A stretch of 64,000 nucleotides of DNA, taken from the NCBI RefSeq assembly GCF_009914755.1, contig NC_060925.1; one strand, given 5' to 3'. This DNA is from the human T2T-CHM13v2.0 reference genome, Homo sapiens. The notes under the pieces were generated by a model, which saw nothing but the letters and a program-made list of their open reading frames with translations, was not told where the DNA came from and made no database searches. The position numbers and the translations under genes were made by a program. This document shows positions 1-64,000 of this stretch, one piece after another (position 1 is the stretch's first letter; each line of letters starts with the position of its first letter).

Positions 1-1540
1 AGTTCTTAATATCTGGATCTGATACTAGCATCTCTTAGGTAGAAAACACACTTTCTATATGATAATATCTGTAAAGAGCACATAAATCCTTGGAACACTA
101 TTAGGAAAACAAAATCGATTTATCTCTTATTGCTTTTTTTTGGGTTTTTTTTTTCCTTTTAATCAAGACAAATTTCAAGGAGGAAGACAGATGTTTCTCC
201 GCTTCGTTTTTATTTAAATGTACCACTTGGGATTTGAAGCTTCCGCACTTCTTCTGTTTGTTTGGATTTTTTTTTCATGGCTTGGTCCCAAAAAATGGAA
301 TACAAAATTTAGAGAAAGTTTTGTTTGAAATTGCAGGGCGCTATGAGAATTATTGCAAATCCCTGATGTCTCTTTGTCTGCCCTCAATTCTCCTATTTTT
401 GGTAATAATGCAGGCAGTCATTTTAGAAAACTTTGCTTTGTTCATTTTACTGAGCCTCTTCCAGAGGCCATGTGCCAGAATCAACAGCAGCCAACCACAG
501 CCAAGATCCTAGGACGTAAACTCAGACTTCATCTCTCAAATATTGCTACTTGAAATTTGCATAAACGTTGAAGAAAAAGTTAAAAGAGCCTGTATAACTC
601 CTCTTCATGTATTTTAGGAGCCTCAGACAGTCAAGACATTAAAATACCTTCCGATTGAGCAGTGGGTCTAAGCACAGATACCACACTGCAGATAGGGAGA
701 AGGATATGAAAAAAATCATGTGAGATAGACGACAGAGGCTTATTTGAAGAAGCTACAAAGCAACAAGTAATGCCAGTTTAAAACGATTACATGTTAATGC
801 AACAAGTAAAACACATTGAAGGCTGCTCAGATTACACTGGCTGAAGTACAGACTTAATTACTCATGTTAGAGATTCCTAAAACAAAGGGAGGCTTTTAAG
901 CCAGTGATATGTAGCTGGTATGATACTGAAAAGCATTGGAAAACCTAGGTAAATGCCTAGAGGAAATTTTAAGGAAGATTCCATCAAGTCTGGATACCTT
1001 AGCCTTATCCTTAAATGAATAAATTTCTGAGGCGCTGGAACTGGTTAAAATCAATGGCAGCTTGTTCTGTTGTTTGCAGTTTTGATGTATAATTGGAGCT
1101 GATAAACCTGAATAAATAAAAGAGCCTTGTCTGGATTGAGTTACAGTTAGTGCTAAACATCAAGGGTTCCTATTGTATTTCTTAAAAGTTCTTTTTGGAG
1201 TGATTCCAAGATTGGTATTAAGAGGGTATGCCAAGGGTATATATTGGCAATTTTTATTTTGTTTGTATTTATCTTAGAGTCATTTGGTTAGGTCACATTC
1301 TCTCTGCCCCTACTCCCAACTTCTCATTAGATTGTAAGGACCATGAGGACAGAGATTGTTTGTTTTATTTGTGCTTAATTTTCATGCAGTGCCTAGTAGG
1401 GGACAATGCTGACAGTAGTTTCTTGACAAATATTAGTGGAACTGTATTAAAATTGAGTTTTTGCTCACATATATTGTTTATTTTACCTTTAGTGGATCAC
1501 TTCTCCTTATGCCTTCAGTGCTATAGTTTTTTAAAAGAAG

Positions 1541-1939
1541 TATGTTAGTCTGTTTTGCATTGCTCTAAAGGAATACCTGAGGCTGAATAATTTATAAAGA
1601 AAAAAGGTTTATTTGGCTAATAGCTTTGCATATTGTACAAGAAGTTTAGAGCCAACATCTGCTTCTGGTGAGGGCCCAAAAAACTTTCATGGCTGAAGGT
1701 GAAGAGGGAGCAGGTATGTAACATGGCAAGAGAGGAGGGAGCAAGAGAGATGTCAGTCTCTTTCAAACAACCAGCTCACATGGTAGCGAGAACTCACTCA
1801 TTACTGTGGGTGGGCACCAAGTTATTCATGAGAGATCTGCCCCCATAACCTGAACACCTCCCAGTAGGCCCCACCTTCAACATTGGGGATTACGTTTCAA
1901 CGTGAGATTTGGAAGGGACAAAATAGCCAAACTGTATCA
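1541..1939 (-). mobile_element. Solo MaLR LTR (MST-like)
   Basis: Starts tatgttagtctgttttgcattgct...aaggaatacctgaggctg and ends ccaaactgtatca, typical MST termini in reverse orientation. Confidence 0.75.
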
Positions 1940-3894
1940 AGCACAAAGAAGATACAGAGATAGTCAATGGTGGAGCTAGTATTCAAACCCAGATTTGTCT
2001 GATTTCTGCATCCGTGCTTTCAACTGCTTAACTGCATTGCTTCAAATACTCAGAAAAGACGAAATGTTTTCCATATCCCAGGAACTTAAAAGTGAAAAAG
2101 CAGAGAGCTAGAAGACCATGTAGTGCTGAATTGAGAGTCATGAGTGTTACAAGGATAGGGGGTGGTGGCCCTGTGAGGACCAGAACCCTCCAGGGGAAGC
2201 TTTCTGGGTGAGGCAAGAGGTGAACTGGGCCTTGAAGGAATGGGTAGAATTTAGATAGTAATGAGGAAGGCAGAAATCAGTGGAAGCACAGACATGCGTG
2301 GAGGAATGGAACTGAGTTCAATGACGATCTGTTCAGGAAAGAGGGCATAAACTGGGCAGAGAATGCAGTGGAAGTGGTGGGGAGTAATACTGGGCACGTA
2401 AAGTAAGCTCTGATCTGGAAGGCCAGCATGGGAGCCTAGACTGGTTAAAGTAAGAAATGGCTTGTCCTTGGAAGAAAAAGTGTCAAACTTGGTACTGTGT
2501 GAAGGTACTGCACAGACCTCCCAACTGGTTCTTAGGAGAGCCAAACTGAGGCTAAGTTCTGAGAACTAAGTAAGAACTGACAGCCATTGTAGGTTAGAAA
2601 GTAGTGGGGCAACATGTTACAAGTAGTGCTTCTGGAAGGTTAGATGCGGTTAGAATAAAATCATTGCCATTTTGGGGAGCTGGGAAAATGGATGTCTTCA
2701 GTCTAGTCTAAAAAGGGATGACTTGAATAAGCTTATATAAGAAAGAAAAGAAAAACCTTTTTACTCACTGGACCATTTCATAATCTTGACTTTTTTCAAA
2801 CATAAATCTGTGTCATTTTTCTTATTTAAAACAGCTGAGTAGTTTACTCTCCTACTTAGAGCTGTGATCCTTATCATGGGCTCTTGTGATCTAACCCCAG
2901 CCTGCCTCCCTGGCCTCTGTCCTTGCTTAATAACCTCTAGCCATATGAACCTGGAATACCAGTCTAATTCCCACTTCAAGGCTTTTACACTTGTTGTTTC
3001 CTCTGCCTGGGGTGCTATTCCCTCATATCTTCATGACACTTGTTCATTTACATTGTAGCTCAAAGCATACCTCCTCAGGGAGGCCTTTCCTAGACACTAT
3101 CTGAGGTACACTCCTGCACCCCCAGCCTTCATGATTGCTTTTTATACATTACTGGGTTTTGTTTCCAATGGAACTTATCGCTTATTACTGTCCTAAATTA
3201 TTTTATTTATTAATTTTTTAGCCACCTTTCTCTTATAGAAATAAGGTTCCTGAGGACAGGGAGTTTATTCTGTATACTACGGTATCCCTGACATCAGGGC
3301 TTGTGCCTGCCGATAGTAGATGCTTTCTAAATATGTTCTGAATATTAGATAGCTAGTTCCCAAATGCACTGCACTGAAAGTGTATGAAAATTGGAAATTG
3401 GCTTCTAGATTTTTGTATTATATTGCCAAATGATGGAGTGATGAGATTGAAATCTACTACTTCTTTTTGCCTTTTTTTTTTTTTTTTTTTTTTTGGTGGA
3501 GTAGAGGAGGGCCTGCACAAACAGCAGATACACACACAGTAAATAAGATTTATTTCAGCCAGCAAGTATTTATTGACATGAAAATTGGGGTTAAATGTGA
3601 CTCTTTGTGAGTGACTAGTATCTTGGAGTCTATTAAAGCATCAGTTTAAACATCAATTCTCTATGGTATGATTAATGTTTCTTTTTTTACTTTATAAGCA
3701 TGAAGCTGCCTTCAATTTTATTGTTAAATTTAAGTGTTTTACATTGGAAAAAAGTAAATTGAATTTTGAAATGAGATCTGTCCCGGTCTCACTTTCATGG
3801 CTTCAGGTTATCAAAGTTTTAATTTCTCTTTGTATGGAAGATAATTATAGTATTCATTTTTGCTCCTGAGTAAAGCCACGAGTCTCAAGATTAT

Positions 3895-4930
<1,036 letters not shown>

Positions 4931-5034
4931 ATTCAGACGATATGTTATCATCTAAATCATCTAAGACCTCTATATTATATAGCTTTTGAGTATTTTTAAA
5001 AGTGGACACTCAAGCGTTCATATAGTCATAGTCA

Positions 5035-5205
5035 GTGTGTGGTTCCTCAGACCTGTGGTATCAACATCACCTGGGAATTTGTTAGGAATGCAGATTCCCA
5101 GGCTCCCTGCGGACTTAGTCAGAAATTGTGGGGGTCGAGTCTAACACTCTTTTTTAAAAAGCCCTCCAAGTGATTCCAATGCTTACTAAAGTTTGAGAAC
5201 CGTGG
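5035..5205. mobile_element. MER5A-like hAT DNA transposon remnant
   Basis: catcacctgggaatttgttaggaatgcagattcccagg...aaagtttgagaacc. Confidence 0.7.
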
Positions 5206-6244
5206 CTCAGTAAATGCTAAAGGTTCAAGGTAGCATGATCCCACACATCAGCCAAGTGGCATTAATTATTAGCCTGGTAAGCCCACCTTCTTTTCAGTCA
5301 CTGAGTTTGATTGGTTCACTAAGGCTAGGCTGTAAAGTTATTTGCTAGATTGATTGCTACATATTGACTTTGGGTTGTTTGTATTTCTCTGAACCTGTCA
5401 CTGTAATGATTTGTCAGGACACTTAATAGGAACAGGCCGTGATTTTTGCACCCATGGCATTCTGAGTCATGGGTGGCTGGGTCACTATGTACTCCAGGTT
5501 TCTTCAGGCACTGGGCATGCCATTCATGTACTTATAAGGAGGGAGCTGTCGCTGGTGGATCACAGGGAACCTTTAGGGACATTTAGTTCGCTCTCAGCTT
5601 GGTACAGGTAGGGAAATTGAGCCCCCATGAAGTTGTGCTTTGCTTGCAGTTAGGGGTACAGACAGGATTTCAGGTCTCCTGAGTCCCTCCACTGCACCAG
5701 GATTCCTGCAGGGGGACAGAGCTACAGCTTTTTCTGTGCCTACAGGGCATTCCTTTCCTACTGTGACGGTTTTATTTATTTATTATTTTATTTAAAGAAA
5801 AAAAGTAAATAGAAAAAACCCCGGAAGTTCTCACTGAAACTAATAAAAGTGTCTAAAGAGAATGAAAAAATCAGTTTGAGAACTTTGGTATGGAGGAAAT
5901 AACCTGACATTAACTGTTTTAATTATAGTTGTTGCATTGGGCTTATCAGTGTGGGAAGAGGGAGCATTTGAGCCTTACAGGGAAGTGGGATATGGACAAC
6001 AAGATGACCCTCTTCCTGAATTTGCCTGTTTGGGCCTGCAGCCTGGTGACTCTTTGTGTGATCCCAACAGCTGTCATAGAGATGGGTTGGACTTTTACTG
6101 AGACCTGGGTCCTAGGCCCAGCACTGCCACCAGCTAGTGGTGCGATGCCCCATAAAGAGGCCACTTATTCTCTCTGGCCTCTACTATTGGTAAATGGGTA
6201 TAATAATATCCACCCTGCCAATCCTGAGAAATTTCAGGTAGTGG

Positions 6245-6475
6245 GAAGCAGTGTATCTTGGTGGTTAAGGGCAGAGTCTCTGGATTCAAATTCTAGCTTT
6301 CTAACTCAGTGGCATGGCAGTAGGCAGGCCACTTATCCTCCCTGTTTTCTCACCTGAGAATGGGTATAATGAAATTTACTTCTAAGGGTTGTTGTGAAGA
6401 TTGAATTAGTTAGCTAATTTATGTAAAGTACTTAGGATAGTGCCTGGTATTTAGTAAGTTCTATGTGTTAGCCTA
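6245..6475 (+). mobile_element. MIR SINE
   Basis: MIR core: gtggttaagggcaga...tttctcacctgagaatggg...atgtaaagtacttaggatagtgcctgg. Confidence 0.7.
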
Positions 6476-7828
6476 TTATTATTACTATTACCATTTAAAA
6501 ATATTATTTCAAGGATGGGATGCATTTTCTGTAAACATGTTCTCAAATGATTCTACTACTGGATACAATACTAGGCTTTTATGCAGTAATTGTTGGTGGA
6601 GGAGTTGTTCTGACATCCAGCTTGCACCTGGGCTACTGGTTTCGTGGCCAGGGATGGCCAGGCCTAGCGTCTCTGATCTTGCACAATTTATGCATAGAGT
6701 GGTGTGGGTAGAGGAAACTTGGAGGGGGGAACTTCTCAGTTTTGCTTTCAGGTATTTATACATTAACTATCATAAGAGATGGACATCTTAATAACTTCCA
6801 AGAAAGAGTTCATGAGCTTCAATTTGATATTTATTGTTTGACTAGGTTTCTTTCTGTCTTACCTTTCCAGTTGTTAGGATTCTTGATATGTATTTTGGTG
6901 ATGAAAATTTCAACTCTAAAAGCTAAACAATCAAGATATTGTAATTATCCAGCAAGTGATTGGCAGATTTCGAGTAGACTTCTTCCATTCTTGGCTGAAA
7001 TCAATGAAAATGTCTACTATTGCTGTTGTTTTTGTTCTTTTCTCTGAAAAGTCTGTTTTTGGGAGGGCCTGAGATGGTAAAGTGCCTTTTTATTGTCTCT
7101 TAAAGGGAATGGGGGAATCAACAGTTTGAGAATTTTTGTTTTATCTGTATGTATAAAATTGCCTTCTCCTTTTATTTCTTTTGATACTCTCTCTGCAGTC
7201 TCTATTCATGATCTACTCCCCATCTTTTTATGGGCCCCTTAAAGCTAGAGATTATGTTTATTCGTTTATTTATGTATTCCATTTCTCCTTTTTTCTGGAT
7301 CCTAATTTTGTGCCTGGTGCATACTAGGCTCTCAATTTTAGTTTGTCGAATTACTGTTATTGCTGTTTCTGATTACTTCTTGAAGCAGTCCGTTTTAAAA
7401 CTTCACCTGAAGGCTAAGTAATTCATCAGTATAATGGTGATCTATTATTTATCTAGCATTTTCCTAAACACTCATTGATGAATCCTTATAATACTCATCT
7501 GAAGTATCTAAATCCCAAGATGATGTGTCATGTCATAGATGGTATGGCTTTAATTTTTAATTGGGAGATGGAGATGTAACAGCTGGAGATACTGAAACAC
7601 AGAGAAATAAGAGCATCATTGAAGACCACAAACGTGGTTATTGTTGGAAGATAGTTTTGGGATGGGCTTCTGTGCTAGAAGCCAAAACATAAAAAACTGA
7701 TTAAAACTCTAAAAAGAAACCCAGATTAGGTGGGAATGAATGCTGATCTGGATTGGATTACACTTCTTTGGTGTCTGAGGGTTATGATTAGTGACTTACT
7801 TCTAATGTGCATTTGTTTTTATTTTTAG

Positions 7829-7910
7829 CATTGCAGTGTCGAGATGGCTATGAACCCTGTGTAAATGAAGGAATGTGTGTTACCTACCACAATGGCACAG
7901 GATACTGCAA
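7829..7910 (+). CDS. NOTCH2NL: NOTCH2NL exon 2 (EGF repeat 1); contains the internal ATG (M40 equivalent) at 7873
   Basis: Acceptor tttttag|CATTGCAG and donor TGCAA|gtaagt define 82 nt encoding [27 protein letters not shown], as in NOTCH2 exon 2. Exon 1 is upstream of the window. Confidence 0.97.
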
Positions 7911-8167
7911 GTAAGTTTTTCTCTTCATATATTTTCTTTTTGCGATAGAACACTGGACAAGATTTGATTCTACTCCTCTATTTTTAATGCTTCTGTGGAA
8001 TGTTACTGGTTCTTGAGCTTTCCTGGTACAGATTTTGGTTGGGGGTGAGGATGGAAGGATGTGGATGCCAGATAATTGGCTAATAAGAACTTCTTACTAT
8101 CTTACTGTTATCTTTCTCACTATGAAAAAGACTTTTCAGTGAGTGGCTAGTTAATGTATATGGGGTA

Positions 8168-8530
<363 letters not shown>

Positions 8531-9759
8531 TTAACATGTTACCTATTATCTTGTTTTTAAGTAAAACCAAATAGATATCAACTTTAATATTCGGCCCAGT
8601 ATATGTGAATATTATATTCATATTTTTTTCTAGTGTAAAAAATCTAATTCTGAAAGTGAGACAGTGAGAGAGGAAGATGTGTGCATATGTGTAGATTGAG
8701 GGGGAGCAGGGGCTTTGGGTGTGTATTATTATATGGGGATAAAAGAGTAAGGATGAAGGAAAATGTAGGCTAGTTCTTGGCTTAAGAGCATTTTTTTTTC
8801 CTTTTTCTCCAACCATCTACTCTAGCCAAGACGTTTTGTTTGTTTGAGGAAGGCTGTGAGATAATTTCATAATAGCTTTTCTAGGTTTCCTGCAAATAAT
8901 TTTTTTTCTTCTGCCTCAATTGAAAATTTTTAAGAGGAATATGTATCCATTCTGTTTATTTCAGGGAAGATGCTGGAGAAATAAAATTTGGTAATATGAA
9001 ATTTCTCTTCTTTTCCTTCATTTTTGTGAGGAGTAGTTCTTCTTTGCTTTGGTGGAGGTACTTGCTTAGTAAGCATTTTAAGTGAGTTTATCCAACACAT
9101 TTTTATTTCTTACCAGGAATGTAATTACAACTTTTTTCCAGTGAGATCTGTTCTGACACCAGGATTTAGTTTTTTAATGTTATAAACAAGATTTTTTTTT
9201 CAAGTCAGAAATAATTTTCTTCACTAAAGTGAAAATATTTTAAGCTGTGATGACAGTAAAGCTTAACAATAGGTTGTTTGGATTGGAATAAAGATAACAT
9301 TGGAAATAAAGGTTTTATGTAGCTTATTATGGGCTGCTCATTTAGTTTTTCTAGCTGGAGGAAAAAAAAACATGTGGTGCATTCTCCTCTAAGAATGGAG
9401 ATACAACTGGAGATAATAAGGGAGGGAACTTAATACCTTAGAGTAGGCCACTGAAATCTTGTTTAGTCTTTTTGTGGCATTTGGTGCCTTAGTTGCTTGC
9501 TTTATTCTGTTAACTACTCTTGTGGTAGTTAACCCCATTGCATTATGGTCATTTGTTGATGTGTTTCTTTTGCTAGAATGTGAGGTCTTAGTCTTATGCA
9601 TTTTTTGCATAGTTAATGCCTAGTACAGTGCCTGGTGTAGTTATTGTTCAGCAATGTGTTTCTTAAACTAAAAGGTGCTAAGTAGATACCATCATGCACA
9701 TGTTTCTTATCTATTTATGTTAAATAAGAAGACACTGGTTCTCTCCTTTAAAAATTTCA

Positions 9760-10351
9760 GTGTGGCGATTCCTCAAGGATCTAGAACCAGAAATACCATT
9801 TGGCCCAGCAATCCCATTACTGAGTATATACCCAAAGGATTATAAATCATTCTACTATAAGGACACATGCACATGTGTGTTTACTTCAGCACTATTTACA
9901 GTAGGAAAGACTTGGAACCAACCCAAATGCCCAACGGTGATAGACTGGATAAAGAAAATGTGGCATGTATACACGATGGAATAGTATGCAGCCATAAAAA
10001 AGAATGAGTTAATGTCCTTTGCAGGGACATGGATGAAGCTGGAAGCCATCATTCTCAGCAAACTAACACAGGAACAGAAAACCAAACACGGCATGTTCTC
10101 ACTCATAAGTGGGAGTTGAACAATGAGAACACATGGACACAGGGAGGGGAACATCACACACTGGGGCCTGTCAGGGGGTGGGGGGAAAGGGGAGGGAGAG
10201 CATTAGGATGAATACCTAATGCACGTGGGGCTTAAAACCTGGATGACGGGTTGATAGGTGCAGCAAACCACCATGGCACATGTATACCTATGAAACAAAC
10301 CTGCACATTCTGCACATGTATCCCAAAACTTAAAAGCAAAATTTAAAAAAA
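9760..10351 (+). mobile_element. 5'-truncated L1PA (ORF2 C-terminus and 3'UTR)
   Basis: Translates WRFLKDLEPEIPFGPAIPLL...WNQPKCP; G-rich 3'UTR; A-rich end. Confidence 0.9.
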
Positions 10352-10639
10352 GTTTATTTACTTCACATAGCATTCAGGGTGGTAATACCATACAGAGAGG
10401 CAAATTGGTTCTATTTGAAGATCATTCAACTTGGTGACTTATATATGGAGAATTTCAAATATGTTCTAAGTGTTCGCCTATATATTTTTGGTCTGACATG
10501 GGGAGAGAAGGTTTCTAGGGGAGACTAATCTCTGAGCACTTACCAGGAGAGGACACCTAAGGGTCACTGTTGGGAAGAAGTCCAATAGTTCTTTGTTGGA
10601 CTGTTGGGCTGCTAGTCTCATACTCTCCAACCAAGGTTG

Positions 10640-10889
<250 letters not shown>

Positions 10890-13800
10890 CTACTTGTTAA
10901 TTGTTGATAGGATGGAATGCTTATGGATACAGTTCTGGGTATGTCCCTCAGATGTCTTTCCTGTTTTGAGGGAAACAAACTCCTTGAGAGAGAGTAAGAA
11001 AAAATTTGGTGAGGCCATCCTTTTGGGAGACCAAGATGAACAACAAAACTTGTATAAAGAGAGTGATTCCCTACCTCAGCAAAAGTAATATTAGCATATT
11101 TAGGAGTGGCAGGGTCAACATAAGTGGACAAAGAAAAAGCAAGAACAATATCAAGGCAGCCATGTCAATCATTCTACAGTGCTTTGCCAGCCTCCACAGA
11201 ATTTTAAGCAAAATTTTATGCAAAAATAATGTGTACCTAGCAGAGCTTTCAGTGTATTTTCACCAACCTTACCTTTTTTTCTGTGGAGAAAGAAAATGAT
11301 CTAGCTTGTTCAGTAAATATTATTTTCACAAAATAGAAAATAAATATTAAAACACTTAGAAGATTTATAAAAATTCTATCAGGCATGCAGGGCATGTGAT
11401 TATCTTTTTATTCATGCGATTGCTTAGTGGATTAAGAAAAGAAAGTTGAAGCCAAATTCCTTTTACAGGGCCAGCGTGGGGGTGAGTGGTGAGTGGTGGG
11501 ATGGGAACTGGTAGAAAGTGTTTTAAAATAGAAGGAATCTGACTATCTGTTTAGACAGCATAATGCTACTGATTCAGCTAAAATATAATGATTGTTTATA
11601 GAAATTATAAAAATCCTTGATAAGATCACATTGACAGATGAAGATAACTACTTTTGAAGATTAGTTTTGTACTCAGCTCCACTGTTTTTTCTCACTGTTA
11701 GGAGCCTAAGTACCCTATCAGTCTGTGATTAGATTTTGATGCCAGATTAGGAGAACGTGTATAATCTTGCATAAAACTCAATTATTGCTGTTAAATAACT
11801 ACTGTCAAATCTTAATAAAGCCCTCTCACTACAGGGAGATAAGATATTTTATTCTTTCCCTTGTCCTACTGGGAGGTGTAAATATGTAATTAAATTTGAT
11901 GTCATTAATCACTTTCAAGTTGTTTGCTTCAGACTTTCAAATATAAACCATTCTAAATCCCAATTTGATTAAAGATCATGGACAACTCAAGTTCACTAGG
12001 ATTCTGGGGGTAGGTTAGGTTATGATTTGTATAATTGACAAAATATGTATTTTAAGGACATTTATTGTAGTTATTTAAAATCTTTGTCTGCTGGTTCTTA
12101 ACATCTGGGTTGTCTATGGATGTGTTTCTGTTTCTATCAACTGCTCCTTCTTTGGACCATGGGTATGACTTCCCTTTACTTTACACATGTATGGTAGTTT
12201 TACATTACTTACTGGACATTGTGGGTGATAGATTTTAAAGTTTATCTCCCACTAAAGAATGTTGAATTTTGTCAAGATTGGCAGATCATCTTGATCTTAT
12301 GGATGCTAGGTTTTAGGACACGTTAGGGTGGGCCTACTTCTGTTCTGCCCTTAGTCCGATGACACAAATCTTAGTCATGAGATAGGGCTCTTATTCCCAA
12401 GATGTGACCCTTCTAGGGGTTCAGTGGAAAGTGTGAGGGGCCTACCAAGCCCTGAGGTGTTCATTAAGCCCCTCTAAGGCAGAACTTGTCCTCCCAGCCC
12501 CAGGAGCCTTCTGCTCAGTCTTTTCAGCCGTCCAGCTCTTACTTTCTCTTGGGTTTCTGAATCTTATCTTGCTCATGCATAGTCAGGAATTATTTAAGGA
12601 TTTGAGCAGAGTTGTATGCATACTTTGAAGCTACCCACTCTGTGGTTCTGTCTTTTCCAGGAATTTTTCTCCTCATATTCTAGCTGCTGTGACAGCTCCA
12701 GATACCTCTGACTCCTCAGTATCGCAGGACTTCCGTTTTCTGCTTGCACACTCTTCCTCTTCTGCTGCATGAACTGGGGTGTACCTTCACGATAAAAAAA
12801 AACAAAAACAAAACTGTAAATGTGGGTTTCATATAGTTTGCTTTGCTTTTTCTGAGGCTTATATCCCTTCTAGTTTATGCCTGCTTTCAGTGATTCTCCA
12901 GTGCCTTTGATATTTTGTCCAGAGCAAGAGGGCTAGTCTGATATAAGTTACTCTGCAATTATTTTTAATGATGAAAATTGGAAATATAAAGGGGCCTTTC
13001 AGAATTTCATACATACCACTTGGTAAATATCTAACATAGTGTTTGTAAAACAGCAGAAAGTCACCGTGAGTTGTATACGTTCCTGTAGATGGGTGCTTGC
13101 ATTTGAGAATGTCCACTTTTTGCTAAAGTGCTGATCTAAAAACTACACTTTAAGGTAAATTATTATAAATATAAAGTGTTATAAAATATAACTTTGTGTC
13201 ACATTTTGTCTAAAACTTGTCTGCTAGCTGTAATAAACATTAAACATTAACAGCTAACAATTCTCCTTGCCAGGATTAGGCAGTCATGTTGGTGGTCCAG
13301 ATTTCCTGAATCCATCCAAGAAAAACTAGAGCCATTGCCTTCTTTGTCTTCTTGGTAAATGTCTGTATAGTAAGTAGAGAGTAGAGACACTCATAATCCC
13401 TTAGAACTTAGCTTTTTATGGAGGATGCATTCGCAATGTTTCTGTTGTGGTGCTTCTCCCCCAAAAAGGCGTTTTCAGAAGTCATGGCTGACTCAGCATT
13501 TCCCCCTTTCCTTCACCTTCTTGTGAGTGCATTCAGGGAGGCACAGGGGCATTGTCAGATCAAAGAAATAGACAGGGAAAAATATCAACTGTTAAATTGC
13601 TTTCTCTTTCTTCTCAGCTGAAACTGGTTCTGCCAGCCTAGTTCCTTCAAGTACGGTGCCTATTTAGCTGAACATTGTGTATATAGTTTTTCTGGAAAAT
13701 GATAGCAGAAGCTTGGCCAGTTTTCCATAGTTCATTTATCTTTTTAACATAAAACAAAGAATGCTGTTTTTTTGGCTCATTAAATACCTCTCATAGAGTA

Positions 13801-14338
13801 ATCTTTTCTTAAAATGTAATATGTTCAGGTTTTATTAATTCAAGAGTTATTTATTGCATGCTATTTATGCGTACCACATATAACAGATAACTCAAGTCTG
13901 TGGTAGTAGTTGCAGTTAATCAATATTGTTATCATATTATTTCACACTTCTTTGGGAAGTCATAAAATAATTACCAGTTCATTAACTTGGGCTTCTTAGA
14001 GAGGTTCAGAGTAAAGCCAAGTATGAAAAAAACTGACTATAATGTGGCCTTCTGTACAGGGGCTGCCAGTGAATGGCAGGGCTGGGACCATGGTGAGGCA
14101 AGTAAGGCACAGGCCTCTCTTGTGAAATTTAAGAGAGTGCCAAAAAACTCACTAATCAAAATAATGTTTGTATGTAGTTGTTCAAAAAATCAAAATTAAT
14201 GCAAAATAAGTTGAAAATTATCAAAATTTTAAATAAGGAGATCAGTAGTACTGATTTTTTCTTTTGCCTTATGACCTAGTATGGTTCAGCCTGCACTGGT
14301 GAGTGGAGTAAGGGTCCTGGAAGATCCTTGACTGGTGA

Positions 14339-14657
<319 letters not shown>

Positions 14658-15684
14658 GAGGACATAGGTTTTTTTATGCCAGATAGACTTAAGTTTGAGT
14701 CCTGATTCCTATTAACAATTGGATCTTTGGCAAGTTAAAGTCTATAATGCTAGCTAACATTATTGCATATTAGGGTCTGTTCTCAAGTAGTTTACATGTA
14801 TTTACTTTAGTCCTCATGTGAGAGAGAGACTATATGGAAGCTAAGAGAAGTTAAATAATTCACTCAAGATCCCATCACTCTGTAGCTAACCTGAGATATA
14901 CTCGTGGAAAATGTACTGTCACGTTGAGTCTCAGTTTGCCTGTCAATAAAATGGGACAGAATTACCTGTTTTAAGTTGGTAGTTCAAATGGAACCTTCTG
15001 AAATGGAAGTGTGGAACATTTGAAAGTATACAAAAAGGGGACTTTTCAGATCAGGAATATGATTAAAACACTGCTTTATGTAATTTCTAAATTTAAAGAC
15101 AGTAGCATTAGGTAGGCCTGAGTACCTCATATCATTCTAGAACACTAAATCTGCATATAGTTACATGAGTGTACATGGGCCAGGTTTGGTGAATACTGCA
15201 TTTCTGAGAAATGGCCTTTAACATGAAAGCTCAATGTAATAACTGTGGATGAAATAGAAGAAGAGGGCAGTGAAGGTGGGGATAGAGGATATTGTCTATT
15301 AAAGTGTGCTTCAGTAGAGAGAACTAATTTGAAACTTCTCCTTTCTTTTTACTAATGGAACAGGAGCAAGTCCAGACAGATTTATGCAGTTGTGAAATTG
15401 AGACAGGTTAAATTCAGTGATTTTTGATAAATGTTGTTGCCAGCACAAAAGTCACAAGTTGTTGAATATGGCACCTTACATTTGCATAGTGAGTTACAGA
15501 TGCATATGAGTATGTCCTGTGAGGCTTTTCCTTGTATTAGGACTTGAGATCTGGACCCTTTAACAGTACCATTCCTAAGTGATTCTTATTAATACTTATG
15601 TCCTATTAAAATCCTTTATCAAATATGATGTTTCCCTAAGGGGTCTTTTGTAAAGGAAGTCTTGGTTACTAGCATCTCCATCTG

Positions 15685-16016
<332 letters not shown>

Positions 16017-19000
16017 TAGGAGAATCTGGTTCTTAGGCTCTGCCTATATCCTTTTACCTGTCTTGGGTAACTGCCAAGAAATTAAATCAACAAATTTTGG
16101 CCTGCAGTCTGGCATTAATAGATGTGAATTTAGCTAGGTTTCTTTCAACACAGTCTCCAGGTCAATCGTAATCTTATGTGAAGTTTCTTATTCAGGCATG
16201 TCTCGTTAGCACCATTAATTTCACACAGGAATTCTTTTTTTCTCCCTTTTTTTGTGACTAAGCAAAATGAGAAATATTTCTCTTTCAGGATATGGAGAGG
16301 CTTAATTAAATTCTTTAATTTTGTCTACATCTGCCCTTATGAATGATAGCAAAGGAATGGGGGATATCAGAATATGAGAAAAAGTAATCATCTAAAAATT
16401 TCCAAGCACTTTAAAATTTATTAAGCTAGCATAAATATGTGGGTGTGATAGAGGTTTTCATTAGGCCTCCTCTCAACATACAGTAGTTAGGAATGAAGTT
16501 TAGTGTCTCTCCGTCCTCCTGTCATATGTGTGTATGCACACATGTGTGCACATGCGACTGTGTTATGCATTTTGTTTTCATATTTCTTTTAGTTGAGTTT
16601 TACCTTACAACCCAACGTAAGGTAAATTAAAATTTCTATTGGATTTCCACACATTTTCTAGATCCTATTTATTCACTGTCAGTGACCTTCACTAGCACTT
16701 AGTCCTCTGTGTCCAAAAATGTATTGCCAATTCTTAGACTCCATCAGCCTTCTCCTATGAAAAAGTAATGCAGTTAATTTCTGCTCGAAATGCTCTTCTC
16801 CTAAACAGTCTTCTACTTGATCTTTATGAAAAGAGTTTTATGAAAGAAAAGTGAAAATAAAGACTAAGAAAGGCATTATTTAAGTGATGGGTGATATTAT
16901 TCAGCAAACACATTCAACTAGAGCATTCTATCCAGTTTTTTTGCCTTCACGTAAATATGAGGAGAAAGGTAGGTGTTAATAAGAAAATAATCTGATTAGG
17001 ATTTATGTAGAATGGTAGCATTTAGCGTATTAAATCTGTATAGATTCAGGTCATTTTCCTGCAGTCACTGTCTATAATCCTGTGTGCTGAACACTGAAAG
17101 TTAGATGGACTCTGAAGCACTATAGAATCCTCACTTTTCAAACAAAAGTTTAATTTTTATCACACTAGTATTTATTGAGCAGGCTACTATAACTGATCAC
17201 TGTACTGGGTATTGTGAATAGACAGAAAAGCCCAAGAGGCCTGTGTTACCTGACTTCTTTATTCACAAGTATACGTACCCAGAGACTGTCTGACAGTGAA
17301 TGCAGTTTCTCCTGCATAAGACATGGTGGCAGTCTTCTGAAGTCTTGCTGGGGAGATGAAGCATACAGAGATGTGTAAAATAAAACAGTTTGTAATATCC
17401 CAGTGTAGGGGCACAGATAATAACTATGGACACTCAGACAAAGGAACAAGTACTGTGGGACAAAAGAGTAAAATCAGAGGACTTTTGGTGCACTGCTTAG
17501 ATCCTAAATCTTTGAATATTAGTGGTGCCTTAGAAGATGGATAGGTAGGAGAAGGGTGAGAGGAAGGGAGCTGAGGAGACTAGAAGGGACTGTTATTTCC
17601 TGGAATAATCATTACCAATTTCTTCATCACGTTTTCTTAATGACACAGTTTCAAACGTTTTCTTCATCTTGATTGCTGTCTTCTGTGTATATGCTGGTTT
17701 GTGTGAGGTTTTACTAAACCAGTATGTGGATTAATCTAGTTTCACAGTGACAGGTAAGTGATTTAGAAAATCATTCCTTTAGCACATGTTAACTTGAACG
17801 TTTGGAGGTAGAATGCCTAGAGTGAGGGTGAAGGAGAGGACCTGGGGACAGGAAGAGAGGGCAGCTGGGAGCAATTGTGCTCCTTCCCTCAGACCTTTTT
17901 GGCCTTGACTCTTGATTCTTATACTTCTACCAGACAGAGAGGCGGTAGGCTTGTGGCCATGTTTTGCGAGGAAAATCAGAATCTAAGAATCTCTAAGGCA
18001 AGAGCAAGAATGGATTGGGATAGGGGAAGTGATAGGAAAACAGAGGCACTAAGAAGAGGGTTGGTTTTCATGTACTGCATAGTTCATTCCCTTAGTTGAG
18101 AAATCAGGTATCTCAACCTCAGATATCTTCTGTCCAGCATATCACTGGCCAGATCTGATTCATATGAGGGATCCAGAGTAAGGAAGCATCTGTTAGCCAA
18201 GTCTTTGGTTACCCCAAATTAGCTCAGGTCCTTTACTGCTTGTTTCCTCTGATTATATAGTACATATCCAAACCCTCAATTTTCCAGAATAAACTAGGTC
18301 TGCCTATTCTGTGTGGAAAACATTTGATGGTGGTTAAGATTCTCTTGCCTAGACGATGGTAGTGCCTTAGTCGTTTAACTGCCTGTCACTTTAAGATTTT
18401 GAAATACTGGTTCTCGTTGTGTAAGCCAGACACATCTTGAGAATATTTTACGGGGCAACTTGCCCTTTCTGAAACCTCAGTCATCCTGAAAAGTAACTCT
18501 GTACCTCCTTGACTTTAATTTTTCTGTCTTAATTCTATTTGTATACAATGTTTGTGGTGTCTGATTCTCTGTCTCGTATTGCTGAAACTCATGGCCTTGA
18601 ATTTCTGGGTCACTCTTAAAAAATAGACATAACTTGATTACTAATGAAAAAGTGACTCATTTTCTTCCAGGCAAAGGCTGACACTGACTGTCACAGTTTG
18701 TGACAGAAGCAGACTCTCTAATTAGGAGACATCACCTATTCTTTTCTAAATTTTATAAGAATTGATGATAGCATCATGAGATGGGAAGTGAGTAAGATAA
18801 GCGTTTATGCTTGTAGAGAGGATGCATAAAAATGAAATCTGGATAAAGTTCTATCTGAATTTACCTTTTTAAGTGGTTGATTCCCTGTGAGCTTAAATTT
18901 AGTGCTTCTCTTCCCAGACCGTTGTCTTACATACACACTTCAGTCAGTTTTAGCCTTGTATAACTAATCAGCAGGTCAGATTCCATCGAGGCTGAAATAC

Positions 19001-22000
19001 CTACCTCCATTCTGTGCTCAAGAAAACAGGCTCTCATGTTGGCCAGTTGTTTGGGATAGAAGATGGTTAGACCTTTCTATCCCTTTTAAACACAAGATTC
19101 TTTTTCATTCCCCTTATCTTGTTTAAATATATTGTTCCTTCTCTTTGGTTGTTCTTTGCTTTCTTATGCATCTGTGAGGGGCTAGCTGAAAGTGTGAGTT
19201 GTGGAACAATTCTTTTACATAAGTGTATATTGAATTATCTGTGCACCTAGAGGGTGATGGGCACTGTGAGGGATATTAAAAAAGAGACACAGTACAGTTC
19301 TTACCCTAGGATCCCCTGCTTGGAGTGGGACAGTGGTCAAGACATATACAACCACAAACACCCAAACATTAACATCAGCAAGCATCATTACATCCTTGGG
19401 TGGTATTGCCAAGGGACTTCAAAGGCCAAGATTATAGAGTCATCACACTTAGGAGGTCAAAGGGACTTTGGAAAGCACCTTTGTCACTCATTTTGTTTTA
19501 TAAGTGAGGAGGCTGAGGTGTAATACAGCTAAGCGAATTAGCCTTTATTACATAACTCATTAGAATGTAGACTGGGACTAAGAGCTGTTTCTCCAGATCC
19601 CATTAGGCAATCTAAAGATTCTGCACTATTTCTTTTTCATTTTTGGTATCCAAATAGGTACAGTTGTTTTTGATCTAGGAAAATCCTTTTAGACTAAACA
19701 GTAAGCTTTTTAAATTACTCTGCTTTTAGATATTTTTTGGACTTCAGAACTTTGAAGGTGGTCATCCACCAACATTGGGGAATGGAAAGAAGGCTCCAAC
19801 ACTTTTCTTTCTAGAGATCTTCTTTAATTTTCAATGGCAGTCACTACAGAATCTAGCAGTTCATGCTATTGAGGCCACTTTGTAGGATTTTTTTTTTTTT
19901 TTAGTCAGGGCTCCAGGTCCCTGGTGGTTTATGTAGTCAGTCTTATCAACAACCGATGAAAGACCAATAAAAGTGCAAGAGGGAATGAGGACTGTGTGTG
20001 TGTATGTCTGCACATGCACACATGCCTCTCTGTGTGTGTTGGTTAACTTCATATTTGGTAGGTGGGAGGGAAGGTGATTAAAAAATAATCTACTTTGCAT
20101 GGAGTTGGCCCAATTTGACTGATATAGGGGTGAGTGGGGGTTAAGAAGTAGTCTATATATCAGGAATCTTAATTAGTTTTGAAAATCCTTTAGGTAAATA
20201 GCTCAACCCAGTTGTTCCCAAACTTCAAGTGTATTTATAGGGTCTTTTTAAGGGGTAAAGATTCCACAGAGCCCTTCATTTTGACCTTTTGCTTCTGCAC
20301 TGAATAGTTGAATGCCTTCTATATGCCAGTCATTGTGTTAGGCACTGGGAGTATGAGAATTAATAATTTTAGTCTGTTGACAGATAATCATAATAAGGGC
20401 TAATGAGTAACACAGGCTCAGGGTTATAAGAACAGAGGGGGTGTCAAGGCTGTTTTTCACAGGAAATAACATTTAAGTTGAGACTTAATGAAATTTTAGG
20501 GCTTAGCCATGAGAAGGTGGGGAAAAGCATTTTGGGCTGACTGAACAGCGTGTACAGAGGTCTGGAAGTGAGAAGTAGTGTACTATAGCATTTTCTAGGA
20601 GCTGAAAGGCGTTTAGCAAGAGTATAGTGCATAAAGGAGAGAGCTTGAGATGAAACAATTTCTCAGTGTGTTGTTTGAATACAATGTATACTGTCAAAAT
20701 CTAAGAATTCAAGAATCATTTAATATATCTTTATGTTTTACTAGTCATAAAAGCATATACATATATTTAAATATGGACAAGATACTGTTTAGTAGTTTAG
20801 AAAGTGATTTATAAGGATTGCAATCCCTTGCAATAACTCCACAGCCCATACCTTGGGAACAACTGAGCTAACTCATTCAGTTTTGTCCATTACATCGAAG
20901 GGTGTTTTTTGTAAACTCATATGTCTAGAATGTGTTTGCCATGTTTTAATCACAAGTAGATATTTTCTCAGGGTCCAGTGCAGTGAAGTATGGTAAGATC
21001 CTGATTGTGTTCTGGAACACAGAGGAAAGACCACCTTCTGTTATAGCAACAACACAAGTCTTTTAACACTGTGTGCCCCTTCCCAATCTTTCAAGTGATG
21101 ATTGAAGAGACTAGGTGCTCAGCTCAGCCTTTGAGTTCTGATAAATGAGCCCAGACTGTAAACTGGAAGATAAGGATGTTTGTAAAGTTCTTGTATAAAT
21201 AAAGCATGGTTTCTCATTGCAGTGGTTACTGATTTCATAGTCTGAGTGAAGATGAATGATGCTGTGAATCAACAGCTTTAAAGTCCGTACCACTTCAGCT
21301 TCTTTTTGGTTTAGGTTTCTTAAAATCAGTGTGTATTTAATGCTTTATTCAGATGAGGGGGTGAAAAACCTAACACATGTAAACTAAGTGAGGTGGGGTT
21401 TCAGAGATAATTCCCAGCCTCACAATTCCTCATGAAGTTATTTTCCTGTGGGAAACTTTTAATTTGGAAGCATGCAACCTAATGTGGGAACCAAGATTAA
21501 CATTTTCTGAAATACTTCTACAAGAAAAGCAGAAATGCTCTGTCCAGGAAGCTGAATTTACATAGTAGAAAAATGAGCTGCCCTGCAGTATTTGGTAGTC
21601 TTTGTGTATTAGTTGTGATAAAAGTGTGTATGTGTGTGTGTACGTGTGTGAGAGTGAGAGATTGTATACTTGTCTTTGTTTCCTTCACATACAACTAGTA
21701 AGGCCCTAGAAAAACTACACTAGAAAGTGTGTTTTACCACAAGCGTCCCAGTTCTGGACACCAATCTATACACAAATACTTTTTTTTAAAGTTCTTTTTG
21801 TTTTTCCTTCTTGCTGAGTAAGCTATAGTATTTCCTTTTTTTTTCTTTTTATTTGAGAAAAGGGGGGGTTGAGAGTAGAGTGGGAATGGCAAGAAGTAGT
21901 ATGACAGAGCTTCTTCTCTTTTTTTCCCCTCTTTACCAGGAAGTTAACTAGAAGTCCTCATGCATGTTTTTAAAACAAAGTTGGTAATTAGCATAACCTA

Positions 22001-22790
22001 GTTAGTTACCTTTACACAGAGTGACAGAATTAAAAAGTTGACAAGCCCATCAGACCTCAGCCAGGAGGTACTGAAAGGAGGGAGACCAGTGAGTCTAGAC
22101 CAATAGGTGGGTTAGGCCTCCTGAATGCCAGCCTAGAAGTTTAGACTTGATTCTATAGGCTCTGGGGTACCTACAAGTTTGTAGTCGGAGCCTTGGGAAT
22201 TGAATGTTACATAGGAACTTTCACTGGTTCCAGCTAGCCTTGGCTGTTAGCAATTATTTTTATCTACTTTAACAGGGGGGACAGAGTAGGGGGGCAGGAA
22301 ACTAAGCTGGCATTATGGTCACAGGAAAGAACAGACTGATTTGGAGCCTTTCAAACTGCAGACCTTTGTTACTGACCGATGCTTAATTTGGTTTCTGGGT
22401 TTTGTTAGTTTTTTCCCCTGCCCTTACCTCATTTACCTTAACGACAGCTCCCCCCTCTAGAGCTCAGCTAGGGCAGGCTGCCACTGCGGATTGGGGGGCC
22501 AAGAGGCCCAGGGCAAGAAGAAAGTGGGTTGAAAGCAGAGTTCTGTTTAAAGAATTTTCTGCTGGAAACTAGCCCAGAGGGAGTAAAGAGGAACTTTAAT
22601 GAGGAGCAGCTGCAGTGCCGACGCAACCCACATGAGACTTTTTTTTCCCCTTCGTTCCACATTCTGTATAGTTTTTTTAAAAATCATGACTTTGAAATAG
22701 CTGTTTTGTAAAGCATGCCTCTCTTTTTCTTCTTGTATGTGGTGGGGTTTTGCTTTGTTGTTGTTGTTTTTTTTTGAATGGCCAAATCCT

Positions 22791-22824
<34 letters not shown>

Positions 22825-23394
22825 TAAAGACAGAGCTGCAGCAAAGCCCTGGATGCAATTTGGCCTCACCCTGCTGATACAGAACATTCGGTGGAGAAAA
22901 CAAGGGGAGAGAACACTGGCTTTTATTTGGAAAAGGGGCTTATTTCCTGCTCAGACTTCAGTCATCTTGGAGCTGACACAAGCTGCTACACTGTTTTAAG
23001 CTTTTCTGTAGACGAGTGGCTATTCACTTAGGAAACGTGAAAGAACAAATTTTTCTGTCCTGTATTACTAGGGAGACTGATCCTGAACTGCAGCCATTGC
23101 CAGATAGATTGGAATTGCTATTCAGATCCCAGCTTCGTTGAAATCTGTAAAGTGGCTACATGTAAACTAATCCAGGCTGCTAGTGAGATGTGAGGGTTGG
23201 GGTCTGGTTTTCATCTGCTTAAGTGAGAGGAAACTGTAGGGGTATCCTTCAAATGGAATGTTTTCTAGTTCCATTAGGAGGAATCCCTTGTTTTTCTCTG
23301 TTTTCTTCCTTCCTTTGCTTTTCTACATCCAACCCCATGCGTATGTTTGAACAGTAACAATGGAAATGTGGACCTCTCAATGTCAGAAATGACA

Positions 23395-23532
23395 CTTTTT
23401 TTTTTTTTGAGATGGGGTTCTCACCATGTTGCCCGTGTTGCCTAGGCAGGTCTCGAACTTCCGCTCTAGCAATCTGCTCACCTTGGCCTCCCACAGTGCT
23501 GGGATTACAGGTGTGAGCCACTGTGCCCAGCT
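23395..23532 (-). mobile_element. Alu left monomer (FLAM-like)
   Basis: Poly-T plus a single arm; flanking gacacttt/gagacttt. Confidence 0.8.
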
Positions 23533-25749
23533 GAGACTTTTAAAGAAAAAGTCATAAATATATCTTTATGGACCTGGTAAGTATTCAGATTAGTTTATAG
23601 AGTTTAAAATGGAAAAATGCTCCCCAAACCTTTCTCTGTATTCACAACCTCATCTGCGAAGTATGTTCTTTCAGAGTTCCAATGCTAGAGAAGAGAGAGT
23701 AAGTAGAAGTCACTGAGAGACATTGAAGAGACAGTTATGAAAATAATTAATAAACTCCCTACAGGAGGGAAACATTCATATAGTTTTGCGGATGAAAGGC
23801 ATCTGTTAGATTTTTGTGGTTATTTTTTAGAATATACACCTTTAGTTCAAGTGGTAGACTATTTTCCAAAATGTGTGCTGGGTAGCTTAATGGAATTATA
23901 GATACGTAAGGGATGTTGGGTGTTTAGCCATGTTTTCACTCTCTAACCAAATTCAACTTTAGCCATCTCAAGAAGACAGCTATTTAAGCCCTTGTTTTCA
24001 AGCAGAGAACCTTACTTTCCACCAAGACTAACAGAGTATATGTTCTCCTTATACCACAGTTGAACAGGGATTTGCAAGTTGAAAGATCTCCTGCCTTAGG
24101 AAACAAGGGTCTGTTATTTCTGACTGTCTTACCTATTACTCCCCTTTCTTCCCATGTCCATAATGCTGCTTAGCTTCCTGGGGTGTGAAGGATAATTCTA
24201 TACCTCAGGATGACTATTAGGTTGATTTGGCCTGTTATTCTACCAGACAGATCACAGAGTAGAGATGGATTTTGTGGAACATTTGGATTGAGAGACTGAC
24301 TTTATCCATCACATGAAATTTAGCCTGCTTTGGAACCAGCTGCTTAGTGGGGTTTAGGTACTCAGGTATTCAGGGAACCTACACCAAGGGTTCAAGACAG
24401 GCTCTTCCCCACAAAAACTATCTAGATGGGAGTTTGAGAAAGGTACAGCAAAGACATAACAGTGGCTTAAATAAAGAAGAACCATACCAGTGGAGACAAT
24501 GTAGTGCATGACATGGCACTACATCTGCTGTTGGAAGGATCAGAGACAGGTGGGATGATTTGTAGAAGGCTTACTATAGGACAGGTTTACAGCAGATTTT
24601 TGAAAAAAGGGTGGAAGAAAGGAACCTAAGTTGGAGATATACCAGAAGGGAAGCATGATGTTTCTCACTGGAAATTAAAAAGATTTTAATATGGGGGACA
24701 GTAAACAAGATTGTGGAAATAATATGGAGTGTTCGAGTTATGGATTACTAAAGAGTAAGATGGTTAGATGATTGGAATGGGACAGACAAGCAGATCAGAG
24801 ATTGTAAAGAACTTGGATTTGAAAGGCTTGGTATTAATACTGTTGCTAGTTTCTGAGCAGAAGAATGACATGAAAATTATGCTTAGGAAAGATTATTCTT
24901 TTAGTCATATGCTTAGGTTCAGCAAGGAATTTCCAGACTGTCCTTAGGGAGAGGAGAGGTATGGATAGGATGCTGGTCCATTTAGGATGTTAGAGCTGAT
25001 TGAATAGGTGCTAGTCTTGGGGCAAGACTTAGTCATACACTTTCAGTTAAGTACTGTTTCATTGCAAGGTCTAGGTGAAGATAGGGATATATTTGTAAAA
25101 CTGGGGAAATTGCTAGATTCACAGATAACCAACTTTGGGTAGATCAGTTAGCTTTGGTGTCCTTTTCAGTGCTATAGGGGTTCAGACCATTTGGTTTCTG
25201 AGATCACTGCTGAAATTCTGTGATTGTATGAGTATAATGTAAAAGTTGTCTCAATCAAGGAAACTTGGAGTAAAGACTCAATATGATGGATTTAAAAGGA
25301 ATGAATGATAGTTCCAATTATTGGGTTCAAAAAACATGTGCTACAAGTATAAGATGAGAAAAATAGGGTACACTAGTAGTTCATGTGAAATAAGGCTCTG
25401 AATATTTTAGCTGAGTGTGTATTCCATAGCACATAGTAGTATTTTGTGGCTTCTAAAAAAGTACACATATCCATTGGGTATGAGTCGGAGCATTATTCTT
25501 TCTTGAACTGCGCTCTCACGATGCCTTCTCAGTTTAAGAACTTACTCTGAAATAGTAAAAGCATAGTGTCCAGATCAGAAGGTCATGGTTCAGCTCTGTG
25601 CTGCACTGGTAAGAACATGTGTTAAGCCTTTTTCCATTTTGAGCCTCACTTTTTAAAGAGGTTTTTGATGAACTGGAGTCATCCAGTGATGGGGAGGCAG
25701 GATAGCCTAGTGTTGAAGCACACGCACTCTAGAGTCTACTTGGGTTTGA

Positions 25750-26077
<328 letters not shown>

Positions 26078-26519
26078 TAGCTGTAAAATCTTAATCTTTC
26101 TAAGCTTCGAGTTCCTCATATATAAAATGGAGATTATAATACGGCACTGGAGCGAGTAATACAAGAGACAATAGCTATCAAATGCTTAGCAAATATACAA
26201 TACATAGTTAAGTACTTAGAAAATATGTTTTCAGTTACTTCGGGTATATACCTGGGAAGGGAGGCAGAAAATTTTGGTCATTCTGATTATTATTACTACT
26301 ATTAAGCATAGAAGCACCACTAAAAAGGTGAAGAAGCCTGGAAATAACCCTATACTGAGGAATACGCCAAACCATTGAATCCTGGAAAAAAGAAAACAAA
26401 AGGCCCACATAACTATCTTCAGATTCTTGAAGGGCTACGTGTAAGAGAAGCAGAAGGCTTGTTCTTTTTTGTTCTAGAGGGTAGAGATAACCTGGAAATT
26501 GTAGAGAGACAAAGTTTGT

Positions 26520-27038
26520 TCTTTTCAAAATTAAGACATAATTTATGTATCATAAAATTTACCCTTTTAAAGTGTTTAATTTAGTAGACTTTAGTATTTC
26601 CAGAGTTATGAGACCACCACCATTATCTAATTTCAAAACATTTTTATCACCCTGAAAGAAATTCTCTACGGCTTAGTAGTCACTGTCTATTTCCCTTTCT
26701 TTACAGCTCCTAGCAACACTAATCTACTTTTTATCTCTACGGATTTGCATATTCTGGACATTTCATATAAATGGAATTATATAATATGTGGCCTTTTGTG
26801 TGTGGCTTCTTTCACTTAGCATGTTTTCAAGGTTCATCCATGTTGTAGCATGTATCAGAATGTCATTCCTTTTCATGGCCACATATTTCATTTATGGATA
26901 TACCACATTTTATTTATCTGTTCATCAGCTTATAGGCATTTGGGTTGTTTCTACTTTTTAGCTATTATGAATAATGCTGCTATGAACATTTTTATTATGT
27001 GGGCATATGTTTTCAGTTATCTCGGGTATATACCTAGG
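26520..27038 (-). mobile_element. L1M 3' fragment
   Basis: attctggacatttcatataaatggaat...tttcacttagcatgttttcaaggttcatccatg...gggtatatacctagg. Confidence 0.8.
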
Positions 27039-29159
27039 AAGGGAGGCAGAATTTGAAGAATTAAGAAAGAGCTTTCTCACAGTGGAATCCACCACATTGA
27101 AGACTGTTCTTTTGTTGAAGTAGTCAGCCAGTAATTTCACTTAACAAATGCATAGTGTTTACTATGTGCTGGATAGTGTTCTAAGTGCTTTACCCTTATT
27201 TAAAAATCCTATGAAGTAGGCACTGTTATTACATCTCTTTTACAACAGGGAAGTTTAGTACCTTGCCCAAGATTACACATTGAGTAAATGGTGGAGTTGG
27301 GATTGAAATCCAGGTGGTCTGGTTCCAGAGTCTGTACTCTTAAGAGCAGAACAATAATAACTCCAAGCATTTATTAAATTCTCAAGATTTATCCGGCACC
27401 ATGCTACATGCTTGTATTCAAGCAGAGGCTGGTGATCATCTTTTAGAAATATTTTAGAAATGATTACTTAATTGGATAGAAATTAAATTTCTTGAATCTG
27501 AAGGTTCTGTTTTTCCAAGGATGGCTGGAAATGGGGGAAAAGCCAGCAACAAGATGATGTCTGGCCTGAGGCTTTTAAGATGATCAGAATTTGTATCAAA
27601 AAGGAAACTGTGAACACGAATGATAAGTATTATAGGAATTCAGTTAACAAGTCTTGTCAGAATGTGGTAATAAATTATATACAACTTAAAGAGATGAAGT
27701 TACTTTAAATTGTGTGTGGAAGCCTTAGAAAAATTGAATAATTAAAGTTTCTTGGGAAGATGATCTCCTTTTACAAATGTTTAGTTTCAAATAGTGGCAG
27801 CACATATTAGGATAGAGAGATGACTTCTAGAAAACTGAACATATGGGACTGGAACAGTGTATTTTGGAGTCAGTTACAGGAAGGAAGTTGTTTAAAACCA
27901 AGTGAACAACAACAGTAACAAATGCATTTGAGAGAAAGAGCAGTGCAGTCCAGACTTAAACATTAGGGTGGCCATAATAGATGGGGAAGAAGGAGAAATC
28001 AGCAATCCAGACTAAGACTTCACTGGGTTTTGAGTTAGACAGAGGGAGTCATAGAAGCCAAGGTAAAATGATTAAAACGGTACATGGAGTGGTTAGCAAT
28101 TCTCCCTATAGGAGAGAGAATTTCCTTATGAAGTTTCAGATGAGACCACTGAACTTGACTAGAGGAAAGTCATTGTTTTTAGAAAACAGTTTCTAAGCAA
28201 TAATTAGAATTAAAGTTTTGTTGCAGAGGGATAAGTAAGAAGTAGATGGAAAAGAAAGAGAAATATCTGAAATTAGGCTACAGTCATAGAAGGTTAGCTG
28301 TGAAACAATAATTTGGAAAGGGAAATGGGACCTCATGAAAGTGTGGGTTAAAAGAGACTTGTATATCTTCTAAGGTAAAAGTAAAGAACTAAGCTGATGT
28401 CCAGCCCTCTAAAACATTTTAAATAGAAATCAAACTTTATTAATACAGTAGGTCTAGTTTCACGTAAAGCAAATATGTGGTTCTGTACACGGGCTTTAGG
28501 AGAGTAAGTCTGTTGTACCTCATATGTAAGTATTATCCCATTTAGAGGAAAACCCTAAGTCTTTCTTTACAGTGGCTTAAAGGCCCCAATTGATCCACAT
28601 CCCAGTTACAGCTCTCATCTATTTTCTGCTGCTCCAGATATTCTTGCTGTTTCTCAAACACGCTAGGGCTGCTCTCTGTGTTATGGCCTTTGCATTTGCT
28701 GTTCCCTTTCTCATGAATGTGTTTTCCTAAGATACCTGCATGATTACTCTCACCTTATTTAGGTCTCAACTCAAGTATTGTCAGTGAAGGTCTTCTCTGA
28801 TTTTCCTATTCTAAACTGAGATACTTCTCTTTGCTCACCCCACACCCTCATCCCCAGCTCCATTCCTTCCTGTTTAATTTTTTTTCACAGCACTTAACTC
28901 CATCTATTGTGCATCTTTTACTTAGTAATTTTGTTTTCGTCTTCCGCTATTAGAATGTAAACTCCAAGAGTGTAAGAATTTTTCTAGCACTGGAAAAATG
29001 CCTGGCACATAATAGGCATTTACTAATTGTTGTGTGAATGAACGATTATAAGTTTAATATTCTTTGTGGAAACTAATAAGGTTGATTTCCTATCAGAAAC
29101 CGATCATTATTAATAAGCATATTGGATGGTATTTATAGAATTAGCCTTCATATGTTCTC

Positions 29160-29487
29160 TACTCAGAAGTTGGCAAACTTTTTCTGTAAAGTGCCAGAGA
29201 GTAATTATTTTTGCAGGCTTTGTGGTCTCATTACAGCTACTTGACTCTGTTGTTGTAGTGGAAAATCAGCCATAGACAATCTATAAATGAATGAGCATGG
29301 CTGTGTTCCGGTAAGACTATTTATGGACACTGAAATTTGAATTGTATATAATTTTGAAATGTCAGAAAATATCCTTCTTTTGTTCTTTTTTTCTAATCAT
29401 TTAAAAATGTAAAAAACTATTCACAGGCCAAACAAAAACAGGCAGTGGTCCAAATTAGACTTGCAAACTGTACTTTGTCAATCTCTG
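29160..29487. mobile_element. MER58-like hAT DNA transposon
   Basis: gttggcaaactttttctgtaaag...gcatggctgtgttcc...tttatggacactgaaatttgaat. Confidence 0.7.
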
Positions 29488-30064
29488 GTTTTACTGATTT
29501 CTTAAATATATCTTAGGTTAAAACTTATTTTTCCATACTTGATAGGGAGCAACAATGTGAATTAAACTGTAGAAACAAATAATTCAGAAATACATCTGTT
29601 TAGCTTTAGAAACTTCCATTTTGCTTCATTTTTGTTTTCCTGGGAACCTTATATTTCCATTATATGTTTATGATGCTACCATTTAAATGACTTTGCATTC
29701 TCTTAGCATATGCCACATGATAGTGTTAGGGTGGTGTAATAGTTCAGGAGCAAAGCTGAGCAAAGCCCACCCACGTTTAAAAATTTGCCATTATTTAGAA
29801 GGTGCATAATTCCCATATGGGAGAATGAAGAGTCATCTAATAATGCCCAGAGGGCTGCACTGTGAGTGAGAATTGTGTTGCAGTTTTTAACATTCATAAC
29901 ACATTTCTTGAATAAGCTGCAAATGCTTTTAATAATATATCTCAGAGTTAATTTTAGCTATGCTACATTGGCACTTTTTGCTCCTCCACTTCAAAAAACC
30001 AACACAAGAAACTATTCTCAAATCAAGCTGTGATTTGGATGGGGCATTGTATTTTCCTCAATAA

Positions 30065-30398
<334 letters not shown>

Positions 30399-32214
30399 CA
30401 CTTGCAAAACTTTTTAACATTTATAAGGTTTTTTACATACTTGATTTTGTTCAGTTCTTAGAATAATCTCATGATGTAGGTGACCTTATTAACTATTTAC
30501 AATGTGAGAAAATGGATAGTCAGTGAAGATAAGTAACTTGTCCAAGGTCACAGCACCAGAACTCCAAACCAGACCTTCTGACCTTCTTGATACAGACTCC
30601 TCACAGTCACCTGCATGCCATCTTTGGTTTCAGTGCTATGAACTTTCTTCACTGCCTGTTGGTCTGTAGCTACACCTACTCATGAAGATGCCCAGAGCCT
30701 TAGCCGCTCCTTGCTCTGCCATGCTTATCTTATGCAGCTCTGGGAGGGGTGAAGAGGCTGTGGCCAGTTACCTCACTACCACTATAGCTATTCACCACCC
30801 TGTTTTCTCCTTTAGCCATTTTAGCTACTACACAATTCTTCTGGGCATTTTCTGTCTTAGTTCCCTAGTATCTGGCCTTCCTTCTTTTCTCAGTAACTGT
30901 GACCCCTGCTAGCTAGCCTTGCCAACCAATGGTTAATGAAAGGTCTTGGATATGACTGTCAAAGACAAAAGCACTCATGACCCCAATGTTTCAGGTCACA
31001 ATGATTAGGAAAATCAGGACAACAAGGCTTGGGCACAGAAAAGCTGGTTTTTGAGAGGGGGATTTAGAGTTTGGTTTAAATGTGTAATCTTTGAGGTAAT
31101 GGTGGAACAGCCTACTAGATTCAGTTTTCTAGTCCCTGAAAACTAAAACGAGGAATAAGTTGAATCACATATTTGGGGCACCAGCCAAATATATAGCAGC
31201 ATTTATAGTTAGAATCAAAGTGTTTGTGTTTCTTAATTTAAATGCTTCTCAGAGATTCCATTTAAACAACTTCATTATGAAAATGGAGACTTACCATGCC
31301 TTTTTGATATTGTTCAGAGAAAATTGTCATAAATAATACACACAGTTTGAAATGGTTGTACATCTTATGAATCAAGGGGTGGCATGTAAAAAGGTTCCTC
31401 AGTGCCTCAATGTGGAAAATATCATAGAATGTTATTCTTCAATTGATTCCTTCCTTCACTTTGGTGTTTATATGGTATCTTAGATATTTTATGTTATTTA
31501 ATTATATTTTGTGCCTTTTTATTTGGTTAAAAATGCCTACTTAAATATTAACAGATTTTTAAATATCCCTTTGAACTCTTCCCCATTCCTGTACCTCCTT
31601 TCCCTTTTTCTGTTGTAATGTCAGCCACCTGAACATAACCCAGAAAACTAGGTATCAGCCAATTGATGTTTCAGTGGAAATAAGAGAAAGAAGCACTTAC
31701 TATTTCTCAATGCTTAATTGAGGAAAAGCACATGATACCTTACATATTTTAAATTGGAGGGGATAATAGGGTCAAGTTCATGCATTATATTGTGGACATC
31801 TTAATCCTATCAAATGGCTTAGTCAAAATGAGAAAGTTAATGAATTTAAGCAGACAAGTACGAACAGTGCTCTAAAAAAGGTGCTGTTACACCATCCCAA
31901 CCTGTACACACATGAAAAAAAGCTGGGGTGCATTTTGCGTTTGAATAAGGGTCATGTTGACTGGCCATGGCAGACCCTGCTAGACCATACAGCTGATACT
32001 CTGTCACCTGCCAGGACTCAAAAGGACATGGGAGTATGTGGTTAAGTTCTCTAAGGACTCTTTCTTCTAAAGGGAAGCAGTTTTATAGGTGGTCCTTGTA
32101 GGTCTGTTGATTCACAATCTCGTGCTTTCTTGATTGGACTGTATTGTTTTACTGTAATTTTTTGGACTTACAAGAAGTCAGGTGTTTTCATGGACTCTTC
32201 TCTTTTCCATACAG

Positions 32215-32474
32215 ATGTCCAGAAGGCTTCTTGGGGGAATATTGTCAACATCGAGACCCCTGTGAGAAGAACCGCTGCCAGAATGGTGGGACTTGTGTGG
32301 CCCAGGCCATGCTGGGGAAAGCCACGTGCCGATGTGCCTCAGGGTTTACAGGAGAGGACTGCCAGTACTCGACATCTCATCCATGCTTTGTGTCTCGACC
32401 TTGCCTGAATGGCGGCACATGCCATATGCTCAGCCGGGATACCTATGAGTGCACCTGTCAAGTCGGGTTTACAG
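32215..32474 (+). CDS. NOTCH2NL: NOTCH2NL exon 3 (EGF repeats 1-3)
   Basis: catacag|ATGTCC...TTTACAG|gtaact, 260 nt, [25 protein letters not shown]...CQVGFT. Phase is compatible with exon 2. Confidence 0.97.
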
Positions 32475-32715
32475 GTAACTAATGAGACCAAAGCCAGTGC
32501 TTTCCTACCTTCAGCAGATACCTTTATTTAGCATCTTTTAGATCATGGTATCTGGCTCTTAAATGTCCCCCAGCTCTGGTGCACATTTAACATTATGATA
32601 AGGAACTGGGATGTTCCAGACAACTATCCCTAACTTCCTTTTAAGAGTTTCAGGGGGCAGAGAAAGAGAAAGAAAAAGGACCAAATACTTTGACTGCTTA
32701 AAGTATATATGTCAG

Positions 32716-33051
<336 letters not shown>

Positions 33052-34328
33052 TTACTTCACTAAAAGAAATAAGTACACTGTCACCAGAGGAAAAGTTGCT
33101 GATGTTATTGACTATTTGCTTTTAGAAATCTCCCTCCCTAGACATTCAGGGCACTGGCTTTTCTGGTTTTCTGAACCCTGTTCCTTTTGCTTCTTCATTA
33201 CCTTGTTCTTATCCATTAAATGTTTGTGCTCCCTGGAGCACTGTTTTTCGCCCTCTTTTGAGCCACATCACAGCTCTCCCTAGGGAATTTCACTGTCTGT
33301 ATTCGCCTCCACTGCCACTGTCTTCATTAGCTTGCTGATGAATCTCACCATCATTCCCTTAGCTCCACCCAACCCTGACATTCAGGCTCATGTTTCTAGC
33401 TATCCTTTGTATGTTCTCCTTGGAGATATTCTACAGGTACTTTCAGCTCACCTTGTTGACAGAAATACGTAGCAACCATGTACATCCCAAATACCCACGC
33501 TAGAAACTCCCTGTCCCTTGTTCTGACCTCATTTCAACTCAGTCACCCAAGCCAACCTCTGAGTTGCCTTTCACCTGTCTATTCCTCCCATTTCCTCTGC
33601 TACCCTGTAGTTGAAGGCCATGTTATCTCTCACCTGGGCTTCTGAAGTAGTTTCTGAATACGTTTTCTTGCCTTTATTCTCTCCCCATCTCATTCACCCA
33701 TGATATTACTACATCTTTGATTATAAATGCAAATATTCTAACAATCTCACCTGCTTACAATGTCTAATATTTTTTCATCATCCGCAGAATAAACTGCAAA
33801 CTCTTTTACATGACTTCCATAGCTCTCTACAGCCTAGACTTTACATCTTTTTATAGCCTGGCCTCCCCACAAGCATCTAGGCCTAGTCACACCAAATTCT
33901 CCTTATTTCCTGAAAATGTTGTACTTATTATTGCTTCCATACAGTTACACACCCTTTTGCCTGGAATGCCCTTTTCTACAACTGGTGATTGTCCAATGTT
34001 ATTTAAAACTGTGTCTTAGTGACCCTTTCATGATTCCTTTAGGCAAATGGTCTCTAAGTTTTATTAGTTTTATGTATCACATTTTATTGTAATTTTTTTT
34101 ACACATATCTCACCTGAATAGATTGTGGGTTTTTCTAGGTGGGTCTGAGCTTTATTCAAAAGTGTTTATTAAATTAGATGAGAAAAGGAGGAACATTCTT
34201 CATTTTTTCTCCTGCTTTAAGCACTAAACCAAGAGTTCTATAAATGCAATAAGCAAAAAAGTGAAAAATGTACTCAGAAGACTATACTGGATCAGTTAGT
34301 GTAGAATACTGTTATATTAATTTTTCAT

Positions 34329-34838
34329 TGTATTAGGGTTCTCTAGAGGGATGGAACTAATGGAATATATATGTATGTATATATATTCCAACCCAAAGTG
34401 TCTTGGTGGCAATCTTAATATATATATATTGGCAATCTTTATATATATATAAAGGAGAGTTTGTTAAGTATTAATTCACATGATCACGAGGTCCCACAAT
34501 AGGCTGTCTGCAGGCTGAGGAGCAAGGAGAGCCAGTCTTGAGTTCCAAAACCGAAGAACTTGGGGTTCGATATTTGAGGGCAGGAAACATCCAGCACGGG
34601 AAAAAGATGTAGGCTGGGAGGCTAGGCCAGTCTCGCTTTTTCATGTTTTTCTGCCTGCTTTATATTTGCTGACAGATGATCAAATGGTGTCCATCCAGAT
34701 TAAGGGTGGGTCTGCCTTCCCCAGCCCACTGACTCAAATGTTAATCTCCTTTGGCAACACCTTCACAGACACACCCAAGATCAATACTTTGTATCCTTCA
34801 ATTCAATCAAGTTGACACACTCAGTTTTAACCACCACA
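34329..34838 (-). mobile_element. MLT2A-type LTR (HERV-L 3' LTR)
   Basis: The minus strand reads TGTGGTGGTTAAAACTGAGTG...TCAACTTGATTG...AGAGAACCCTAATACA, with an internal (TA)n. It is preceded by a PPT-like AAGGGGTAGATT. Confidence 0.88.
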
Positions 34839-36301
34839 AATCTACCCCTTGTCAACTTGAACCCATACACATCTCCTGAGATCACACATAATCTTCAAAT
34901 AAAGACAATAATTAGGTCATAATTACACCTGATGTAGTACAACTATTCTTCGTACATCCGGAAACACACCAGTCCCCAACTGAAACACTCTTACATAAAG
35001 TTAACGATACTTAAATGCTGATGTGAAGTCAATAAATCTTATGTCACATGATAAAGGAGAAAGGAAATAAAATGAAGATATTTTCTTAGTACAAGTGTGT
35101 GCAAGCACAGACATGTTTTTAATAAAAGAAGGAGGAAATACTGAGGACAATTACAGTCCTCATTTCTGCAGCTGGTCACATGGTAGTAGCTGGTATTGAT
35201 GACTACCTTCTTCTACCCATTTTGTATTCCTTTTGCCTTCAGCAAACACCTCAGCAGGTTGTGTTTTTTTTTTTCCTGATGGAGAGGCCCAAACCTTCAT
35301 TCATCCAGGCGGGACCATTTGTAGTCCCGCCTGGATTGGGCTGTTGTAGTTGCCCATTGACCTTAATCACAGGGCATGGTAATACTAAGAGACGCCCTAA
35401 TGGATCTCCTGTATTCCATGAATACTCTTTCTTACCTCCGTTCTGGAGTAGTAGACTGATTTCATCTTGATAGCCTGGGTCTTGATAGCCTTGATGTCCC
35501 AGCCAACACTGTAACGCCTTTCTTAGCCTGTTTACTTAAAGGTAGGAACCCAAAGTGTCCTGGTGGCAATCTTAACTACCAGTTTAATGGAATTGTTGTT
35601 GTGTCTTCTGGTGGCAGCGTTCCTCCCTCTGGAACTAAGACCTCTAGGCCAGCAGAACTTAATGTTGCGGGAACAGGAAGCAAACATTTTGCTAGTGGAT
35701 CACTAGGGGTGATGGTGAGTGGTACCACTTCCATTTCCACCCCTTGATTCCTGGACCTGTGAATCCTGGCTATGGGAGAAACAGTACCACATATTGGACG
35801 CTGATTCAGAGCATACACAGCCTTCTTGAGAACTTTGCCCCAACCCTGCAAAGTATTCTCACCTAGTTGGCATTGTAATTGTGACTGCAAAAGGCCATTC
35901 CACCGTTCTGCTTCAGGATGTTGGGGAACATGGTAAGACCAGTGAATTCCATGAGCATGAGCCCACTGCTGCACTTCTTTAGCCATAAAGTGAATGCCTT
36001 GGTCAGAGGCAATGCTGTGTGGAATACCATGACAGTGGATAAGGCATTCCATGAGTCCGCGGATGGTAGTCTTGGCAGAACCATTGCATGCAGGATAGGC
36101 AAACCCATATCCAGAGTAAGTGTTTATTCCAGTAAAGACAAACATCTGCCCTTTTCACAATGGAAGAAGTCCAACATAATCAACCTGCCACCAAGTAGCT
36201 GGCTGATCACCCTGAGGAATAGTGCCATATCAAAGGCGCAGTGTTGGTTTCTGCTGCTGGCAAATTGGGCACTCTGCGGTGGCAGTAGCCAGGTCAGCTT
36301 T
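34839..36301 (-). mobile_element. HERV-L internal 3' part: degenerate integrase and dUTPase
   Basis: ORFs give DLATATAECPICQQ (Zn-binding CxxC), TGINTYSG..SDQG..ERWNG (integrase core) and GLEVLVPEGGTLPPEDTTTIPLNW (dUTPase). The frames are shifted and the first catalytic D is replaced by N. Confidence 0.9.
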
Positions 36302-36541
36302 CCACCGGCCCATCTTGTTTTCTGCACTGGGAAGGTGGGGCATGAGCACAAATGTTAGGACCTGAAAGGTGGTGAACTCTGCCTGGGCAGGGCAAAGCCA
36401 GAGGAAACTCTGGTGGAGGTCCGTAGCAGTCCTGATGTGCAAATCGGTCATCCAACCTGGGTGTAGGGGCGAAAGACTAATTGAACCATCTAGTAGCTGG
36501 TTCCCTCCAAAGTTTCCCTCGGGATAGCTGGCACTCTCGCA
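36302..36541 (+). pseudogene. 28S (LSU) rRNA fragment of about 240 nt, CpG-decayed
   Basis: gttaggacctgaaag.tggtgaact.tgcctgggcaggg...ccagaggaaactctggtggagg...gtaggggcgaaagactaattgaaccatctagtagctggttccctcc matches the conserved LSU domain II core. Confidence 0.93.
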
Positions 36542-36544
36542 AAA

Positions 36545-36562
36545 ACCCCACTCTTGGTACCA
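36545..36562 (-). promoter_or_regulatory. Retroviral primer-binding site complementary to the tRNA-Leu(TAA) 3' end
   Basis: Minus strand TGGTACCAAGAGTGGGGT, 6 nt downstream of the THE1 LTR end. One mismatch to the recalled tRNA end ACCCCACTCCTGGTACCA. Confidence 0.75.
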
Positions 36563-36568
36563 ATTTAC

Positions 36569-36918
36569 TGTATTAGTCCATTTTCACGCTGCTGATAAAG
36601 ATATCCCCGAGACCGGGAAGAAAAGAGGTTTAATTGGACTTACAGTTCCATATGGCTGGGGAGGCCTCAGAATTATGGTGGGAGGCAAAAGGCACTTCTT
36701 TCATGGTGGTGGCAAGAGAAAATTAGGAAGAAGCAAAAGCAGAACCCCTGAGAAACCCATCAGATCTCATGAGACTTATTCACTATCATGAGAATAGCAC
36801 AGGAAAGACTGGCCCCCATGATACAGTTACCCCACTGGGTCCCTCCCACAACACATGGGAATTCTGGGAGATACAATTCAAGTTGAGATTTGGGTGGGGA
36901 CACTACCAAACCATATCA
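36569..36918 (-). mobile_element. THE1-family MaLR LTR (5' LTR)
   Basis: Minus strand TGATATGGTTTGG...GCAGCGTGAAAATGGACTAATACA, 350 bp, followed by the THE1-int start GTAAATTGGTACCA. Confidence 0.9.
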
Positions 36919-37230
36919 TTCATCAAAAGGTGTTGGTGGGGTAGAGGGTAGTTAGGATGATCCATGATCTCCATCATGATGATGATGGTATTGATGATGT
37001 AAGTCACTGAAAATATTTGGTGTTATAAGAATAATTTCTTCCTGATTGTCAGTTTTGAGTTGTTTTGCTATTAGGAGGCAAAGTAGGGGGGCATATACCC
37101 ACTTAAAATATTTTAATTCTGGCTAGTGGAAATGACAGTAATGCCTTCTTCATAATTAAAATGTCACTCTGAAATGGTCCCAAATTAAGAAGGATCTCTT
37201 TTTGGTGTGTTCTGCAAGATTCTGATCACC

Positions 37231-37533
37231 TTTTTTTTTTTTTTTTTTTTTTTTGAGATGGAGTATTGCTTTGTCATCCAGGCTGGAGTGCAGGGCGCAA
37301 TCTCGGTTCACTGCAAGCTCCACCTCCCGGGTTCACGCCATTCTTCTGCCTCAGCCTCCTGAGTAGCTGGGACTACAGGCACCTACCGCCATGCCCGGCT
37401 AATTTTTGTATTTTTAGTAGAGATGGGCTTTCACCTTGTTAGCCAGAATGGTCTGGATCGCCTGACCTCATGATCCACCCGCCTTGGCCTCCCAAAGTGC
37501 TGGGATTACAGGTGTGAGCCACCACACCCGGCC
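37231..37533 (-). mobile_element. AluY
   Basis: Full dimer; TSD gattctgatca. Confidence 0.93.
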
Positions 37534-37732
37534 GATTCTGATCATCTTTTATACATATGCTATTTTTGTCTATCACTTTAGGAATCATCACAGATCAAGG
37601 TCATCCTTTTGGTTTTTGTGATAGCGCTATACCTCAGTCAGCTTACTAGCTCATCTCCACTCAGAGATGAAGAAGCATAGGCAGCAAGTTAGTGCCTATA
37701 CATAATGTATATGGAAACCAAATTCAGGGTTG

Positions 37733-37751
37733 ATTCTTTCTTTCTTTCTCC

Positions 37752-37824
<73 letters not shown>

Positions 37825-37850
37825 CCTCTCTCTTTCTGTCTTTCTTTCTT
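37733..37850 (+). repeat. (CTTT)n/(CT)n microsatellite derived from an Alu tail
   Basis: Tandem TTTC and CT units seen directly. Confidence 0.9.
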
Positions 37851-38117
37851 CTCACTCTGTTGCTTAGTACAGTGGCGCAGTCTCGGCTCACTGCAACCTC
37901 CACCTCTTGGGTTCGAGTGATTCTTGTGCCTCAGCCTCCCAGGTAGCTGGGATTACAGGTATGTGCTATGAAGCCCGGCAAATTTTTGTAGTTTTAGAAA
38001 AGATGGCGTTTCACCATGTTGGCCAGGCTGGTCTCAAACTCCTAACCACAAGTGATCTGCCCACCTCAGCCTCCCAAAGTGCTGGGATTACAGGCATCAG
38101 CCACCACTTCCGGCCCA
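37851..38117 (-). mobile_element. Alu (AluS)
   Basis: Alu body adjacent to the CTTT tract. Confidence 0.88.
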
Positions 38118-38496
38118 GGGATCTTTCCGTTTCAGTTGTGGGCATCACTCTGAAAATCACACTTGCTAGAAGTGAGCATTTATATCTCTTCTCCACTGTA
38201 AATAAGTGCCTCTTAGTGACATGAGTGGAAAGACAAGAAGAATTGCAGTTCCTTCATTTTCTGTCTTAGCTCCCTGAGATGTATATGCTGTGCCTAAATT
38301 TGTGTTATAGTTTTCTCCTTTGATTTGACATTCCTTGATAGGCAGAGAGCACTTTTCTGTGCTCATATGTCACATCTCGCATCTTTTTCCCTTATAGAAA
38401 AACTCTTGTGTCTCCCATTTACCTTTCTATGAGGTCAGAGATTTAGATACTTTCCTAGACAGTCAACTGGAGTATTAACAAATTCAAGGAGTTCTC

Positions 38497-39027
38497 GCCA
38501 TCCCATTACTGGGTATATACCCAAAGAATTATAAATCGTGCTGCTATAAAGACACATGCACACGTATGTTTCTTGCGGCACTATTCACAATAGCAAAGAC
38601 TTGGAACCAACCCAAATGTCCATCAGTGATAGACTGGATTAAGAAAATGTGGCACATATACACCATGGAATACTATTCAGCCATAAAAAAGGATGAGTTC
38701 ATGTCCTTTGTAGGGACATGGATGAAGCTGGAAACCATCATTCTCAGCAAACTATTGCAAGGACAAAAAACCAAACACCGCATGTTCTCACTCATAGGTG
38801 GGAATTGAACAATGAGAACACTTGGACACAGGAAGGGGAACATCACAAACCGGGGCCTGTCGTGGGGTGGTGGGACGGGGGAGGGATAGCATTAGGAGAT
38901 GTACCTAATGTAAATGACGAGTTAATGGGTGCAGCACACCAACATGGCACATATATACATATGTAACAAACCTGCATGTTGTGCACGTGTACCCTAGAAC
39001 TTAAAGTATAATAATAATAATAATAAT
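38497..39027 (+). mobile_element. 5'-truncated young L1PA with (TAA)n tail
   Basis: L1 ORF2 end and 3'UTR; 16-bp TSD aattcaaggagttctc at 38481-38496 and 39028-39043. Confidence 0.93.
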
Positions 39028-39694
39028 AATTCAAGGAGTTCTCATCTCTGTAGTTTAAATAATAAGCGACTTAGACTAATGACAACAAAAAGCCAGCCAT
39101 GTGAATACCAAATTTACTAGTTCTGTGAGGATATTTTTTTCTCTTTCTCTTTCTGCCTCAAAGAATCTGCTTTGCTTCCCCTGGCATCATGATTTAGTTT
39201 TCAACCCGTCAGAGTCTTCCTGCTAGTGCTGGTACTTTCCTACTTGAGAAAGTCCACGGAATACCTTCGAGACCTCTGTCCTCCTGATGGCTTCTATTTC
39301 ATTTGTTATATAGGGACCCAGAGGTCCTTCATCATTTTCAAACACATCAACAGATATTTATAGCAAGGCCACAATTAATAAAATGTTTCCCAGAATATAT
39401 GTGTGTGTTACATTTAGAGGAAACAGAAGTAGTATTGACTTGTTTCTATCACCAGAGGTCTATTTAGTAACTATATTTTGTGGAAAATATCGATATATTT
39501 TATCCATTCAACAGACATGATTTGAGAGCATACCATGGAGACCCAACCCTGCCAGTGTGGCAGGTGGTATAATAGAAGAAAATAGCAAACTTGGTGTATC
39601 TGTGTTTGCGCACATGTATGTATGTGAGGGGCACTAAGGATGACTTTACAGAGGTTGGAACTTTAGAGTTGCCAAGATAGGGAGAGTTCACTAG

Positions 39695-40016
<322 letters not shown>

Positions 40017-40372
40017 GGAAGTTGATATTCAAACAGGAGCAGCATATGCAAAGACAGCTCTGAGAGAGTAGATGGATCCAGACTCCTATTGCTGATAGCG
40101 TCCTGCAGGATTGGGCTTCAATGTGACTAACCTACAATTGCCTCCAGGTGCTCCACCCACTGAGTCCTTGTGTCTCTGCTGAGGTCCTTGGAGAGTTACT
40201 GGAGAGGGCTCTGTGTCAGATGACCTTGAGGAGGCTCTGATTTAGCCTTTAGTAAAATGCAAAGAGTTGAGGTCTTCTCCACGCAAGAGCTCGCTGATGT
40301 CAATGAGGTATTGAGGATGGGGCCATCTCCTATTTCTGTGGCCAGTACTGAGTTTTGTTATCCTTCCTTTAG

Positions 40373-40708
40373 GTAAGGAGTGCCAATGGACCGATGCCTG
40401 CCTGTCTCATCCCTGTGCAAATGGAAGTACCTGTACCACTGTGGCCAACCAGTTCTCCTGCAAATGCCTCACAGGCTTCACAGGGCAGAAGTGTGAGACT
40501 GATGTCAATGAGTGTGACATTCCAGGACACTGCCAGCATGGTGGCACCTGCCTCAACCTGCCTGGTTCCTACCAGTGCCAGTGCCTTCAGGGCTTCACAG
40601 GCCAGTACTGTGACAGCCTGTATGTGCCCTGTGCACCCTCGCCTTGTGTCAATGGAGGCACCTGTCGGCAGACTGGTGACTTCACTTTTGAGTGCAACTG
40701 CCTTCCAG
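40373..40708 (+). CDS. NOTCH2NL: NOTCH2NL exon 4 (EGF repeats 4-6)
   Basis: cctttag|GTAAGGAG...CTTCCAG|gtaagg, 336 nt, [18 protein letters not shown]...[10 protein letters not shown]...FECNCLP. Confidence 0.97.
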
Positions 40709-40958
40709 GTAAGGAGCTCCCTAGTGTCCCAGGATTAGGGGACAAACCCCTAGCACAGGAGGTAGTGGGTGTGGCTCAATTGCTTTTTTTAGGAAGCGCA
40801 AGGAAAAAGGGAAGTGAGAATATTGTGTGGGGTGGGTTGCTAGTGAGGGAGGAGTTTTATGGGCCCACTGTGGTCCATAAACTGAGCAGGGGATAATTTA
40901 GCATGTCAGGGTTTATGATGATGAGTGGCTAGAAAATTGTTTATTGTCCCTTTTGTAG

Positions 40959-41035
40959 AAACAGTGAGAAGAGGAACAGAGCTCTGGGAAAGAGACAGGG
41001 AAGTCTGGAATGGAAAAGAACACGATGAGAATTAG
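40959..41035 (+). CDS. NOTCH2NL: NOTCH2NL terminal exon 5 (exonised NOTCH2 intron 4), coding part
   Basis: ttttgtag|AAACAGTGAGAAGAGG... gives [25 protein letters not shown] with TAG at 41033-41035, the known C-terminus of NOTCH2NLA/B/C. Most likely NOTCH2NLC given the downstream NBPF architecture (inference). Confidence 0.95.
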
Positions 41036-41061
41036 ACACTGGAAAATATGTATGTGTGGTT

Positions 41062-41067
41062 AATAAA
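41062..41067 (+). terminator. Candidate proximal polyadenylation signal (AATAAA) of NOTCH2NL
   Basis: AATAAA 27 nt after the stop codon, with TG/T-rich sequence about 50 nt downstream. Usage is not shown. Confidence 0.45.
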
Positions 41068-43125
41068 GTGCTTTAAACTGAATTGACATTAACAGTAGGT
41101 GATCAACTTTACTATGTGCTTGTGCTTTTGCTTTTGATGGAGTAATTCATTGTTTTCTTATCCACCTAAATGCACCCAGCTGCCCTTGATTTTCTCTGGG
41201 CTACTGGCCTTCACAACCCTCTCCCATGTACCCTCTCTGACTTTGGGGTAACCCTCCCCTAACTTAAAGCTAGAGAATTCTGAAACTGAGGAGGGGATCC
41301 TCTGTTAATCAGTGAGCACTTTTTGATGAGCTGATAGATGATATATGAGAGACTATGCGTGGCACAATACTTTGTTACACTCTTCACTGATACAAGTGTT
41401 CTAGAGTGCACACACAACCCAAAGATAGAAATAAAAAGAGGAGCAGTGTCGGGGAGCTTGGGGCCTGGTGTTCCATGGAGAGGGAGAAAGGAACAAGCTT
41501 GGCCAATTCATTCAACTCCTTATAAAAATGATGAGGAGGCTGAAAACCAAGAATTTTGATTGGGAACAGAATACAAGCAGCTGAAGCAGATGAATTACTA
41601 AGCAACAAAGATCCTGTTTTTATACAAATATCCTTAGTACAAAAACAAAAGAAGGAAAACTGTAGGGGGGAGTAATGTGCTAAGTAAGCAGAATTGCCTC
41701 CAAAAGAAGTTGTTCTAGTTACTCTTTCAGAGTGGGAATCTTAGATTCTGGTATTGTGGATATGGTTCACATATAATGGGATTGTGTGTTTTATTTTGGA
41801 GGAATTAAAGGTCATAGTTTGGTCCTCAGTATAAAATCAACTGGTAATTTATTCATTTCATTTGGTAAAAATGTATTGACTGCCTGCTATGTTCTAGGCA
41901 CCATGCTGTGTATTTGGAATACAGCTATACAAAGCATTGTCACATAATTGAAATGAAAATTTTATATTATTTAAGTCACAAGAACAAGCTATTTAATTAT
42001 ATTACTTTTAGTTTCTCTTTTAATAAAGAATAGATAATGCTATCATTCTAGATACTAAATAAGTATTTTCTTAACATAATATTACTATCCACTTTATCTT
42101 GTAGAAGAAATAACTAAAATACATCTGTCTTCACTCCTGTATTTGTTTGCATTTTAAGGATTAAAGACAGAAATAGAAATGTAAACAACTTTATTTTGAA
42201 AATATTTCAACACTGCAAATATCTCTGGGTCTGATATTCTAGTAATCTAATTGGCTAGTAATTGATGTTAGTGTGATTTATTGTTGAAGGCTAAATGTGT
42301 TTTTCAGTTTCAAGAAAATTGCTTTTAATAATTGCCTAGAACAAGAGGTTGATTTGGCAGCAAGATGTTGACGGGAAGTTAGAGAAGTCAATAAAGGAAG
42401 TTTTTAGCTGAGAGAGAGTGATTATTCACTCCCATAGCCTCTGCATTGTTATCCATTAGCCACGATAAGAACCTTAGGGAATTCTGAGAGTGTGTCCAGG
42501 AAAGGATCTGTCAAACTAGAATAGTATCTCCTCCTTGAGAAAGGAAATAACCAAGGATTCCGCAGCTGAGAGGCTGCCAGGGCTAGTGAAATAGAGTAAG
42601 GAAATCTTGGCTGTCTCTTATTCTCTGGTTGTAGTTTAACGCAAGACACTTATTTACTCACTGATGGTGTGTGTGTGTGTGGGAGGGGAGATTAGCATGA
42701 GGGGTGGGAATGGGGAGATTTGATGAAGAGAAAACTAACATTTTTTTGGTGACTCAGGAACTGTGCCAGGTACTTCCATGCTTATTAGCTCAATTACACA
42801 AAAATCTTGGGACCAGGTATTATTTTTCAAGTCTTCCCACATGAAGTAACTGAAGTTTGGAGATGTTAAGTGATTCACCCAAAGTTGTACAGCTAATATG
42901 TGGTTAGGCTGGGTCCTGAAACCGAGGCAGTTTATTTTCAAAGCCTTTGCTTTGTGCATCTTACTGCGCCACATTGCACTGCACATCTGCTTCCTGAAAG
43001 CACTTTGTAGGTGTGTAAAACTTTTCGTTAAATGCTTTAAGCTGTTTGGGTTAAAAATATATGTTCATGTTATAAGAAAACCAAGACACTCCTAATTATA
43101 ATCAAATAGTACTTGTTACATATCA

Positions 43126-43127
<2 letters not shown>

Positions 43128-43159
<32 letters not shown>

Positions 43160-43174
43160 TATATATATATATAT
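43128..43174 (+). repeat. (TG)n-(TA)n compound microsatellite
   Basis: Seen directly. Confidence 0.9.
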
Positions 43175-45721
43175 CGCATTGTGCAGATGTTTAAAAGTAG
43201 TTACATAGACTAGTTCTTGCTTTTCAGGGTCCCATAATCTAAACCAGATGACTTCAGCTTTGGATAAATATATAGAAGGAAATTTAAAGAGAATTCAAAA
43301 CAATAGATGATGCAGTGACACTGTGAATAAATGTTATTTATACAGTTTGTAAGATTTCATGCTCATTGTTCGTATGTCCCAGGTGGAGTTCAGAAAATAT
43401 TCAGTTCATTTCCACAAAGGGAAATAGTGCCTAGAGATGGTTTTCTTTTAAAAAGTCCTTTTCATAATGCAGTGCCCTTCCTTCCATTGCCCTTCATTCC
43501 ATTGCTTCCCATGCTTGTCAAGAGACTAAAATGTTACTTATAGTAATAGTCACTATCTCAATGTAAATAGCACCCTTATTTGATGAGAATTATTATTTCA
43601 GTTCTAAAAATGGGGAAACAAAGTCAGCAGGAGGCAAAGTAGCTTGTTAAAGTATTCTGCAACTTTCAAATGGTTGCTTCCACTGCATTTCACGTCTTGG
43701 CACTTCTAATTGAGGGTTACTCTAACCACCCTATTTAAAATTGTAACTGTCCCCCACCCCCTTAATTACTAACCCTGGTCTACTTTTTGTTTTCTTTTTC
43801 TGTAACTCTTATCTTCTTACTATATAATTTATACTATATAATTTACTTCATTATGTCTATTGTTTATTGTCTGTCTTTTCCAAATTCTACTGCCTCTTAC
43901 CCTCTCCAGAATGAAAACTAGTATCTTTGTTTTTGTTTACTGATGTAACCCAAACACCTACAAACAGTGCCCAGTATATACTAGGCCCGCAAATATATAT
44001 TGGCTGACTGACTGTATGGTTTAGTATCATGTCATAGTATTGAGACTGTAACTTTGGTCTTCTCATTTTCTTCTTTGTATTGTGCGTCCTAGACTTAGTT
44101 TGGCCTCTCCTTTTGTCCTTGTATACTCTAATACTGGATAAGAATTTTGGAGTCTTTTTCAACTCTGAGTCAGTGAATGCCACATAACTTAGTGACTATA
44201 TTTAAATGGTTAATTTACAATTTTTTCCCTGCAAAGGATACTGTAGTCACTGTGAGTATTTTAGTATTACTGTAGGACTCAAGAGGGAATTAAAACTACA
44301 AAAATGACGCGTCTTGTATGACACAGAAAGAAATGTTTCTTCACAGAGGGAGGAGAAAAATATCTTCAAGAGAGAACTAATAGAATCAAATCAATGAACC
44401 ATGTCTCATCTTTTTGGATAAGTAACTGTTAGTAATCCAGACACTTCATGAGCTTTCATTATGTAAAGTCTTTAGCAGAAGCTAAAGGAGGGGCACCAAC
44501 CACAGTAATTTTAACTTAAGAACAAAATGGAGCATGAAAATAAATTATTAAATCATTTACTCCCACTATTTTTGGGTTAGGGCCAATAATGGGGAGAGAA
44601 AGAGGTAGACTAGTTTTGTGTTTGTGGCTATTTTAATAGAGTAGCACAAGTAATCAAAAAACAGTAGGCTGTTTTGAATTTACTGGCTGTCCCTTATGAG
44701 TTCACAGTTAGATTGGACTGTCCTCAATGTACTTTCTTTTTTTTCTTTCTTTCCCACATCTCTTTATTTCTCTGATTTTGTTTAAACTTCATAAAGAGCT
44801 CTCTGATCTTTCCTTTCCAAACAATGAAGGTTTATCCTTTGTAAACTACCTCTGTACTCCACAGGCTGATGATATGTGATATCCCTATATCATTAAAGTA
44901 AAGCCTAAGCACATTCTGTGGCTTTTGTGTCTACTCTGTTGTTGCTGAGCTTATGAACTATTAGAAATAACTCCCTCTTGCATTTTCACACATGGGGAAT
45001 GTGATGTTCTCTTGGGTATTATGCTAATCATATTTTGGCAGGTTTCTCTGGAGCAGATGCAGAAATGATCATACCACTTTCCAGGGTGTATTATTTTAGC
45101 TCCTTTGACTTGGGCCCTAAGTCTGTTTTACCTGATGTTCCTGAAAGATGTTCCTGATGTCCTTCACTGTTCTTTCATGCTGGATGTTCTTGCCTATGCT
45201 GCCTCCTCAGCTATCACCCTCTCTTCCCCTTTTTAATGTAGAACTCATTCTTAATGATTTGTCAAAGGCACCCTATTTCACTGAAATGCCTTCTATATTC
45301 CCTACCCTCCAAGTGGATTGTAGACCTTCTAAGGTCTTTTGACATCTGCATATCTCTAGCACAGCACTTACCACGGTGATTATTTATCTGTTCATCTTTC
45401 CAAGTAGACACTCTCATTTTAACTCCCTACCCTAGTCGCCAGCATCCCCAGCATAGTGCCTGTCATAAAATGGTGCCACAATGAAAATTTGAAAAATGAA
45501 TGAACGTGATAAACATAGATGAGAATCCTATATTCTACAATTTTTTAAATGTACTGAAATTATTCTTTTTGAATCCTCCTATTTATTTCTGTGACTTCTT
45601 TGGTGACAAAGTTAGAAAAAAGTGGAGGTCAGTAGGGAGATATGAAGGGACGCAAGTGGAAGCAGTGAGCCTGGGCGGGTGATGGAGTGGGAGATACGTG
45701 GCACAGGGGTCAGTGAGTTAA

Positions 45722-46174
<453 letters not shown>

Positions 46175-47194
46175 TGATCGTATATTTGCAGGTTTGCTTT
46201 TGTGACAGACTTCTTCTGGGGGAAAAAAAGTATCCTTCTATCTTTTTACTTTTGTCCAGTTCCAGGTATCCCTGTTTTTTTCTTCACTCTTCCTTCCTTG
46301 TTCATGGGAGTTTTTCTTGAGGACTTCAAGCCCAGCTTCGGAGAATCCTGGTTGTGTCATCTCATCTCCTTTCTGCTCTCTTCTCTACCTAGCCTTTCCA
46401 CCCTCACACCTCCCGGGGTCTGAAAATGGAAAGATAAGGGTGTTTCCCTGAAAGTTGCTCTTCTGTGTGGGGATGACAGGTTCTAAAGACTCTTTTCTGG
46501 TCCCTGCCCTCATTGCCATGATTAATCAGTTAAGTGGCCCGAGGTTTTGTAACAGCACAGTCTTAAAATGCTTCTCCCAAGTTTAATTTCTCTCCATTTG
46601 ACCTTTTAAGGATGTGAATTGGCTTTAAGCAGTAGACTCCCTTTAGTACGGCGCTGTGAGCCTCTCAGTGAATCTGCTACATCCATTCCACCCACGGGTC
46701 TGGAAACTTGTCTGTTTACCTTTCCCTAAAAACCTAAGATATATTTTTAAGAAGTGCCTTGTAACTTTTCATATAGCCTTTCCCCTACTTTGGGTAGACT
46801 GTTTCTTACAGGAATTTGGTAGATCTTTCCAAAGAGAATTCTGTATCTCTATTTTTAAAGCATAAATCCTGTCAACTTTGGAGGAGAACTGATTTGGCTT
46901 GAGTTTTCTCAGACATGGGAACTTTTGACCTAAGTTTGTATTTTACATTGTTGAAAGGGAACTCCGGGATCCCAGAAAACATATGGACTGCAATTGGGTA
47001 AAGTTTCTGTTTCAGTACTTATTCCTACTTACTAGCCGTTTAATCTTGGTCAAGTCAGCCATGTGGCTCTCAACTTCCTCATCTGTAACATAAAAGGATT
47101 AGAGCAGACAATCTCTAACAAATGCTATAATACCACTGACAAATAATAATATTAGCTAATATGTGTAAGGCACTGTGTTTAGTGCTTTTTCCCT

Positions 47195-48435
47195 TAATAC
47201 AATAGCTTTGAGATATAATTTATATACCATACAATTTACTTCTTAAAAAAGTACACAATTCAGTAATTTTAATAGATAGGAGTAACCATCACCACAGTCA
47301 ATTCTAGAATATTTTTATACATCAGAAGAAACCCTTTACCCATTATCAATTACTCTCCATTCCTCCTAACTCCCTCCCAGCCCTAGGCAACTACTAGTCT
47401 ACTTTCTGTCTTTATTTGCCTCTTCTGGACATTTCATACAAATGGAAACATGCAGCATGTAGTAATTTATGACAGCTTCTTTCACTTAGCATGAGGTTTT
47501 CAAAGTTCATTGATGTGGTAGCATTTATCAGTACTCTGTGCCTTTTTATGGCTGAATAATATTTTATCATATGGATTTACCACATTTTATCATTTTATTT
47601 ATCCATCATCAGTTGATTGACATTTGAGTTGCTTCTACTTTTTGAGTATTATCAATAATTCTGTTATGAACATTCTTGTATAATTTTTTGGTAGACATTT
47701 ATCTTCATATTTCTTGGATATATACCTAGGAGCAGAATTGCTGCGTCAGATGGTAATGCTGTTTAACCTTTTCAGGAACTGTCAGACTGTTCTGAAGTGG
47801 GTACATTATTTTACATTCCAACCAGCAGTGTATGAGAATTCCAGTTTATCCACATCCTCATCAACAGTTGTTATTGTCTGTCTTTTTTATTATATTCATC
47901 TGTAATGTGAAGTGTTTATCTCATTGTGGTTTTGATTTACATTTCCCTGATGGTTGATGATTTTCAACATCTTTTCATATACTTATTAGTCATTATGTAT
48001 CTTCTTTGGAGAATGTCTGTTCAGATCCTTTACCTACTTTATAATTGGTTTATCTTTTTAATATTGAACTGTAATAGTTTTAAAAAAATATATCCTAAAT
48101 ACAAGTCTCTTATCAGATAATATGACTTGCAGATATTTTCTGTCATTCTATGTACTGTCTTTTCACATTCTTGATGATATACTTTTCAGCCCAAATGTTT
48201 TTAACTTGATGGAATACAATTTATTTTTTCTTTTGTTGCTTGTGCTTTCAGTCATATTTGTGAAAACTTTGCTTATCCCACATTACAAAGATTTACTACT
48301 TCTAAGTGATTTATAATTTTACCACCTACCTTTAGGTCTCTGATCCATTTTGAGTTAATTTTTATGTGCAAGGAGGGAGTCTAACTTGATTCTTTTACAT
48401 GTGGATATTTAGTTGTCCCAGGACCATTTGTTGAA
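47195..48435 (-). mobile_element. L1M 3' fragment (about 1.2 kb)
   Basis: ccagccctaggcaactact...tctggacatttcatacaaatgg...tacattccaaccagcagtgtatgaga...ccatttgttgaa. Confidence 0.82.
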
Positions 48436-48772
48436 TTAAGTGCCCAGAACAAGTACATCTATATATAGAGAAAGTAGATTAGTGGTTGTCAGAGACTGCA
48501 AGAAGTGGGGAATTGGAGAGTGACTGCCCATAGGTACAGGCATGCTTTTTGGCATTATGAAAATATTCTGGAATTAGGTAGTGGTGATGGTTGCAGAACT
48601 TTTGGAATATGGTAAAAGACACTGAAATATATGCTTAAAAATGGTGATTTTTGTGATATATGAATTATACTATGGAACTAATAATAACAGTAATAAAGCA
48701 AGGTGTCTTTCCACATCTCCATGCCTTGTATTTTCATTAAAAAAAAAAAAAAAAAAAAAAAAAGCATTTCAG

Positions 48773-49075
48773 GGCCAGGCTCAGTGGTTTACTCCTGTAA
48801 TCCCAGCACTTTTGGAGGCCTAGGTGGGAGGATCGCTTGAGGCCAGAAGTTCAAAACCAGCCTGAGCAACATAGCAAGACCTTGTCTCCATGAAAAATAA
48901 AAAATTAGCCAGAAATGGTGATGTGTGCCTAGAGTTCCAACTACTTGGAAAGCTGAGGCAAGAGGATCACTTGAGCCTAGGAGTTCAAGGTTGCAGTGAT
49001 CTATAATCACCACTGCACTCCAGCCTGGGTGACAGAACAAGACCCTGTCTCAAAAAAAAAAAAAAAAAAAAAAAA
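48773..49075 (+). mobile_element. AluJ
   Basis: ggaggatcgcttgaggcc diagnostic; poly-A tail. Confidence 0.9.
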
Positions 49076-49836
49076 GGCATCTCACTTTAATAGTAAGAGG
49101 CCAGAATATGATGCTGGCAGCATGTTGTGAGGAAATGTATTAGATGAAAGAAGTTAAATTCCAGTTCTCCTTTTTTCAGAAATGAGGTATAGGGGAGAGA
49201 AACACGTACTTGGAAAGAATTGACCCAGCTGAATTGGAAAATGTGGGAAGGGGATGGGGAAGAGGCTGCTCCACCTGAGATCTGGCTCCAGGACTTACAG
49301 CAAGGGGAACTTGGGCAAGTTACAGACTGTCTATGCCTCAGTTTCTTTATCAGCAAAACAGAATCATCCCATAAACTATAAGGTCGATGGTATCAGCGGG
49401 TCCCCAAACTGACTGCACATCTGAGTCATGTTAACAAACACATTCCAGGCCCCACCTGAGCCCTCTGAATCAGAATCCCTGTAAGGAGGACGATGAACTT
49501 GAATTTGCACTGACTTTCCCAGCTGTTTCTTACTCTGATCAACTTGGGGGTAGGACCCATTGAGCTGCATCACATCATTCCAAAGCCAAAACACAACAGC
49601 AGGACAAGAATATTTTCAAGGCAGTCTCTAAAGCAGAGGAGAAACTGTTGAGGGAACCTAGAAGTAAAGGAGATCTGGCTTGCTGGGCTCCATTTGAACT
49701 TTGAGTACAACAGAGACATGAGCCCTTTGGGACACATGCCTGAGGTAGTGACAGTCCAGCTTTGGAAGAGTGGAAGCCCTAGTTCCAAATTCAAGCATGC
49801 TTTGAGTATAAATTAAGTTTACCTCTTTTTGCACAG

Positions 49837-49919
49837 CAACATGGCCAATCTTTCCTAAGCTGCTCAGCTTACAAGAAAAGGAATCATACTGCTAAGAATT
49901 CAAACTTCAGCAGTCATAG
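49837..49919 (+). other. Putative non-coding NBPF 5' exon
   Basis: Strong acceptor ctctttttgcacag and strong donor TAG|gtaagt, 83 nt apart. Confidence 0.4.
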
Positions 49920-52522
49920 GTAAGTAAGGAAGTCTTATAAACCTATTCTAGCCACCTAACCAGAAACTCGAAATTTAGCAGGTTCTTTCAGTTTCAGGAC
50001 AGTTGTGTTCACTAGATCAGAGGCATTGAGACATGAAGAACAGACCCTTAAAAAGGGAAAGTGTTCCCTTCAGTTTGAGGACATCACTGGAACATTAGGG
50101 AAGTGGGAACACAGCTGCTCACTCTACAGTGTGGGTTGCCTTTGTGTCTGGAATGTGTCTGACGTCCTGATCCCTGTGCACATTTCAGGGAGCCTTGGGA
50201 GGACCCCGAATCACTGATGGAATTGGGCAGTGCATGGAGATGGCTCAGCAGGATGAGGGTAAATGCAGGGGCAAGTCCAGGTCATACTGAGAGACAATGA
50301 GTGGCGCTGATGAGGACAAAGATAAAATCAAAAGTTTGTGCTTCATCTTCAAAAACTCAAGCTGATAACAAACTTGGCCTGATGAGAAATAATAAGTATT
50401 TTTCTATTTACATGAGAATTTAATCTCAAAACAGAAATCAGAAAAATATGAAGTCCAGGGCATAAAACCTAAAACTATTGCTCATATTTATTCTTTCTAA
50501 ATAGAGCAAAGTGTACAATCTTCTCCATAAGACATACATTGTGGTTATAAAAAGGCAAAAGTCTTAGTGAGAATCATTGGTATTCCATAGAAGAGTGAAT
50601 TAAACACAGCCAAGGGAAGACCCACGTCTCATACTTCTCTTGTATATTCCAAAGTTCCAGGGAAATTCCAGGTGATAGAGGTTATTTCCCATACTGTTAA
50701 AGCAAGGTTTCAGACACTTCTGAATTTTGGTCCCAGTACTCTAGAAGGGCACACCTCTGTCCTGGAAAATAATACAGGAATGAATACTCTTCCCGTGACC
50801 CATTCTGGTCATTCTTCCAGCATCACAAAAACCAAAAAATGGAAATATGGCCAAATACGTGATTAGCTGTCCCTCATCTTCAGGTTTCTTATCTGTTACT
50901 TATAGATAATAGCATTACCTTAAGGATTATGATGAAGATACAATGTCCAAATATAAACACAGTTTTGAGCAAAATGCCTTGTACGAATTGGTCAATGAAT
51001 AATTACTAAATATGTGAATATTTACTGGATTGTATGGATCCTATGAATAATTACTGAATAATTATTGTGATTGCTTTTATTGGCAGTGCTGAAAACTCAT
51101 CCCTTTGTGACCTCAAGTAACCCATGACACTTTGTGAACCTGCAGTTTTTTCATTTAGAAACTTGACAGATTTTCATTCTGACACAGAATGTCAGGTCTC
51201 CCAGACCCTAGAAAATACATTGACTTAAAGCCTTTGATACATCTCAAAGCAGTATCCTTACAGTGTCACTGGAAGATGGTGCGGGCTGCAGAGAGGGATG
51301 CTTTCAAATGGGATTAACCAGTCCTCCTTCCTTCACTTCCACATGAATGCTGGGCAGCCCAGGGTCAACCCACTGCACCCTCAACTCAGGCAAGTCCAGC
51401 AGCCAATCTTAGGAGACCTGGGCTACAGAACAGTCTCTCAAGTTCCAGGCTCACAAAACCTAGGTGGGGATGAAAGCTGAGAAAGCGAAGAGGTGGTTCA
51501 GGGGATCACTCTTTCCTACTTGTTCCTCTCACCTCAAACTCACCTTCTACTGCACAGCAACACTGAGGATCGCCAACCAACCCTGACCATAACCTTGATC
51601 TTGCCATGTTCTGTTAGTGGAATGCAACCCAAAATCAATGGTGTTAGGTCATCTCAACAAAATATATATCAAACCATATTCCATAAGAACTGCTCGTGGC
51701 CCTGTTCTTTTCAGTATATGGGAAAACAAAATGGAAACAACAAAATAGCATCAGGTTTACAAAACTTCCCAAGATAGATGGTCACACATGTTTTCAGGAG
51801 ACCTCTATATAAATGACTTTGATCACTTGATACCTTGAAAAGAGGTCTTGTGGCACTAGAATGACATCTATAAGTGACAAGTATAAAATGTAGTGCTCAG
51901 TGACATTAAAAAACAAATCAACCCACATAGAGGAAGAGCTTTGGACGTAGGGATGTCAAACTGGTCTAGAATGTAATGAAAACCCAAGAAGGTGCCCCAG
52001 TAAGAAAGAGGAAATCAATCTAACAATGGGATGCAGCAGCAAGAATACTGAGACAGGAAAGAAAATATTTTAAAAAAATGAATTATTCATTCACTTTCTA
52101 GTGGATACAGAAAAAACTGCAGAAGACCCAGAGGATATCAGGGCAGGCTAAAAGTTTGATATCTTACACCTGTGGAAAAGCCTTAAGCTCTGTTTTAACT
52201 GAGAGCAGGTGGGGTGACTTCATGACTACCATTAAGAAAATATAACCTGTTGGGAAACTGTTTCTGCCTTGATGATGTTGTACAGACAAGAGATAAACAG
52301 TGAGGAATATGCTTAGATGTATTGGGAAAGACATGGGTCTGTGGCATTGTCACAAGGGTACACGAATACTGAGAGTGAATGCTGAAGGAATGATCCCCAT
52401 TGGTGGTGACCCTCAGGTGAAAGTAGGGTGCCTGTGTTTCAGCAAAGCCTGGGCAATTGGAATGCAGAGCTCCTAAGATTCCATGACACCCCCACCTTCT
52501 AATTCTGTTATTGCAACTGCAG

Positions 52523-52677
52523 ACGGTTACCTGGCACGCTGGCCACATTCTGCCTCACTCTTATCAGAGTCTGAGCTACTGGCAGTGCTTTCAGCTCTGA
52601 GTTGAGGCACCTCGAACCTTGTTTTTGTGGTGAAGGATCCTAAAGTGCTGTGGGGAGTGATCACATTTTTCACAACA
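52523..52677 (+). other. NBPF 5'UTR exon
   Basis: aactgcag|ACGGTTAC...CACAACA|gtaagt, 155 nt. Sequence recalled from NBPF mRNA leaders; lies 102 nt upstream of the first coding exon. Confidence 0.6.
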
Positions 52678-52814
52678 GTAAGTTAAGAATTTCAGTTACT
52701 GACATCCCTCAGTCCTGATTAAACCGATTTGATTTCACCAGTTTTTAACCCATCATATGTTTGGGTTTCTTCTCCCCAGTCCCTGACTCCACCTCTTCTG
52801 CCACAAACGTCAGC

Positions 52815-52989
52815 ATGGTGGTATCAGCCGGCCCTTGGTCCAGTGAGAAGGCAGAGATGAACATTCTAGAAATCAACGAGACATTGCGCCCCCAGCTGGC
52901 AGAGAAGAAACAGCAGTTCAGAAACCTCAAAGAGAAATGTTTTCTAACTCAACTGGCCGGCTTCCTGGCCAACCGACAGAAGAAATACA
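52815..52989 (+). CDS. NBPF19: NBPF first coding exon (exon starts at 52780; ATG at 52815), coiled-coil region
   Basis: tctccccag|TCCCTGAC...ATGGTGGTATCA; [58 protein letters not shown]; donor ACA|gtaag. Family is certain, paralog number is inferred. Confidence 0.9.
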
Positions 52990-53536
52990 GTAAGATCTAT
53001 AGGCTCACCATCATGAAAGTGATGAATGATATCCTGTCTTCTCTCTGAGACACTAAATGCTCTCTCCATCAAAAATAATTTCATCCTTCCTGTACTTCTA
53101 GGAAAACAGAAATGGGTATTTTAACATTTTGTTAAAGTTGGAAGACAGAGGTGCCAAAGTATTTAGCAACTTTCCATGTTTGCAATCAGATGGGGGTGGA
53201 ACTAGAGTTAAACTCACAGTTATTGATTTCTAACACAGGCACAGAATGACCTGTTTTCTCCAAGGGGCTCAATCATGTTTTTAAGAATCCTCTCTGTACC
53301 ATATAAGATCCTGCAGACAAATAACATCTAGTCTGTTGTTCTAAATGTCTAGGACTAGTGAACTTTTATTCAGTTCAAGTTTCTGTTGAGGCCCAACAGG
53401 CAAAGCTCTGTTCTAGTGACTCTGAGGGGAACTTGGTGATAGTAGCCAGTACCTGCTCTGAGGGGCTTCAAGGGGAGTCTGCTCCTAATAGAACCTGTGC
53501 TATCTATAAGTGACAGCATCAAGAGCAGGGAGTAGG

Positions 53537-53860
53537 GGCCGTGCAACGTGGCTCACTCCTATAATCTCAGCACTTTGGGAGGCTGAGGCGGGCAGAGCAC
53601 GAGGTCAGCAGTTTGAGACTAGCCTGGGCAACATGGAGAAACCCCATCTCCACTAAAAATACAAAAAGTAGATGGGCATCGTGGCGGGCAACTGTAATCA
53701 CCACTAATCGGGAGGCTGAGGCAGAAGAATCCTTTGAACCCAGCAGGCAGATGTTGCAGTGAGCCAAGATTGCACTATTGCACTCCAGCATGGGTGACGG
53801 GGCAAGACTCGTCAAAAAACAAACAAACAAAAAGATAAATAAATCAAAAATAAAAATAAA
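53537..53860 (+). mobile_element. Alu (AluS) in NBPF intron
   Basis: Full dimer; TSD-like aa(g/a)agcag(g/a)gagta. Confidence 0.9.
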
Positions 53861-54826
53861 AAGCAGAGAGTACCTTGGTGAGAGTGAAGTCCTGCTTCCT
53901 GGTGCACAGGCTCTTGTTCCTAAAGAGGAAAGATCACACCGGAGAATGTGTGGAAGCAGCAGTGCAGTGTGCAAAGCAGGGACCCTCAGCCTGTCTCCTG
54001 GGCTCCATCCAAGTTGCTTGTCTTGTCTGTCCCTCAGTTTCCTCATCTGTTCAGAGGGTACTACAATAATACCTACCTCTGTAAATTGCTGCAATGAATT
54101 ACATGAGGTATTTCCTGTCAATCTCCTTGAACATTAATTGGCACAGTGGAAACACTATCTATTAGTTCTTCATTCTGATGTTTCTAAATTAACACAAACT
54201 AATGCTGTTTCTAAATTAACACAACTAATCTAAATCTTAATGCTGCCTCTCATACTAATAAAGTATTTGGGCATATTTCCTTCATGGCCTTATTGTCTTA
54301 TATCTCACACTTTATGCTTCAGATATGATTCTTAAAACCATATCTGAATATTGATTTAAAAATGAAATATTTTTAAAGTCCTTGACATATTTGTCCTTGA
54401 AATACCCAGTAAAAGGGAAACCATCAGTCCCATAGTCCTAGGGGCCTTCCCGACTGTACAAGAAATCACTACTTCATGCCCCAGTGCAGTGTTTTAGAGG
54501 AGAGGCTGCAAGACTTGGGAAAGTGGCCCCGCATTCAGAGTCAGACCTCAGGGGCTGTGAGTTCTGACTCCACTTCGTTGTGGTTGAATCATCTTGTCAA
54601 CTTCCTTGATGCGCCCTTGAGTTTCTCTTTCTTCGTCTTTAAATTTTGGAGGATCAGATGCCAGAAAGTCAGGAGACTGAAGAATAAAGATGTGGAAATC
54701 CCTGTCTAGACCCTGGTACTGGGGAGAGTTTTGTCCTTGGGATGGACCTGGCTCCTGCCCTGTAGGCAGTGACCACAGCAGCATGTCCAGCCTTCCACTG
54801 AGGCAGGCGTGTCTGTCTTTTCTCAG

Positions 54827-54929
54827 AGTATGAAGAGTGTAAAGACCTCATAAAATTTATGCTGAGGAATGAGCGACAGTTCAAGGAGGAGAAGCTTGCA
54901 GAGCAGCTGAAGCAAGCTGAGGAGCTCAG
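54827..54929 (+). CDS. NBPF19: NBPF coding exon 2 (coiled coil)
   Basis: tctcag|AGTATGAAG...CTCAG|gtgagg, 103 nt, [35 protein letters not shown]. Confidence 0.92.
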
Positions 54930-55761
54930 GTGAGGGGACCCCGTGGGGGGAGGGCAGGCGGGTAGGTGTGTAGATCTCTGAAGTACAGCAGCTCGGCGGG
55001 GAGAAATAAGAACGAAGCTGGGCCAGGGGAAGGGCAGAAATTGCCATGACAGGCTCATGACACACAAATATTTATCAGTGAACAAGGATAATAATAAGTT
55101 CTGTGTTGCAGTTGTTTCTTAGAGCCTTGTTTTCTCTTTTTCAAACAAGTAATTGTTGAGGTGAAATTTACATAACACAAAATTCACCAAAGGAGTGGGA
55201 ACCACCCAGCAGCATTCAGTATAATCAAAATGGTGTGCTATCACCACCCCACTTACCCTTAGTGAGAATCACCTCCTGACTGACTGCGTCTTCTCATTCT
55301 TTCACTCAATCAATGTTGCCTTCTTGACCCTGTCCTTCTTTTCTTCTTTCATCTTTTCAATTCGCCCCATCTGCACCTGGCCTCATTTCTGTACATGGCT
55401 TTGTATTTAGTGGCCGCAAGATGCACTATGTGTATTTTCACATGGAAATGTCCATGGCCAGAGTGAGGAACTGAAAGGATGTCTTTTTGAAACGGAATTA
55501 GGAAGACACCTACTTTTGTTTACAGAAGAGAAAGATGAATGGAACATCATCGAGGATCTTGCAGGAGCCCTCTCTGATAGAGGGAAAGCCTGTAGACCAT
55601 TTTCTATTCTTCCTCTTGGCCACAGTCATTCCTTTCAACATGTGCTGACCTTCTGCTTGGAGGTCTCCTTGAGGACATTGTCTCAGAAGTCTCTGTTGCA
55701 ATATTTGAACGGATCACTCAACCCTTTCTACTCTTAAATTTTCTCTACCGTCTCACCTTAG

Positions 55762-55976
55762 GCAATATAAAGTCCTGTTTCACTCTCAGGAACGAGAGCT
55801 GACCCAGTTAAGGGAGAAGTTACGGGAAGGGAGAGATGCCTCCCGCTCATTGAATGAGCATCTCCAGGCCCTCCTCACTCCGGATGAGCCGGACAAGTCC
55901 CAGGGGCAGGACCTCCAAGAACAGCTGGCTGAGGGGTGTAGACTGGCACAGCACCTTGTCCAAAAGCTCAGCCCAG
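55762..55976 (+). CDS. NBPF19: NBPF coding exon 3 (coiled coil)
   Basis: ccttag|GCAATAT...GCCCAG|gtaagg, 215 nt, [35 protein letters not shown]...VQKLSP. Confidence 0.92.
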
Positions 55977-57023
55977 GTAAGGTGGCCATAGGCCCTGATG
56001 ACCCAAAACCCCAGGCTTATGAGAGGCTCCAGACCTCCATACTTTCACAATGACAGTTATATCAGTGGGGTTTTTTTCTACTACACCTATGTGGCCATGA
56101 CATGATCAGGACTTCCTGGGTAAGAACAGAGATGGGAAACCCATGGGTTTGGAGGTCACAGTATTGCAAGTGTCCCTCCTTCCTTGATGGAAGGTGGTCT
56201 TTGGAGCAAGAGGCAGCATCTATCTAGTTTTAAAGGACAGGAAGGAGGCTGTGATGGAAGGGCGCTTGTTGGAGTGAAAAGAGCTCTGGGCTAAGAATGA
56301 AGGTTCCCAGGCTGTATTTTTGGCAGTGTTCTTAGTAAGTGTCAGTGAGTGATTTATCTTTTCAGAGTTTCTCTCTCTCCATCTGCAAAGGCAGACAAAT
56401 TGTCTCTTGCAAGGGTCTGAAGCATCCAAATATGGGAACACTTACGAATGCTTTTCAAAATGAGATGAAGCCCCTCTCCATGTGGTGTTGGAGAAGGCAC
56501 TTGATGTGGGGGCATTTGGTGGTAGGAAGTGCTTCAGACTGGAGCACTCCCCATGGATAGAATGTCCCTGAATAACACAGCAGAAGCCACATGGAGGGCC
56601 TGTGCAGTCTCATGACGCATAGAGGACTGTGGGACAAGTTTGTCCTCTCCTAAGAGAAAGAATGAGGTTTGAAATGCAAACCGTGACAGGACACCAAGCC
56701 TGTGCCTGGGAATCAGATCTGGCAGGATGGGGGAGACAGCTGCCAACGTCCAGAGAGAGGCTGCACAAGCCTCCAGTGATATGGGAAGCAAAAGGTCTTT
56801 TCAATATTTGGCCACATCTTGATGGTGGCCCTCCAGATCAGAAATGCATTGCCTGATGGATCAGGAAACCATGGCAGGGCATTCTGTTAAAGATAAAACA
56901 TGAGAGTTTTCAGTTGAACGGTGACCCATGCCTAGATGTTCATGTCTCTGTTGCACATTGGGCTGACTGTGCTTGCAGACTGTGAAGTGGGAAATATCTG
57001 AACGAACACTTCTGTATTTACAG

Positions 57024-57096
57024 AAAATGACAACGATGACGATGAAGATGTTCAAGTTGAGGTGGCTGAGAAAGTGCAGAAATCGTCTGCCCCCAG
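57024..57096 (+). CDS. NBPF19: NBPF Olduvai CON1 small exon
   Basis: tttacag|AAAATGAC...CCCCAG|gtaac, 73 nt, [25 protein letters not shown]. Confidence 0.92.
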
Positions 57097-57560
57097 GTAA
57101 CACTGAATACTCAGGAACAATTAATGGATGGTAACATATGAGGAATATCTAGGAGGCACACCCTCTCTGGCATCTATGATGGGCCAAAAACCCGCATTCG
57201 CTTGGCCACAGTATGTGAAATATAATCCAGCTTAGACACAGGGTGCGGTAGCTGTCATGTTTCTCTATGTGTGCTGAGTGTCATGTCTGCACCTTACAGG
57301 GATAGCTGAGTCTTCATCCTCCTCAGCTCCTATCTGTCCAGTGCAATGAACAGCAGCTGCTCTCTTCCTCTCTGGTTCCCATGGCAGCCATGCTCTGTTG
57401 CAGAGAGAACAGGATTGCATGTTCCCTCTTAATGGGAACCTCCATTTTGCTTTCTGGGACCACTCTCTTAATGCCGCCTGTCAAAACCAGCTAGGACTCC
57501 CTGGGGTCCAATCCCTCTGTGTTTAATCTTCTGTCATCTCTGTCCCACCTGGCTCATCAG

Positions 57561-57766
57561 GGAGATGCAGAAGGCTGAAGAAAAGGAAGTCCCTGAGGAC
57601 TCACTGGAGGAATGTGCCATCACTTATTCAAATAGCCATGGCCCTTATGACTCCAACCAGCCACATAGGAAAACCAAAATCACATTTGAGGAAGACAAAG
57701 TCGACTCAACTCTCATTGGCTCATCCTCTCATGTTGAATGGGAGGATGCTGTACACATTATTCCAG
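57561..57766 (+). CDS. NBPF19: NBPF Olduvai (DUF1220) CON1 large exon
   Basis: ctcatcag|GGAGATG...TTCCAG|gtag, 206 nt, [31 protein letters not shown]...DAVHIIP. Confidence 0.92.
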
Positions 57767-58356
57767 GTAGCCTCTGTTTTCCTTGTGTCTCATACCTCTC
57801 TCTAGGCTGAGAAAGATAAACTCTGAAGACAGGCTCTATAAACACAAATTCATTTGAATAAAAAACTGTGATGGGTTTCTAAACAGATATCAGGGAGTTT
57901 TTTTGTCCTTCTCAGCTAATGTCATGACTTTGTCTGCCAGTCCCCAGTATCAAGTTACTCAACCCCAGGCAAGTGTGACAATCTCATAGTCACCTGAGTG
58001 CAGGAGGTGCACAGACAGTATCTGTCAGGCCTCCTATCTTCGATTCAGTATCTCTTGTCATCTGTGATTAAGTCATCTGTCCCTGAACAATGTCCATGGA
58101 GTTTCTATGCCTGTTTAAGGAAGCTGGCAGCCTTGCCTTTGTATTTGGAAATATTGTTCCCCAGGCTTCACTGCTCTCAGCTTTCATCTGGATCTCCTTT
58201 AAGTCAGCTTGCTTAGCTGCACAGTCACCCTGAAATCAGGACGGAAACTTTTCTTCTTTACTTTGCTGATATATTTCCATAAAGCAAGGCTGGACCCTGG
58301 TTCTCCACCCTGTCAATGCAATGGCTGATCCAATGTTTCTTTGTAGCATCGTGGAT

Positions 58357-58626
58357 TTTTTTTTTTTTTTTTTTTTTTTTTGCAATGGAGTCTTGCTCTG
58401 TCACCCAGGCTGGAGTGCAGTGGCACCATCTTGGCTTGGTGCAACCTCTGCCTCCCAGATTCAAGTGATTCTCCTGCCTCAGCCTCCTGAGTTGCTGGGA
58501 CCACAGGTGCACAACATCACATCTGGCTAATTTTTGTATTTTTAGTAGAGACAGGGTTTCCCCATATTGGCCAGGGTAGTCCTGAACTCATGACCTCAAA
58601 TGATTCACCTGTCTTGGCCTCCCAAA
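58357..58626 (-). mobile_element. Alu (slightly 5'-truncated) in NBPF intron
   Basis: Poly-T and Alu body ending at ggcctcccaaa. Confidence 0.9.
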
Positions 58627-59057
58627 TCACAGATTCTTTTTAAAGCAAGAGTTGTTAAAATTTATCTATCAGTCGTGTTTCATGTATAGATGCCTCTAAA
58701 CATTTAATGTCCATGTTACCTGGTGATATAAGTCCGTATCGCAGCAACACTCTTAGAAAATTGTTTGACCAATTTTTGGAGATTTTTTTGGGGAAAAAAT
58801 TTTGTTTAACTTTGACTCAGGCAGGGAATATGGCATTATGGTCTACACGTAGAGGGAGATTTTGGCCTGTGGGTCTGGAAAGCAGGGTCATCTAATTCTC
58901 ACCAAAGTTAATCTAGGACACCCTAGAATATTCCTGTCAGAATCCTTATTCTTGCACTGAGAATAGTTATGTCCTTGTGCTATGACTGGACAGTGATTTG
59001 TTCATATGTGAAGTATGAATTGCTTAATGTGACCTGCTTCTCTGAATTTATTTACAG

Positions 59058-59109
59058 AAAATGAAAGTGATGATGAGGAAGAGGAAGAAAAAGGGCCAGT
59101 GTCTCCCAG
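59058..59109 (+). CDS. NBPF19: NBPF Olduvai CON2 small exon
   Basis: tttacag|AAAATGAA...CTCCCAG|gtaatg, 52 nt, ENESDDEEEEEKGPVSPR. Confidence 0.92.
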
Positions 59110-59346
59110 GTAATGTTGTGGAATTGTTGGCTGTTAATTCAGTAGTGACATCTGGAGATTGTAGATTTAGGGAAAATGAGGAAGTGATGAATAGAACTAT
59201 TTCTTCCATTCACCCAGCTACAAATTGTGCTGATTTACAATGTTGTATGTTATTTGTGGCACTTGTATTGGTTTTAATTTCATAGTCCTCTCAAGATAGG
59301 AACTTGCCATCAGATGAGCCAGGTGAACTAGCCAAACAGGGTTTTC

Positions 59347-62300
59347 TTGTTGATCTTTTCAAAAAACCAGCCCTGGATTCATTGATTTTTTGAAGGGTTT
59401 TTTGTGTCTCTATCTCCTTGAGTTCTGCTCTGATCTTAGTTACTTCTTGTCTTCTGCTAGCTTTTGAATTTGTTTGCTTTGCTTCTCTAGTTATTTTAAT
59501 TGTGATGTTAGGGTGTCCATTTTAGATCTTTTCTGCTTTCTCTTGTGGGCATTTAGTGCTATAATTTTCCCTCTACACATTGCTTTAAATGTGTCCCAGA
59601 GATTCTGGTATGTTGTGTCTTTGTTCTCATTGGTTTCAAAGAACATCTTTATTTCTGCCTTCATTTTGTTATTTTCCCAGTAGTCATTCAGGAGCAGGTT
59701 GTTCAGTTTCCATGTAGTTGTGTGGTTTTGAGTGAGTTTCTTAATCCTGAGTTCTAATTTGATTGCACTGTGGTCTGACAGTTTGTTGTGATTTCCATTC
59801 TTTTACATTTGCTGACGAGTGCTTTACCTCCAACTATGTGGTCAATTTTGGAATAAGTGTGATGTGGTGCTGAGAAGAATGTATATTCTGTTGATTTGGG
59901 GTGGAGAGTTCTGTAGATGTCTTTTAGGTCGGCTTGGTGGAGAGCTGAGTTCAAGTCCTGGATATCCTTGTTAAGCTTCTGTCTCATTGATCTGTCTAAT
60001 ATTGACAGTGGGGTGTTAAAGTCTCCCATGATGATTGTGTGGAGTCTAAATCTCTTTGTAGGTCTCTCAGGACTTGCTTTATGAATCTGGGTGCTCCTGT
60101 ATAGGGTGCATATATATTTAGGATAGTTAACTCTTCTTGTTGAATTGATCCCTTTACCATTATGTAGTGGCCTTCTTTGTCTCTTTTGATCTTTGTTGGT
60201 TTAAAGTCTGTTTTATCAGAGACTAGGATTGCAACACCTGCCTTTTTTTGTTTTCCATTTGCTTGGTAGATCTTCCTCCATCCCTTTATTTTGAGCCTAT
60301 GTGTGTCTCTGCATGTGAGATGGGTTTCCTGAGTACAGCACACTGATGGGTCTTGACTCTTTATCCAATTTGCCATTCTGTGTTTTTTAACTGGGGCATT
60401 TAGCCCATTTACATTTAAGGTTAATATTGTTATGTGTGAATTTGATCCTGTCGTTATGATGTTAGCTGGTTATTTCTTCCGTTAGTTGATGCAGTTTCTT
60501 CCTAGCGTCAATGGTCTTTACAGTTTGGCATGTTTTTGCAGTGGCTGGTACCGGTTGTTCCTTTCCATGTTTAGTGCTTCCTTTAGGAGCTCTTGTAAGG
60601 CAGGCCTGGTGGTGACAAAATCTCTCAGCATTTGCTTCTCTGTAAAGGATTTATTTCTCCTTCACTTATGAAGCTTTGTTTGGCTGGATATGAAATTCTT
60701 GGTTGAAAATTCTTTTCTTTAAGAATGTTGAAGGTGCTGGAGAGGATGTGGAGAAATAGGAACACTTTTACACTGTTGGTGGGACTGTAAACTAGTTCAA
60801 CGATTGTGGAAGGCAGTGTGGCAATTCCTCAGGGATCTAGAACTAGAAATACCATTTGACCCAGCCATCCCATTACTGGGTGTATACCCAAAGGATTATA
60901 AATCATGCTGCTGTAAAGACACATGCACACATATGTTTATTGCGGCACTATTCACAATAGCAAAGACTTGGAACCAAGCCAAATATCCAGCAATGATAGA
61001 CTGGATTAAGAAAATGTGGCACATATACACCATGGAATACTATGCAGCTATAAAAAATGATGAGTTCATGTCCTTTGTAGGGGCATGGATGAAGCTGGAA
61101 ACCATCATTCTCAGCAAACTATTGCAAGGACAAAAAACCAAATACCGCATGTTCTTACTCACAGGTGGGAATTGAACAATGAGAACACATGGACACAGAA
61201 AGGGGAACATCACACACTGGGGCCTGTTGTAGGGTGGGGGGAGGGAGGAGGGGTAGCATTAGGAGATATACCTAATGCTAAATGATGAGTTAATGGGTGA
61301 AGCACGCCAATGTGGACATGTATACATATGTAACTAACCTGCACGTTGTGCACATGTACCCTAAGACTTAAAGTATTAAAAAAAATATATATATATATAC
61401 ATACACACAAAAAATAATAAAGGAAAACTATACATATGGAAAAAAAAAAGAATGTTGAATATTGCTCCCACTCTCTTCTGGCTTGTAGGGTTTGTGCCAA
61501 GAGATCTGCTGCTAGTCTGATGGGTTTCCCTTTGTGGGTAATCCAACCTTTCTCTCTGGCTGCCCTTAGCATTTTTTCCTTCATTTCAACCTTGGTGAAT
61601 CTGACAATTACGTGTTTTGGGGTTGCTCTTCTCGAGGAGTATCTTTATGGTGTTCTCTGTGTTTCCTGAATTTGAATGTTGGCCTTCCTTGCTAGGTTGG
61701 GGAAGTCCTCCTGGATAATATCCTGAAGAATGTTTCCCAGCTTGGTTCCATTCTCCCCGTCACTTTCAGTACACCAATCAAACGTAGATTTGGTCTTTCC
61801 ACATAGTCCCATATTTATTGGAGGCTTGTTCATTTCTTTTTACTCTTTTTTCTCTAAACTTCTCTTCTCGCTTCATTTCACTAATTTGATCTTGAATCAC
61901 TGATACCATTTCTTGCACTTGATCGAATTGGCTACTGAAGCTTGTGCATGCATCACGTAGTTCTCGTGCCATGGTTTTCAGCTCCATCAGCTCATTTAAG
62001 GTCTTCTCTACACTGTTCATTCTGGTTAGCCATTCGTCTAATCTTTTTTCAAGGTTTTTAGCTTCCTTGCGATGAGTTCGCACATCCTCCTTTAGCTCAG
62101 AGAAGTTTGTTATTACCGACTTTCTGAAGCCTACTTCTGTCATCTCATCAAAGTCATTCTCCATCCTGCTTTGTTCCATTGCTGGCGAGGAGCTGCGATC
62201 CTTTGGAGGAGAAGGGATGTCAGGTTTTTGGAATTTTCAGCTTTTGTGCTCTGGTTTCTCCCCACCTTTGTGGTTTTATCTACCCTTGGTCTTTGATGAT

Positions 62301-62445
62301 GGCGACCTACAGATGGGGTTTTGGGGTGGATGTCTTTTTTGTTGATGTTGATGCTATTCCTTTCTGTGTGTTAGTTTTCCTTCTAACAGTCAGGTCCCTC
62401 AGCTTCAGGTCTGTTGGAGTTTGCTGGAAGTCCACTCCAGACCCT
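59347..62445 (-). mobile_element. L1PA internal fragment (part of 5'UTR, ORF1, ORF2 endonuclease), interrupted by a second L1
   Basis: Minus-strand ORFs give ORF1-like (EQSRMENDFDE...; KEKMLRAAREKG) and EN-like (ANWIKSQDPSVCCTQETH...; GDFNTPLS) peptides. Confidence 0.93.
60733..61447 (+). mobile_element. Nested 5'-truncated L1PA with extended 3' tail
   Basis: L1 ORF2 end and 3'UTR; TSD aagaatgttgaa at 60721-60732 and 61448-61459. Confidence 0.92.
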
Positions 62446-63012
62446 CAAACAGGGATTTCTTGGTGTTGCCTATTCTCTCCCATGTGTTTAAATCCAGGGA
62501 GAGGTGTATATATGCTTTCTTCCTATTTGTTGGTAGTATGTTGGCTAGTATTTTTGCAAGAAAAGAAATTGAAAAAGTAAATATATTATATCAAAATATT
62601 GGGAAAATGGGGCCCTTAATACACAAGATCTGTGTCTGCACTGCGTCAAGAACTCTCTTCACTTGAATGCTGCATGTAAAATTCAACCCAATTTATGCAA
62701 AGTAGTTGAAGCCCTGTGTCAGTTCTCTGTGCTGCAAGTCATGATGGTAGTTTACAGGGAGAGTCCGGGTGCCCTGAGTTGGCTCATCTGTGGCAAATGT
62801 ACTGAGCACATGCTGCCCATTTTTGCTCTGTCCCCAGAGCAGTCACCCTCCACCCTGTATTTAGAAGGATAGTTTTATTTCTCTTGAAGGAAAAATGCCT
62901 TTGGTTTCTGTGACCACTCCATTCTGTCTCCCATCAGATCATCTGGGAGGTTTTGTTGTCTAATGTCTGTTGGTTAAATCTTCTATCATCCCTGTCCTGC
63001 CTGGCTCATCAG

Positions 63013-63176
63013 GAATCTGCAGGAGTCTGAAGAGGAGGAAGTCCCCCAGGAGTCCTGGGATGAAGGTTATTCGACTCTCTCAATTCCTCCTGAAATGTTG
63101 GCCTCGTACCAGTCTTACAGCAGCACATTTCACTCATTAGAGGAACAGCAAGTCTGCATGGCTGTTGACATAGGCA
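63013..63176 (+). CDS. NBPF19: NBPF Olduvai CON2 large exon (gene continues beyond the window)
   Basis: ctcatcag|GAATCTG...ATAGGCA|gtgagt, 164 nt, [54 protein letters not shown]. Confidence 0.92.
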
Positions 63177-64000
63177 GTGAGTACTCCATTGTGAAGGTGA
63201 TAAAGCTCCAGTTCATGGCCCAGGTAGACCCCATAATCTTTGGGCCTTGTGCCCCTTGTTGGGCTGAGATTTGCCATCACCGTGGGCTGAACCTATATAT
63301 CAATGTAGATTTCAGTCACTCTGGAGTCAAGTCTGAAGCACAGGCATGGGGTGGGTCAGTGAGCTTTACTCTCTTCCTAGTCTCAGGCCATGCCTGTGCC
63401 AACCTGGACTGACTGTCACGACATTGAACTCAAGGCAGGTGTGGCAAACTCACACCAAACTATGTAGCACATGCCCAGGAGTTGTCTGTCAGATCAGCTC
63501 ATCTGAATTAAATGTCTTTTGCCAGCTACAAAATTCCTTATGAGTTTTGTTCCCAAAGCATGTCTGTGTGGTTCTTTACCTGCCCAAGGCCAGTGTCACC
63601 CTTGTCTACCTCTCAGTGAAAGATGTGACCCAGGTTTCACTGAGTTTATTCCCATTTTCTGTGTCTTCTAAGTTCGCTTGTTTTAGCTCATCTGTCCGTC
63701 ATGTTCCTGGTATGTTTTCTAGATAAATGGCTGACTTTTCACCCACAAAAGCCATAATAGCTGATGCTTCTGTGTAGAACCAAGTTTCATTTTGACTCAA
63801 GAGCTGGTACATTGCACCCCTTCATCAAATCTCTGTGTCCACAATCTCATAAACTATCAAATTCTGGGTATTTGATGAGAGAAAGCTTAATATTGAAGTA
63901 TCTCTCCTATGAGGTGTTAGAACTATTTGCCTACAATTTATTGGGGAAAAATTGCTCATTTGTGTACATAAACCTAGGACAGAGCACATAGGGAAGATAA

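What the first reader, a model, noticed from the sequence alone, without database searches (positions are those of the whole stretch)
34324..36923. Single-integration chimeric provirus with two different LTRs: THE1 5' LTR, PBS, 28S rRNA, HERV-L int/dUTPase, MLT2A 3' LTR
Seen: on the - strand the order is THE1 LTR (36918-36569), PBS, rRNA piece, HERV-L integrase and dUTPase, PPT, MLT2A LTR (34838-34329). The outer TG...CA termini are flanked by the same 5 bp, TTCAT, at 34324-34328 and 36919-36923. Known: ERV-L and MaLR elements make 5-bp TSDs, normal reverse transcription gives identical LTRs, and MaLRs lack pol and are presumed to be mobilised by ERV-L. Inference: this was one integrase-mediated insertion of a hybrid cDNA, which would be physical evidence that THE1 and HERV-L RNAs were co-packaged and reverse-transcribed together. 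A repeat annotator would list four unrelated hits. I do not know whether this has been described.
Basis: partly seen in the sequence, partly recalled or inferred. Interest (0 to 1): 0.9.

Follow-up and report, generated by a model that had tools for sequence, protein, structure and literature searches.

The report
Hybrid THE1–HERV-L provirus, one integration
A 2.6-kb retroviral fossil in a NOTCH2NLC intron starts with the end-repeat of one element family and finishes with that of another, which shows that the two were copied into DNA together in one virus-like particle.

Summary
On the minus strand the order is: ATGAA, a 350-bp THE1-type LTR, a 6-nt spacer, an 18-nt primer-binding site (PBS), 240 nt of antisense 28S rRNA, HERV-L integrase/dUTPase, an MLT2A-type LTR, ATGAA.

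One integration of a hybrid cDNA is strongly favoured.
- The identical 5-mer has a chance rate of about 0.002.
- Both families make 5-bp duplications.
- All three parts show the same 4-5% non-CpG divergence.
- The THE1 part stops 0-7 nt after the PBS.

Both families carry the same 18-nt PBS and the same LTR termini. A THE1 plus-strand strong-stop DNA could therefore transfer onto HERV-L minus-strand DNA. Here it seems first to have copied rRNA.

The element is not alone. I found 18 dispersed loci with the reciprocal junction: MLT2-type 5' LTR, PBS, MaLR internal region. Fifteen of them show a THE1/MST-type 3' LTR. Of 12 elements whose ends could be scored, 10 have outer 5-mers matching at 4 or 5 of 5 positions (P about 3e-16). 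A further THE1/HERV-L recombinant provirus was also found.

No paper describing this turned up. The orthologous empty site could not be tested.

The parts
36919..36923 (-). 5' copy of the 5-bp target-site duplication (ATGAA on the minus strand)
36569..36918 (-). LTR-A: complete 350-bp MaLR LTR of THE1 type (family name recalled), TG...CA, in the 5' LTR position
   Evidence: 25 genomic copies are 82-90% identical, and 16 of 25 start at 36918; the family's full elements are 2.0-2.3 kb long.
36563..36568 (-). spacer GTAAAT, of the type found in the LTR-A family
36545..36562 (-). 18-nt primer-binding site TGGTACCAAGAGTGGGGT. It differs at 1 of 18 positions from the PBS that follows HERV-L 5' LTRs.
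36542..36544 (-). ambiguous T run at junction 1, between the unambiguous PBS and the unambiguous rRNA
36302..36541 (+). 240 nt of 28S rRNA, sense on the plus strand and therefore antisense to the element
   Evidence: ungapped, 212 of 240 identical to rDNA locus L006.
34839..36301 (-). HERV-L internal region from the middle of the integrase zinc finger to the 3' end. It holds the integrase core, a degenerate dUTPase, a non-coding tail and a purine-rich tract at 34841-34850. The frame is broken by in-frame stops and at least one frameshift.
34329..34838 (-). LTR-B: HERV-L LTR of MLT2A type (name recalled), in the 3' LTR position
34388..34452 (-). extra patch in the TA run of LTR-B, just after its AATAAA. 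It holds a 10-nt and then a 29-nt copy (34390-34418) of dUTPase segment 35547-35575.
   Evidence: repeats D2, D4; absent from 6 of 6 other copies.
34324..34328 (-). 3' copy of the 5-bp target-site duplication (ATGAA)

Best explanation
The 2.6 kb is a single integration of a hybrid cDNA made inside one ERV-L particle that held a THE1 RNA, a HERV-L RNA and 28S rRNA.

Shown:
- the structure;
- the 5-bp duplication;
- the PBS and LTR termini shared by the two families;
- the equal age of the three parts;
- the recurrence of hetero-LTR relatives.

Inferred:
1. Both RNAs were primed by the same tRNA and both gave minus-strand DNA.
2. A THE1 plus-strand strong-stop DNA (LTR + spacer + 18-nt PBS copied from the primer) failed to land on its own PBS complement.
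3. Its 3' end was extended for 240 nt on a 28S rRNA fragment. This is why the rRNA is antisense.
4. At the end of that fragment it joined, without homology, to a HERV-L minus-strand DNA that ended in the integrase region.
5. Completion of both strands gave a linear DNA with a THE1 LTR on the left and an MLT2A LTR on the right.
6. The ERV-L integrase accepted both ends, because the two families have near-identical termini, and made the 5-bp duplication.
For: 1. The outer 5-mers are identical. The chance rate is 0.0015-0.0019. T at -3 and A at +3 of the rebuilt target fit the MaLR/MLT2 site motif described in a passage of PMC2836564.

2. Both families make 5-bp duplications. LTR-A full-length elements: 4 of 5 perfect, with a sixth, L014, unclear. 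LTR-B solo LTRs: 4 of 5 perfect and 1 with a single mismatch.

3. THE1 homology ends 0-7 nt after the PBS. A random breakpoint would fall there with P of about 0.004-0.005.

4. HERV-L 5' LTRs are followed by the same 18-mer. The window's PBS matches it at 17 of 18 positions. Both LTR types start TG(T)GATGGTT and end GACTAATACA.

5. Terminal-branch divergence of non-CpG type is 4.2% for LTR-A, 4.8% for the HERV-L part and 4.2% for the rRNA (10 of 240).

6. The window's PBS lacks the two extra bases that 20 of 25 THE1-type copies carry. This fits a PBS copied from the tRNA.

7. Eighteen loci carry the reciprocal junction: LTR-B, PBS, MaLR internal region. Fifteen of them have an LTR-A-like 3' LTR. 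Of 12 that could be scored, 4 have 5/5 and 6 have 4/5 outer repeats, P = 3e-16.

8. HERV-L copies exist in which the PBS 3' end is fused to an internal pol site sharing GAGTGGGGTC. There are 11 such loci.

9. HIV-1 defective proviruses show the same layout, LTR-PBS-antisense primer RNA-downstream site (PMC12657518, passages).
Against: - No outgroup or empty site was examined, and the left flank is single-copy. The single insertion therefore rests on internal evidence alone.
- Junction 1 is not clean. A run of T separates the PBS from the rRNA. THE1-internal homology may run up to 7 nt past the PBS, with a possible 3-nt TGC overlap. The donor may therefore not have been a pure strong-stop DNA.
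- Junction 2 has no microhomology. That suits end-joining as well as an end-to-end template jump.
- The orientation of the rRNA is only one bit of evidence.
- No simple reciprocal element (THE1 LTR, PBS, complete HERV-L) was found, because it could not be searched for here.
- In the test for a THE1-type transfer to the pol hot spot, 0 of 40 scored hits began at the PBS without an LTR-B end.
- The tRNA identity (Leu-TAA) comes from a mouse preprint and from recall. It was not tested here.
Confidence: 0.7

Rival explanations
1. Single integration, but the hybrid was made at the DNA level. Two incomplete linear cDNAs were held in one pre-integration complex: a THE1 LTR-PBS piece and a HERV-L piece running from integrase to the 3' LTR. 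Each contributed one end to a concerted integration, or they were end-joined first. Host end-joining closed the inner ends and captured an rRNA cDNA as filler.
For: Junction 2 is blunt. Junction 1 has a few unassignable T. Both features are typical of end-joining. The duplication, equal ages and shared termini fit this rival as well as the best explanation.
Against: It needs a free rRNA cDNA. It does not predict the rRNA orientation. It does not explain why the 18 reciprocal elements cross over exactly within the shared LTR-end/PBS zone, which points to homology-guided strand transfer.
Confidence: 0.13
2. A simple hetero-LTR provirus (THE1 LTR, PBS, complete HERV-L, MLT2A LTR) integrated first. 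Later a genomic deletion removed the stretch from leader to integrase and captured an rRNA-derived filler.
For: Simple PBS crossovers are the common form in the reciprocal class. Later deletions are frequent in old proviruses. One example is the 357-nt loss in the contig 10 (C10) compound.
Against: The deletion would have to start 0-7 nt after the PBS by chance, P of about 0.005. The rRNA has the same divergence as the flanking parts, although the error is about +/-1.3%. There is no poly(A) and no second duplication that would mark an L1-driven rRNA insertion.
Confidence: 0.1
3. Two independent insertions, a THE1 element and a HERV-L provirus, lay in the same orientation. A deletion then joined them, and the two outer 5-mers match by chance.
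For: Deletions between neighbouring repeats are common. The first stage scanned many windows, so a rare coincidence could be picked up.
Against: The chance of a 5-mer match is 0.0015-0.0019. That must be multiplied by a breakpoint at the PBS, about 0.005. The three parts have equal ages. The same kind of hetero-LTR element with duplications recurs, with 10 of 12 scored, which chance cannot give.
Confidence: 0.03

Closest known systems
HIV-1 defective proviruses made by aberrant second-strand (plus-strand) transfer (PMC12657518; passages read)
   Same: A 5' LTR and intact PBS are followed at once by an antisense copy of an RNA that RT read by mistake, then by a downstream position of the genome, with a large internal deletion.
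   Different: In HIV the extra RNA is the tRNA primer itself (7-54 nt), and donor and acceptor are the same virus. Here it is 240 nt of 28S rRNA. The acceptor is another element family, so the two LTRs differ completely.
Three-LTR complex retrotransposons with flanking duplications in grasses, ascribed to abnormal template switching (Sabot and Schulman 2007, PMC1950507; first of two parts of the text read)
   Same: Two co-packaged RNAs give one fused cDNA that integrates once. The evidence is a 5-bp duplication around the whole complex. The contig 10 (C10) locus found here has that three-LTR layout.
   Different: The plant cases join members of one family, and their outer LTRs are alike. Here an autonomous and a non-autonomous family are joined, and the outer LTRs are unrelated apart from about 10 nt at each end.
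LTR-mediated retroposition of host RNAs by template switching (Tan et al. 2016, PMC5131818; abstract and passages)
   Same: A host RNA present in the particle is copied into the interior of an LTR element and replaces part of its coding region.
   Different: In that model the switch happens during minus-strand synthesis. The captured RNA is therefore sense and is bounded by microsimilarity (median 6 bp). Here the rRNA is antisense and one junction is blunt, which points to the plus-strand phase.
Intermolecular second-strand transfer inferred in HIV-1 recombinant forms (PMC5651808; abstract only)
   Same: Plus-strand strong-stop DNA can land on the other minus-strand DNA of a heterozygous particle.
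   Different: That work concerns closely related genomes and rests on polymorphism patterns. It gives no structurally hetero-LTR proviruses.

Membership tests
MaLR, THE1-type element (LTR-A) | LTR of about 350 bp bounded by TG...CA, belonging to a dispersed high-copy family | tested here: met
   25 of 25 fetched copies align over the whole LTR at 82-90% identity, out of 3671 first-look candidates.
MaLR, THE1-type element (LTR-A) | Family members are short elements (about 2.3 kb) whose interior is too small to hold pol | tested here: met
   five full elements of 2016-2290 bp with two 350-bp LTRs. The window copy keeps only the LTR, spacer and PBS.
MaLR, THE1-type element (LTR-A) | Assignment to the named Dfam/Repbase subfamily (THE1A-D) | not testable with these tools
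   No repeat library is on hand. The name is recalled.
HERV-L (ERV-L, class III) | Retroviral integrase in pol | tested here: met
   Pfam rve, 45.5 bits, E 9.6e-12.
HERV-L (ERV-L, class III) | dUTPase domain downstream of integrase | tested here: inconclusive
   PF00692 at 18.7 bits, E 0.0015, below the 22-bit cut-off. The frame is broken. The position is the expected one.
HERV-L (ERV-L, class III) | Colinear with the family from integrase to the 3' LTR, with an MLT2-type LTR | tested here: met
   single alignments of 1.7-1.8 kb at 81-86% identity in most of 25 copies. Searches cover the LTR.
HERV-L and MaLR | 5-bp target-site duplication | tested here: met
   4 of 5 and 4 of 5 perfect. A passage in PMC2836564 agrees.
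HERV-L and MaLR | PBS complementary to tRNA-Leu | not tested
   The same 18-mer follows both LTR types. The tRNA itself was not fetched. A mouse preprint names Leu-TAA for ERVL and ERVL-MaLR.
Canonical provirus | Two LTRs of the same sequence | tested here: not met
   One search finds no long direct repeat between the two ends. In relatives the 5' and 3' LTRs share only the 10-nt terminus.
Product of aberrant plus-strand strong-stop transfer | Complete 5' LTR and PBS followed directly by foreign or downstream sequence | tested here: met
   family homology ends 0-7 nt after the PBS.
L1-mediated chimeric retrocopy | Poly(A) tail, 7-20 bp duplication, start at a transcription start site | tested here: not met
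   full U3 at the left end, U5 at the right end, a 5-bp duplication and no poly(A). Only A4-5 lies next to the rRNA.
28S rRNA | Match to the LSU rRNA model and to the genome's own rDNA | tested here: met

The most novel reading that the evidence does not exclude
Hetero-LTR elements are a recurrent by-product of MaLR mobilisation. Plus-strand strong-stop DNAs of ERV-L and MaLR swap between the two minus-strand DNAs of mixed particles, because both end in the same tRNA-copied PBS. Each such fossil would then record which ERV-L LTR subfamily was in the same particle as which MaLR subfamily. That would give a direct, datable pairing of helper and parasite across primate, and perhaps eutherian, history. 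The window's element adds proof that 28S rRNA fragments sat in those particles and served as RT templates.
Probability: 0.6. Interest if true: 0.75.

Novelty: new variant of a known kind. Interest (0 to 1): 0.7.

Why it matters
MaLRs such as THE1 and MST are the most abundant LTR elements of the human genome. They have no pol. That ERV-L moved them is generally stated as an inference (passages in PMC11319637 and PMC5538554).

A provirus with a THE1 LTR at one end and a HERV-L LTR at the other, inside one 5-bp duplication, is physical evidence. So are at least 18 reciprocal elements. They show that the two kinds of RNA were reverse-transcribed in the same complex and integrated by the same integrase.

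The finding also shows that two minus-strand DNAs co-existed in these particles. For exogenous retroviruses this is considered unusual (abstract of PMC5651808).

Hetero-LTR elements cannot collapse to solo LTRs, so they should persist as full-length fossils.

For annotation, repeat maskers will list such elements as unrelated neighbouring hits.

Tried and rejected
- In-silico empty site. The left flank (36914-37200) occurs only in the 5 paralogues, so no older repeat spans the site. The search with the right flank did not complete and I did not repeat it.
- rRNA as the primer. Rejected: rDNA identity stops at 36541-36544, and the 18-mer is not rRNA-like.
- rRNA captured during minus-strand synthesis. 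Rejected on orientation.
- L1-driven rRNA insertion. Rejected: no poly(A) and no second duplication.
- A HERV-L or THE1 variant family that already carried the rRNA. None of the 35 + 35 non-paralogous hits crosses either junction. Full-length hits to both junctions are the 5 paralogues only, among 40 scored of 2086 candidates.
- Retrotransposed copy of a chimeric transcript. Rejected: it would give the same hybrid U3-R-U5 LTR at both ends.
- THE1-type transfer to the pol hot spot. 0 of 40 scored hits.
- L014 as a check of duplication length. Unclear.
- Pairing of LTR ages within hybrids. Only Spearman 0.51, P = 0.053, n = 15.
- Smit 1993 could not be read.
- Ten paper searches found no description of a THE1/HERV-L hetero-LTR element. 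Subscription journals and supplements were not seen.
Full report
**What is there**

Read on the minus strand, the stretch 36923-34324 has these parts in order.
- ATGAA.
- A 350-bp LTR, 36918-36569, here called LTR-A. It is of THE1 type. This name, like MLT2A and MST below, is recalled, because no repeat library was on hand.
- The spacer GTAAAT.
- An 18-nt TGG... primer-binding site (PBS), 36562-36545.
- A short run of T.
- 240 nt of 28S rRNA, 36541-36302.
- HERV-L pol from the middle of the integrase zinc finger, starting at 36301, through a decayed dUTPase, a non-coding tail and a purine-rich tract.
- A 510-bp LTR, 34838-34329, here called LTR-B. It is of MLT2A type.
- ATGAA.

The boundaries were set with the genome's own copies.
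- Of 25 LTR-A copies, 16 begin to align exactly at 36918, and all stop at 36555-36541.
- Of 25 HERV-L copies, 19 begin at 36301 or 36302 and 6 at 36296-36298. All carry ordinary pol upstream of that point.
- An rDNA unit aligns without gaps over 36541-36302, with 212 of 240 positions identical.
- Rfam places the rRNA on the plus strand, which is antisense to the element.
- Counted from the start of the Rfam match, the segment lies roughly 1.45-1.7 kb into the 28S gene.
- In 6 of 6 other LTR-B copies, homology ends at the same terminal CA or TA.
- Pfam finds the integrase core at 45.5 bits. The dUTPase match is only 18.7 bits, under the 22-bit cut-off.
- The pol frame is broken by in-frame stops and at least one shift.

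**One insertion or two**

- An identical 5-mer at two places occurs at a rate of 0.0015-0.0019 in this DNA.
- Five base pairs is the right length for both families. Four of 5 full-length LTR-A elements (2.0-2.3 kb) have perfect 5-bp repeats, and a sixth element was unclear. Four of 5 solo LTR-B copies are perfect and one has a single mismatch. A passage in PMC2836564 says the same and gives a T at -3 and an A at +3 around the duplication. The target rebuilt from the two flanks has both.
- The three parts are equally old. By a star-tree estimate from pairwise distances, with no consensus built, the window's terminal branch in non-CpG-type changes is 4.2% for LTR-A and 4.8% for the HERV-L part. 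The rRNA differs from rDNA by 10 such changes in 240 nt, or 4.2%, plus 18 CpG transitions.
- The THE1 part ends 0-7 nt after the PBS. A random deletion breakpoint would fall there with a probability of about 0.005.
- I could not test an empty site. No other primate genome is on hand, and the left flank is single-copy.

**Why two different LTRs are possible**

Ordinary reverse transcription copies the 5' LTR from the 3' LTR by way of the plus-strand strong-stop DNA. That DNA ends in 18 nt copied from the tRNA primer. It lands on the PBS complement of the minus strand.

- HERV-L 5' LTRs in this genome are followed by GATTT and then TGGTACCAGGAGTGGGGT. The window's THE1-side PBS differs from this at one position.
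- Both LTR types begin TG(T)GATGGTT and end GACTAATACA.

A strong-stop DNA of either family can therefore land on the other family's minus strand, and one integrase can take both ends. A preprint reports Leu-TAA sites in ERVL and ERVL-MaLR of the mouse (passages). I did not check the tRNA itself.

**The specific path here (inferred)**

1. The THE1 strong-stop DNA did not land on a PBS complement.
2. Its 3' end was extended on a 28S rRNA fragment. This gives antisense rRNA. A capture during minus-strand synthesis, as in LTR-mediated retroposition (PMC5131818), would have given sense rRNA.
3. After 240 nt it met, without homology, a HERV-L minus strand that ended in the integrase region.

Some facts bear on this path.
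- Junction 1 is ambiguous. A T run lies between PBS and rRNA. THE1-internal homology may reach 7 nt beyond the PBS, with a 3-nt overlap with the rRNA.
- The window's PBS lacks two bases that 20 of 25 THE1-type copies carry (4 lack them, 1 is unclear). This fits a PBS templated by the tRNA.
- HIV-1 reservoirs hold the same layout, with tRNA read-through of 7-54 nt between the PBS and a downstream site (PMC12657518, passages).

**It is not alone**

While checking the HERV-L PBS I met a locus where an LTR-B end, GATTT and the PBS run into a THE1 interior.
- A query across that junction, and a second query from an older copy, gave 18 dispersed loci among the 40 hits scored in each search, out of 2947 and 3423 first-look candidates. 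The number is therefore a lower bound.
- I fetched all 18.
- Fifteen have an LTR-A-like 3' LTR after a MaLR interior of about 1.5 kb. Three are truncated.
- Within an element the two LTRs share only the 10-nt terminus.
- Of 12 elements whose ends could be read, the outer 5-mers match 5/5 in 4, 4/5 in 6 and not at all in 2. Given chance rates of 0.0014 and 0.0185, this has P = 2e-9 and P = 3e-16.
- The crossover lies in the PBS in 16 and between the LTR end and the spacer in 2.
- Identities to the window's LTRs range from 65 to 87%. These are separate events of different ages, not one amplified family. A retrotransposed copy would carry the same hybrid LTR at both ends.
- The ages of the two LTRs co-vary only weakly: Spearman 0.51, P = 0.053, n = 15.

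Related irregular elements are listed under Noticed in passing.
- A three-LTR compound, of the kind described in grasses (PMC1950507).
- A recombinant provirus whose interior switches from THE1 to HERV-L.
- Eleven HERV-L copies with the PBS fused to a pol site that shares 10 nt with it.

**What remains open**

- The simple reciprocal form of the window's element (THE1 LTR, PBS, whole HERV-L) was not sought, because that needs a composite probe.
- None of 40 scored hits showed a THE1-type transfer to the pol hot spot.
- No copy of the window's own junctions exists outside the five paralogues on contig C1, among the hits that were scored.

**Literature**

- Ten searches found no description of THE1/HERV-L hetero-LTR elements.
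- I read passages of several papers. PMC10735291, a 2023 study of primate MaLR history, does not contain the words HERVL, MLT2 or hybrid.
- Smit 1993 was not held.
- Subscription journals and supplements were not seen.

**Verdict**

The element belongs to a recurrent class that had not been noticed in the papers I could search. Its rRNA insert and its orientation (MaLR LTR first) are unique so far.

Noticed in passing
window 34388-34452 (source 35547-35575): The TA run just after the AATAAA of the 3' LTR holds a 10-nt and then a 29-nt direct copy (28 of 29 identical) of the element's own dUTPase region, which lies 1157 nt upstream. The patch is absent from 6 of 6 other LTR copies. All five paralogues align at 99-100% across the whole LTR, so they appear to carry it. 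It looks like a short template-switch excursion, during reverse transcription or later replication.
   Followed up: partly
G000 junction loci: C10:134447224, C3:19868707, C23:149710815, C4:133685571, C11:21648040, C8:126940463, C7:31090827, C11:74948212, C21:23759410, C23:69382076, C17:34905484, C15:98550703, C7:149018829, C1:49381032, C3:147254752, C21:26653739, C6:130783235, C12:82260251: These 18 dispersed loci carry an MLT2-type 5' LTR, PBS and MaLR interior. Fifteen of them have a THE1/MST-type 3' LTR. The spacer is of the HERV-L type in 16 and of the THE1 type in 2. Outer 5-mers are 5/5 in 4, 4/5 in 6 and unmatched in 2 of the 12 that could be scored.
   Followed up: yes
G000:C10:134445389-134454520 (loci L103 + L104, minus strand): Three-LTR compound: MLT2-type LTR, PBS, HERV-L gag/pol (with an unrelated insert of about 1 kb), MLT2-type LTR lacking its first 45 nt, PBS, THE1 interior, THE1 LTR. 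The outer 5-mers are CTACC and CTTCC (4 of 5) if the LTR is read as starting CATGATGG.
   Followed up: partly
G000:C3:147251015-147255352 (loci L124 + L118, minus strand): Recombinant provirus of 4.3 kb with MLT2-type LTRs at both ends (85.7% alike). Its interior is PBS, THE1 interior, THE1 LTR nt 1-160, then HERV-L pol/IN/dUTPase. The flanks are AAGAA and AAGTA (4 of 5). It fits a minus-strand copy-choice switch from HERV-L RNA onto the 3' end of a THE1 RNA.
   Followed up: partly
L064 (G000:C2:230603160-230603260) and 10 further loci: HERV-L copies in which the PBS is fused to an internal pol site about 1.1 kb upstream of the integrase zinc finger. PBS end and pol site share GAGTGGGGTC, the signature of a mis-targeted plus-strand transfer. 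I could not tell whether the 11 copies are one amplified deletion variant or repeated events.
   Followed up: partly
L100 (G000:C19:15838170-15838334): A HERV-L LTR end and PBS are followed by a second copy of the U5 end and PBS. This is another PBS-anchored irregularity.
   Followed up: no
G000:C1 at 145.277, 146.176, 120.802 and 120.014 Mb: Four paralogous copies of the whole element, 98.8-99.5% identical over about 2.2 kb. They are presumably in NOTCH2 and the other NOTCH2NL genes (names inferred). The element is therefore older than these segmental duplications.
   Followed up: partly

What the first reader, a model, noticed from the sequence alone, without database searches (positions are those of the whole stretch)
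36295..36570. 28S rRNA captured antisense exactly at the end of the PBS: signature of an aberrant plus-strand transfer
Seen: the THE1 part stops right after the 18-nt PBS (36545-36562). About 240 nt of 28S rRNA follows, antisense to the element, with no poly-A or TSD of its own, and joins HERV-L integrase at about 36301. Known: plus-strand strong-stop DNA consists of the LTR plus 18 nt copied from the tRNA primer. Inference: THE1 strong-stop DNA jumped onto co-packaged 28S rRNA, which explains the antisense orientation, and then onto an incomplete HERV-L minus-strand DNA. The rRNA would have bridged two genomes. Minus-strand switching would give sense orientation, and L1-mediated insertion would leave a TSD and tail.
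Basis: partly seen in the sequence, partly recalled or inferred. Interest (0 to 1): 0.82.

Follow-up and report, generated by a model that had tools for sequence, protein, structure and literature searches.

The report
Hybrid provirus with antisense 28S patch
An intron of NOTCH2NLC holds a single ancient retroviral insertion stitched together from a THE1 LTR, a backwards piece of 28S ribosomal RNA and the rear half of a HERV-L provirus, which looks like a fossil of one reverse-transcription accident.

Summary
On the minus strand the window has a complete THE1-type LTR (36918-36569), a 6-nt spacer and an 18-nt tRNA-Leu(TAA) primer-binding site (PBS, 36562-36545). Three T follow, then 240 nt antisense to 28S rRNA (36302-36541; 212/240 identical to rDNA, no gaps). 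HERV-L homology starts exactly at 36301, in the integrase.

New here: the HERV-L part runs colinearly into its own 3' LTR, which ends at 34329. The whole 2,590-bp unit is flanked by a perfect 5-bp target-site duplication (ATGAA), the length seen in 6 of 8 ordinary THE1 elements. So the chimera integrated as one piece.

Other support:
- The PBS is the tRNA-copied 18-nt form, not the 20-nt variant in 19 of 24 THE1 copies.
- The 28S entry point lies next to a rare site complementary to the PBS 3' end.
- Non-CpG divergence is equal in the three parts (4.0%, 5.2%, 5.3%).
- The junction exists only in the five chr1 NOTCH2/NOTCH2NL paralogues.

Best reading (about 0.7): THE1 plus-strand strong-stop DNA was extended on 28S rRNA, then on an incomplete HERV-L minus-strand DNA.

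"Exactly at the PBS end" really means within 0-7 nt. It is a new variant of known template-switch capture, of moderate interest.

The parts
34324..34328 (.). Target-site duplication, left copy (ttcat on +, ATGAA in element sense)
   Evidence: Read directly. It abuts the end of the HERV-L LTR as defined by other copies. Identical to 36919-36923.
34329..34838 (-). 3' LTR of HERV-L type (recalled name MLT2A). Its 3' end is at 34329. The 5' end at 34838 is inferred from the TG start after a purine-rich tract.
   Evidence: HERV-L copies are colinear from 36301 through the internal/LTR boundary to about 34550-34620. Three LTR ends (L074, L075, L078) stop in the same terminal TACA motif at the position of 34329; L071 and L076 carry variants of it. 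The 5' boundary was not tested separately.
34390..34418 (-). 29-nt copy of an internal HERV-L segment (source 35547-35575) inserted in the (TA)n stretch of the 3' LTR, same orientation
   Evidence: 28/29 identical. Absent from 8 of 8 other HERV-L LTR ends; present once in 20 of 25 HERV-L internal loci.
34839..36301 (-). HERV-L internal part: from inside the N-terminal region of integrase to the purine tract before the 3' LTR. The rve core lies at about 35915-36148.
   Evidence: 22 of 25 HERV-L copies align from exactly 36301 and are colinear downstream. Pfam rve E 9.6e-12.
36302..36541 (+). 28S rRNA fragment, antisense to the element (nt 1458-1697 of the Rfam-defined 28S of locus L090)
   Evidence: 212/240 identical to rDNA with no gaps. 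The 28 differences are 18 CpG transitions, 7 other transitions and 3 transversions. Rfam E 9e-51. Position in 28S.
36542..36544 (.). Three A (+) / T (element sense) between the 28S piece and the PBS, of ambiguous origin
   Evidence: Read directly. rDNA has a single G here.
36545..36562 (-). 18-nt primer-binding site, TGGTACCAAGAGTGGGGT in element sense
   Evidence: 17/18 to the PBS expected from tRNA-Leu(TAA) genes L080 and L081. The mismatch to the L080 type is a CpG-to-CpA change.
36563..36568 (-). Spacer GTAAAT between LTR and PBS, of the THE1 type
   Evidence: Spacer read by eye in 23 of the 25 THE1 loci: exactly GTAAAT in 20, a one-base variant in 3. For L016 the script read another LTR copy, and L039 has no PBS. 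Three HERV-L-type LTR ends (L094, L095, L108) have GATTT instead.
36569..36918 (-). Complete THE1-type 5' LTR (350 nt)
   Evidence: 83-89% identical over its whole length to 25 other copies. Homology starts at 36918 in 16 of 25.
36919..36923 (.). Target-site duplication, right copy (ttcat on +)
   Evidence: Read directly. It abuts the first base of the THE1 LTR.

Best explanation
Window 34329-36918 (minus strand) is one chimeric provirus that was assembled during a single faulty reverse transcription and then inserted by integrase.

Inferred course of events:
1. A particle held a THE1 RNA, a HERV-L RNA and 28S rRNA.
2. On the THE1 template, plus-strand strong-stop DNA was made as usual: the whole LTR plus 18 nt copied from the tRNA-Leu(TAA) primer.
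3. Its free 3' end did not anneal to a THE1 minus-strand PBS. It paired instead with a short complementary site in 28S rRNA (4 terminal nt perfect, 7 of 9 in all) and was extended for about 240 nt. This wrote 28S in antisense.
4. Where the rRNA becomes very GC-rich, the growing strand left it. It continued, without microhomology, on a HERV-L minus-strand DNA that had stopped inside integrase, and ran to the end of the HERV-L 3' LTR.
5. The HERV-L minus strand was then completed by copying the new plus strand.
6. The product had a THE1 left end and a HERV-L right end. Both LTRs share the same terminal 8 nt. It was integrated with a 5-bp duplication.

Shown: the anatomy, the boundaries, the TSD, the PBS type, the complementarity, the equal ages and the single copy. 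Inferred: co-packaging, the order of transfers, and RNA rather than DNA as the 28S template.
For: (1) Single integration. ATGAA directly flanks the first base of the THE1 LTR and the last base of the HERV-L LTR. The boundaries were fixed independently from other copies. 6 of 8 ordinary full-length THE1 elements show a perfect 5-bp TSD at the same boundary definitions. The chance that two random 5-mers of this window match is 0.0015.

(2) The two LTRs are each purely of one family. THE1 copies match 36918-36569 throughout. The 3' LTR is colinear with HERV-L internal sequence in other copies. A provirus made by normal replication of one RNA would have two like LTRs.

(3) Geometry. In the element's plus sense the order is LTR, 18-nt PBS, then the complement of 28S. 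This is what extension of strong-stop DNA on rRNA gives.

(4) The PBS has the 18-nt tRNA form, 17/18 to tRNA-Leu(TAA) genes. 19 of 24 THE1 copies with a PBS carry a 20-nt variant with a 2-nt insert, although those copies were chosen for likeness to this one.

(5) The rRNA site 1 nt beyond the captured piece is one of only 11 of 6,734 positions in 18S, 5.8S and 28S with at least 4 anchored and at least 7 of 9 matches to the PBS 3' end. That is about 0.0065 allowing 4 offsets, or 0.025 with the looser criterion of an anchored 4-mer, 42 of 6,734.

(6) The exit from 28S lies where GC rises from 53-62% to 75-88%.

(7) Equal age. Non-CpG divergence is 10/194 = 5.2% for 28S. Terminal-branch estimates are 4.0% for the THE1 LTR and 5.3% for the HERV-L part.

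(8) The integrase/28S junction occurs only in the five chr1 paralogues: 5 of 40 scored, 56 candidates. The chimera did not spread further.

(9) The PBS end leaves other fossils in this superfamily. Four LTR-PBS junctions continue into the primer tRNA itself, with 26 to 51 nt of antisense tRNA-Leu.
Against: Three T lie between the PBS and the 28S copy where simple priming at the complementary site predicts one C. So a substitution plus a 2-nt insertion, non-templated addition, or an oligo(A) end on the rRNA fragment must be assumed.

The 7 nt after the PBS match the THE1 internal start nearly as well (6/7 to L028). The switch may therefore lie a few nt past the strong-stop end.

The criteria of the complementarity test were chosen after seeing the site.

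There is no microhomology at the 28S/HERV-L junction. This is unusual for retroviral template switches: the paper read in passages reports microsimilarity at 25 of 29 junctions (PMC5131818).

The tRNA-like PBS form also occurs in 5 of 24 ordinary THE1 copies, so it is only modest support.

No empty site could be examined. The right flank is unique sequence and the left-flank search did not complete.

Packaging of 28S rRNA in such particles was not found in the papers read, which speak of 5S rRNA, 7SL, U6 and tRNAs. It is recalled only.
Confidence: 0.7

Rival explanations
1. The chimera was made in one reverse transcription, but on the minus strand. HERV-L minus-strand DNA switched at integrase to a template with antisense-28S sequence (an antisense rDNA transcript or a free 28S cDNA). 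It then switched to THE1 RNA near the PBS through fortuitous similarity. A THE1 strong-stop DNA then completed the 5' LTR by an ordinary plus-strand transfer.
For: It gives the same final structure, including the TSD and the two pure LTRs. The region around the junction is similar between antisense 28S and THE1 (7 of 9 in the PBS 3' half; then a shared TTGC(G)), which could guide such a switch. By recalled general knowledge, minus-strand switching is the commoner kind of retroviral recombination.
Against: It needs an antisense 28S template, which by recalled knowledge is far rarer than 28S rRNA itself. It does not explain why the switch falls within 0-7 nt of the PBS end in an element with more than 1.5 kb of other internal sequence. 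It predicts the inherited THE1 PBS form in about half of outcomes, whereas the tRNA form is seen.
Confidence: 0.12
2. The structure was built after integration. Separate THE1 and HERV-L insertions lay side by side or nested. A later deletion or double-strand-break repair joined them with a 28S cDNA as filler, or L1 machinery inserted a 28S fragment.
For: Three A follow the 28S piece in its sense orientation, which might be a vestigial tail. rRNA-derived fragments do occur scattered in the genome (PMC5381670, passages).
Against: The 5-bp TSD spans the whole unit and would then be a coincidence (0.0015). There is no TSD around the 28S piece. Removing the 28S piece would still leave a THE1 PBS joined to mid-integrase. 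All three parts have the same age.
Confidence: 0.05
3. Separate cDNA fragments (THE1 strong-stop duplex, 28S cDNA, partial HERV-L cDNA) were joined end to end by host repair before integrase inserted the product.
For: The blunt 28S/HERV-L junction has no microhomology, and extra bases lie at the other junction. Both are features that end joining can give.
Against: It needs three fragments joined in the right order and orientation and still held in one integration complex. It does not explain the complementarity between the PBS end and the adjoining 28S site.
Confidence: 0.05

Closest known systems
LTR-mediated retroposition: capture of cellular RNA inside LTR retrotransposons by template switching (Tan et al. 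2016, PMC5131818; passages read)
   Same: A host RNA copy replaces part of the internal region. Both LTRs are kept, L1 hallmarks are absent, and more than one switch happens in one event. That paper's filters accept a non-autonomous MaLR paired with its autonomous ERV-L partner.
   Different: Here the captured RNA is rRNA, not mRNA. It lies antisense to the element and starts at the PBS end, which points to the plus strand. The two LTRs belong to different families. One junction has no microsimilarity. The paper's model is a minus-strand switch; none of my search terms for strong-stop, plus-strand or rRNA occurs in its main text. Its supplements were not seen.
Retroviral non-homologous recombination with 'patch' insertions from a third template, including a recombinant with 7SL sequence (review PMC4997597, passages; the primary papers PMC2168973 and PMC238240 are not held)
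   Same: A packaged host non-coding RNA serves as a splint between two unrelated viral sequences, helped by fortuitous microhomology.
   Different: Those cases are laboratory recombinants of exogenous retroviruses. This is a germline fossil with TSD that joins two endogenous families. Orientation and strand of the published patches could not be checked.
Complex LTR-retrotransposon insertions created by abnormal template switching (Sabot and Schulman 2007, PMC1950507; abstract and Results read)
   Same: The same logic applies: a flanking TSD of family-typical length shows one integration of a product fused from two co-packaged templates.
   Different: The plant complexes are fusions of two related elements with like outer LTRs and a third inner LTR, without host RNA. 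Here the outer LTRs are unlike and an rRNA patch lies between.
Read-through of the primer tRNA by plus-strand DNA (recalled from retrovirology; examples seen here in L103, L104, L108, L096)
   Same: An LTR and PBS followed by the complement of a structural RNA, made by extension of strong-stop DNA past nt 18.
   Different: There the template is the primer still attached to the minus strand. Here it is a separate molecule reached by an intermolecular transfer.
L1-made chimeric retrocopies with small RNAs or rRNA (bioRxiv 10.1101/2025.02.02.635956, search listing only; otherwise recalled)
   Same: Template jumping by a reverse transcriptase joins a cellular RNA copy to a retroelement copy.
   Different: L1 chimeras carry a poly(A) tail and long TSDs and are in sense orientation to L1. 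This one has LTR ends, a 5-bp TSD and no real tail.

Membership tests
Product of plus-strand strong-stop DNA extension | A complete LTR followed by 18 nt complementary to the 3' end of the primer tRNA | tested here: met
   LTR 36918-36569 is full length against 25 copies. The PBS is 17/18 to tRNA-Leu(TAA) plus CCA.
Product of plus-strand strong-stop DNA extension | Element homology ends at the 18th nt | tested here: inconclusive
   Homology ends at 36538-36547 in 22 of 25 copies. However, the next 7 nt fit both the THE1 internal start and 28S, so the break is at 0-7 nt.
Product of plus-strand strong-stop DNA extension | Downstream sequence is the complement of the captured RNA | tested here: met
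   28S is on the + strand and the element on the - strand.
Product of plus-strand strong-stop DNA extension | PBS of the tRNA-copied form, not the inherited form | tested here: met
   The window has the 18-nt form. 19 of 24 THE1 copies have a 20-nt variant.
LTR-mediated capture of cellular RNA (template switching) | Host RNA copy replaces internal sequence and is enclosed by LTRs with a family-typical TSD | tested here: met
   No THE1 internal sequence and no 5' HERV-L sequence is present. 5-bp TSD.
LTR-mediated capture of cellular RNA (template switching) | Microsimilarity at the switch points | tested here: inconclusive
   Entry: 4 nt perfect, 7 of 9. Exit: none.
L1-mediated rRNA retropseudogene | Own TSD of about 7-20 bp and a poly(A) tail | tested here: not met
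   No shared 5-mer or longer in the 30-nt flanks. Only three extra A.
Ordinary THE1 (MaLR) element | THE1 internal region and a second THE1 LTR | tested here: not met
   THE1 homology stops at the PBS. The 3' LTR is of HERV-L type.
Ordinary HERV-L provirus | HERV-L 5' LTR, leader, gag-pro and reverse transcriptase upstream of integrase | tested here: not met
   Other copies carry unrelated HERV-L sequence upstream of 36301. The HERV-L-type spacer and leader seen elsewhere are absent here.

The most novel reading that the evidence does not exclude
This locus is a first-generation fossil showing that a THE1 RNA and a HERV-L RNA were reverse transcribed in the same particle and inserted by one integrase. 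That would be physical evidence for the long-assumed mobilisation of MaLR elements by ERV-L. It would also show that strong-stop DNA which fails to find its acceptor can prime on packaged rRNA, perhaps on an oligoadenylated decay fragment as the three extra A hint. This would define a plus-strand route by which LTR elements capture host RNA in antisense.
Probability: 0.5. Interest if true: 0.65.

Novelty: new variant of a known kind. Interest (0 to 1): 0.56.

Why it matters
Capture of host RNA by retroviral template switching is known. The described cases and models are minus-strand events that give sense copies.

Here one locus records, with base-level junctions and a TSD, an event best read as a failed plus-strand transfer rescued through rRNA. 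It joins a non-autonomous MaLR element to its presumed autonomous helper. That would be direct sequence evidence that the two shared a particle and an integrase, something otherwise argued only from similar LTR ends and PBS.

It also gives a concrete search image for a genome-wide screen: LTR, 18-nt PBS, then antisense cellular RNA, with unlike LTRs and a 5-bp TSD.

It has no evident bearing on NOTCH2NL function. It lies in an intron, antisense to the gene, and predates the NOTCH2NL duplications, since all five paralogues carry it.

My searches found no paper describing this locus or this route. The library lacks most subscription journals, and the two most relevant primary papers were not held.

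Tried and rejected
- **Empty-site proxy:** I hoped the flanks were halves of an older repeat with uninterrupted copies elsewhere. The right flank is unique apart from the five paralogues. The left-flank search did not complete and I did not repeat it, because it could no longer help.
- **Other copies of the chimera:** none beyond the five paralogues.
- **Other captures at tRNA-like Leu PBS sites:** 269 sites in the genome (57 + 212), of which only 157 were listed. I picked 20 by eye as non-canonical and fetched them. Rfam at E up to 0.01 found only Alu/SRP-like matches, and no rRNA or other RNA next to a PBS. By eye and BLAST, four are read-through into the primer tRNA. This screen is partial: 112 sites were unseen and PBS copies with other mutations were not covered.
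- **Pfam on two further pieces** (35251-35535 and 36230-36301): no family. The dUTPase that I recall for HERV-L is therefore not confirmed here.
- **Semi-global scoring of PBS against tRNA** was uninformative, and picked a wrong LTR for L016. The PBS classes were counted by eye.
- **28S in virions:** no support in the two papers read.
- **Considered and rejected:**
  - Normal replication of a chimeric RNA, because the LTRs would be alike or hybrid.
  - An assembly artefact, because five paralogues agree.
Full report
**What is there**

The window's + strand carries 240 nt of 28S rRNA at 36302-36541. It matches an rDNA copy of the same genome at 212/240 positions without a gap and matches the Rfam eukaryotic LSU model at E 9e-51. 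It corresponds to nt 1458-1697 of the 28S as delimited by Rfam in locus L090.

Of the 28 differences, 18 are CpG transitions, 7 other transitions and 3 transversions. Only 5 of 23 CpG sites survive. This is the pattern of an old, methylated, non-functional copy.

To its right, on the minus strand, lies a complete 350-nt LTR of the type I recall as THE1 (36918-36569). A spacer GTAAAT and the 18-nt sequence TGGTACCAAGAGTGGGGT (36562-36545) follow it. Homology to 25 other copies of this LTR starts at 36918 in 16 of 25. It ends between 36538 and 36547 in 22 of 25. One copy lacks a PBS. Two alignments run on, but at only 56-59% identity.

To the left of the 28S piece, also on the minus strand, homology to the family I recall as HERV-L starts at exactly 36301 in 22 of 25 copies (36302 in one, 36297/36298 in two). 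The other copies carry unrelated HERV-L sequence upstream of that point. The minus-strand ORF 35576-36154 has a Pfam integrase core domain, E 9.6e-12.

**The whole unit and its target-site duplication**

The HERV-L part is colinear with other copies from 36301 through the end of the internal region into the LTR. Three other LTR ends (L074, L075, L078) stop in the same terminal TACA motif at the position of 34329; L071 and L076 carry variants of it.

Immediately outside the two ends, the element-sense sequence ATGAA occurs twice: at 36919-36923 before the first base of the THE1 LTR, and at 34324-34328 after the last base of the HERV-L LTR.

As a control I fetched the far ends of eight ordinary full-length THE1 elements. 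Six show a perfect 5-bp duplication at the same boundary definitions. Two random 5-mers of this window match with probability 0.0015.

So 34329-36918 entered the genome in one integrase-mediated step, already chimeric. Its 5' LTR is THE1 throughout and its 3' LTR is HERV-L throughout. It is therefore not the product of normal replication of one RNA, which makes two like LTRs. Sabot and Schulman used the same logic for plant elements (PMC1950507, Results read).

**The primer-binding site**

A pattern search found three tRNA genes with the matching 3' end, and ARAGORN calls all three tRNA-Leu(TAA). With CCA added, two of them predict a PBS that differs from the window's at one position. For the L080 type that difference is a CpG-to-CpA change.

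Among 24 other THE1 copies with a PBS, 19 carry a 20-nt variant with a 2-nt insert and only 5 have the 18-nt form. This holds although the copies were selected for likeness to the window's sequence (classes counted by eye).

A PBS copied from the tRNA and never paired with a genome-derived copy is what strong-stop DNA carries. The support is modest, because a fifth of ordinary copies look the same.

**The two junctions**

*Entry.* In rRNA sense, the captured piece ends at ...CGCA. rDNA continues with G, then ACCCGACGC. That stretch is complementary to the last 9 nt of the PBS at 7 positions, with the 4 terminal ones perfect.

Only 11 of 6,734 positions in 18S, 5.8S and 28S meet that standard. 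That is about 0.0065 allowing four offsets, or 0.025 if only an anchored 4-mer is required, 42 of 6,734. The criteria were set after seeing the site.

Simple priming there predicts one C after the PBS, but three T are found (36544-36542). Three explanations are open:
- a transition plus a 2-nt expansion;
- non-templated addition;
- a short oligo(A) end on the rRNA fragment.

The 7 nt after the PBS also fit the start of the THE1 internal region (6/7 to copy L028). The break is therefore fixed only to within 0-7 nt of the PBS end.

*Exit.* The 28S copy ends at ...GGCCGGTGG (element sense) and HERV-L starts with AAAGCTGACC. Neither parent continues into the other, so there is no microhomology. 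The exit lies where the rRNA's GC content climbs from 53-62% to 75-88%. This would fit stalling of the polymerase, but that is an inference.

No direct repeat of 5 nt or more flanks the 28S piece.

**Age and copy number**

| Part | Non-CpG divergence | Source |
|---|---|---|
| 28S piece | 10/194 = 5.2% | |
| THE1 LTR (terminal branch, 25 copies) | 4.0% | |
| HERV-L internal part (terminal branch, 20 copies) | 5.3% | |

The branch estimates come from pairwise distances only, without any consensus. The three parts are of one age within error. The THE1 figure is biased slightly low, because those copies were picked for likeness.

The integrase/28S junction is found only in five places on contig 1, at 96-100% identity (5 of 40 scored, 56 candidates). 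These are the window itself and four paralogues of the NOTCH2/NOTCH2NL duplication; the attribution is inferred from the annotation given. The element predates those duplications and never spread as a family.

**Mechanism**

In the element's plus sense, the LTR and PBS come first and the complement of 28S follows. DNA grows 5' to 3', so a strand ending in the PBS was extended on a template with 28S sense sequence. A strand consisting of the whole LTR plus 18 tRNA-derived nt is plus-strand strong-stop DNA (established retrovirology, recalled).

The simplest course is therefore:
1. THE1 strong-stop DNA failed to reach its normal acceptor and primed on 28S rRNA.
2. It was extended for 240 nt.
3. 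It then moved to the 3' end of a HERV-L minus-strand DNA that had stopped in integrase, and ran to that strand's end.
4. The minus strand was completed on the new plus strand.
5. The product was integrated.

Both LTRs end in the same 8 nt, which would suit one integrase.

This requires the two retroelement RNAs and the rRNA in one particle. That is inferred. The papers I read document 5S rRNA, 7SL, U6 and tRNAs in virions, not 28S.

**Rivals**

- *Minus-strand double switch through an antisense-28S template.* It gives the same product. It needs a rare template and leaves the coincidence with the PBS end unexplained (0.12).
- *Post-integration assembly or an L1-made 28S insertion.* The TSD, the missing inner TSD and the equal ages speak against it (0.05).
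- *End joining of separate cDNAs before integration.* It cannot be excluded from sequence alone (0.05).

**How general?**

A pattern scan found 269 sites with the tRNA-like 18-nt PBS; 157 were listed. Most are followed by the usual MaLR internal start, and a few by what appears to be the HERV-L leader.

I picked 20 by eye as non-canonical and fetched them. None has rRNA or another Rfam family beside the PBS. Other findings among them:
- Four LTR-PBS junctions continue into the primer tRNA-Leu itself: 45, 51, 28 and about 26 nt of antisense tRNA.
- One has a tandem repeat of the LTR end and PBS.
- One seems to jump from the PBS straight to a downstream internal region (by eye).

The PBS end is thus a recurrent site of plus-strand accidents in this superfamily. 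The rRNA capture is so far unique. The screen is partial.

**Comparison with what is known**

- Capture of cellular RNA inside LTR elements by template switching is described across animals. That work accepts MaLR/ERV-L pairs and has one human HERV-K example. It concerns mRNAs and a minus-strand model (PMC5131818, passages).
- A review describes host-RNA 'patches' that splint non-homologous retroviral recombination, and a recombinant with 7SL sequence (PMC4997597, passages).
- The primary papers were not held, so I could not check the orientation of those inserts.
- My seven literature searches found nothing on strong-stop DNA extended on rRNA, nor on this locus.

I file it as a new variant of a known kind.

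**Limits**

- Family names are recalled.
- No repeat library, no other primate genomes and no curated family models were available.
- The supplements of PMC5131818 were not seen and might list similar human loci.

Noticed in passing
window 34390-34418 (source 35547-35575): The 3' LTR carries a 29-nt copy (28/29 identical, same orientation) of an internal HERV-L segment, set in the (TA)n stretch. A further 10-nt partial copy lies beside it. It is absent from 8 of 8 other HERV-L LTR ends and present once in 20 of 25 internal loci. It may be another template switch of the same faulty reverse transcription, or a later event.
   Followed up: partly
L103 (G000:C2:121592931), L104 (C11:33570319), L108 (C5:63506591), L096 (C12:93613988): LTR end, spacer and PBS are followed by more of the primer tRNA-Leu(TAA) in antisense: 45, 51, 28 and about 26 nt of tRNA including the PBS. 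This is read-through of the primer by plus-strand DNA, then unrelated sequence.
   Followed up: partly
L107 (G000:C3:37570408): A THE1-type LTR end with PBS is followed by a second copy of the last ~35 nt of the LTR, the spacer and a PBS, and only then by the internal region. This is a tandem duplication of the strong-stop end.
   Followed up: no
L093 (G000:C3:105709757): The PBS is followed directly by sequence that by eye looks like a downstream part of the MaLR internal region, as if a deletion began at the PBS end. Not tested.
   Followed up: no
L101 (G000:C23:38909388): An antisense tRNA-Leu 3' part including CCA lies next to a long T run. This is probably an L1-made tRNA retropseudogene rather than an LTR junction.
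   Followed up: no
G000:C2:230603195 and C2:230604321: A tRNA-like PBS followed by the leader shared with other presumed HERV-L copies lies only about 1.1 kb upstream of a HERV-L integrase match. This suggests a provirus with a large internal deletion.
   Followed up: no
window 36479-36545 versus THE1 internal start: Antisense 28S and the THE1 internal region share ACTTTGGA at a similar distance from the PBS, within 56-59% overall identity. This is probably chance, but it makes 28S here a weak mimic of the normal acceptor.
   Followed up: partly
window 37223-37538, 37728-38109, 39705-40018: Alu elements give sub-threshold Rfam matches to SRP RNA, mir-1268, mir-3135 and mir-1285. Ordinary.
   Followed up: no
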